Source: a virus
Lineage: Duplodnaviria > Caudoviricetes
Strand: one strand, 5' to 3'
DNA length: 40,419 bases
IMG/VR virus record: IMGVR_UViG_3300037423_000800
Location: 1 to 40,419 of that record
Under the pieces are notes generated by a model. It was not told the origin of the DNA. It saw only the letters and a list, made by a program, of their open reading frames with translations, and searched no databases. Positions 1 to 40,419 of this stretch are shown piece after piece. The position numbers were made by a program, and so were the translations under genes. The stretch's first letter is position 1. Each line of letters starts with the position of its first letter.

Positions 1-2
1 CG

Positions 3-398
3 GACCCGGACTTTGTGCTCGTCGCGATGACTCCGGCGGTGTTGAGAAACAGCTACCCGCAGGCGAACACGGGAATGCCCCAGGCTTATGCGGTGATCGG
101 CCAGCAGATATTCCTCGGCCCGACGCCCGATGGTGAATACTCTCTACTTCTGGATTACTACCAGCGAATCCCGTCACTGGACGAGGACAACCCGACCAAC
201 TGGCTGCTGAGTACATATCCCGACCTCTATCTATGGGGCTCGCTGTGCATGGCTGAAGCGTTCCTTCGCGACGACACGCGCCTGTCTGTGTGGAAGGCGG
301 CTTGGGATGAAGCGACGGGCGAGATCAACGCGCAGGCAAACCGCCAGCGTATGCCGTCTGCTCCGCTCATGATGCAATCATATATCTGGGAGCGCTAA
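3..398 (+). CDS. Head-tail adaptor / tail tubular protein A-like (5' truncated)
   Basis: Frame open from window start; GxP..Y..LGPTPD..Y..L.YY and NWLL..YPDLYLWGSL motifs typical of podophage adaptors; precedes nozzle-like gene. Confidence 0.7.
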   Translation, partial: DPDFVLVAMTPAVLRNSYPQANTGMPQAYAVIGQQIFLGPTPDGEYSLLLDYYQRIPSLDEDNPTNWLLSTYPDLYLWGSLCMAEAFLRDDTRLSVWKAAWDEATGEINAQANRQRMPSAPLMMQSYIWER

Positions 399-399
399 G

Positions 400-1827
400 G
401 TGCAACTCGGGTCGTGGGCCCCGGATTTGCCCGAGTTCGGCCACAGCAACCTCGTCACGGCCCGCAACTGCTACTCGACCTCGCTCGGCTACGCTCCTGT
501 CAAAGCCCTATCGTCAGTCACGGCGGCGATGGGCGAAACATGGAGCGGGGCTGCGGCATTCACCGCTTACGATGGAACGAAGGTTCTGCTCGCTGGAACG
601 GCGGCGCATCTCTACACACTGACCGCAAGCGCCGCGACTTCGATCCTAACGGTGTCATCGGGCAAGCCGTGGTATTTCGCGCAGTTCGGCAATTTCGTCA
701 TCGGCGTAAACGGCGACACACCGCAGAAATACACGATCACGGCAAACACCATTGCGGCGCTCGGCGGTTCGCCTCCGGATGCGTCGATGGTGGCGATTGT
801 TCGCGACCAGGTATTCCTCGCTGGCGATGCCGCTGCCGGTAACACGGTCACATGGTCGGGCCTCAACGACTGCGAGGGCTGGACCATCGGAACCAACCAG
901 TGCGACAATCAACAGATCCCCGATGGCGGCCTGATCACCGGCCTTGTCGGCGGCGAATACGGTCTAGTGTTTCAGGCGGGCGCAATCCACATCTTCGAGT
1001 ATGTCGGAACGCCGCTGATCTATACGCGAAGGAAGATTTCAGACGGTATCGGAGCGCTTTGCCAAGGGGTCATCGCTCAATCAGGCAAGCGGGTGTTCTT
1101 CCTCGACCGCTCGGGGTTCTATCAACTGCTCGACGGTCAGCTTTCACCCATTGGAAAGCAGCAGACGCAAACCGGCCTTGTCGAGCTTGTCGATAGGACA
1201 TTCTTCGAGACCTACTCGGTTGCTCAGATTGAAGCACAATGCCACGCGACGGTTGATCCGGCTCGTCAGCTAGTGGTGTGGTCGATGCCCGACCGCCTGT
1301 GGGTTTACAACTGGGGCACGGGCAAATGGAGCGACATTTACCAGCCCGGAATCGTTGGCGTAGCGCAGGGACAGACCTCGGCGGTTACGCTTGAGGATAT
1401 TGCGGTTCTATATCCCTCGATTGAAGATGTGCCGGTAAGCTTTGACGACCCGCTGTGGCGCGGCGGCGACCCGATGCTCCTCGTCGCGATGAATGATTTT
1501 ACTCTGGCGAGCTTCGGCGGCTCTGAGAACATGGAAGCGCAATTCAGGCTTCCGAAGATGGAGGCGTTCAAGGGCTTCGGTGCCTACGTCCACAATTCGC
1601 GGATCGACACCGACGCAACCAACGGTGTGACATTGCAAATCGACAGCTCACCGACCTTGGGAGCGGCGCAGACAACCGTAATCTCGACCGATCTAAGGGC
1701 GAACGGCGACACGCCGATAAGGTGCCACGGTCGCTATCATCAGCCGCAGATCACGATTGCACAGGGAACCGAGTGGAGCTTCATTGAAGGGCTTGCGATC
1801 GAGGCGACCCAAGGTGGGCGTCTGTGA
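400..1827 (+). CDS. Tail nozzle / tail tubular protein B-like (P22 gp10-like position)
   Basis: 475 aa, beta-rich; starts 1 nt after adaptor stop; synteny before ejection proteins. Confidence 0.65.
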   Translation: MQLGSWAPDLPEFGHSNLVTARNCYSTSLGYAPVKALSSVTAAMGETWSGAAAFTAYDGTKVLLAGTAAHLYTLTASAATSILTVSSGKPWYFAQFGNFVIGVNGDTPQKYTITANTIAALGGSPPDASMVAIVRDQVFLAGDAAAGNTVTWSGLNDCEGWTIGTNQCDNQQIPDGGLITGLVGGEYGLVFQAGAIHIFEYVGTPLIYTRRKISDGIGALCQGVIAQSGKRVFFLDRSGFYQLLDGQLSPIGKQQTQTGLVELVDRTFFETYSVAQIEAQCHATVDPARQLVVWSMPDRLWVYNWGTGKWSDIYQPGIVGVAQGQTSAVTLEDIAVLYPSIEDVPVSFDDPLWRGGDPMLLVAMNDFTLASFGGSENMEAQFRLPKMEAFKGFGAYVHNSRIDTDATNGVTLQIDSSPTLGAAQTTVISTDLRANGDTPIRCHGRYHQPQITIAQGTEWSFIEGLAIEATQGGRL

Positions 1828-2189
1828 TCCCGTTTTCGCAGACTTCGCTTCCCGAATGGCAGAGATTGGTTGCATCGCAGGTTAACCCGCTGCTCCAGCG
1901 GACAATTAATGTAGCGACGAAAACCGCAGCATATACGATCAGCGAAGGCGATAACACGATCATGGCCGACGCCACCACGGCGGCGTTCACGATCACTCTA
2001 CCCAAGGCCGCATTGTTCGGCGGGCGCAGGTTCACGATCAAGAAGATCGACAGTTCCGCCCACGCGGTAACAATTGACGGCGATGGGACGGAAACCATCG
2101 ACGGCGCAGCCACTGTTTCACTGGCAAGCCAATGGGCGTTCCGAACAGTCGTTTCCGACGGAACGGCATGGTTCATCATCAGCAGCTAA
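1824..2189 (+). CDS. Small virion/tail protein
   Basis: GTGA overlap; T/A-rich with TITLP..A..G....IKK.D......V.I...G.ETIDG....SDG..W motif seen in phage fibre domains. Confidence 0.6.
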   Translation: MIPFSQTSLPEWQRLVASQVNPLLQRTINVATKTAAYTISEGDNTIMADATTAAFTITLPKAALFGGRRFTIKKIDSSAHAVTIDGDGTETIDGAATVSLASQWAFRTVVSDGTAWFIISS

Positions 2190-2567
2190 GTGCAAATATC
2201 ATCATTGCCCGACGCGGAATCCCACCCGCTCTGGCCCGCAATATACGACCTCCTCAAACCCGCCGCAGACTTCGGTTCCGTCCCCGTCGAGCATCCCGAC
2301 CAGGTTGTCTGGATTGCGCACGAGAATGGAACCGTGTTCGCGGCTGCAACGACACTGCTTTTCACTGACCAGACCGCCGAGCTGAGATTGGCCGGTGGTT
2401 ACAGGCACAGGGATTGGGTTCCGCAACTGAGCGAAACAGTGAGTGCCTGGGCGAAAGACGCCGGGGCGAAAAAGCTCACAATGAAGGGGCGGAAAGGCTG
2501 GGGCAGATATGCCTCGGCAACGGGTTGGGTCGCTCTCGACGGCACGAGTTACGAAAAGGAATTGTAA
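2190..2567 (+). CDS. GNAT-fold-like podophage tail-region protein
   Basis: 125 aa with LAGG...W......WAK..GAKKL...GRKGW motif; conserved position before ejection proteins. Confidence 0.55.
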   Translation: MQISSLPDAESHPLWPAIYDLLKPAADFGSVPVEHPDQVVWIAHENGTVFAAATTLLFTDQTAELRLAGGYRHRDWVPQLSETVSAWAKDAGAKKLTMKGRKGWGRYASATGWVALDGTSYEKEL

Positions 2568-2569
2568 GA

Positions 2570-3319
2570 ATGGGTATCCTGAAAGGGTCTCCAGCAAAGA
2601 GCACGTCAGGGTCGGCGCAGCAGTGGGCCCAACCCTACGCCACGCAGGGCGCGCAGGACGTGATCGACGTATTCAACGCCGCACAGCCGCAGACGCAGGC
2701 GAACCTCGCCGCGATCAACGCCGCCAATGCCAACCTTGGCAAGCTCGGCGGTCAGCTCGCGGGGCAGACGGCTGGAATGGGTCAGCAGGCCGCCGCGATG
2801 GGCAAGACGGCGGGAAGTGCGAACAACTTCTATGGCGATGTCATCAACGGCAAATACATGTCGGGCAACCCGTATATCCAGAACATGCTCGGCCAGTTGG
2901 ACCAGTCCATTCTTGGACAGGTCGGAAGCCAGTTCGAGAGCGGCGGAAGATACGGCTCCGGGGCTTATGTCGATGACTTGTCCAAGCAGCTCGGCAACGC
3001 GAACATGCAGGTTCTCTACGGCAACTACGCCGACGAGATGAACCGGCGAATGCAGGCAGGCCAGCAGGCGGATCAGGCACTCGCGGCACAGCAGAATGCG
3101 CTCAACAATTCCGAGCAGCAGCAGAACAACAACGCAATGCAGCAGCTCGCCGGTCTCCAGTTGGCGAACCAGGCTCCTTATACCGGTGTCACCGCACTCG
3201 GAAACTCGCTCGGGGCACTGTTCAACGGTGGAACCTCGACCGGACAAAAGCCGGGGCTGCTTGATTATCTGATGCAGGCAGGATCAAACGCGGCGTCTGC
3301 GTTCGCTGGCGGCGCTTAA
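2570..3319 (+). CDS. DNA ejection / internal virion protein
   Basis: ATG 2570 after AAAGGA; Q/A/G/N-rich, NPY...GRYGSGA motif; ORF-track start 2414 overlaps the upstream gene. Confidence 0.6.
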   Translation: MGILKGSPAKSTSGSAQQWAQPYATQGAQDVIDVFNAAQPQTQANLAAINAANANLGKLGGQLAGQTAGMGQQAAAMGKTAGSANNFYGDVINGKYMSGNPYIQNMLGQLDQSILGQVGSQFESGGRYGSGAYVDDLSKQLGNANMQVLYGNYADEMNRRMQAGQQADQALAAQQNALNNSEQQQNNNAMQQLAGLQLANQAPYTGVTALGNSLGALFNGGTSTGQKPGLLDYLMQAGSNAASAFAGGA

Positions 3320-4261
3320 ATGGCGACGGGTCTCGACCTCATCACGGCTCTGCATGAGAGCCAGAACCGGGACTATTACCCAGACGGCTCGCCCGTCCGC
3401 TCGCCTGCCGGTGCGCTGTTCAAGATGCAGGTCATGCCCTCCACGGCGCAGAATCCCGGCTTCGGAATACAGCCCGCAGCAAGCCAGACGCCAAGCGAAT
3501 ACAACCGCGTCGGCGGGCAGTACCTGAGTGCAATGCAGACCCGCTACAACGGCGACCTGTCGAAGGCGTGGGCGGCGTACAACTGGGGACCGGGGAACGT
3601 CGATAAGGCGGTGAAGAAATACGGGCCGTACTGGCTCGCCCATGCCCCTGCCGAAACACAGAATTACGTCAATGCCGCAGTGAAGGATAGCCAAGTGGCA
3701 ACAAGTCCAATCGACCTTGTGCGCCGAGCACAGGCGTTCAACGTCGATATTCCCTCCGGAGACCCGACGCAGGCTCCCGCTGCGGCTCCCGGTGGATTCG
3801 ACATCAAAAGCCTGCTCGCCATGCTCCCGCAGGCAATGCCGATGGAGCAGAAGAAGAATGTCCCGCTATGGGCGAAAATTCTCGGCGTCCTCGGAGACAC
3901 CTACGGAGAGGTCCACAGCGGGCGGCAGGGCGCGTTCATTCCAACGCTGCTTCAGGCAAATCAGGGGGTGGATGACCGCAATTTCGCCCGCGAAAAGCTG
4001 AACGAGCAGATCGCATCCGACAGAGCGTCACTGATTGCGAAACTAATTCCGGACGCGCGGCAGCCAACTAGCAGCATTCAAGACTTCGAGTACGCCAAGG
4101 GCCACGGATACTCTGGCTCGTTCGACCAGTTCATGCAGCTGCTTCACCCGCCGACGCCCGTATCGGTGCCCTACGGGGCGCAGGTGAGCGGTCCAAGCGC
4201 AGCCCCACCGCCAATGCGCTACAATCCAAAAACGAACGCATGGGAGCCGATTAGTGGCTGA
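3320..4261 (+). CDS. Internal virion protein with N-terminal soluble lytic transglycosylase domain
   Basis: SLT motifs ES..., SPAGA...MQVMPSTA, AAYNWGPGNV, ETQNYV. Confidence 0.88.
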   Translation: MATGLDLITALHESQNRDYYPDGSPVRSPAGALFKMQVMPSTAQNPGFGIQPAASQTPSEYNRVGGQYLSAMQTRYNGDLSKAWAAYNWGPGNVDKAVKKYGPYWLAHAPAETQNYVNAAVKDSQVATSPIDLVRRAQAFNVDIPSGDPTQAPAAAPGGFDIKSLLAMLPQAMPMEQKKNVPLWAKILGVLGDTYGEVHSGRQGAFIPTLLQANQGVDDRNFAREKLNEQIASDRASLIAKLIPDARQPTSSIQDFEYAKGHGYSGSFDQFMQLLHPPTPVSVPYGAQVSGPSAAPPPMRYNPKTNAWEPISG

Positions 4262-6905
4262 CATTCCCGCACCGCCTCCCGGCTACATCATTGACCCGAA
4301 CGATCCGACGCGCGCCATTCCCGCGCCCTCGGCGTTCGGCAATCGCCCGGTCATCACTGGACCGGCTCCAGAGCCGAAGTTCGTGCCGGATCATCCGAAC
4401 CTCGTTATGGACCCGCAGGGCAACGTCCGTCCCGTTCCCGGCGTCCCAGCGCCAGCGGCTCCCGCGCCGAACTTCGTTCCCGGCAAGCCCGGTTACGTTG
4501 TCACCGGGCCACCCAATGCTCCGCAGGCAGTTCCGGTCAAGGGCCTACCCGGCGCTGGCGTGGACCTCGACGCATCGCAGCGCGCAAAGGCCATTCAACA
4601 GTTCAACTACGCCAAGCAGCTCCAGGACGTAGTTGACCATCTCAATCAGCTGTATCTCAAGGGCCCCGGTGCGACGAGCGGCCTAGAGGGGCTGAAGGAC
4701 TACCTTCCGACGCCGCAAAACAAGAACTTCGACACGCAATCCAACGCGGCTCGCGGTATCATCGGACAGGCGCTGAACTTCACGGGCGGCCAGTTGAATA
4801 CCCCGCAGGAGGCGGCAAAGGCGGTCGGCCCATTCCTTCCGCAGTCGAGCGATTTCGACTCCACCATTCTCCAGAAGATTCAAACCCTTCAGGATATGGC
4901 GAAGAACGGACAGGATAACGCAATCCAGACCCTCGGCGGTATTCCCGACGCGAACGGCGTTATCCGTCCCGTCACGCCGTCGAACCCATTGCCGCCGATC
5001 ACTCCTCCGGGGGCCAGCGATCAGGTCAACTTTGCCACTGGAAAAACCCGCGACATCATTGACCCCGTGTTGAAGGCTACCGGTTCACGCGTGGGCAGGA
5101 TGATCGCAGAGGGCGTATCCGACGACAAGATAACCGCGTTCCTTCAGCGCTCGGGCGTCGATCCTGCAAACACCAACGTGCAAGAGGCGCTACAGTTCAG
5201 AAAATCGCCGGATTTCAAGGTGTGGCAACGCGCCAATCGCGGCAAAGCCTATCCCATCGGGCCTGACTTCTACACGAAACAGGTTCCGATGTCCGCCGAC
5301 CGGCAGCTTCTCAACAAAGCAGCCGCTTCAGACGTCGGCGGTATGACAATGGCTGCGGGCGCTGGTCTGACGAACGCTGTTACTGGTGGATACCTAAACG
5401 ACCTCACTTCCGATCCCGCTGCCGCGCAGACGGGCATGGACCTTTTGAGGGCACAACACCCGCTCGCCAGCTTCGGCGGCGACCTCGCGGGGCAAATGGC
5501 GCTTGAGGGAATGGCTGGCGGCCTTCCTGGCATTGGAAAGCTCATTGCCAGCCCGATGGGCCGCAGGGGCGCAGACGCGCTGTACGGGGCTTATTCGGGC
5601 TCTGGCGAGAGCGACGGCAACAGGGGAGTCGGTGCGGTGGAAGGTGCGTTGAGCGGCCTTCTCGCTGGCGCAGCCGGTCGCGGCGCTCAGAAGGCCATCG
5701 GCCACGCCGCAACGGGCATTACTGACCCCGCGCTTCAGTACCTCAACAATGCTGGAATCCCACTGACCTTGGGACGTATTGCGAGGGGCGTTGGCGAGAT
5801 CGACCCGCACGCTCCGACAAATGTTGCCGACGAGGTGGGCAAGGGTGTCGGTGGCATTGAGGAGCGCCTGATGGGCCTCCCCGGTCTCGACGCGATTATC
5901 GGCACCGCTCGCCAGCGTGGGGACGCGGCATTCAACAACGAAGCCTTCCGCCAGATCGCTCCTGGAGTCGTAGGGCGCGGAACAGAAGGACTTGCCAGCG
6001 CAAAAGCGGCGGAAACGGCTGCGTATTCGAAGCTGAACGGCGCACGTTTCGCGGTTGACCCTCAGTTCGATAGCGCGATTACGGCGGCGGAGAATGCGGC
6101 CAATGGCCTCAACCGGCATTCGAGCGACGTTGCGGACGTTATCAAGGACGTTCGCTCGCAGATCGCCAACGGTGAAATGTCTGGTGAAGGGTTCCAGTCC
6201 GCGCTTCAGTCAGTTCGCCAAGCCAAGGCGTCACTTTCGAACGATGTCATGGGCCACAAGGCGGCGAACGTTCTCCAGGGCCTCGACGATGAGCTGAACG
6301 CGCTCGGGTCTCGACAGGGCGGGACTGTGGCGCAAGACCTCGCGACCGCTAATGCAATCCACGCCCGCAGAGAGATCGTGAAGGCGGCAAGCAAGTCGTC
6401 GGCGGCGCAGGGCGCTGGGGAGATGTTTTCGCCCAAGGCGCTCAACCAGCAGTCAATCAGCAATACCACCAAATACGGCGGCTCCGACCTGGCATTGTCG
6501 CCCAATCGCCCGTTCTTCGATCTCACGAAAGCGGGGATGGGTGTCATGCCCAACCTCACGCCGGACAGCGGAACGGCGGGGCGGCTCCAGCTCTATCGCG
6601 AGCTTGGAACCATCGGCGCGGGGCTTGGCGGAGGCATTGGCGCACTGACCGGCGACAACAGCCCGAGCCGCGCCACCGAGGGCGGCGGTATCGGGATTGG
6701 CGGCGCGTTGGCGCTCGGAACGCTCCTGTCGGCCCCCTACAGCAAGACAGGGCAGAAGGCCATTCAGAAGGCGTTATTGGCCGAACGTCCGAGGGCCATT
6801 CAGAAGATCGGGGAATACCTGATTAACACCAACCCGAAATATGCCGGAATGCTCGCCTCTGCGATGGGGCGCGATTACTTCTTCCAGCCGGAACTATCGC
6901 AGTAA
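4254..6905 (+). CDS. Large DNA ejection / internal virion protein
   Basis: 883 aa, Pro-rich N-terminus, G/A-rich helical body; third gene of the ejection cluster. Confidence 0.65.
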   Translation: MADIPAPPPGYIIDPNDPTRAIPAPSAFGNRPVITGPAPEPKFVPDHPNLVMDPQGNVRPVPGVPAPAAPAPNFVPGKPGYVVTGPPNAPQAVPVKGLPGAGVDLDASQRAKAIQQFNYAKQLQDVVDHLNQLYLKGPGATSGLEGLKDYLPTPQNKNFDTQSNAARGIIGQALNFTGGQLNTPQEAAKAVGPFLPQSSDFDSTILQKIQTLQDMAKNGQDNAIQTLGGIPDANGVIRPVTPSNPLPPITPPGASDQVNFATGKTRDIIDPVLKATGSRVGRMIAEGVSDDKITAFLQRSGVDPANTNVQEALQFRKSPDFKVWQRANRGKAYPIGPDFYTKQVPMSADRQLLNKAAASDVGGMTMAAGAGLTNAVTGGYLNDLTSDPAAAQTGMDLLRAQHPLASFGGDLAGQMALEGMAGGLPGIGKLIASPMGRRGADALYGAYSGSGESDGNRGVGAVEGALSGLLAGAAGRGAQKAIGHAATGITDPALQYLNNAGIPLTLGRIARGVGEIDPHAPTNVADEVGKGVGGIEERLMGLPGLDAIIGTARQRGDAAFNNEAFRQIAPGVVGRGTEGLASAKAAETAAYSKLNGARFAVDPQFDSAITAAENAANGLNRHSSDVADVIKDVRSQIANGEMSGEGFQSALQSVRQAKASLSNDVMGHKAANVLQGLDDELNALGSRQGGTVAQDLATANAIHARREIVKAASKSSAAQGAGEMFSPKALNQQSISNTTKYGGSDLALSPNRPFFDLTKAGMGVMPNLTPDSGTAGRLQLYRELGTIGAGLGGGIGALTGDNSPSRATEGGGIGIGGALALGTLLSAPYSKTGQKAIQKALLAERPRAIQKIGEYLINTNPKYAGMLASAMGRDYFFQPELSQ

Positions 6906-7259
6906 CCAACTGAGAAACAACAGGGCGGCAATTCCAAAGGCAACCGCCCTGATTGCAAGCCAGCTCCCGCGAACCGCGCCCTTGGCGATGGCTACGGGAT
7001 GGGGAACTGGTTCAAACAAGACCGCCTCTGGACCGCACAGGCCATCGTCGGAACGGGCCTTGGCGACTGGCACATCGAACTGTTCGGAAAGCGCCCCACG
7101 GGACGGTTCGAACTTGAACTCGCCGTAAGCCGGATTGCCGCACATGCCCAGCAGGGTTCGATAGCGACATTCCGAGCACGGTGGCCCAGCTTCGCCAGCC
7201 CTCGCCGCAAGCGACTTTACATACTCCAGCCGCTCACGCGCCGCAGAAATACGATCCAC
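6894..7259 (-). CDS. Counter-oriented accessory (moron) protein, Cys cluster plus C-terminal TM helix
   Basis: Fills gap between two + genes; CSEC-x7-C...C; hydrophobic C-terminus; own promoter motif at 7266-7294. Confidence 0.65.
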   Translation of the reverse strand: MDRISAARERLEYVKSLAARAGEAGPPCSECRYRTLLGMCGNPAYGEFKFEPSRGALSEQFDVPVAKARSDDGLCGPEAVLFEPVPHPVAIAKGAVRGSWLAIRAVAFGIAALLFLSWLLR

Positions 7260-7265
7260 GCCTCC

Positions 7266-7294
7266 ATTCTAACCCAAAGGGGTCCCAATGGGAA
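7266..7294 (-). promoter_or_regulatory. Putative sigma70 promoter for the 7259 gene (leaderless geometry)
   Basis: TTCCCA-N17-TAGAAT, then 6 nt, then GTG. Confidence 0.5.
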
Positions 7295-7863
7295 CCATTT
7301 TCGACTGGTCCAGCACCGCTGCCAGCAACACTACTGTAGACGGCATCGATATCGACACCGGAATGTCGCCCGCCGACGTGGACAACGCCAAGCGCAGCAT
7401 GATGGCGATTATCCGCAACACCTTCGCGTCGGCCTTACAGTCATTCCTCGCAGGCACTGCCGCTCTTCCGGTAGCAAACGGCGGCACGGGCGGGACGGAC
7501 GCAGCGAGCGCACTGGCCGCCCTCGGAGCCCTATCCAGCGCCTATCGCGATCTCCCTCTTGCCACGAAAACCGCCGCATTCACCTTTGCCGACGCCGACC
7601 GTGGCGGACGTATCAACTACACCGGGGTAGCGGCGGCTGCGACCATCAACCCAAACTCCTCGACCGCGATCACCACTGGGGCGGCCTATGTCATCCGTAA
7701 CGCTGGCTCCGGTTCCTTAACGATCACGCGCGGCTCCGGCGTCACACTCAAGGTCAACGGTGGAACCACTTCCGCCGACGCGACCCTTGCGGTTGGTGGA
7801 ATCTGCACGCTCATCAAGTGGGACACGAACGACTGGACCGTTGCCGGATCGGGCGTGTCGTGA
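7288..7863 (+). CDS. Tail fibre protein (virion-anchoring N-terminus)
   Basis: WS.TAASN...GI.I..GM.P..V.NA.R.MMA N-terminus and LPVANGGTG repeat typical of podophage fibres. Confidence 0.7.
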   Translation: MGTIFDWSSTAASNTTVDGIDIDTGMSPADVDNAKRSMMAIIRNTFASALQSFLAGTAALPVANGGTGGTDAASALAALGALSSAYRDLPLATKTAAFTFADADRGGRINYTGVAAAATINPNSSTAITTGAAYVIRNAGSGSLTITRGSGVTLKVNGGTTSADATLAVGGICTLIKWDTNDWTVAGSGVS

Positions 7864-8609
7864 CGGGGATTGTCTGCTGTCTCCCAATCATCGGCGCTCC
7901 GACTGCGGTAGCCCCACCTAATCCCCTGGCCGTCTCGCGCAGCCCTACGAGCGTGTCTGGGTCAGCTTCTACTTCAACCGTCACCTCGAACTCGACCACC
8001 GCAACTGCTTCTGGTGGGACTTCGCCCTACACCTACTCGTGGGTCAGGGTCTCCGGGGACAGCAGAATATCGGCCACCAGCGCGAGCAGCAGGACAACCG
8101 CTTTCACGCGAACCAACTGCGCTTCGGGAACGAGCTATTCGGCAACGTGGCGCTGCACGGCCACGGACGGGGCCGGGGACACCGCCTTTTCCGGGAATGT
8201 CTCGATTACCCTGACGCGCACCGGAACCACTGGCGACGGCGGGGGAGGGGGAACGTTCGAAGGCCTGTCCGACCAGACCGTGACGGCTTCTGGAATCGCC
8301 TCAAGCGAGACTGCAACTTATTCGATCAACAGCAACGGTACCTACACCGGGGGAAGCTGGAACAGCTCGACCACTGCGGGTTCGGGTTATGAGGTCAAGG
8401 CAACGCTCACCTCGGGAAGCCTCACCACGGGAACCACGGATAGCTGGCTCGCTCTTTCATCCAACCGCTCGTGGTCGGTGACGGACTCGACCCAGAACAA
8501 CGCGCCCAAGTCAGCGAGCTTTACGCTGCAAATCCGCGCCACCGGGACAACCACCGTTCTCGACAGCGCAACGATCACGCTCACCGCCAACGCTCTTAGC
8601 AGCTTCTAG
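7860..8609 (+). CDS. Tail fibre-associated S/T/G-rich adhesin-like protein
   Basis: GTGA overlap at 7860; SGGTSPYTYSW Ig-like motif; two beta domains joined by a GDGGGGG linker. Confidence 0.6.
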   Translation: MTGIVCCLPIIGAPTAVAPPNPLAVSRSPTSVSGSASTSTVTSNSTTATASGGTSPYTYSWVRVSGDSRISATSASSRTTAFTRTNCASGTSYSATWRCTATDGAGDTAFSGNVSITLTRTGTTGDGGGGGTFEGLSDQTVTASGIASSETATYSINSNGTYTGGSWNSSTTAGSGYEVKATLTSGSLTTGTTDSWLALSSNRSWSVTDSTQNNAPKSASFTLQIRATGTTTVLDSATITLTANALSSF

Positions 8610-8618
8610 GGGGAATAC

Positions 8619-9125
8619 ATGTTTTTCGGACGCAACAGCAACCCGTGGCTGGGCAATCAGCAGACGATGCAGCCCCTTGCCCAACAGCAGCGGCAGCCCA
8701 CGGGCGTAATGCCAATGAACCAGCAGCAACCGATGACCTCACCGCCTCCGGTAACGTGGCCGGGGGCGACCTCGGACGGCGCGTTCGCGACGAACCTCGG
8801 CAATCTCTACGCCCAGCAAATGCCGAACCAGCAGGTTCCCGGCACGATCCTTCCCCCGGCGGCACAGCCTGGGGGACAACCGGCGCAGCCTCCGGTGGCA
8901 ACGCCTCCGATTATCCAGCAGGGGCGGGGCGGACCGTTCGGCGGGTTCTTCAACCGTCATCATGCGGACTTCGGCCAGATGTTCGGCGGCGGGGGGCTTC
9001 AGCAGATGTTCCCGCAGCTTTTCGCTCGCTTGCAGCAGAAAATGCCGTTTCAGCAGCCCAATTTCAGCCAATACATGACGCAGCAGCCACAAGTTGCGCC
9101 GCCGAGCGGAAACGGAATCGGCTAA
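8619..9125 (+). CDS. Q/P/G-rich low-complexity protein
   Basis: RBS GGGGG before ATG; exactly fills the gap to the next gene start at 9126. Confidence 0.6.
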   Translation: MFFGRNSNPWLGNQQTMQPLAQQQRQPTGVMPMNQQQPMTSPPPVTWPGATSDGAFATNLGNLYAQQMPNQQVPGTILPPAAQPGGQPAQPPVATPPIIQQGRGGPFGGFFNRHHADFGQMFGGGGLQQMFPQLFARLQQKMPFQQPNFSQYMTQQPQVAPPSGNGIG

Positions 9126-10976
9126 GTGGGTATCCGCCATTCCTACACCGCGACAGGTTCGAACAACCCGAACCGGCAAGTCTCGGTCGATAGGTGGAAC
9201 GAAGCGCACACCCTCGACGGCACGCCGGGAATGCTCCTCGGCGCGGATGGGGCTGAGATCGATCCGACGACAGTCGGGGTCGGCGGTCTCAACGCCAAGT
9301 CGTTCGGCATGGTGGGCGATGGAACAACCGACAACCTCGCCGCGTGGGCTGCAATCACGGCCTATTTCAGCTCTCTCCCCTCGACCGGATATTGGGACGC
9401 CTTCAACGGAACCTACAGGCCATTTCCCAAGCTGTTCATTCCGATTGGAAATTACTATTTCTCCGCGCCTTGCGAACTCGACGGCGGGCAGTGGGACATC
9501 GAGTGCGAGGGCAACTGCGGCCAAGGCAACGGCGGCATGGGCGTTACCTTCACCTTCGCAGCTGGAAACGATGGCGTTGTCGTTCAGAGCTGGAATACCA
9601 CTGGGGTCAACGGCTCAAAGACTACTCGCGCACAAACCTACAACGCGCAGGGTTCTCGCATTCGTGGCCTTACCGTAAGGTCCCTTGGTGCGGGTTCGTA
9701 TTCGAGCGCATGTGGCTTTTACACGCGGGCAATCGCCCATCTTGAATATTGCCACGCGGTCGGATTCCCGAGCCACGGATTTGCTGGGATTGGCTCGCTT
9801 GGCGCTGGTGGGTCGTCCGAGGGCCAAGTCAGCGGAACGTCATACTTCCAGTGCTCGTCCTCCAACAACGGCGGACACGGCTTCTTCTTCGACGGGGCCG
9901 ATGCGAACTCCTGCACCATAGTAAAATGCGATAGCCGGTCCAACGGCCAATACGGGTTCATGGATAGCTCGTTCCTCGGCAACTACTATTTTGGCTGCGC
10001 GGCGTCGAGCAATGGCTGGGATGGCGCAGCGGCTAGCGGCATTCCCACCGCCTGCACCTATCTCGGCAATCGCTACTATGTGAAGCGCGGACAGGCTGCC
10101 GGAGCCTCCACCAACGCTCCCTCGGGAACGACCGCCGACAATACATGGTGGGGCTATGTCAGTGCCGGTGGAACCTTTAGCGGCATTGTCGCGTGGGTCA
10201 GCGGAACGACCTTCCAGGAGGGCGGCTCCTACTCGACCGACGACGCCAACGCATCATCCGTTTTCAGCGCCTGCTATGCGGAGAGTGACCAGAACCCAGC
10301 GCAGATCATTCCTCCGTCGCTCATCATAGGCGGGCAGCTATCAATCAGCACTGCGGGTACTCTTGCCTGTTCCATCCGAACCGATACGAGCGGCTCTCCG
10401 ATATTGGGATACAAGCACGGCTCGGCGGATTCCACCATCGAGCTTGCCAACAGCAACGTATCCTCGATCATCCGGTTCGCGCGCTATACCAACGGCGGCG
10501 CAACGCAGAATATCGACGCCAAAATCTGGACCGCAACCGGCCAGCTCATCCTCGACCATGTTGGCGGATCGAAGATCGCCTTCCGTCTCGCGCAGGCCGA
10601 GAAAATGTCCCTCACGACATCGGGGCTGCTCATCAGCGCGCTGGGCTACGGATTGGGGTTCTCCACCGGGGCTGGTACCGCCGTCACTCAGGCGACCAGC
10701 AGGACGACCGGCGTCATCGCAAACGCATCTTGCGGCGCGATCACGCTGGTTTCATCGGCAGGTTCAACCTCGTGGCAATCGTTCACCGTCACGAACAGCG
10801 CCGTTGCCGCAACCGATACGGTGCGAGTGTGCCAGAAGTCGGGGACGGACAAATATATGATCCACGTCACCAAGGTTGCGGCGGGTTCGTTCGAGATCAC
10901 TTTCGCCACGACTGGCGGAACCACGATCGAACAGCCGGTGTTCAATTTCTCAGTGATTAAGGCTGTGGCCGCCTAG
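9126..10976 (+). CDS. Tailspike / beta-helix depolymerase-like receptor-binding protein
   Basis: NAKSFGMVGDGTTDN (pectate_lyase_3-type start), LFIP.G.Y, repeated N..HGF/N..YGF beta-helix rungs. Confidence 0.8.
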   Translation: MGIRHSYTATGSNNPNRQVSVDRWNEAHTLDGTPGMLLGADGAEIDPTTVGVGGLNAKSFGMVGDGTTDNLAAWAAITAYFSSLPSTGYWDAFNGTYRPFPKLFIPIGNYYFSAPCELDGGQWDIECEGNCGQGNGGMGVTFTFAAGNDGVVVQSWNTTGVNGSKTTRAQTYNAQGSRIRGLTVRSLGAGSYSSACGFYTRAIAHLEYCHAVGFPSHGFAGIGSLGAGGSSEGQVSGTSYFQCSSSNNGGHGFFFDGADANSCTIVKCDSRSNGQYGFMDSSFLGNYYFGCAASSNGWDGAAASGIPTACTYLGNRYYVKRGQAAGASTNAPSGTTADNTWWGYVSAGGTFSGIVAWVSGTTFQEGGSYSTDDANASSVFSACYAESDQNPAQIIPPSLIIGGQLSISTAGTLACSIRTDTSGSPILGYKHGSADSTIELANSNVSSIIRFARYTNGGATQNIDAKIWTATGQLILDHVGGSKIAFRLAQAEKMSLTTSGLLISALGYGLGFSTGAGTAVTQATSRTTGVIANASCGAITLVSSAGSTSWQSFTVTNSAVAATDTVRVCQKSGTDKYMIHVTKVAAGSFEITFATTGGTTIEQPVFNFSVIKAVAA

Positions 10977-11131
10977 CTGTTCTGGACCGCCCTCGCCGCA
11001 ACGATCATAAACAGGGCAATTCCCAATAGCACCACGACCGGCCAACCCAGCGCTACCTTGAACCTGTGCCGCCGATTGGTGAGCGCAAACAGGATCACTC
11101 CGAGGACGTAAACCGAGGCGAGCCAGATCAT
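10973..11131 (-). CDS. 52-aa two-TM membrane protein (not in ORF track)
   Basis: MIWLASVYVLGVILFALTNRRHRFKVALGWPVVVLLGIALFMIVAARAVQNS; RBS GGAGGAG; ATGA overlap with upstream gene. Confidence 0.75.
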   Translation of the reverse strand: MIWLASVYVLGVILFALTNRRHRFKVALGWPVVVLLGIALFMIVAARAVQNS

Positions 11132-11352
11132 AGGCTCCTCCGATAAACGTCCGCCGCGCTTGGCCCCTTCCCGTCAGAAGGCGAGGGTTGCTCGGCAAGT
11201 TCTGTCCAGTGCGTGGCATCGCCTAGCAGCGTGTCATCATCGCCCGACCACGTAAGATGCCCCAAGCCGTTGAGATAGGCGGGCATCACATATTTGCCGT
11301 TGCTGACCCACACCTCGCGATCCGGAGGAAGGGTCTCGATAGACTGCCACAT
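11128..11352 (-). CDS. DUF551-like phage protein
   Basis: WQSIETLP...V.V and THW..L...P motifs. Confidence 0.65.
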   Translation of the reverse strand: MWQSIETLPPDREVWVSNGKYVMPAYLNGLGHLTWSGDDDTLLGDATHWTELAEQPSPSDGKGPSAADVYRRSL

Positions 11353-11423
11353 ACGCGCCCCTTTTGGTTTCCGAGCAGAGGCAGGCCCTCCTTAGCGAAA
11401 GTTAGTGCGATGAGTAAAGCGCA

Positions 11424-11597
11424 ATGAATAGCCATCACGCCGCATTAGACACAGCGACGGGGCTGTTTGCCGCCGTTGCCGTATTCAGCTTCTGGCAGGG
11501 CATTGCGTTGGCCGTGACCATTATTGCCGCGCTGGTGTCCATCGCCTGCGGGCTCATCAGGTTGCATGACCGCCTCAGATATGGACCATCCAAATGA
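11424..11597 (+). CDS. 57-aa holin-like membrane protein (not in ORF track)
   Basis: MNSHHAALDTATGLFAAVAVFSFWQGIALAVTIIAALVSIACGLIRLHDRLRYGPSK; hydrophobic core, basic C-terminus; heads the lysis cassette. Confidence 0.6.
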   Translation: MNSHHAALDTATGLFAAVAVFSFWQGIALAVTIIAALVSIACGLIRLHDRLRYGPSK

Positions 11598-11695
11598 AGC
11601 GCAAAACCTACCGAGAGCACCTTGAGGATACGGTGAAAGAACCGATCCCCGAGGACATGAAGAAACTGCTGGAAAAGCTGGAATGGCCCCGCTGA
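11594..11695 (+). CDS. 33-aa NepR-like anti-sigma-factor microprotein (not in ORF track)
   Basis: MKRKTYREHLEDTVKEPIPEDMKKLLEKLEWPR; ATGA coupling to upstream gene; R..L..TV.EPIPEDM..LL.KL matches the NepR two-helix core. Confidence 0.7.
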   Translation: MKRKTYREHLEDTVKEPIPEDMKKLLEKLEWPR

Positions 11696-11883
11696 CCGCA
11701 CGAGTGACAGCGACGGGAGCGTTCGCCCTCGCGCTGGTCAATCTCCTCTCGGCATGGGGTGTGCTTATCCCGGTGTACCTCAGTGCAACAGCGGTAACGC
11801 TGGTGAACGCGGCGGCACTAGCGGTTGCGGGGGCGTTCGTCGGAATCAAGCATCTGGTGGAGGGCAAGAGTGCCAATTCTTGA
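11683..11883 (+). CDS. Holin-like two-TM protein
   Basis: 66 aa, two hydrophobic segments, upstream of endolysin. Confidence 0.55.
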   Translation: MAPLTARVTATGAFALALVNLLSAWGVLIPVYLSATAVTLVNAAALAVAGAFVGIKHLVEGKSANS

Positions 11884-12106
11884 CCGCATAGAAGCCGCTG
11901 GCCGCGATGCGTGGCTGCGGTTCGTCAAATGGGTGAACGGGCTGTCCGCGTCGATCTTTGCTGCCGTGGGCGCCGCTTACGAAGCGCGACCCGATGCGGT
12001 GAAGGCGCTGCTACAGCAGGTTCCGGTGTGGGCGTATTTCCTCGCTGCGGTGCCGTTCTTTGCGCTGGTTAATCATGCCCTCAAGCGCGCCAAGAACGCC
12101 TCCTAA
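11870..12106 (+). CDS. Holin-like membrane protein
   Basis: GTG 11870 after GGAGGG; MPILDRIE...; two hydrophobic stretches; overlaps the endolysin start. Confidence 0.55.
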   Translation: MPILDRIEAAGRDAWLRFVKWVNGLSASIFAAVGAAYEARPDAVKALLQQVPVWAYFLAAVPFFALVNHALKRAKNAS

Positions 12107-12578
12107 AACACCGGCGCTGATTGCCGCCGCAGTCCTGCTGGCAACACCGCTGACAACCGCGTTCGAGGGGCTAAGGCTGAAGCCGTACAAAGACCCCGGC
12201 GATGGTCGCCCGACTGTCTGTTATGGTGAAACCGAGCGCCCGATGCGGACCTATACCGCAGACGAGTGCAAGATACTTCTCGGGGCAAGACAGGCGAGTG
12301 ACTACGCTCCCGCTGTATTGAAGTGTGTTCCCGAGATCGGAACGAAGTCCAACGCTTTCGCTGCATCAATCGACTTCGCTTACAATGCGGGGACTAAGGC
12401 GTTCTGCGCTTCACCGATGGCAAGGCGGTTCAACGCTGGCGATTGGGCTGGCGGCTGCAATGCCTTCAGGGGCTACTTCATTACGGCCAAAGGCAAAACC
12501 CTAAAGGGTCTAGTACGGAGGCGAGAGGCCGAGGCGGCTCTATGCCTGCGCGTAGCAACTCAAACTGCCGCCGCGTAA
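12075..12578 (+). CDS. Endolysin, GH24 phage lysozyme, probable SAR type
   Basis: FEGLRLKPYKD....PTVCYGET catalytic region, FAYNAG, GLVRRREAE; Ala-rich weakly hydrophobic N-terminus. Confidence 0.92.
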   Translation: MPSSAPRTPPKTPALIAAAVLLATPLTTAFEGLRLKPYKDPGDGRPTVCYGETERPMRTYTADECKILLGARQASDYAPAVLKCVPEIGTKSNAFAASIDFAYNAGTKAFCASPMARRFNAGDWAGGCNAFRGYFITAKGKTLKGLVRRREAEAALCLRVATQTAAA

Positions 12579-12684
12579 TCTCGGCAATCTGCTCTTCAGA
12601 CGCTTGCTGCAAGCCGTCGCCAATGTAGGCCAGCAGCTCCTCTTCGGTGCAGTTTCGATACCCGTTCAAGTCGCCATCCGCCAT
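12481..12684 (-). CDS. Counter-oriented small acidic protein (moron)
   Basis: Explains the gap between endolysin and protease; TTGGCA-N17-TAGTCA promoter 6 nt before ATG; 3' end overlaps endolysin. Confidence 0.55.
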   Translation of the reverse strand: MADGDLNGYRNCTEEELLAYIGDGLQQASEEQIAEITRRQFELLRAGIEPPRPLASVLDPLGFCLWP

Positions 12685-12690
12685 GTGCTC

Positions 12691-12719
12691 TGACTAGCAC
12701 AAATCAAGGACATTGCCAA
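12691..12719 (-). promoter_or_regulatory. Putative sigma70 promoter for the 12684 gene (leaderless geometry)
   Basis: TTGGCA (12719-12714), 17-nt spacer, GC-TAGTCA (12696-12691). Confidence 0.55.
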
Positions 12720-13309
12720 TGTTTCTCCGCTCCGCGCTGGTAGCCACGGCCCTTCTTGTGCCTACGCCAATATCCCCAGCGTCAATGACGGGGCTTGTCG
12801 TGATCTCCCCAGATGCGATCCCGGAGGTGATCTGTCCGGGCAGCGATTACACGAGCGCGGGGTCTGCCTTTCGCGTCGGCCCTGACGGCCTCCTGCTGAG
12901 CGTGAACCACGTAACCTCCGAGCACAACTGCGCCATCGACGGCAAGCCAATCAACATCGCCTACGCATCACCGACAGAGGACTTCTCCGAACTGCTTGGG
13001 GACGAGGGGCCGTACCTCCAGATCGACTGCGGCGGGTTCGTAGAAGGACGCAAATACATCGCGTTCGGCCATGCTCGTGGCGAGCCTCAGATTACCACGG
13101 TTGAACTCATCGGCACGGGCGCAATCGATGACGGTGAGGCGATCCTTGTCGGCATGATCCCGGTGATTCCTGGGATGTCAGGCGGTCCCATTGTCGATGC
13201 GGAAACGGGCCGCGTCGTCGGTACCGTGAACAAGGAAAACTTCGAGGCCGGTCTGAGCTGGTCCGTCCAACTCAAAGACACTCCCATCTGCAAAAAGGGC
13301 ATCGCATGA
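12719..13309 (+). CDS. Exported trypsin-like (S1) serine protease
   Basis: GSAF..., LLSVNHV (His), ED (Asp candidate), PGMSGGP (Ser), GRVVG; N-terminal signal peptide; RBS AAGGA. Confidence 0.85.
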   Translation: MFLRSALVATALLVPTPISPASMTGLVVISPDAIPEVICPGSDYTSAGSAFRVGPDGLLLSVNHVTSEHNCAIDGKPINIAYASPTEDFSELLGDEGPYLQIDCGGFVEGRKYIAFGHARGEPQITTVELIGTGAIDDGEAILVGMIPVIPGMSGGPIVDAETGRVVGTVNKENFEAGLSWSVQLKDTPICKKGIA

Positions 13310-13461
13310 CAGCGTGGCTACCTTTCATCTTCTACATTTGGTTCGTCGGCGGCCTAATTGTCGTGGCGAACACCTCTGATATCGGCACGGCGCTCGCGTG
13401 GCCGCTCATCGTGGCAATCAAAGCGGCCAAGGCAATCCGCAATTCCGTGAGGGCAGCATGA
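13306..13461 (+). CDS. 51-aa membrane protein (not in ORF track)
   Basis: MTAWLPFIFYIWFVGGLIVVANTSDIGTALAWPLIVAIKAAKAIRNSVRAA; ATGA overlaps at both ends. Confidence 0.7.
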   Translation: MTAWLPFIFYIWFVGGLIVVANTSDIGTALAWPLIVAIKAAKAIRNSVRAA

Positions 13462-13964
13462 TCTTCCTCCGCCTGCTCGGCCCGTTCGGCATTGCCGGGG
13501 CCGCGATCTCGCTCATCCTCGGCGTCCTGCTCGGCGTCCAGAAGATGGAAACGCGGCACTGGAAGAAGCAGGCCGACCAGTACGAGGCTCTTTACCACCA
13601 CGAACACGCGACCGTCCTCGGATTGGTCGAGGCGCAGGAAGAGGCGAAAGCCGACAACCAAGCGCAGGTCAGGAAAATCGAACAGCAATATCAGAGGAAT
13701 ACCGACGATGAACGCCAAGCGTACTTGCGCGATCTTGCTAAGCTGCGCGCTGATCGGATGCGCTCACAGGGAAAAGCCGCTCCAGGTAATCCCAACCCAG
13801 CCCCAACACCCGCAACTCCAGCCCCCGCCCCCGGAGCTGATGGAACTCGACTGTGTGTTCCTGCCGAGTCCGCCCTGTGTGAAGCGGGGGCCGAAATCGA
13901 ACTGAGGCTGATGCATCTCCAGAACCTTCTCGAGAAGCAATTGGCCATCAATCCAAACAATTAA
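13458..13964 (+). CDS. Rz: Inner-membrane spanin (Rz-like)
   Basis: N-terminal TM, coiled-coil body, Pro-rich hinge, two Cys; contains a nested lipoprotein gene. Confidence 0.8.
   Translation: MIFLRLLGPFGIAGAAISLILGVLLGVQKMETRHWKKQADQYEALYHHEHATVLGLVEAQEEAKADNQAQVRKIEQQYQRNTDDERQAYLRDLAKLRADRMRSQGKAAPGNPNPAPTPATPAPAPGADGTRLCVPAESALCEAGAEIELRLMHLQNLLEKQLAINPNN
13708..13905 (+). CDS. Rz1: Outer-membrane spanin lipoprotein (Rz1-like), fully nested in Rz
   Basis: RBS GAGGA; MNAKRTCAILLSCALIG|C lipobox; Pro-rich mature part; +1 frame inside Rz. Confidence 0.82.
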   Translation: MNAKRTCAILLSCALIGCAHREKPLQVIPTQPQHPQLQPPPPELMELDCVFLPSPPCVKRGPKSN

Positions 13965-14010
13965 GAACTACGGGAGCGCTCCGAAAAACCGGAGACGCGG
14001 GGACAACCAT

Positions 14011-14727
14011 GTGGAACCTCGTATCCTCGTCGTGGACATCGAAACGAAGCTCTTTGAGGGCTATCTGTTCGGCCTCCGCGATCAATATGTCCAGCACACC
14101 CAGGTCAAGGACGACTACGGCGGCCGCCTGATTCACATGGTCGGCATGAAGTGGGTCGGACAGCGCAAGACCACCGTGCTTACCGAGTGGGAGCATGGCT
14201 ATCAGGGAATGCTTGGCGGCATCCACGAAGCCATGTGCGCCGCCGATGCGCTGGTCGGCTATAACAACGTCATCTTCGATACGCCGAAGATCGAGGGCCA
14301 GTTCGCGCTTTCAGGCATGGAATTGCCGCCCAAGCCGACGCAGATCGACCTCTACAAGACCGTCCGCAAGATGGGCTTCATCAGCAGCAAGCTCGATTAC
14401 GTGGCCCCCCTGTTCGGCCTCGGCTGCAAGGTCAAGCATGACGGCCTTGCGATGTGGAAGGCGGCTGCTGAAGGGTGCCCCAAGGCCCGCGCCCGCATGG
14501 CTCGCTATTGCGCCGGGGACGTGAGGCTTACCGAGGAGCTGTATCACAAGCTAAAGCCGTATATCAGAAACTTTCCCCGCCTCCGCAGCGGCGGAACGTG
14601 CGGCACCTGCCAATCCGATAACGTCCAGAGGCGCGGATACAACTATAGCCGCCACTTCAAGACCGAGCGCATATTCTGCCTTGATTGCCTATCCTGGACG
14701 ACCGGCAAGCGAGTGGTCGCGAAATGA
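14011..14727 (+). CDS. RNase H-like (DEDD / RNase_H_2) exonuclease with C-terminal Zn ribbon
   Basis: ILVVDIET, VGYN...FD, IDLYK, KLDYVA, YC.GDV motifs; CGTC...CLDC. Confidence 0.85.
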   Translation: MEPRILVVDIETKLFEGYLFGLRDQYVQHTQVKDDYGGRLIHMVGMKWVGQRKTTVLTEWEHGYQGMLGGIHEAMCAADALVGYNNVIFDTPKIEGQFALSGMELPPKPTQIDLYKTVRKMGFISSKLDYVAPLFGLGCKVKHDGLAMWKAAAEGCPKARARMARYCAGDVRLTEELYHKLKPYIRNFPRLRSGGTCGTCQSDNVQRRGYNYSRHFKTERIFCLDCLSWTTGKRVVAK

Positions 14728-14770
14728 TCCGTAAAATTATACGCCACTCCGCATATACCGGGGTATACTC

Positions 14771-15013
14771 ATGAAGAAACTGGAGATCACCCGAGGCAAG
14801 GTGCGTCTCTATTTCGATCCCGAAACCGCCTTCATCAGAATGGACTCAGGAGGTGGAGGATATTCGATGGAGCTGACCCCGGAAGATATGCTCAAGCTAT
14901 CGGGATTCATCCTTGGTAGCCTTAAGATGCGTGGTACAAAACCTCGGACATCCGCTAAAGTATCCGAGGTTAACGCGTGTCGGCGCTCAACAGGCTTAAG
15001 TCTAAGCGTGTAA
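14771..15013 (+). CDS. Hypothetical protein (lower-GC, attP-proximal)
   Basis: 80-aa ORF; no motif recognised. Confidence 0.45.
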   Translation: MKKLEITRGKVRLYFDPETAFIRMDSGGGGYSMELTPEDMLKLSGFILGSLKMRGTKPRTSAKVSEVNACRRSTGLSLSV

Positions 15014-15179
15014 TTGGCCGCGTTTCGCAGATCGGTTGCGCGCGAACCAAAACATCGTCACTCAGTGTTGCGGCATAACGCGCAGTTTCCTCACTGTCAT
15101 AGACGCCGGGCAACCAAGTTCCGTTCTCAGAAACGACATAATCACCTGTATGGGTGCAATACGTTCTGACCTCAGACAT
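14970..15179 (-). CDS. Hypothetical protein (attP-proximal)
   Basis: ATG 15179 after GGAG; MSEVRTYCTHTGDYVVSENGTWLPGVYDS. Confidence 0.5.
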   Translation of the reverse strand: MSEVRTYCTHTGDYVVSENGTWLPGVYDSEETARYAATLSDDVLVRAQPICETRPITRLDLSLLSADTR

Positions 15180-15416
15180 TTTTAGAGCTCCAAAATCAAT
15201 CATCAGTGGGTATCTGTTGTTGGGCGAGTGCCCCCAGAGCTGCAATTGCTGCGCGGGCTGCGGTTTCGTAAAGCTCGCGCTCGTCACGGTGCAGCCTGTC
15301 CCATTGCACGATAAACGAATTGCCCGGCGTTCACCGCGTCGGCCATTGCTCGCGCCACATGTTCCAGCATCTCCTCACTCGTCATTGGCCTGTCCTTTTT
15401 TAAGATGCGGAATGGT

Positions 15417-15437
15417 TGACACGAAACTGACACGAAA
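15417..15437 (+). promoter_or_regulatory. Integrase arm-type sites (tandem TGACACGAAA)
   Basis: Exact 10-mer at 15417-15426 and 15428-15437; third exact copy at 15640-15649 on the other side of the core. Confidence 0.7.
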
Positions 15438-15519
15438 ATCGGGTGGAGTTTCGCTTTGCTCCGCGTTTGTTCGTGCCGCGTTCTCTTCGCTGATATAGTC
15501 CACAGCGGCCATCTCCTCC

Positions 15520-15566
15520 CGTTTACACCGAGAGGGTCGGCGGTTCGAGCCCGTCACCGCCCACCA
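15520..15566 (+). other. attP core: 3' half of tRNA-Val(TAC), anticodon loop to CCA
   Basis: CG-TTTACAC-CGAGAGGGTCGGCGGTTCGAGCCCGTCACCGCCCACCA; no 5' half; 20 nt from integrase stop. Confidence 0.9.
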
Positions 15567-15586
15567 TCCCAAAAACCGCAGAAACC

Positions 15587-16795
15587 CTATACATTTTCGA
15601 GCTTCTTTGCAACCGAAATCGGCGTTCCGTAAGATGGCGTGACACGAAAGTGATTCGTGAGCCATTTGTTCGCTTCTGCACAAACCTCGTGCCAAATGGC
15701 GCTAAGTGCCTGTTTCACATGCGGAAGTCGCTCCGGATCGTACTTGGCGTAAACCTGGGTGATTCGGCTCTCGCTCGTATGCCCGAGCAGCCCCGCGATG
15801 TCCGTTAGTGACACGCCCCGGCGCCGCAGCTCCGTCGCTATCGTGTGGCGGATCGTCTTGGGCACAATCTCTGGCGGCAAATCCAACGCTTCGCGCATTG
15901 TGCGCCACCATGTTTTCCGGCTCTTGACTTTGGCGTGAGGGGAGTCTGCCCACGCTTCGAGCCAAGGCCGGAACTCGTCTATTACCGGGACCACCGCGTT
16001 CCGCTTCTTTGTGCGTGGCGCCCCCGCAGGGTGCGTGTCAAACACTGCTCCGCGCCCTTTCCACTGCTCCGCGACGTTCCACTTCAGGATCGCGTCCGGG
16101 CGGCAAGCGGTGGCAATCATCGCCAGCACCCACCGCAGCGCCTCAATATCGTAGGCCGCGTATCCCACAATCGAGCCAAGCTGCTCGACCGTCAGCCGCA
16201 CGTCTCTCGGCGGCGATCTGTGCTCAGTGGGCACGGCGGGAACCTTTGGCGCGTAGGGAATGCGCCCCTCCGACACGGCGTGGTTGAACGCCGCTCTCAC
16301 ATCGTCAAAGCTGCGCTGTACCGCCTCTCCGCTGACGCCTTTTGATGTGTGCCGGTAAATCTCCCCTTGCCACTCAATCTCGTAGCTGTGTGGCTGCATC
16401 CTCCAGCGCATGAACCTCCGGAACACTTCCGGCTTCATGTCCGCGATGGTCGCCGCAAGCGTCACGGTGTCCCTGTCGAGGAAGGCGAGGAATACCCGCA
16501 GCGAATTAGCCGTGGCTGCGGAATTGATCCTGGTTCGCCCGTGCTCGCGCCAGTATTGTACGATGGCGGTAGCCACCAAAGCAGCAGATGGCTCCTGCCG
16601 ACCGTCTGCCAAGTCGTTTGCATGATGGGCGAGGATGACGGGGATTGCATCGTCTAGCGTCCGGCAACCGCTGCTCTTGCTGCGAGTAACCTTTGCTCGT
16701 TCGTCGTACCACCTGATCTGGAGGAATGGCGATTGCTCGCGGGCGGCAAGCCAGAAGCGCCCGACAGTGTAGAGCCGCTTTTCCTGCCTGCCCAT
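15587..16795 (-). CDS. int: Tyrosine recombinase / integrase
   Basis: Catalytic R (TACR), K..RH (KTIRHT), H (LLGH), Y (QVYAKY); adjacent attP. Confidence 0.93.
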   Translation of the reverse strand: MGRQEKRLYTVGRFWLAAREQSPFLQIRWYDERAKVTRSKSSGCRTLDDAIPVILAHHANDLADGRQEPSAALVATAIVQYWREHGRTRINSAATANSLRVFLAFLDRDTVTLAATIADMKPEVFRRFMRWRMQPHSYEIEWQGEIYRHTSKGVSGEAVQRSFDDVRAAFNHAVSEGRIPYAPKVPAVPTEHRSPPRDVRLTVEQLGSIVGYAAYDIEALRWVLAMIATACRPDAILKWNVAEQWKGRGAVFDTHPAGAPRTKKRNAVVPVIDEFRPWLEAWADSPHAKVKSRKTWWRTMREALDLPPEIVPKTIRHTIATELRRRGVSLTDIAGLLGHTSESRITQVYAKYDPERLPHVKQALSAIWHEVCAEANKWLTNHFRVTPSYGTPISVAKKLENV

Positions 16796-16944
16796 TTGAC
16801 ACTAAGCTCCTCGGCTTCCCGCTGTAGAAGAATATCCATTACGCCCCACTCGCCAAGCTGGCGCAGCTCGTCGGCGCTGAAATGCGTTCCGGTGTCGTTG
16901 CGGATCGCTCGCCGGAACTTGTTGGCAAGATGCTCGGCGCTCAC
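16654..16944 (-). CDS. Small protein overlapping the int 5' end (excisionase position)
   Basis: RBS AGGAGG before GTG; 142-nt overlap with int; function inferred from position only. Confidence 0.5.
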   Translation of the reverse strand: MSAEHLANKFRRAIRNDTGTHFSADELRQLGEWGVMDILLQREAEELSVKWAGRKSGSTLSGASGLPPASNRHSSRSGGTTNEQRLLAARAAVAGR

Positions 16945-16945
16945 G

Positions 16946-17071
16946 CTACGCAGCCCTCCTGATAATCGGCCTCAACTCCATAAACTCTCTGTGACCCGTC
17001 TTTTTAGGGGGTATCCAGACCTTGTGGGATATGTGGGTGGAGATGTTTAACCACTGGCGATGACCCTTCAT
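16946..17071 (-). CDS. 41-aa basic hypothetical protein (not in ORF track)
   Basis: MKGHRQWLNISTHISHKVWIPPKKTGHREFMELRPIIRRAA; ATGA overlap; fills gap. Confidence 0.45.
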   Translation of the reverse strand: MKGHRQWLNISTHISHKVWIPPKKTGHREFMELRPIIRRAA

Positions 17072-17157
17072 TGGGCGTCTCCCTTCGGGACCGCGTGCTC
17101 GCCTTCGGCTGAACCAATCTTCGTTGTTTCAGCGGTTCCCGCTTCGCCCGCTGACGC
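17068..17157. repeat. Multi-hairpin element A
   Basis: Outer GCGTC/GACGC stem; several C-TTCG-G (C-GAA-G on the other strand) hairpins; shares TCATTGGGCGTC and CTGACGC ends with 22702-22794. Confidence 0.7.
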
Positions 17158-17295
17158 AGCCAGATCATCGAGCAGGTTGAATATTCGCTCTGCCTCCTCT
17201 CGATATTCAAACGACAACTCCACAACATGACGATCGCTTTCGGAATATAGCAGCATCCCCGCTCCGCGCAGATCGTCCCAGTGCTTGTCTGCCAT
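17068..17295 (-). CDS. Hypothetical protein (FE.REEAE family; paralog at 28289)
   Basis: RBS AGGAGG; C-terminus encoded by structured element A. Confidence 0.65.
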   Translation of the reverse strand: MADKHWDDLRGAGMLLYSESDRHVVELSFEYREEAERIFNLLDDLAASAGEAGTAETTKIGSAEGEHAVPKGDAQ

Positions 17296-17519
17296 TACGC
17301 TGCCTCCTGCGGTACCAGCCGCTTGAACTCTCGTGACAGCGGGCTGTCCATGATGAGTGTTTGCCGCGTGCGGTCATCTTCATTCTCGCCAACGATAACC
17401 ACGGGATCGAGGATTACGGTGGGGCGGTCGATAAAGCCGACGATGCGCCACAGGCCTCCGCGCTCATCCTGAACCAGCTTGCCCGCTGCCTCATGCCATT
17501 CGCTCTCGGGGATATTCAC
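17295..17519 (-). CDS. Hypothetical protein
   Basis: 74 aa, overlapping start/stop with neighbours. Confidence 0.6.
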   Translation of the reverse strand: MNIPESEWHEAAGKLVQDERGGLWRIVGFIDRPTVILDPVVIVGENEDDRTRQTLIMDSPLSREFKRLVPQEAA

Positions 17520-17905
17520 GCTGCTTTCCTTTCATCGGTCCAGCGAACTCCGTGTCTCGCCCCGTATTCGTAGAGAAGTTCGAGCAACCCGCTGAACTGG
17601 CCCTTGGTGAGCGTTGAGGATCGCAGCCCGACCGGGAATGCTCCCTCGCCCTCAAGGCACGGCAGGAACCGCATTTCGACGCCCAGCGCGTTCAAGAAGC
17701 GCAGTTTAATGTCGTCGGTCGAATAGGTGCTCATCGCGGGAACCTGCTCGCGCAAATCTTCGAGCATTGGCCAGAGCTTGGCGTTCTGCTCCAGGCTCCG
17801 CGTCGGTGCGCTGATGGACATAACGTCGCCCTCGCGCGCTTCGTCTATCAGGCGCTTGGCATAGTCGCGCTGGTAGCGTCCGGAGAGATATACGGCGCGT
17901 CTCAT
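17516..17905 (-). CDS. ninB: NinB/Orf-family recombination protein
   Basis: RSLEQNAKLWPML, SSTLTKGQFS.LLE....GA.HGVRW motifs. Confidence 0.85.
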   Translation of the reverse strand: MRRAVYLSGRYQRDYAKRLIDEAREGDVMSISAPTRSLEQNAKLWPMLEDLREQVPAMSTYSTDDIKLRFLNALGVEMRFLPCLEGEGAFPVGLRSSTLTKGQFSGLLELLYEYGARHGVRWTDERKAA

Positions 17906-18279
17906 TGCTCTAGCTTTCGCTCCCACGCCCACCTTCCGGGCCATGCTTTCCAGAAGGCGCTCGCAGCCACGCAAGCGAAGCCGCTGATGCCTAGATACTT
18001 TGCCTCGAACGTTCCCCAGCCCTTATCGTGCTGAAGCCTATGGTGGAGCGAGCACAGCGGGATAGCGTGACGGTCGGCAACCTTGGTTCCGATGCCCTTG
18101 CCGCCAGCGTAATCGACATGCGCGGCCTCTATCTTGCCCTCGCATTCCGCAGGGTGGCCGACGCTGCCATGTGTTGCCACGAGGCAGTCGCGCCCACGCA
18201 GCCACTGTAGGAAGCCGGGGGCCGACTTCTCTACAGGGCGCGGGGAATTGCGCTTACGAGGGCGGGCGTCGATCCGCAT
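17902..18279 (-). CDS. DUF968-like / HNH-related Zn-binding protein
   Basis: LQWLR...C.V...EAAHV...G.G.K..D..AIPLC..HH..QH. Confidence 0.75.
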   Translation of the reverse strand: MRIDARPRKRNSPRPVEKSAPGFLQWLRGRDCLVATHGSVGHPAECEGKIEAAHVDYAGGKGIGTKVADRHAIPLCSLHHRLQHDKGWGTFEAKYLGISGFACVAASAFWKAWPGRWAWERKLEQ

Positions 18280-18524
18280 CAGTCCCAACCAGGAATTTCG
18301 TCATCCAGATCGGCGGTCTGTCGCTGCTGCTGCTGCGGTCGCGCGTTGTTCTCACGCGGCTCAAACAGGTTTGCGACTACGCGGCCCTCACCGTCAGGAA
18401 TGGGAAGCGCGTCAAAGACGAGCTGTGTCTTGCCGTCATTCTCCCATGCCGTGCCGATCTTGACCCAATAGGTGCCGCCGTCCTTCTTCTTGCGGGGCGT
18501 GCAGATGTCTTTGCGAGTGCTCAT
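18279..18524 (-). CDS. Small ssDNA-binding-like protein
   Basis: W.KIG.AW motif, Q-rich linker, acidic DLDDEIPGWD tail; follows the annealase. Confidence 0.6.
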   Translation of the reverse strand: MSTRKDICTPRKKKDGGTYWVKIGTAWENDGKTQLVFDALPIPDGEGRVVANLFEPRENNARPQQQQRQTADLDDEIPGWD

Positions 18525-18537
18525 TCATTCTCTCCTT

Positions 18538-19308
18538 TTAACCAGCGTGAAGCACGTTTCCGCGCCAATCCATTCCGTTTGCGGCGACTCCGCTGAAGTC
18601 GTTCCGCAGCTTCTCAATGACGGCCTCAAGGCCCTCGAAGCGCTCACCGCTTCCCTCGCGCACGCCGCCAGTCCACCAGCTCGGCAACGCTGCCTTAAGC
18701 TGTTCCTGGAGCGGTATGGTGTCCGCGAGTATCTTGTTCAGCTCTGCTGCATCGGCGCAGTTCATAATGTCGGCCCAAAGCTCTTTCGCCTTGTCCTTCA
18801 GGTCCGTCTTGTTCTTTGCGGGTCCGAGCGGGAACGGGGCGTCACGTTCCTTCACGACGGGCATGTTCGTGTATTTCCACGGATCGTCCGTGAACTTCTT
18901 GAACTTGCCTTGCGCGTTGAGTTCGCATGGAACCCAAATGTTGCCGAGCGAGTAAAGATAGCGGGCAATGCCCCACTTGACGGCGGCGCGCTTGAGGGCG
19001 TCGGACACAGCGCCTTTGTCGCCTTCAACGTCAGTGTTTCCAGCGCCGTCGCATTTGTTCACCCAATAGCCGCCGATGTTGATTGACAGCGTACAGAGCA
19101 CGCGTCCCTTGGCGGTTTCCTCGTAGCGATCCTGCCAGTTCTCTGGGCCGCAGATTGTGTCGAGACGGTCCATAACGTCACGCGCGTCGATGTAGGCCAG
19201 CGCAAGCGCCTTGCCGTGCGCGACAGTTTGCGCCCGCCAGTGGACCTGCTTCGGATCGAACGGCTCGGACAGTGCCGCGATCTTCTCCGGTGACACGCCC
19301 TCGGTCAT
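18538..19308 (-). CDS. Rad52/Rad22-family (Sak-like) single-strand annealing protein
   Basis: L.EPF....HWR, LAYIDARDVMDRLD...GPENWQ, KGAVSDALKRAAVKWGIARYLY. Confidence 0.9.
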   Translation of the reverse strand: MTEGVSPEKIAALSEPFDPKQVHWRAQTVAHGKALALAYIDARDVMDRLDTICGPENWQDRYEETAKGRVLCTLSINIGGYWVNKCDGAGNTDVEGDKGAVSDALKRAAVKWGIARYLYSLGNIWVPCELNAQGKFKKFTDDPWKYTNMPVVKERDAPFPLGPAKNKTDLKDKAKELWADIMNCADAAELNKILADTIPLQEQLKAALPSWWTGGVREGSGERFEGLEAVIEKLRNDFSGVAANGMDWRGNVLHAG

Positions 19309-19496
19309 GCCGCCCTCTGCTCGAATGCGGCGGCCAGCGCTTTGATGGTGCGCCTGTCGTCTATGGTGAGCGGGAAGCCACGCTCGACGTTCTCCGCACT
19401 CTGAAGCCATACTTCGGCACGATAGAACGCAGCCAAAGCCGGTCGCCATTCCTCGGCGTCAATCGCCCTATCGTATTCGAGATTGCGATTGTTCAC
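19305..19496 (-). CDS. Hypothetical protein
   Basis: 63 aa, 4-nt overlaps at both ends. Confidence 0.55.
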   Translation of the reverse strand: MNNRNLEYDRAIDAEEWRPALAAFYRAEVWLQSAENVERGFPLTIDDRRTIKALAAAFEQRAA

Positions 19497-19645
19497 TTGT
19501 TCACCGGGAGCGGCTTATTAGGCACGCTCCCGTCCCTGGTGGATGCTTCACGAAACTTGTTCATTGCGGTATCGTATGCGGTGAAATCGCTGGTCCTGAT
19601 CGCGGAGAGCAGACCTGCTGCCATGTCGTCCCAGGCGTCACTCAT
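19493..19645 (-). CDS. Hypothetical protein (start 19645 or 19729)
   Basis: MSDAWDDMAAG...; the longer start would read through element C. Confidence 0.45.
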   Translation of the reverse strand: MSDAWDDMAAGLLSAIRTSDFTAYDTAMNKFREASTRDGSVPNKPLPVNK

Positions 19646-19720
19646 AGCCCCGATTGAAGCGGGAACCGGCGAGACGCGAAGCGGCTCGATCACGAAGGGA
19701 CGAAAGCGGGAAATGGCTCC
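19646..19720. repeat. Multi-hairpin element C (inverted relative to A and B)
   Basis: GAAGCGGGAACCG identical to the reverse complement in element A; GAG-ACGC-GAA-GCG-GCTC hairpin. Confidence 0.55.
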
Positions 19721-19725
19721 ATAAT

Positions 19726-20061
19726 TCATAGCTTTACCCCACTGACTGAGTTGCTGAGAGCGGTGCGACCTCCAAGCGCTTCGATGCAGCGTTCGTTCTG
19801 TGGCCCGATTAGCTTCAGCAGGTCGTCGATGCTTTCGTGGCCTATGTCTTCGGCGGCCAAGTCAATCGCCGAGCACAGCCTGTCCACGAGAAGCGTTTGC
19901 TCGCGAAACAGCTCATCCACTGAGGCTTCGCTATGCCCTTTGGGTGAGAGGGATTCGATTGCCTCGTTGATCGTTGTCGCGTGTTCCTCAAGTCCGGTTG
20001 CGGCAAACGACATGCCGATCATTCCGAGCCGGTGAAGCAGATCACGCTTCTCGTCACTCAT
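19726..20061 (-). CDS. Hypothetical protein
   Basis: ATG 20061 region with AGGA; overlaps upstream gene stop. Confidence 0.6.
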   Translation of the reverse strand: MSDEKRDLLHRLGMIGMSFAATGLEEHATTINEAIESLSPKGHSEASVDELFREQTLLVDRLCSAIDLAAEDIGHESIDDLLKLIGPQNERCIEALGGRTALSNSVSGVKL

Positions 20062-20602
20062 GGTCCTGTCCTTTGGGTGATGCGGTGAGTGCGGCATCGA
20101 TCTTGGCGAGCAATTCTGCGGCCCAATGCTGACGAACGCGGCGGCCTCTAACGCCCGCATAGCCGTATATTCCGACAGCCTCGCGCGCTTCCTTGAGCGC
20201 TTCCCTCAGCGCATTCTGTTCTGAGCTACTAGGGTTGGGCGATGCGGCTTCGCGGTCGAAATGATCCTGTATCGCGATCAGCAGCTCATCAACGCCATCG
20301 CCCTCCACGTCGAAGTAGCGCTTCCGCTCGACACGAAGCTGCTTGATGCGGTCGTTCAGTACGACACGTTCGGCGCCCTGTAGCTGTTCTGAGGCTTCGG
20401 GAGTGGGGATAGATGCGCCGACTTGCTTTGCGCCAACCGGTCCCATCAATTCCGCGTAATGATCGGCGCACACATACGCCGTCAGACTGTGGCGCGCCGG
20501 AGCCGGATCGTCGAACGGGATTTCCTCGCCAACCTTCTTCGCGGCTGGCTTGCCGCAATGGCAGCGCTCGCCTTCGCAAGTCGCGCTCACAAAGGGCTCC
20601 AT
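20054..20602 (-). CDS. Hypothetical multi-module early protein with Zn-binding N-terminus
   Basis: C.C...H.....C..H; ALREAL..A....IDAAL tail typical of phage early mosaic genes. Confidence 0.6.
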   Translation of the reverse strand: MEPFVSATCEGERCHCGKPAAKKVGEEIPFDDPAPARHSLTAYVCADHYAELMGPVGAKQVGASIPTPEASEQLQGAERVVLNDRIKQLRVERKRYFDVEGDGVDELLIAIQDHFDREAASPNPSSSEQNALREALKEAREAVGIYGYAGVRGRRVRQHWAAELLAKIDAALTASPKGQDHE

Positions 20603-20817
20603 CAGTCCTCCCCCCAATAGCTCATGTCGGCGTCGGCACATTCCTCCGGCCCCTCTTCGCGTTGTGATTTGTCGTCGTAGTAGGTCGGCGCTGCCTGATC
20701 GGCGTAGTCCGCGATGCTGCTGCCATCGTCGAATGTCTCGCCCGCACGCTCGATCATCCGCGCCTTGAAGCGGCGGCAAAACTCGTCGCGTTCGACCAGC
20801 TTCTCAGAGGGGGTCAT
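20602..20817 (-). CDS. Hypothetical acidic protein
   Basis: MTPSEKLV...GPEECADADMSYW; coupled starts/stops. Confidence 0.6.
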   Translation of the reverse strand: MTPSEKLVERDEFCRRFKARMIERAGETFDDGSSIADYADQAAPTYYDDKSQREEGPEECADADMSYWGED

Positions 20818-20912
20818 TGATATAACTTTCTCACGAGAGCGCAGAGGTAGATCAGGCCACCAATTCCGCCGACGAACGAAACGATTGCGATGATGTTGGG
20901 CATGGGGGTCAT
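20814..20912 (-). CDS. 32-aa single-TM microprotein (not in ORF track)
   Basis: MTPMPNIIAIVSFVGGIGGLIYLCALVRKLYQ; ATGA overlaps at both ends. Confidence 0.6.
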   Translation of the reverse strand: MTPMPNIIAIVSFVGGIGGLIYLCALVRKLYQ

Positions 20913-21100
20913 TCAGATTGCTCCGTCTTGGCGAGCGCAGCCTCAAATCGGCTCAGCCAATCGTCGAGAAAGCGCTGATGTTGCTCTAGCGCGGACGCGA
21001 CGTTGCTCGCCGCACCTTGCATCTGCTCAGCCGCTCTGGACATGGTTGACGAGGCGCTGCGAACGTCCTCAGAACCCATTAGATAGATGCTCTCCATCAT
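20909..21100 (-). CDS. Small coiled-coil protein
   Basis: IYLMGSEDVRSA...M..AA..M..AA; RBS GGAG. Confidence 0.6.
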   Translation of the reverse strand: MMESIYLMGSEDVRSASSTMSRAAEQMQGAASNVASALEQHQRFLDDWLSRFEAALAKTEQSE

Positions 21101-21426
21101 CGCTTCTCCGGTGTCTGTGTGGTGGCGCGGGCGCGTAATGCGGCGGCGCAAAGAGCGATGGCGGGAGTTGCGGCTTCCGTGCCGAACATCGGGCCGGGAT
21201 TGCCTAGATAGACTTCCGCAACGCCGCTGCCATACGGACACCAGTTGACAGTTGCAGCTTTCGCGCCCTCCGGCACCAGCGTCATTGCTGCGTCGAGTGA
21301 GGCGGTGTAGGCCAGCCCTGGCGCGCATCCGACAGCTTCAGCGATTGCCCAATCCGTTGCGTCGTCAGCTCCGGTCGCCTTTTCCAGCCGCTCTGCAAGC
21401 TCCAGCAGTTCAGTCTCTGTGGTCAT
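21097..21426 (-). CDS. Phage early protein (YTASLDAA family)
   Basis: LAERLEKATG.D, YTASLDAAMTLVPEG, ATPAIALCAAALRA. Confidence 0.65.
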   Translation of the reverse strand: MTTETELLELAERLEKATGADDATDWAIAEAVGCAPGLAYTASLDAAMTLVPEGAKAATVNWCPYGSGVAEVYLGNPGPMFGTEAATPAIALCAAALRARATTQTPEKR

Positions 21427-22484
21427 GCTGCTTCTCGCTGAATTTGAAGCGCTTCCACGGCGGCAATCCGCTCACCGATCCAGCACATGACGGGGACCGC
21501 CATCGAATTGCCGAGCGCCTTATATCGAGGGCCATCGGCGGCGAGCTTCCCGCGATACGGAACGAGCGTGTAATCGTCGGGGAAGCCCTGGAGGCGTTCG
21601 CACTCGCGGGGAGTTAAACGGCGAACGGCGGATCCGGCGAGCGCAGCCGCATATCCTTGCCCCGGCTTCCCTCCGCCCCGAGCTAGCGCGTCGGTCTGCT
21701 CCGATGTCCTAAGTTCCGCACGTTGGTTTTCCATGAATGCGACGGCATCGCTAAGCCGGTTCTGATCGGCACATAATGTGTGCCAAGTCTCGGTTGAGGT
21801 TGCTTCGGACATGGCTTGCCCGACGATCTCGGGAATGAATGCGCCGTTATTGTCTAAGTCTGTGGTTCTGAAGCCACCGCTTTGAGAGCTTCCGCCAAGG
21901 GTGCCGGCAACGCTTTCCCGCGCTTCTCTGCGCGGCGCAGGATGCCCCGACAGGCTATGGCGCTCAAATAGAACCGCTGCGGCACGTCGCCAGTCTCCAA
22001 GATGTCCGACAACGAACACGCGACGGCGCCTTTGGGGTACTCCAAAGTGCTGAGCGTCCAAGACTCGGTAGGCGAGGCCATACCCGAGTTCGACCATGCC
22101 CCCGAGAATGGAACCAAAGTCCCGTCCTCTGTTCGAAGACAGGACACCGGGGACGTTCTCCCACACCAGCCAGGCGGGCCGTTTGCGATCAGCCAACCTG
22201 AGAAATTGGAGTGCCAGGTTCCCACGAACATCGTCCAGTCCGCCTCGCAGTCCGGCGACTGAGAAGGACTGGCAGGGGGTTCCTCCGACAAGAAGGTCAA
22301 TTGGGCCATACTCACCGGCTCCGATCGTGGTAAAGTCGCCGTGGCACGGCACATCGGGATAATGGTGAGCCAGGACAGCGCGAGGGAACGCCTCGATCTC
22401 GCTGAATGCGGCCGGCGACCATCCGAGCGGATGCCAAGCCACCGTCGCGGCTTCAATGCCCGAGCAGACGGAGAGATACCTCAC
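21423..22484 (-). CDS. C5-cytosine DNA methyltransferase (orphan)
   Basis: Motif I variant CSGIEA, IV GGTPCQSFS, VI WENV, VIII QRRRRVF, IX RRLTPRECERLQGFPD, X YKALGNS. Confidence 0.93.
   Translation of the reverse strand: MRYLSVCSGIEAATVAWHPLGWSPAAFSEIEAFPRAVLAHHYPDVPCHGDFTTIGAGEYGPIDLLVGGTPCQSFSVAGLRGGLDDVRGNLALQFLRLADRKRPAWLVWENVPGVLSSNRGRDFGSILGGMVELGYGLAYRVLDAQHFGVPQRRRRVFVVGHLGDWRRAAAVLFERHSLSGHPAPRREARESVAGTLGGSSQSGGFRTTDLDNNGAFIPEIVGQAMSEATSTETWHTLCADQNRLSDAVAFMENQRAELRTSEQTDALARGGGKPGQGYAAALAGSAVRRLTPRECERLQGFPDDYTLVPYRGKLAADGPRYKALGNSMAVPVMCWIGERIAAVEALQIQREAA
21854..22309 (-). CDS. Out-of-frame ORF nested in the MTase (M.EcoHK31I beta-like)
   Basis: 151 codons open; GGTGAG before ATG; SLSDILE...P.RFYLS..AC.GILRRAEKRGK.LP motif. 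Confidence 0.6.
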   Translation of the reverse strand: MAQLTFLSEEPPASPSQSPDCEADWTMFVGTWHSNFSGWLIANGPPGWCGRTSPVSCLRTEDGTLVPFSGAWSNSGMASPTESWTLSTLEYPKGAVACSLSDILETGDVPQRFYLSAIACRGILRRAEKRGKALPAPLAEALKAVASEPQT

Positions 22485-22705
22485 GCCGCTTTCCTTGGGT
22501 GAAGCCCAACATGCACCGACACCTCGTTGCACCTCTTGCAAAAGCCGGTATCGTCAACCTCGTTGTCACAATATGGACAGAGGACTTCGCATTCCCCTTC
22601 ACCGTTGCAGGCATGACAAGGTACTTCTGTGAACGGGCAATATGAGTTGCGGTCCACATCGGTTAGGGTTCCCATGCCGCCGCATTCTGGACATTGGTCG
22701 ATCAT
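22481..22705 (-). CDS. Cys-rich Zn-finger protein
   Basis: CPECGG.G, CHACNG.G, CPYC, CKRC. Confidence 0.65.
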   Translation of the reverse strand: MIDQCPECGGMGTLTDVDRNSYCPFTEVPCHACNGEGECEVLCPYCDNEVDDTGFCKRCNEVSVHVGLHPRKAA

Positions 22706-22794
22706 TGGGCGTCCCCGCTTTCAGCGGTCGGGCTCTCGTGCTCCGTATCAGGCCACTCTTCGGTGTCCTGACCTTCGGCTCCGATCCCTGACGC
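22702..22794. repeat. Multi-hairpin element B
   Basis: Outer GCGTC/GACGC stem; CCGC-TTTCA-GCGG, TCAGG..CAC-TCTTCG-GTG..CCTGA and CCTTCGG hairpins. Confidence 0.7.
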
Positions 22795-22989
22795 GATCAG
22801 CGCGCGAAACGCTTCCCGCGCTAGCCTTCCGGGCTTCCCGTCAGGATACTGATCGTCGTCGTAATCCTCCGCCCAATCGTCAGCCATCGGACCGTTGCCG
22901 CACATGTAAACGCCGTGCCAATTCTCGGGCAGCGCGTAGAACTCGATTGCGGCCACGCATTGAGCGAGCAGCGCGTTAGGGACACTCAC
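22702..22989 (-). CDS. Hypothetical protein
   Basis: A.EFYA.PENW...G..AREA motif; C-terminus encoded by element B; start uncertain. Confidence 0.55.
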   Translation of the reverse strand: MSVPNALLAQCVAAIEFYALPENWHGVYMCGNGPMADDWAEDYDDDQYPDGKPGRLAREAFRALIASGIGAEGQDTEEWPDTEHESPTAESGDAQ

Positions 22990-23054
22990 CGTAGGCGGAG
23001 ACAACGGAGATTGGCTCCGTTCATGAGTGGCCCGACCCGAAGGGGAACGTCCAG

Positions 23055-23297
23055 TCACAGGACGCCACTCGCAACCAGCCACCCACACCCAACAACAACC
23101 GTTCCCGCAAGATACCAGCCAAGTGCCCTAGCCATTCTGATGAACCTGGAATCAGCGACCATCTTGGCGCGAAGGTATTCAATCGGACCGACCGGGATCG
23201 GCAGATACGCTTCGGGTGTCGTCCATTCCGCAAGCGGTCTGTAGATCGCTTCCAGATGACGCGGTTCGATATGCGGGCGAGCGCCGTGAATGGTCAT
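23055..23297 (-). CDS. Hypothetical protein with C-terminal TM helix
   Basis: RBS GGAGG; ATGA overlap; hydrophobic C-terminus. Confidence 0.55.
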
Positions 23298-24010
23298 GCG
23301 ACCCTCCCGTAATCAGCGGGAAGCGCGGGAATGCTTTCAGGATCGGCAAACCCGAACATGGGAAGGAAGAAGAACGGCTTTCCACGCTCGCGCATGAGGC
23401 GAGCGCCTTGGATTTCGCTACAAGCGTAAGCGGCGTCCCAAGCGGCGTCCCAAGCGGCGGCCCTAGCGGCGTCCCAAGCGGCGTCCCAAGCGGCGGCCCT
23501 AGCGGCGTCCCAAGCGGCGTCCCAAGCGGCGGCCCTAGCGGCGTCCCAAGCGGCGGCCGAAGCGGCGTCCCAAGCGGCGGCCGAAGCGGCGTCCCAAGCG
23601 GCGGCCGAAGCGGCGTCCACTTTCTTCCAGTCCTTTGCTTTCATCCCGTCGAGATGAAGCCAAAAGGCAAGGACGATTTGAGCCTGATCGCCAAGTATCT
23701 TCTCGGGATGCGTCAGGACAACCGAAGGAGCGCCGTCCGCCTTGTCATTTATGCTGCGTAAAAGGATCGAATGTGCTATGGAGATATTGAGCAGCTTGGC
23801 GGTTGCCTTGTCGGCTTTCTCCTGATCGGTGTCGCGCAGTTTCGCTGGCGACCATCCGCCGAGCAGGTGAAGCGCCTGACCTTGAGCACACATGCAACCG
23901 ATATTCGACTGGTCAGCCTCGAATGCCTTCCAGTCGATGAGCGAACCCTTGTAGGGCTTGCCGTCGCCGCTATCCCATCGCGCAATCAATTCTGCGAAGT
24001 CGGTCGCCAT
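23294..24010 (-). CDS. First gene of the leftward operon, AAWD(AAR) repeat protein
   Basis: RBS GGAG; CMCAQG N-domain; about 60 aa of AAWDAA(R/S)A repeats. Confidence 0.8.
23428..23618. repeat. Coding tandem repeat (12-nt AAGCGGCGTCCC units in 24/36-nt higher-order repeats)
   Basis: Near-perfect repeats read directly; all unit lengths are multiples of 3. Confidence 0.9.
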
Positions 24011-24044
24011 CTGCTCACTCCGATCTATTCGGTTAGTGAGCTAG

Positions 24045-24073
24045 GTTATGCCGTGTATTTTTCTACACGTCAA
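24045..24073 (-). promoter_or_regulatory. pL-like early promoter
   Basis: TTGACG-N17-CATAAC; spacer occupied by an operator. Confidence 0.75.
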
Positions 24074-24097
24074 GCAGGAAATGTACTTTTCTACATT
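24052..24097. promoter_or_regulatory. Two OL-like operators (TGTA-N6-TACA)
   Basis: CGTGTA-TTTTTC-TACACG (24052-24069) and AATGTA-CTTTTC-TACATT (24080-24097). Confidence 0.8.
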
Positions 24098-24103
24098 TTC
24101 CCT

Positions 24104-24424
24104 TTAGGCGCTGTCTTGCGCGGGGGAATCGCCCTTGTCGGCAAAGGTCTCAAGCACACGCAGCGCCTGTTCCTTGCGGCTGTCGGGAATGTGATCCCAG
24201 ATGTAGGAGATTTTCCCGTCGCCGTTTCCCCACCACAGCTCGCGGGCGCTAAGCTCTAACGCCGCTGCGATTTTTTCCAGGTTGTCGGTGGTCAGGGATT
24301 TGGTTGCGCCGGTCATGAACTTGTGCAGCGCGCTATCCGATAGACCGGCCTTCACGGACAGGCTCCGGATGGTCATGCCCTCGTGTTTGGCGATCTCGTC
24401 CCTGATACGCTGACGCAAATCCAT
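24104..24424 (-). CDS. cI: CI-like XRE repressor without S24 peptidase domain
   Basis: HTH (TIRSLSVKAGLSDSALHKFMTG...L.KIA.AL); divergent from cro; 106 aa. Confidence 0.82.
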   Translation of the reverse strand: MDLRQRIRDEIAKHEGMTIRSLSVKAGLSDSALHKFMTGATKSLTTDNLEKIAAALELSARELWWGNGDGKISYIWDHIPDSRKEQALRVLETFADKGDSPAQDSA

Positions 24425-24430
24425 AGCGCC

Positions 24431-24503
24431 ATTATCGCGTATTCTCCTACACGGCGGCGCGTGTAGAATAGTCCTTGACGGCTCGTGTAGAATAGTACAT
24501 TGT
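24431..24503. promoter_or_regulatory. OR region: three operators at 24-bp spacing plus divergent pRM-like and pR-like promoters
   Basis: GCGTA-N6-TACAC (24437), GTGTA-GAATAG-TCCTT (24461), GTGTA-GAATAG-TACAT (24485); TTGACG-N17-CATTGT on +; GATAAT on -. Confidence 0.75.
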
Positions 24504-24509
24504 GCCGCC

Positions 24510-24704
24510 ATGTCCGAGACTGCGGCGCTAGCAAAGCGCATCTACGCCCTCGCTATCAAGCTGAACCGGGAGCCGACGACGCTCTCCCGGAAGCTGCTGG
24601 GCAGCGGGACGCGTTTAGCCAAGCTGGAATCCGGCTCGACAATGACGCTGGATACCTACGCCCGCGTAGAGCGCGCCCTGACCAAGATGGAACAGGACGC
24701 CTAA
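24510..24704 (+). CDS. cro: Cro-like regulator
   Basis: 64 aa, TLSRKLLGSGTRL..LESG..MTL.T HTH-like; divergent from cI. Confidence 0.7.
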   Translation: MSETAALAKRIYALAIKLNREPTTLSRKLLGSGTRLAKLESGSTMTLDTYARVERALTKMEQDA

Positions 24705-24901
24705 TGCCCCGGAAAATCGACCACGTCAGCCGTGACGCGCTGGTCGAACTCCGCGAGTGCCTTTCCCGCTTTGGCAATGAACTCCGCCATTGTGTGGGGA
24801 GTGAGCGCGATCTCGATCCGGTCACATTCGGGAATGACGAAAAGCAAATCGCCGCGAACCTCAATTCTGGGGGCGGCGGAAGCGAAATAACACTTTTGCA
24901 T
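24701..24901 (-). CDS. Counter-oriented hypothetical protein
   Basis: 66 aa convergent with cro (stop codons overlap); ends VVDFPGH. Confidence 0.55.
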   Translation of the reverse strand: MQKCYFASAAPRIEVRGDLLFVIPECDRIEIALTPHTMAEFIAKAGKALAEFDQRVTADVVDFPGH

Positions 24902-25164
24902 CCAGAGGTTATCCTACGCAAAGCAACTCGGCAGTACGTAGATCGTAACTTAGCTAAAGTTAACAATCTGTCCACAACGGATTCGTCGCCCCCTGCGACG
25001 ATGGGCGCGGAAGTCGATGCCCCTCGCTCCGCGCCCTCCCTCACATTGCAGGGAAACCGAGCGCAACTCCAGCAATTTCTCGATTCATACGTGCGCGTTA
25101 CCGGCCATGAGCCGCCGCCCGACGAGATCGCGGACTTCATGACCCGCAGAATGATACCCGAATA

Positions 25165-25434
25165 GTGCTGGGCCGGGGGGACATCATACTCATCTTCGCC
25201 CTCGCCGCGACGGGCGCGGCATTGATCTACGGGCTTAACCTGCTCGCGGAATATCTGGCTCGCTGGGTCGCTGACGTTTGGGCCAGCCCACACGGGGATA
25301 TACCGCAGCTTCCGGCAGAACTCCGGCTCCGGAGCACGGGGGGGGATAGCACTCCGAAGCCGGTCGTTCATGAATCGCAATTAACCGACAGCGGTTCCGT
25401 TAATCGTCGGAGAATCAACGGGCGGTCGCTGTGA
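25165..25434 (+). CDS. Hypothetical protein with N-terminal TM
   Basis: Hydrophobic N-terminus; GTGA overlap with next gene. Confidence 0.45.
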   Translation: MLGRGDIILIFALAATGAALIYGLNLLAEYLARWVADVWASPHGDIPQLPAELRLRSTGGDSTPKPVVHESQLTDSGSVNRRRINGRSL

Positions 25435-25739
25435 ACATGCAGGGCCGCGCGAAGATGCATATCCTACAGGACGTAGGACGGGCACTGGGTCAAATCCGCC
25501 TCAACCGAGGTCTTTCGTCTGACGACATGCGTGTCGTGTTCGGTCTCAAGGCTGACGACATGGTTGCTCAATATATCGCGGGAATGGCTGAGATGGGTTT
25601 CGTCGCTTGGTTACGAGCGAACGAGGAATGGCCCGAACTCGCTGAGCTGATCGAGGAAAGCGAGAACGAACGCGCCCTCAAGGGTCGCCAGCGTCCGCTC
25701 GATCTCCCGTTACCGACAAAGCGAAGAAAGGCGGCGTAG
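25431..25739 (+). CDS. HTH regulator at CII-like position
   Basis: G.AL..IR...GLS.DDM..V.G...D....YIAG.AEMG; positional inference. Confidence 0.55.
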   Translation: MNMQGRAKMHILQDVGRALGQIRLNRGLSSDDMRVVFGLKADDMVAQYIAGMAEMGFVAWLRANEEWPELAELIEESENERALKGRQRPLDLPLPTKRRKAA

Positions 25740-25740
25740 C

Positions 25741-26073
25741 GTGTCAGGGGAGGGGAAACCACGCAAATGCGGAGCCTACACAAGGCGGCGCGGGTACACG
25801 TTCGAGAACGAGACGCGCCTTGCGTTCGAGGCTGCTGGCCTATCCTGCCGCCGTGTTCCTTTATCCGGCGCTGGTGACGAAAAGGGTGACCTGTGCGTGA
25901 GCACCGGATGGGGCGAACGGTTCCAGTGCGAACTAAAGCGCAAAAAGCAAATCCCCGCCTGGATCACTAGTCCGCTTGGCGATCACCGCGCCCTCATCAT
26001 CAGGGCTGACAAGCAAGAGGCGCTGGCGGTCGTTCGCCTGTCCGACCTCATGCACTGGTGGCAGTGCAAATGA
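25741..26073 (+). CDS. PD-(D/E)XK nuclease, Hjc-type Holliday junction resolvase-like
   Basis: RG..FE.E, RVPLSGA...KGDL, ELKR. Confidence 0.75.
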   Translation: MSGEGKPRKCGAYTRRRGYTFENETRLAFEAAGLSCRRVPLSGAGDEKGDLCVSTGWGERFQCELKRKKQIPAWITSPLGDHRALIIRADKQEALAVVRLSDLMHWWQCK

Positions 26074-26306
26074 CAGCTCCACCCCGCGAATGGTCACGCC
26101 TCCAGAAGTTCGTCTGGACCATGCGCAAGCACGGCAACGAACCCGATAACCTGAACCTGGAGAAGCTCGCCAGCTTCAATGACTGGACAACAGCCGACGA
26201 GCTGCTGGTTGAGTTCCATATCCAGCAGAACGGTTCGCGAAAGCTCGCAGAAGAGATCGCAGTCGTCGCGCCACCAACCATTAGTCAGAGTGAGGATGAG
26301 GAATGA
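26070..26306 (+). CDS. Hypothetical protein
   Basis: ATGA overlaps at both ends. Confidence 0.55.
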   Translation: MTAPPREWSRLQKFVWTMRKHGNEPDNLNLEKLASFNDWTTADELLVEFHIQQNGSRKLAEEIAVVAPPTISQSEDEE

Positions 26307-26566
26307 GCGCCCCTTGGTCTGAGTACGAGCTGCAATGCTTGTACGAACTGGTCAACGAGGTTGACTGGATCAACACCGCGAAACTCTTGCTTCCAGGTCG
26401 GACGAGAACCGCGATCAACGTCAAGATGTCCGCGCTGCGCAAGGAAGCCGGAATTGTCCCGATGCGCGTCGGGCCGAAATCGAAATGGATGCCTCGGGTC
26501 GAATACGACCGCGCGAAATCCAGCAGCGACAAGCTCCTTAACGCACTCCTGGAGATGGCGGCATGA
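26303..26566 (+). CDS. Myb/GcrA-N-terminal-like HTH protein
   Basis: WS..E...L..L......A..L.GRTR.AI..K...LR. Confidence 0.55.
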
Positions 26567-26904
26567 TACCACTAACCGCAAAGCAAATCGAGCTTCTTAC
26601 GTATCTCAAATCGTGCGAACGGTGCCCATCGTTCGATGAAATGAAGGACGCGCTCGGACTCCATAGCAAGGCAGGCATACACCGGCTGATCGAGGCGCTT
26701 GAAGAGCGCGGATATATCAAACGCGCTCCGAACCGCGCCCGCGCAATCGAGCTCATCGAAGAGCCGACTCTTCCAGACACGCTCGCCAAATTCACCGTTA
26801 CCGAGCTTGCGGCAGAAGCACGCAGGCGCGGATTGGTATTGGGCCACTACTACCGGGAGGCGGACGGAGCACGGACATTCTTTTCTGTCGGCGGCAGTGC
26901 ATGA
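26563..26904 (+). CDS. LexA DNA-binding-domain-only protein
   Basis: LT.KQ.ELL.Y.....[37 protein letters not shown]; no S24 peptidase domain. Confidence 0.88.
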
Positions 26905-27053
26905 ACCGCTGGCTCCGCTCCATCCCAGCCACGTATCAATCGAGATTCAATTATCTCGTGGACTGGGTTGATACTCCTCCATCTGAAGCTCGCAGGATCG
27001 TGGAACAGGAAATCCGCGACGATGCAGAGTTTGAAAAGAGAAACGCTGCGTGA
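26901..27053 (+). CDS. 50-aa hypothetical protein (not in ORF track)
   Basis: [50 protein letters not shown]; ATGA/GTGA overlaps. Confidence 0.6.
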
Positions 27054-27793
27054 GCGGCTACGTGCGGCTCTATCGCTCGCTCGTCAATGAGCATCCAGCG
27101 TTCCGCAATGACGCTGAAGCGATGGCGTTCGCATGGCTCGTCGCAAAGGCAGCATGGCAGCCAACCCGCGTCCGTTACAAAGAGCGCATCATCGCCCTGG
27201 ATCGCGGCCAGCTCGCGGTGTCGCAGCGCGACATGGCACGATCACTCGACCGCGACAAGGCATGGGTTGAGCGTCTTTGGAAACGCCTAAAATCCGAGGC
27301 AATGATTGAGGTGGATAGTGAGGCAGGCGTCGCTGTCATAACCATCTGTAAATACGAAAAATATCAGAGGCGCGGCCTTGGCCGTGAGGCACTAGACGAG
27401 GCACCGGAAGAGGCAGCGGCAAGGCAGGGGCAAGGCACAGAACAAGTAAGGGAAGAAGTTAAGAAGATAAGTTCGGAACCTAAAGGTTCCTCACCGCGCC
27501 CGTGGGTTTGCCCGCTTGGTGTTCCAAGTCAGGTTTGGGCCGATCTGCTCGGCAACCGTAAGCGCAAGAGGCTCGGCCTTAGCGCAACTGCGTGGAAGCA
27601 TTTCAACGACGATCTGGCCCGCGTTTCGATTCAAACCGGAATCCCGCCGCCGCAACTCATCGAGCAATGCACCGCCAAGGGCTGGGGAGCCATTTACGAT
27701 CCAAGGAACAACCGAGATGACCGAACTGACCGAGATGCCACCACAGTTGCCCTCGAACGTTTACTTGGTGGGGGTCACGCTGGAATTGGCTAA
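27050..27793 (+). CDS. Replication initiator (lambda O-like)
   Basis: [25 protein letters not shown]; internal iterons. Confidence 0.78.
   Translation: MSGYVRLYRSLVNEHPAFRNDAEAMAFAWLVAKAAWQPTRVRYKERIIALDRGQLAVSQRDMARSLDRDKAWVERLWKRLKSEAMIEVDSEAGVAVITICKYEKYQRRGLGREALDEAPEEAAARQGQGTEQVREEVKKISSEPKGSSPRPWVCPLGVPSQVWADLLGNRKRKRLGLSATAWKHFNDDLARVSIQTGIPPPQLIEQCTAKGWGAIYDPRNNRDDRTDRDATTVALERLLGGGHAGIG
27296..27485 (+). repeat. Putative origin: (G/A)AGGCA iterons at ~12-bp period plus A-rich tract
   Basis: GAGGCA at 27296, 27320, 27386, 27398, 27410; AAGGCA at 27421, 27432; purine/A-rich 27440-27485. Confidence 0.65.
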
Positions 27794-28271
27794 GTGCCTC
27801 AAGCTGGTCGCCCCAATTTCGATGAACGCGGACGCCCAAATGGTGTGGCTACAGGCCGCCGCCGATGCGCTTGACGGAATTAGGGCAGACGAGATCGCTG
27901 CGGTATCCGCCGAGCTTCGCCGGTCGGTTACGAGGCCATCCCAAATCGTTCCCGAGATTTCGAAGCTGGTGGCGGAGAAGCGGGCGAGGGCCAACCGTGT
28001 TGCAGCACCGGCAAGTCCGTACGCTGCGGAAATGGCGATCAACGAGGAATCGCAACGTCGCCGTGCCGCTGTGGGCGCGAAAGACAAGAAGGCGCTGTCC
28101 GACATTTACGAATGGGAACGACAGGCGCGCATGGATGCGGGGCTTCATGTTGGGCCATATCCTAAGCGACTAACCGACGACGAACTGGAGGCAATGCCGA
28201 GCCACATTCGGAAGATGGGGATTGCTCACGGGTTCCTCGAATATCGCGGCGGGAAGCTGGTCGAAGCATGA
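27717..28271 (+). CDS. Replication accessory protein (helicase-loader position)
   Basis: ATG 27717 after AAGGA; overlaps initiator 3' end; positional inference. Confidence 0.5.
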   Translation: MTELTEMPPQLPSNVYLVGVTLELAKCLKLVAPISMNADAQMVWLQAAADALDGIRADEIAAVSAELRRSVTRPSQIVPEISKLVAEKRARANRVAAPASPYAAEMAINEESQRRRAAVGAKDKKALSDIYEWERQARMDAGLHVGPYPKRLTDDELEAMPSHIRKMGIAHGFLEYRGGKLVEA

Positions 28272-28288
28272 TCAGGGGAGGGAAACGA

Positions 28289-28441
28289 ATGGAGGACGAA
28301 CTACGCGAGCTGTTACTTTCCGGCACGCTATCTCTAACATCGTTCGACGGGCATTGTGTCCGTATCGACTTCGAGAGCCGCGAGGAAGCGGAGGATATGT
28401 TCGATTTTCTCGATGAACTTGCGGGAGGCACGAATGGCTAA
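28289..28441 (+). CDS. 50-aa FE.REEAE-family protein (not in ORF track)
   Basis: MEDELRELLLSGTLSLTSFDGHCVRIDFESREEAEDMFDFLDELAGGTNG; RBS GGAGGG; alternative in-frame ATG at 28268. Confidence 0.65.
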   Translation: MEDELRELLLSGTLSLTSFDGHCVRIDFESREEAEDMFDFLDELAGGTNG

Positions 28442-29060
28442 ACGCGGGAGACCGAGAAAGTCAGGACCACGCAAGCACGATGGTTCGCTTGAGCGTGGAA
28501 AGCTTGTTCCTCCACCGGACCACATCGTTGCCCGAAGAAAGCTGTTCTCGTTCGTGGTGAGCGAGAAAGGCGGAAGCATCGACCAGGACACGTGCGACGG
28601 GATCGGGCAGTTCCACGCGCTGGGGTTGCTCGACGGCCAGCCGATTGACGGGCTGGAGCTGCGGAACATCGGCAGGGAATGGAGAGACTGGTTCGTGACC
28701 CTTCTACGCAGGCAGGGCTTCAAGGCCGGTGGATACGAGCGAATGGACAAGGCGAAGGAACGCGAGCCCCGGCACAACGAACGCCTTGATCGAATGGATG
28801 ATTCGCTGAGCGGTTATGAGCGACACGCGCTGTATTCGCTGCTGATCGATCCTGTGGTGGGCTCTTGGCCCTGCGGTGAATCAGATGCGCCGTGGGTGCG
28901 CTCGATCATCGCGGAGGAACTGCTGAAACGCAACCGTTACGTTGCGAGCTTCCGCTTTCCAGATGCTCACGACAGGGAATTACTGGAGGCTGCGATACGC
29001 GGGTTATTTTGTTTGTACGATGCGAGTTTGCCGGGGAGATACGAGAGGAGGGCGGCGTGA
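28434..29060 (+). CDS. Putative late-gene regulator (Q-like position)
   Basis: MAKRGRPRKSG basic start; last large gene before the late promoter and terminator; function inferred. Confidence 0.55.
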   Translation: MAKRGRPRKSGPRKHDGSLERGKLVPPPDHIVARRKLFSFVVSEKGGSIDQDTCDGIGQFHALGLLDGQPIDGLELRNIGREWRDWFVTLLRRQGFKAGGYERMDKAKEREPRHNERLDRMDDSLSGYERHALYSLLIDPVVGSWPCGESDAPWVRSIIAEELLKRNRYVASFRFPDAHDRELLEAAIRGLFCLYDASLPGRYERRAA

Positions 29061-29191
29061 GGTGGCGCACCGGAAACAATAGACGGCGCGCCAAGCTCGT
29101 TAGGTTGCGGAGAACGAGAACCTTTCCATGCAGCGTGGCCGGTATACAGAGCGCAATCAGGTGGGCAAGTGCGATTGTCAATAGGAGGTGA
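29057..29191 (+). CDS. 44-aa Arg-rich peptide
   Basis: RBS GAGGAG, GTGA overlap; MRWRTGNNRRRAKLVRLRRTR... Confidence 0.45.
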   Translation: MRWRTGNNRRRAKLVRLRRTRTFPCSVAGIQSAIRWASAIVNRR

Positions 29192-29194
29192 GAG

Positions 29195-29380
29195 ATGGAT
29201 GAATTGCGCGAGAAGCTGGCATCCGCACTGGTTGCCGAAATAGAACGGCAATCTGGCGGAAATTGGCCGCGCGACATGCGCGGCCTCATTGGCGTGATCG
29301 ATGATTATATCGACTTCGCAGAGCTGGCGGACAGCGCAATCGCAGCAATCCATCAGAAAGAACAGGGAACCAACGTATAA
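29195..29380 (+). CDS. Hypothetical protein
   Basis: RBS AGGAGGTGA; 61 aa. Confidence 0.7.
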   Translation: MDELREKLASALVAEIERQSGGNWPRDMRGLIGVIDDYIDFAELADSAIAAIHQKEQGTNV

Positions 29381-29396
29381 TTCTGATCGTTGTTCC
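29366..29396. promoter_or_regulatory. Bidirectional EcfG/sigmaT-type promoter motif
   Basis: + strand GGAAC-N17-CGTT (29366-29391); - strand GGAAC-N16-CGTT (29396-29372). Confidence 0.45.
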
Positions 29397-29406
29397 GCGT
29401 AGGGAC

Positions 29407-29435
29407 TTGACGCGGACCCGAATTTATGAGACAAT
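29407..29435 (+). promoter_or_regulatory. Late (pR'-like) sigma70 promoter
   Basis: TTGACG-N17-GACAAT in the largest intergenic gap. Confidence 0.75.
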
Positions 29436-29452
29436 AAGCAATCCTCAGAATT

Positions 29453-29491
29453 GCGCCCGCAGTCTAACCGGCTAGCGGGCGTTTTCCGTTT
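29453..29491 (+). terminator. tR'-like intrinsic terminator
   Basis: GCGCCCGC...GCGGGCGT stem followed by TTTCCGTTT, just downstream of the promoter. Confidence 0.65.
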
Positions 29492-29665
29492 CAGCGCCTG
29501 ACACCAAGACACGGCGGCGCTGTCCGGCCAGCCCCAACCGAACGCAATCATAGAAACGCCAGTATGGCACGCTGACGGCTCTGGCGAGCTGGCCGGAAGA
29601 TTTCATGGAAATCCGCGCTCCTGCGGATAGGCCGCTGCGGCGGTCGCTTTCTTGGGAGAACGACA

Positions 29666-29971
29666 ATGGGCGAGCTTCGGCTTGTTGAATACAGTGTGCG
29701 TCCGGTTACTCGCTACATCGTGACGCGCTACGAAGAGCGTGACGGTGACGACAATTACCGCAGCTCCGACGATCCACGCATCGCTGAACATAGGGTCGGG
29801 AAAGCCAAGGTTTGCTGCGGTTCAAGTGGTCACGGCGAGTTCGATAACGGGCAAACCGCCTACGATGTCGCCTATGCCCTTTGCCGAGCCGAGCATGAAC
29901 GCCTCGGGTTGCCTATTGCCGATGAGCGCATCCGCTATCCAGACAGTCCGTTCGAGCCGCCGTCCGAATAG
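29666..29971 (+). CDS. Hypothetical protein, first late gene
   Basis: RBS GGGAG; VEY.VRPVTRYIVTRY...GEFDN...AY.VAYALC. Confidence 0.7.
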   Translation: MGELRLVEYSVRPVTRYIVTRYEERDGDDNYRSSDDPRIAEHRVGKAKVCCGSSGHGEFDNGQTAYDVAYALCRAEHERLGLPIADERIRYPDSPFEPPSE

Positions 29972-29974
29972 GTA

Positions 29975-30283
29975 GTGTCCACAGCCCGCAAAGCCCTCAT
30001 TGTACGCAGGACGAGTCCCATGTCCGAAACCGCATCCTTGGTAGCCGAAGGTCTGCACGATGTAGCGGACGCACTGAGGATGGTCGCGGGTGTTCTCGCA
30101 TGGGGTGCTGTGGAGTCTAATTCAGACACTCACGGACGGCAGAAGGAAATGGCTGCGGTGATCCTTCGCTTTGCAAGTGAGGGATATTTCTCGACCAAGG
30201 TTGATGGAACCAAGGTGAGCCAAGCGGACGCTGAACAGGCGGCTGCGATGTTCAACAAGCTGTTTCCGCTGCGGCGAAGGTAG
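29975..30283 (+). CDS. Hypothetical protein (start may be ATG 30020)
   Basis: Fills gap; AGGA before the internal ATG. Confidence 0.5.
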   Translation: MSTARKALIVRRTSPMSETASLVAEGLHDVADALRMVAGVLAWGAVESNSDTHGRQKEMAAVILRFASEGYFSTKVDGTKVSQADAEQAAAMFNKLFPLRRR

Positions 30284-30285
30284 GT

Positions 30286-30423
30286 TGGTTGCGGGCCGGT
30301 TGGGATTCGAACCCACGGCAGGGCAGGTGTAGGCTCTCGTGCGCCACTCACCCTATCTAGCACGTCTCGGCCTTACTTCTTCGGCATCAGCCTTAAGCCA
30401 GACTCAGCAACGACGCCGCAACC
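30286..30423 (-). ncRNA. tRNA-like RNA (~138 nt) with non-canonical enlarged middle
   Basis: GGTTGCGG/CCGCAACC terminal stem, D-arm-like GCTGAGTCTGGCTTAAGGC, T-arm GTGGGTTCGAATCCCA, 3' ACCA; promoter TTGCCT-N17-TAGCGC at 30459-30431. Confidence 0.65.
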
Positions 30424-30462
30424 GATGACTGCGCTATCACAATCCGCAGCGAAAGGCAAGCG

Positions 30463-30579
30463 ATGCACTTCAACATCCGCCGCTGCACGCATTACCGCGA
30501 GGACAACAGCGCAGCTCGTGCGGTCGAGATCAATGTGGAGATTTACCGCTTCTGCTTCTGTGTGGTGCTGGCGGTATGA
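30463..30579 (+). CDS. 38-aa hypothetical peptide
   Basis: MHFNIRRCTHYREDNSAARAVEINVEIYRFCFCVVLAV; ATGA overlap with next gene. Confidence 0.35.
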   Translation: MHFNIRRCTHYREDNSAARAVEINVEIYRFCFCVVLAV

Positions 30580-30854
30580 CGCTCAAGCTAATCTACGATG
30601 AGAGCAACGTAGAAAAGCTCGACATATTCAACTTCCAGGACATTCCCGGCTGCGCCCGTAGGTTCGCTCAGAAACTGGAAACCGAGGATGACGGACCCAA
30701 GCCCTCGCGCGTCGTCGCGATCCTCGACACGCCCGAGGGGATAGCAATCTGCGTCTGGGGCGATGCTGCCACCGGATACGAATTGGTGGGCCTTTTAGAG
30801 GCTGCAAAGCTGCACGCTTACGAGACGAACCTAACCGATGATGGTGGGGATTAA
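30576..30854 (+). CDS. Hypothetical protein
   Basis: 92 aa; ...WG......VGLLE.AK motif; next gene starts immediately after. Confidence 0.6.
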   Translation: MTLKLIYDESNVEKLDIFNFQDIPGCARRFAQKLETEDDGPKPSRVVAILDTPEGIAICVWGDAATGYELVGLLEAAKLHAYETNLTDDGGD

Positions 30855-31694
30855 ATGAACGAAGAGCTGCAAGCGATCATCGACGCACTGCTGGCGGTAA
30901 TTGACAAGGTGAAGGCGCTTATCGTTCCCGATCCGGTCCCAACTCCGACGCCCACACCTACTCCAACGCCAACTCCCGCACCGCCGACATTCCCGACCGA
31001 TGCAGATTGGTTCAGCTCAATCCTGCAACCGAACGGTCTCGCTCCGTCATTCGTCAAACTCGACGGACACAGTTGGTCTGTTGGTGCCGGTTCCGTGATG
31101 TACCCAAACATGGATTACGCCGTGCGCGTACTCCCGAATAACTATCGGTTCGAAGTTCACGACACACAGAACGACCAAGCCCCAAGCGACACAAGCGATC
31201 CCAACAAGCGCCGCGCGATTCTCTCTGCTTCGACCTCGGCGGATTATTTCAAGAACGGCAAGACATACGAACTCTCGTTCGACGCAATCGTCCACTGGGA
31301 TTCGTCCGCCGACCAACTGACGGTTGGCGACGGTCATCAGTTGATGGAGATGCACACCGGCTCACACCCGGCGTTCGCGATCCGCCTCGACAGAACCGGA
31401 AAGCTCAATCTCACGACGAGCAACGAAGGCTCGAATGTCGTCAGGTACGCCGGGGCCAACGTCCTCGACCAGAAGCACAATTACAAGGTCCGTTTCATGC
31501 TCGGCACGGGCTCCACGAGCTATGTCGAGCTGTTCGTTGACGGTGTTTCCGTGGGCAAGTTCCTCGGCGGTGTCGGCAGCACGACCGAGGACGATCACAA
31601 GGCCAAATTCGGCATTTACGCGGGTTCCGGTCTCAACGGAGACCGCATTGTTATGGAAGTCGCGAACATCACGAAGTTCCCCGTCGCAATCTGA
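30855..31694 (+). CDS. Polysaccharide-lyase-like beta-jelly-roll protein with (PT)n linker
   Basis: N-terminal amphipathic helix, PTPTPT linker, RFEV..., KRRA.L, Y.LSF, Q.MEMH, LFVDG, KFGIY. Confidence 0.65.
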   Translation: MNEELQAIIDALLAVIDKVKALIVPDPVPTPTPTPTPTPTPAPPTFPTDADWFSSILQPNGLAPSFVKLDGHSWSVGAGSVMYPNMDYAVRVLPNNYRFEVHDTQNDQAPSDTSDPNKRRAILSASTSADYFKNGKTYELSFDAIVHWDSSADQLTVGDGHQLMEMHTGSHPAFAIRLDRTGKLNLTTSNEGSNVVRYAGANVLDQKHNYKVRFMLGTGSTSYVELFVDGVSVGKFLGGVGSTTEDDHKAKFGIYAGSGLNGDRIVMEVANITKFPVAI

Positions 31695-31708
31695 CCAGGT
31701 GGTAAGAA

Positions 31709-32254
31709 ATGACTGTTAACGTTCAAGACATGCACAAGCTGCCGCAGAGTTCACCTGCTGGCGTGCCTGTGGTCAATACCGATGGCGGAACCTCGGCAGC
31801 TCCAGCCGTTGTCGTTGTCAATCCCGATGGCACCCTTGCCACCCCGGCGAGTGACGCAACGCAGCTATTGATGCTTGCCGACCTGGATGACATCAATTCG
31901 GCAGTATCGACACCCGTCACTGAACTGCCGCCTCCCGCGCTTTCTACCACAAAGCGATTGGCCCGTGCGGTTGCTTCGAGTTCGACAGCGACCACGACAA
32001 GCCTTGTTTCCGCCACCGCTTCTCAGACGACCCGTCTCCATCGCGCAATTATCTCCTGCGCCGGGGCCTGCCTTGTCGAACTATTGGACGGAACCACCAA
32101 CGCAAAGACGATCCGCTTTCCCGGAGCCGGTGTGGCAATCCTCGATTTCGCTGCCGAGCCTTGGGTTATCACGACTGCCAATACCGCGCTTCAGTTCAAG
32201 ACCAGCGCTGCGGTCCAGGTCGATGTTGACGTTGAATATGTGAAGTCTGCATGA
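31709..32254 (+). CDS. Putative virion decoration / fibre-base protein
   Basis: A/T/S/V-rich; VVVVNPDG motif; compact beta C-domain. Confidence 0.45.
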   Translation: MTVNVQDMHKLPQSSPAGVPVVNTDGGTSAAPAVVVVNPDGTLATPASDATQLLMLADLDDINSAVSTPVTELPPPALSTTKRLARAVASSSTATTTSLVSATASQTTRLHRAIISCAGACLVELLDGTTNAKTIRFPGAGVAILDFAAEPWVITTANTALQFKTSAAVQVDVDVEYVKSA

Positions 32255-33063
32255 GTAGCGTCCTAAGCTTCGGCGGTGGGGGTCCAACCCAGCCCCTCAA
32301 CCCCCCGAATACCTATGAGGCGCTGGGCTACGGAACCAACGGCTCGGTCACGACGATCACCAGCGGTGGTATCGGGGCCAAGGGTTCCTATGCAAGCATC
32401 GGTACCACGGCCAATTCATGGTGCGGGTTTGAAATCGACTTTCAGTCGGTCAGCGCCAACGGCAACCGCTATTTGATGGATATTCGCACGGGCGGCGCAA
32501 CCGTCATCGTGCCGAACCTCTTCCTGCAAAGCGTAACGGGTTTCCGGCTCTATATCCCGATTGCCATAGCTAGCGGGACACTGATTGAGGCCCGCGTACA
32601 GAGCACCGCCAGCGGCGGCACGGTGAAACTGGGGATTAGCGGGCACATTGCCTCCTCCTCTCTTCCTCCGGGCTTCACGACTGCCGTGGACATTCTCGGG
32701 GCCGATACGACCAACACCCGACCCTCGACCACGGGTGTCGCTGCTGCCTCGACCCTCACATGGGCGCAGATACTGGCGAGCACCAGCGAAGCCTACGGCG
32801 CACTGATGGTGACCAGCGCCGATAACGGCACTCTTCCCGCAACCGCGCAGTCGGTGGTGTTCTCTGTCGGTACAGGCGCAGCGGCGAGCGAGGTAGGGAT
32901 AGGCAGGCTCAGCTCCTCTGTCTCGACAAGCTCTCCCGCCGTCTCACGCGCCGCAAGGCTTCTCGAAGTCTCGGTCGCATCGGGAACGAGGCTTTCCGGC
33001 GCGGTTCAGGCGGCAACGCCCGGAACCGATACCTTCCTCTTCGGCCTGCACGGATTCAAATAA
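32251..33063 (+). CDS. Putative virion fibre protein with two similar beta domains
   Basis: Internal repeat IPIAIASGT.I.ARVQ / LEVSVASGTRLS.AVQ; S/T/G/A-rich. Confidence 0.5.
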   Translation: MSSVLSFGGGGPTQPLNPPNTYEALGYGTNGSVTTITSGGIGAKGSYASIGTTANSWCGFEIDFQSVSANGNRYLMDIRTGGATVIVPNLFLQSVTGFRLYIPIAIASGTLIEARVQSTASGGTVKLGISGHIASSSLPPGFTTAVDILGADTTNTRPSTTGVAAASTLTWAQILASTSEAYGALMVTSADNGTLPATAQSVVFSVGTGAAASEVGIGRLSSSVSTSSPAVSRAARLLEVSVASGTRLSGAVQAATPGTDTFLFGLHGFK

Positions 33064-34710
33064 ATGAACTTCGGCCAGCTCTTCCGCCTCATCAGGGGTG
33101 GCAATATTTCTGCCCCTCCTCCTCCCACGGGCGGTGGTGGTGGAGGGGGTGGCGCTCCGCCTCCGATCTCGCTTTCGATCACGCAGGTAAAGTGCCATGA
33201 GCCGAAAGCGCTTCCGATTGTCGGCAATCTCGCGACGGTAACGAGCAGCGACCTCCCCGTCATCACCGACACGTACATTCCAAGCGTGACAGACGGCGGG
33301 TTCCTGTTGTCCCCGGCACGTAATGTCGTTCAGTGGGACCCGGTCCTGGAGGATGATGCTGGGATCAAGACGTTCCACCTGAGCGATGGAGTCAACACCG
33401 TCGCACTTCAGGTCGAGAAGCTGATGAACCTCTACCTTCCGGGGGTTGAGAAACTCGCTCCCGTTGGGACGCCGGTTGCTTGGCTTTACGGCTATCACGG
33501 TTCGACCCGCCCAACTCTAGGGGGAACGGCGGCCACCTATTTCGCCCTCAAGGGCTGGCAGATGGGTGGCATCTGGTATTGGTGGCTCGCGGTCAATGCG
33601 TCACTATCGGGATTAAGCGCTCCCTCGACTCTTGCTTACACGATTGCCTCAAGCGGCCTCACAACCATCAGTGGGACGATTGATATTCTGGTTGACACTG
33701 GGTTTGACATGGATGGCTGGCCCGATCCGGACCCGCCCATCGCCCCATCGGCTCCGACGAGCACACGAAGTTCAACAAAAATCCTCGCCAGCAATCAGAC
33801 GATCGACGGCGAGAACATCGGCAGTCTTTCGCTGGCTTACAAACAAAGCACCTCGTTCCTTTCGAACATCAGCATCACCAACGTGACCGGAGACGGTGCT
33901 GCACAGGTAATGAGGAACAGTGGCGGTTCAGGTGTAACCAACTTCACCGTCCAGAAGGTCAGTGTCGTCAATGGGCGATACGTTCAGGGCATCGGCTTTG
34001 GCGGCGTGCGCATCGGTAATAACCCGTGCACGAACGTGACAATCACGGACATTAGCTGGGTATCGATTCCCGGTGGTGCCTATGCCACGAGCGAAGATGA
34101 CATTTCGGGCGGTGCCTGCATCCAGGGCAAGATACCGACGAAGAGCTATGCCGGGAACCTGACGTTCCAGCGCATCCATGTTGACGGCCTTTACATGAAC
34201 ACCGTCAGTCCCACGGGCGCAACGATCTTCCCCAATGGCGATGGTGTCGCAACTGAACGTTACGATAGCTGGCTCGGGCCGATCACGATCACCGACGTAT
34301 GGTTCAAGGGTGCCGATGGCTGCGTTGACTGCAAGGCCATTACCGGGACCGTCATCAATCGTGTTCGGATGGAAGGCGGTCACTATTGCGTCAAGGATTG
34401 GACCGGCAACGTCTGGGATAATTGCAAGAGCATCAATCTCGGCGCGCACCACATCATCGGGGCAGCGATTACCACTGCGCTTCCCACATTGAGGAACGTT
34501 CGGAAATTCGGAACCCGGATGACTGACGTTGACCTGATGAAGTTCCAGGACATTCGGGGGGCAACGATGGTCGGCAGGCTCGATATTCCCGCAGGAATGA
34601 CATTGGCGCAGGGTGACAACCACTCGCTCGGCTCATTCCTCCTGCTTCCCGATGGAACCGGACTTTACCAGACGGGCAACAACGGCTTCACCGCCTTCAC
34701 TCCAGTCTGA
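33064..34710 (+). CDS. Beta-helix glycan-binding/depolymerase-like fibre protein
   Basis: P4-G7-P3 linker; repeated N.TI..I/V rungs; NGDG...E...D...DCK beta-helix motif. Confidence 0.6.
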   Translation: MNFGQLFRLIRGGNISAPPPPTGGGGGGGGAPPPISLSITQVKCHEPKALPIVGNLATVTSSDLPVITDTYIPSVTDGGFLLSPARNVVQWDPVLEDDAGIKTFHLSDGVNTVALQVEKLMNLYLPGVEKLAPVGTPVAWLYGYHGSTRPTLGGTAATYFALKGWQMGGIWYWWLAVNASLSGLSAPSTLAYTIASSGLTTISGTIDILVDTGFDMDGWPDPDPPIAPSAPTSTRSSTKILASNQTIDGENIGSLSLAYKQSTSFLSNISITNVTGDGAAQVMRNSGGSGVTNFTVQKVSVVNGRYVQGIGFGGVRIGNNPCTNVTITDISWVSIPGGAYATSEDDISGGACIQGKIPTKSYAGNLTFQRIHVDGLYMNTVSPTGATIFPNGDGVATERYDSWLGPITITDVWFKGADGCVDCKAITGTVINRVRMEGGHYCVKDWTGNVWDNCKSINLGAHHIIGAAITTALPTLRNVRKFGTRMTDVDLMKFQDIRGATMVGRLDIPAGMTLAQGDNHSLGSFLLLPDGTGLYQTGNNGFTAFTPV

Positions 34711-34838
34711 TGGCAGTGTTTGATGACGTTGTATTCGACAACGCCATATTCGATTGTGACGAAATAGATCAAAACCCGGGGCGTATTGTGCGCCCGCTTC
34801 CGCTGCGGCCCTACATGAAGAGGCCGCGCAGACGCTGA
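34710..34838 (+). CDS. 42-aa FD-repeat peptide (not in ORF track)
   Basis: MAVFDDVVFDNAIFDCDEIDQNPGRIVRPLPLRPYMKRPRRR; TGATG coupling. Confidence 0.6.
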   Translation: MAVFDDVVFDNAIFDCDEIDQNPGRIVRPLPLRPYMKRPRRR

Positions 34839-34880
34839 GACACCGCCCACTCGAAAGAGAGCGGAAACGGAGAGCGAATA

Positions 34881-35132
34881 ATGTCAAAAGCTGGTAGGCC
34901 AATGGGCAGGCTGCATCAGGATGATGTGCGCGCCAAGATACAGACCAGTCAATTGGTAAATCGCCTTACAGATCATGCACTTGGCGTTATCGAATTGTCA
35001 CCGACCCAAGTTCGCGCAATCGAGATACTGATTAAGAAGACATTGCCTGACCTGCAGGCGGTCGATCTGAGCGGTTCGGTCGAGGCAGCGGTCACTGTTA
35101 GCGGAGCGCTTCAGTGGAAGCATCCGCAGTAA
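34881..35132 (+). CDS. Terminase small subunit (putative)
   Basis: RBS GGAG; HQDDVRAKIQ.SQLVNRL...ILIKKTLPDL; overlaps terL start. Confidence 0.65.
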   Translation: MSKAGRPMGRLHQDDVRAKIQTSQLVNRLTDHALGVIELSPTQVRAIEILIKKTLPDLQAVDLSGSVEAAVTVSGALQWKHPQ

Positions 35133-36388
35133 TCGAGAGCCCTTACGCTCCTCGTCATCAGTTCATGGGATTGCACACACGCGAAACCCGCTGGGGAATT
35201 GCGGTGTGCCACCGACGCGCCGGTAAGACGGTGGCCTGTGTCAACGATCTCATAAAAGGTGCCGCGACTTGCGAGCTGAACAATCCACGGTTCGCTTACA
35301 TTGCGCCGCAGCTCAATCAGGCCAAGGACATCGCTTGGAGCTACCTGCTCGAATACACGGACTGCTTCGGACCCGAGAGGAAGGTCAATGCCTCGGAGCT
35401 TTGGGTGGAACTTCCCAACAACGGGGCGCGGATTCGGATTTACGGTGCCGATAATCCGGATCGGCTTAGGGGCATATATCTGGACGGGGCCGTCCTTGAT
35501 GAGTTTGGTGATATGGACCCGACCGTTTGGTCCCAAGTCATTCGTCCTGCGCTGTCGGATCGCAAAGGCTGGGCGGTGTTCATTGGGACTCCTAAAGGTA
35601 AAAACACTTTCCACACGCTTTGGGTAAACGCTGCTGACGATCCCGACTGGTTCACGCTCAACCTGAAAGCCTCGGATACTGGCCTGCTCGACAAGCAGGA
35701 ACTGGCCGACGCCGCGAAGATGATGAGCGAGGACGAATACGCTCAGGAATACGAGTGCTCGTTCGAGGCCGCTGTCAAAGGCGCTTACTACGGTAAGGAG
35801 ATGAATGATATTGAGGCCGCTGAAACGCCTCAGATCACTGCTGTTCCGTACGATCCACGACTTCAGGTCCACACCGCTTGGGACTTGGGTGTCGCTGACT
35901 CAACCGTCATCTGGTTCATCCAGGCTCATGGGCGCGAGCTGAGAGTTATCGACGTTCTCAAGGGCGAGGGCGTTGGCCTCGACTGGTATGCCAAGCGTCT
36001 GCAAGAGCGCGACTACCTGTGGGGCAATCACTATCTCCCGCATGACGTTGAAGTCAGGGAGCTAGGTACCGGCAAAAGCCGCAAGGAAGTCCTCGAAGGG
36101 CTTGGCATCAAGGTCACGGTCTGCCCGAACATCCCGATTGCTGACGGCATTCAGGCGGTGAGAATGCTTCTCCCGACATGCTGGTTCGACAAAGAGAAAT
36201 GCAAGGCGGGTATCGAGGCTTTGCGAATGTATCGCCGCGAATATGACGAGAAGCGGCAGGAGTTCAAACCGCATCCGCTGCATGACTGGACCAGTCACTA
36301 CGCAGATGCGCTGAGATATTTCGCGGTCGGCCATCAGGAACGCGCCGCAGCAAAGCCGCTCAAGTACGATACGAGGTGGGTTGTATGA
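35114..36388 (+). CDS. terL: Terminase large subunit
   Basis: Walker A HRRAGKT, Walker B AVLDE, GTP coupling motif, nuclease AWDLG...D and SHYADALRY. Confidence 0.95.
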   Translation: MEASAVIESPYAPRHQFMGLHTRETRWGIAVCHRRAGKTVACVNDLIKGAATCELNNPRFAYIAPQLNQAKDIAWSYLLEYTDCFGPERKVNASELWVELPNNGARIRIYGADNPDRLRGIYLDGAVLDEFGDMDPTVWSQVIRPALSDRKGWAVFIGTPKGKNTFHTLWVNAADDPDWFTLNLKASDTGLLDKQELADAAKMMSEDEYAQEYECSFEAAVKGAYYGKEMNDIEAAETPQITAVPYDPRLQVHTAWDLGVADSTVIWFIQAHGRELRVIDVLKGEGVGLDWYAKRLQERDYLWGNHYLPHDVEVRELGTGKSRKEVLEGLGIKVTVCPNIPIADGIQAVRMLLPTCWFDKEKCKAGIEALRMYRREYDEKRQEFKPHPLHDWTSHYADALRYFAVGHQERAAAKPLKYDTRWVV

Positions 36389-36576
36389 ACCTTTCGCTCA
36401 GGAGCAAATCGCAGGAGCGCCCGCTTCCGCCCGGGATCACCGAACGCCGCGACCGGACATATGCCCACATGCAGCGCATCGAGCGGGCGCTGGAGGATGC
36501 GGGCTTTGATCCTCAAATGCTCAACCATCTTCCACCTGGGCACATCTTCGCCGCCCTTCTTCTGAATGTGAAATAA
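36385..36576 (+). CDS. Hypothetical protein
   Basis: ATGA overlap with terL; ends 3 nt before portal. Confidence 0.55.
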   Translation: MNLSLRSKSQERPLPPGITERRDRTYAHMQRIERALEDAGFDPQMLNHLPPGHIFAALLLNVK

Positions 36577-36579
36577 CAG

Positions 36580-38760
36580 ATGGCGTCACAACCGCTTGCA
36601 CCGCTGGATGAGCAACCAGCGGACAGGCGAGGTATGTCCGATGAAGAACTCGCCGCTCATCTTGCCGAGCACGAAACCCGCGCAATCGGCTATTACGATG
36701 GCGAAATAGCGGCGGAACAAGCGGACAGTATCGACCGCTATTATCGCAGACCCTACGGCGACGAACGCGACGGCAAGTCGCAGGTTGCTGACGGCACTGT
36801 CGCGATCACCGTGGACAATGCGCTCGCCGCTGTCCTCAAACCCTTCGTATCGGCTGATGAGACGGTCTCGTTCGCGCCGCGCGGACCGGAAGATGAGGAC
36901 GTTGCCAATCAAGCAACCGAGTACGTCAATTACGTTCTCCACCAGGATAACAACGGCTTCCTGATCCTCCACGACTGGTTCAAGGATGCGCTGCTTTGTA
37001 AGCTCGGTGTCGTTAAAGCTTACTGGGAGGATTACACCAACCAGCACGTCGAGCGGCTGACCAGCCTCGATCCAATGCAATTGCAGATGCTCCAGCAGCA
37101 GGAGCATATCGTTGACGGGCCGTTCGGTCCTGATGAGTACGGGCTTTACACCGTCGATGTTCTCCGGACCCATTCTGACGGCAAAATCTGCATCGAGAAC
37201 ATTCCGCCCGAGGAATATCGCATCAGCCCGTTCGCGAGACCGGGACGCGTTCCACCTTACGAAGCGCACATTACACGCAAATCGAAGTCCGAGCTTATCG
37301 AGATGGGCTTCGACCATGACGTAATCATGGCGCTGTCCAAGGCCGATAATACGAGCATTGACGATTCACGGGCGATTGCTCGGTACGAGGACGAGAGCTG
37401 GGGCACGGTCCAGCAGGATACCGTTGGTACTGAAGCCAACGACCTCGTGGATTTCAACGACGAGTTCGCGCTGATCGATTATGACGGAGACGGGAAAGCC
37501 GAGCTTCGCAGGGTCATGCGTTCGGGTAACGTGATCCTCTACAACGAGGAAGTGGATTACGGGCTGTTCGCTCGCCTCTGCCCAGCTCCGATGCCGCACA
37601 AGATTTACGGGCTCTCACTCGCGGATCAGGTGAAGGACGAGCAGCGCATCTCGACGGTGCTGTGGCGGCAGACGCTGGATAACCTCTATCTCGCCAACAA
37701 CCCGCGCCCGGTGTTGGGCGAAGGTGCTGAACGTTCTGACGGGACCACGGTTGACGATCTCCTGTCCGATGCCCCCGGCGCTGTAATTCGCGTCAAGGAC
37801 GTACAGCAGCTTACCGACTTCTCGGTGCCGTTCGTTGCCGACAAGTCATTCCCGATGCTGTCCTATGTCGAGCAGCAGGCCGAAGCCAGAACGGGTATCT
37901 CGAAGCAGGGTCAGGGCATGGACCCCGACGCTCTCGATACTGCCAACCAGATGACCGCCACGCAGGCGGCAATCATGGAGGACGGACGTAACTCGCGCTC
38001 GGAGATGATCGCGCGGATATTCGCTGAGACAGGCGTCAAAGACCTGTTCAAGCTCTTGCTGAAGCTGATGGTCGCTCACCAGCCGAGATCGCGTGTGATC
38101 CGCCTTCGCAACAAGTGGGTCGAGATCGATCCCCGCGACTGGAACGCGGAAATGGACGTGAATATCTCGGTCGGCCTCGGCATGGGGTCGAAGGCCGAGC
38201 AGATCAGCACCGCGCAAACGGTCCTCGCGACAATGGAGACGATTGGCGCTTCGCCTTACGCGAGCCTGATTGACGCCGAGAAGGTCTACAACGCCTGCAA
38301 GAACCTGTTCCGTGCTGCCGGGATCAAGAACATCGATGAGTTCCTTGCTGAGCCGCAGAGGGACCAGAACGGGCAGCTGATACAGCCTCCGCCGCCGCCC
38401 GATCCGAAGATGATGGCCGCACAGGCTCAGACACAGATCGCTCAGATGAAGGCCGAGAGCGACATTCAAATCGGCCAGCAGAAGGCCGCGAACGACGCTC
38501 AGTCCGCCCAAGCCGATGCATGGCTGAAACAGATGGTCGCGCAGAACCAAGCGCAACTCGATGCGGCGAAAGCCAACACCGAGGCGCAGCTTGGGGCGAT
38601 GCGATTGCACATGGAGGCCGCGCTTGAGGCGATCCAGGTCGGCCACGACATGAAGCTGAAAGAGGTTCAGGCGGCCCACGATGCCCATTTGGGACAGGTG
38701 AAGGCGGAGAACGACGCCAAGCTCGCCAAGTTCAGAAGCGGCGGCAAGCTAGATGAATGA
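36580..38760 (+). CDS. Portal protein (P22-like, long C-terminal helical barrel)
   Basis: 726 aa after terL; DALL.K.GVVK..W, LDNLYLANNP, Q/A-rich coiled-coil tail. Confidence 0.9.
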   Translation: MASQPLAPLDEQPADRRGMSDEELAAHLAEHETRAIGYYDGEIAAEQADSIDRYYRRPYGDERDGKSQVADGTVAITVDNALAAVLKPFVSADETVSFAPRGPEDEDVANQATEYVNYVLHQDNNGFLILHDWFKDALLCKLGVVKAYWEDYTNQHVERLTSLDPMQLQMLQQQEHIVDGPFGPDEYGLYTVDVLRTHSDGKICIENIPPEEYRISPFARPGRVPPYEAHITRKSKSELIEMGFDHDVIMALSKADNTSIDDSRAIARYEDESWGTVQQDTVGTEANDLVDFNDEFALIDYDGDGKAELRRVMRSGNVILYNEEVDYGLFARLCPAPMPHKIYGLSLADQVKDEQRISTVLWRQTLDNLYLANNPRPVLGEGAERSDGTTVDDLLSDAPGAVIRVKDVQQLTDFSVPFVADKSFPMLSYVEQQAEARTGISKQGQGMDPDALDTANQMTATQAAIMEDGRNSRSEMIARIFAETGVKDLFKLLLKLMVAHQPRSRVIRLRNKWVEIDPRDWNAEMDVNISVGLGMGSKAEQISTAQTVLATMETIGASPYASLIDAEKVYNACKNLFRAAGIKNIDEFLAEPQRDQNGQLIQPPPPPDPKMMAAQAQTQIAQMKAESDIQIGQQKAANDAQSAQADAWLKQMVAQNQAQLDAAKANTEAQLGAMRLHMEAALEAIQVGHDMKLKEVQAAHDAHLGQVKAENDAKLAKFRSGGKLDE

Positions 38761-39055
38761 GCATCTCTTCGCCCGCATTCGAGCCGCACAGGACGTCCTT
38801 TTCGAAGAACTCATTTTAACCGAAGAACAAAGGATTGACCGCGTGATTACCGAAGCACTCAACAACCTCGCCAACGCCATCCAGAACATGATTGCCGAGC
38901 GCTCGTCCGACCGTGACGCGCTTGCCAACGCCAATGCAGCAGCGGCGCAGGCATCAGCCGACCGTGACGCGGCGCAGGCGCAGGTGGCGAGCCTACAGGG
39001 CCAGCTTGCCGACGCCGAGAACCAAGTCAACGCGCTGATCGCACAGATTCAGTGA
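38753..39055 (+). CDS. Coiled-coil hypothetical protein
   Basis: A/Q-rich heptads; overlaps both neighbours. Confidence 0.55.
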   Translation: MNEHLFARIRAAQDVLFEELILTEEQRIDRVITEALNNLANAIQNMIAERSSDRDALANANAAAAQASADRDAAQAQVASLQGQLADAENQVNALIAQIQ

Positions 39056-39318
39056 AGATTGACGAAACAGCCCTTCGCGAACGAGCCGCCCTAGGCTCGC
39101 GCTTCAAGGAGGTGCTGCCCGACATTCAGGACGGGCTTGACGCAATCGAACGCGAATATGCCGACGAATGGGCGAACACCCATGACGCGGCGGAACGCGA
39201 GAACCTGTGGCGCTCCGTTCAGATCATTCGCAAGCTTAAAGGTCATTTCGGTGAGATTGTCTCGTCAGGAGCAATCGCCACGCACCAACTCGTCGAGCTG
39301 AAAAGGCTCGGCAAGTAA
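39052..39318 (+). CDS. Small conserved protein between portal and scaffold
   Basis: W..T.D..ERE.LW.......L......V..G motif. Confidence 0.65.
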   Translation: MKIDETALRERAALGSRFKEVLPDIQDGLDAIEREYADEWANTHDAAERENLWRSVQIIRKLKGHFGEIVSSGAIATHQLVELKRLGK

Positions 39319-39353
39319 CTCCTGCCCTTCGGGGCCTCAACATAAGGTGAAAT

Positions 39354-40419
39354 ATGGACACTGCCCAGCCGTCACCGGCAGCAGAAACCGAAGTCGCGCC
39401 CGCTGATGACTCGTCACTCGAAGCGGCAGCGAACGCTTTCAAGACATTCGACGAAGATGCGCCCGCAACACTGGAGCGCCTTCGTGACGAAAAGGGACGC
39501 TTCGTTAGCGAAGATGATCCCGACGTAATCGACATCGGAGCCGAGGGTGACGAACCCGAAGCCGAGGTGGAGAGCCAGGACGACGAAGTTGAGACGGACG
39601 AGGCATCCGAAGAGGACCAGCCCGAAGCCGTCGATCTCCCGCCGTCATGGCCCTCGGAACATGCGGAGATGTGGGCAGAACTCGACCCACGCGCCCAGGC
39701 GTACATTCGCCAGCGCGATGCCGAGCAACTGGCCGCAACCAACGCCAAGTTCCAGGAAGCCGCCAACTTGAGGAAGGCCCACGAGGCTGAAATCAACGAG
39801 GCAAAAACCAACCGGCAGCAATTTGCGGAGGCCGCAGACTTCGTTCTGTCACTGGCTCGCCCGCAGAAGCCGCCCGTATCGATGCTCAATCCGCAATCGA
39901 ACGATTACAACCCGGACCAATATCATCTCCTCAACGCCCAGTACGAACAGCAAGCAACCGTTCTCACCACGCTTTACCAGCAGCGCCAGCAGGTCGCCCA
40001 GTTGGAAGCGGTGGAATCCGAGCGGAATCGCGAAGCGTTCCAGGCGCAGGTCGAAGAGAAGTTTGCGCCGTTGCTCATCAAGGATGTGCCAGACTTGGCC
40101 GTTCCCGAAAGGCAGGGTCAGGTTCTCTCCGAGATCGCGCGCTATGCGGTGGACAACGGCGTACCTGCCGAGACGTTCACCGATCCCGAGCGGGCAAAGC
40201 TAGTCACCTCTGCGGACCTCCGGTTCGCGTGGAAGGCGATGCAATACGACAAGATGATGGCCGCAAAGGCGAAGGTGCAGCCCAAGGCTCAGAAGCCCGC
40301 AGCGCCGCCAGTGAAGCCGGGTGTAACCACGCCACGAAGCGCGATTGAAGCAACGAAGCGGAAGCAGGCAAGCGAACGGTTGGCCCGCAGCGGAAGCATC
40401 GAGGATGCAGCCGCGATCT
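39354..40419 (+). CDS. Capsid scaffolding protein (3' truncated; absent from ORF track)
   Basis: RBS TAAGGTG; MDTAQPSP..., RDEKGRF, acidic tract, PPSW....W..L; basic KPG.T tail; reads off window end. Confidence 0.8.
   Translation, partial: MDTAQPSPAAETEVAPADDSSLEAAANAFKTFDEDAPATLERLRDEKGRFVSEDDPDVIDIGAEGDEPEAEVESQDDEVETDEASEEDQPEAVDLPPSWPSEHAEMWAELDPRAQAYIRQRDAEQLAATNAKFQEAANLRKAHEAEINEAKTNRQQFAEAADFVLSLARPQKPPVSMLNPQSNDYNPDQYHLLNAQYEQQATVLTTLYQQRQQVAQLEAVESERNREAFQAQVEEKFAPLLIKDVPDLAVPERQGQVLSEIARYAVDNGVPAETFTDPERAKLVTSADLRFAWKAMQYDKMMAAKAKVQPKAQKPAAPPVKPGVTTPRSAIEATKRKQASERLARSGSIEDAAAI

Follow-up and report, generated by a model that had tools for sequence, protein, structure and literature searches.

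The general stress response of alphaproteobacteria is restrained by NepR, the anti-sigma factor of the PhyR-NepR-EcfG switch; to our knowledge, work on this switch has been confined to its role in host stress. EcfG is bound by the two helices of NepR, and so is PhyR once phosphorylated (PMC4551977). The same study describes an engineered Caulobacter core, NepR-SV (Q31-E62), that co-purifies 1:1 with sigmaT and solubilises it, yet fails to inhibit sigmaT in cells. This core binds the isolated sigma-like domain of PhyR at 455 nM, with no binding to full-length phospho-PhyR by SPR, and removal of the NepR termini weakened the measured binding from 191 to 455 nM (PMC4551977). In Sphingomonas melonis, the L32A and Y36A mutations weakened NepR, whose R33 and M48 were dispensable; the paralogue NepR2, with about 30 residues before the helix-1 Leu (L31), binds PhyR, showed no EcfG binding and lowers the response when overexpressed (PMC6599016). 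Two M. extorquens NepR paralogues also bind PhyR and showed no EcfG binding, and overexpression of META2p0735 lowers the M. extorquens response (PMC4814048). From phages, T7 Gp5.7 shows that blocking the stress polymerase can be of advantage to a phage (10.1101/262279).

The gene we describe here encodes a 33-aa peptide that shares with NepR (PF18557; NF051865; PDB chains 2lfw_B and 3t0y_B) two helices, an E-x-[VIL]-P linker and the register R, V, E, P, M/F, LL, KL. Unlike NepR, which is found at a stress locus and measures 62-68 aa, the phage gene sits in a lysis cassette, and its product lacks the N-terminal arm and has the helix-1 L and Y swapped; the phage family is also basic (median +3), whereas host cores are acidic (-3). 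The peptide covers nearly the same span as NepR-SV, aligning with Caulobacter NepR residues 33-65, but NepR-SV is a laboratory truncation without anti-sigma activity in cells, whereas the phage peptide is natural, under selection and remodelled in helix 1. NepR2 and META2p0735 resemble it as divergent NepR-like proteins that lower the response; they are chromosomal, EcfG-induced feedback genes, whereas coupling to lysis genes marks the one in the phage, and NepR2 has its long segment ahead of helix 1. The nearest functional precedent is T7 Gp5.7, likewise a small phage protein; it blocks the host stress-sigma polymerase, in its case the E. coli sigmaS holoenzyme, shows no sign of NepR kinship and is not a captured host regulator.

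The window, by which we mean the whole stretch of DNA analysed, is a 40.4-kb virus record rated complete. A PHROG scan of 70 of its ORFs identified an integrase, repressor-like genes, terminase, portal, tail genes, endolysin and spanin, a set of integrase, repressor-like, structural and lysis genes from which we conclude that this soil phage is temperate. The same scan found no RNA polymerase gene, sigma factor or PhyR, and the neighbours of the peptide gene are lysis genes (Table 1). At least half of the words of this region are present in twelve soil or rhizosphere DNA runs; no RNA run was listed as containing it. Contigs from four DNA runs contained no variants inside the 33-aa ORF.

Table 1. 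Features of the phage window that bear on the NepR-like gene and its expression.
Feature	Position	Strand	Basis or remark
57-aa membrane protein, holin/antiholin-like by position; stop overlaps peptide start (ATGA)	11424..11597	+	
NepR-like core-only peptide, 33 aa; predicted helix 6-15, EPIP linker, predicted helix 20-28	11594..11695	+	sequence, profiles, prediction
66-aa two-segment membrane protein, overlapping the final 13 bases of the peptide gene	11683..11883	+	
78-aa membrane protein ahead of endolysin, holin-like	11870..12106	+	
Endolysin (Phage_lysozyme), hydrophobic N-terminal segment	12078..12578	+	segment putatively signal-anchor-like
Trypsin-like protease, accessory in cassette	12713..13309	+	
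Rz-like spanin	13458..13964	+	phrog_1327, E 3.2e-6
Integrase, used for the host assignment	15587..16795	-	
Sigma70-type consensus promoter, candidate late-operon start	29407..29435	+	consensus match only; 2 found, 0.9 expected

A sequence-only reading of this DNA had proposed a small ORF, ATGA-coupled to a holin-like gene, within the lysis cassette. We confirmed the ORF, which encodes 33 residues and a stop, its overlap with the TGA of the preceding hydrophobic gene, and the cassette order of membrane gene, peptide gene, two membrane genes, endolysin, protease and spanin. The term holin-like fits the preceding gene in size, hydrophobicity and position, but this 57-aa protein has no credible Pfam or PHROG match. 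The peptide ORF has a per-codon coding score of 0.181, the second best among 12 local ORFs scored, and gene calling on 10 JGI/IMG contigs includes an identical protein. Antisense ORFs of 88 and 143 aa over the site were rejected as shadows, with low or negative coding scores.

Compared with a relative's locus (L003), the 57-aa gene shows 2/1/7 changes at codon positions 1/2/3. In the 66-aa gene the changes number 5/2/8, fitting a protein frame. No family match was found for the 78-aa membrane protein; relatives' genes at its position match DUF7940. The protease looks secreted, and relatives carry a transglutaminase-like or other exported protein there. Between the tail gene and the cassette, two small minus-strand genes (52 and 74 aa) at 10973-11352 occupy a variable accessory slot, where L003 has a different sequence.

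A candidate late operon from the promoter at 29407 would cover the head and tail genes and then the lysis genes. A 234-aa gene just ahead of this promoter (28356-29060, +) has no PHROG or Pfam match; its position would suit an antiterminator or a regulator of late genes. Directly before the sigma70-type promoter, at the likely start of the late genes, two divergent EcfG-type motifs overlap (29366-29391, +, and 29372-29396, -), and a terminator-like hairpin lies beyond it at 29630-29645.

The central claim of the sequence-only reading was that the peptide is a NepR core. PF18557 is indeed its sole Pfam match (E 9.5e-5), although at 22.4 bits it stays under the 25.7-bit cut-off. NCBIfam NF051865 did not match the window peptide, and the top PDB match of the peptide alone was NepR, not significantly (E 0.4). 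Against a host-only profile of 93 NepR cores from Sphingomonadaceae genomes, with zero phage sequences, the peptide scored 26.5 bits, and none of 15,919 scored shuffles (of 20,000 made) was as high, the maximum being 13.3. Conversely, a phage-only profile of 41 phage-type sequences, searched against 177,635 PDB sequences, found only 2lfw_B (E 1.7e-7) and 3t0y_B (E 3.5e-6), the two NepR chains. Among those 41 sequences, 34 matched PF18557 at E<=0.01 and 18 matched NF051865 at E<=0.1. We take these results together as establishing the proposed homology to NepR. The predicted fold consists of two helices around the four-residue EPIP linker (mean pLDDT 87). Searches with the 33-residue model are uninformative at such size (no Foldseek matches; best Z 2.6 in a VIA fold search), and the ESM Atlas gave no usable match to the peptide.

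The resemblance is uneven along the peptide. The linker Glu and Pro and the helix-2 Leu-Leu-x-Lys-Leu fit the host consensus, with 75-99% conservation across the 93 hosts, while in helix 1 the host L (99%) is replaced by Y, the host Y (86%) by L, the host G/A (92%) by R and the preceding hydrophobe by K. The NepR pattern given in the earlier reading thus holds at 11 of 13 specified positions and breaks at the helix-1 L and Y/F. In terms of the residues tested in S. melonis, the peptide retains the R33 and M48 equivalents and exchanges those of L32 and Y36 for Y and L. Across 42 family sequences the helix-1 L is kept by 81% and the Y/F by 78%; the Y/L swap is common to 8 of the 42, which share 47-70% identity and retain R, E, P and the helix-2 leucines. 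The N-terminal region was correctly described as missing: the conserved helix-1 position is preceded by only five residues where hosts have a median of 31, and the open frame could add at most eight more, where only 1 of 70 hosts has eight or fewer. We therefore file the phage gene, on its sequence, as NepR-like and not as a member of NepR, because the Pfam cut-off, the N-terminal arm, the helix-1 residues and the locus all speak against membership.

We examined conservation in lysis loci collected via the endolysin and not via the peptide, and used the host-only profile to scan 12,458 frames from 96 of them. Eleven frames reached E<0.1, two of them copies of the window, and every one directly follows the first membrane gene of a cassette, and the best reversed frame reached only E 4.9. 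Beyond the window, 15 related cassettes had upstream sequence and either an endolysin at least 53% identical or the window's fourth gene. Nine of these held a frame at E<0.1 and 14 a slot ORF by position; in five (L038, L142, L042, L043 and L148) the similar ORF scored weakly or not at all, and L151 had no slot ORF within its only 600 nt of upstream sequence. Two loci were without upstream sequence, and the other 77 had no match under E 1. Two slot relatives, L149 (32.5 bits) and L150 (32.0 bits), pass the Pfam cut-off, and when 22 virus records were scanned in full against Pfam in a separate run, the four matches all fell in the same slot. The expectation that frame and slot recur in related phages was thus borne out.

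Coupling to the preceding gene is regular, with a close overlap with its stop codon in 10 of 11 slot ORFs inspected; that of L043 starts further inside the preceding gene. This overlap would suit a NepR descendant repurposed as a lysis accessory whose target is its coupled membrane protein or a different component of lysis, for instance in timing or as an antiholin-like factor, and not on the stress switch, as would the strong drift of helix 1 in the window's subfamily. We regard that role as unlikely, given that conservation falls on the same columns as in host NepR and that EcfG-type promoters adjoin the gene in relatives. Moreover, blastp sorts the preceding genes into four groups across loci while the peptide is retained, and four unrelated types leave no single conserved lysis partner.

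Searching with a profile built from 14 slot ORFs yielded 51 clusters, 29-70 aa in length and mostly close to 40. Genomic contexts of clusters P0006 and P0007 were searched for and not found, so these and most of the 51 belong to the family by sequence only. Three of the clusters, P0176, P0181 and P0182, measure 56-67 aa and could represent normal NepRs of hosts; they and three sequences with linker deletions are excluded from the column counts. A subfamily comprising L007:2587-2709, P0184 and P0172 has a two-residue linker deletion and has lost the conserved Pro; it has no Pfam match, yet seven members in its cluster.

The frame is under purifying selection, with pN/pS of 0.09-0.33 in seven DNA pairs and the lowest value in the peptide frame in all seven; the third-position excess in two non-overlapping pairs gave p of 0.004 and 0.001. 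These values, with the shuffle, reversed-frame and slot controls and the relatives above the cut-off, speak against a short amphipathic ORF that resembles NepR by chance, or is no gene. The length of 33 aa, the score under the family cut-off and the missing NCBIfam match fit such an account, which we nevertheless consider already largely refuted and give almost no weight. It is also improbable that the family is functional and the window's subfamily a relic, kept as a spacer for translational coupling. Two functionally tested residues are changed in that subfamily, and its one DNA pair shows three synonymous changes and one non-synonymous, but the Y/L swap preserves two large hydrophobes and is shared by eight family sequences, which keep R, E, P and the helix-2 leucines.

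The core is exchanged as a module, since L146 and L149 are 97% identical in both flanking genes and only 43% in the core (ungapped). L146, L148 and L149 at 2414-2545 have cores 35-43% alike within flanks 88-100% alike, with the break near the helix-2 end. A tree of 67 cores (31 columns) has five changes, and a single phage clade has a p-AU of 0.27; the tree is compatible with a single capture as well as with repeated ones. No match to the peptide was found by tblastn in 50,697 phage records, and no copy of the window's subfamily in 401 Sphingomonadaceae genomes searched.

Given that related phages keep the gene in the same slot, it likely dampens the host stress response late in infection. How it would do so is proposed from homology, and 'anti-sigma' is one of several possible modes, because Q31-E62 is inactive in cells and the L32/Y36 positions are mismatched. 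We tentatively suggest, as plausible but short of probable, that the late-made peptide lowers the response by binding host EcfG in the NepR groove. Host RNA polymerase would make a late transcript from which it and the lysis proteins are translated together, a timing that would follow from operon position and the consensus promoter at 29407, in a sphingomonad presumed to possess PhyR-NepR-EcfG. Lysis proteins accumulating in the envelope, or outside stress, would activate the switch, and free EcfG would then compete for polymerase and induce protective genes. The peptide would hold EcfG, and the host's phospho-PhyR would not pull it off, because the N-terminal arm that phospho-PhyR needs is absent. 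By analogy with the Caulobacter truncation, a bare core would keep EcfG as its full-length partner, and a PhyR-proof core would favour the phage.

Several observations count against EcfG binding. The near-identical span Q31-E62 is inactive in cells and the peptide is two residues shorter at the N terminus; the helix-1 L32/Y36 equivalents are changed; the orphan paralogues tested bound PhyR and not EcfG; and the peptide combines its sub-threshold Pfam score and lack of an NF051865 match with the absence of an EcfG-type promoter near its gene. The complex predicted for the peptide and a sphingomonad EcfG, from alignments of 41 and 24 rows, scored 0.02 against a mark of 0.32 with its controls not folded, and weighs on neither side. 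[quoted passage not shown] We find this decoy role doubtful, as SPR detected no interaction between core-only NepR and full-length phospho-PhyR, and about 30 residues precede the helix-1 Leu of NepR2, against five in the peptide.

Some relatives carry a further link to EcfG. An EcfG-type promoter faces the NepR-like gene in 6 of 14 slot loci, which are of three sequence types and do not include the window. It consists of GGAAC-N17/18-GTT on the opposite strand, 247-326 nt past the peptide-gene start, against a background of 0.0015 per 100 nt for this type of motif; it is the motif of EcfG in S. melonis (PMC6599016). These minus-strand sites lie at L008:2704-2728, L043:917-941, about 2682-2706 in L146, L148 and L149, and about 1470-1494 in L150. 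Long C-terminal tails of the relatives' NepR-like ORFs overlie the facing promoter, which may be incidental. Beyond it follow about 150 nt with a C-rich tract, and EcfG could possibly drive a small or antisense RNA from this promoter. In this the six relatives alone resemble GsrN-type EcfG-dependent sRNAs (PMC5869019), with an EcfG-type promoter, about 150 nt and a C-rich tract; unlike GsrN, their element has no Rfam match and folds no better than shuffles in three of four cases (z 0.0, -2.2, -0.6, +0.8), and a structured RNA is not supported.

The window differs from these relatives. No GGAAC-N16-18-CGTT with at most one mismatch occurs at 11200-12200, so the window gene shows no EcfG-dependent promoter of its own of the NepR2 type. 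Its 66-aa gene occupies the place of the antisense element of the six relatives, and the idea that this gene conceals their promoter was rejected, as there is no motif and the changes fit the protein frame. Loose EcfG-type motifs number nine in the window where 4.05 would be expected, a count that 4 of 100 shuffles equalled. This excess, the relatives' promoters, and the binding and solubilisation of sigmaT by truncated NepR without inhibition would agree with a core that binds EcfG without shutting it and ousts full-length NepR, raising the response. Such an activator is in our judgement a long shot: no published NepR-like activator was found in the literature examined, and displacement is made harder by the weakened binding on removal of the termini (191 to 455 nM). 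Its supposed benefit, an equally slim prospect, would be longer cell survival or activation of EcfG-type promoters that the phage itself carries.

A sphingomonad is the probable host. Of 301 Sphingomonadaceae genomes, 5 contain integrase homologs (41-50%), versus 0 of 401 drawn class-wide, and the sole genome match in an endolysin scan was a Novosphingobium assembly (51%); one 66% integrase homolog, on a 44-kb contig, is labelled Bradyrhizobium. Near the prophage-like integrase sites of the five genomes we found no NepR-like match. There were 258 integrase relatives at E<=1e-30 among candidates scored, those listed being almost all metagenomic, and the group is a large uncultured soil phage group. 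EcfG with a NepR-like N-terminal segment, described for Methylobacterium, also occurs beside nepR in host loci L179, L183, L205, L233 and L234.

In the literature as covered by titles and the starts of abstracts, we found no phage-encoded NepR; the family is unnamed because its peptides are too short for most annotation. By sequence, the NepR-like phage gene is real and family-wide. More speculatively, and rather less than an even prospect, a widespread sphingomonad-phage family captured an anti-sigma core and cut its release arm, giving an un-switchable brake made with the lysis proteins; the core would be exchanged like a host-range module, and some members would read EcfG via the facing promoter, tying lysis to stress. 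A selected NepR derivative beside lysis genes suggests that the PhyR-NepR-EcfG response affects phage yield or lysis timing, and if the captured brake is true, the EcfG response restricts phages. Although the core-only NepR made in the laboratory is inactive in cells, about 45 natural core-only variants exist, and these may reveal changes that replace the disordered arm.
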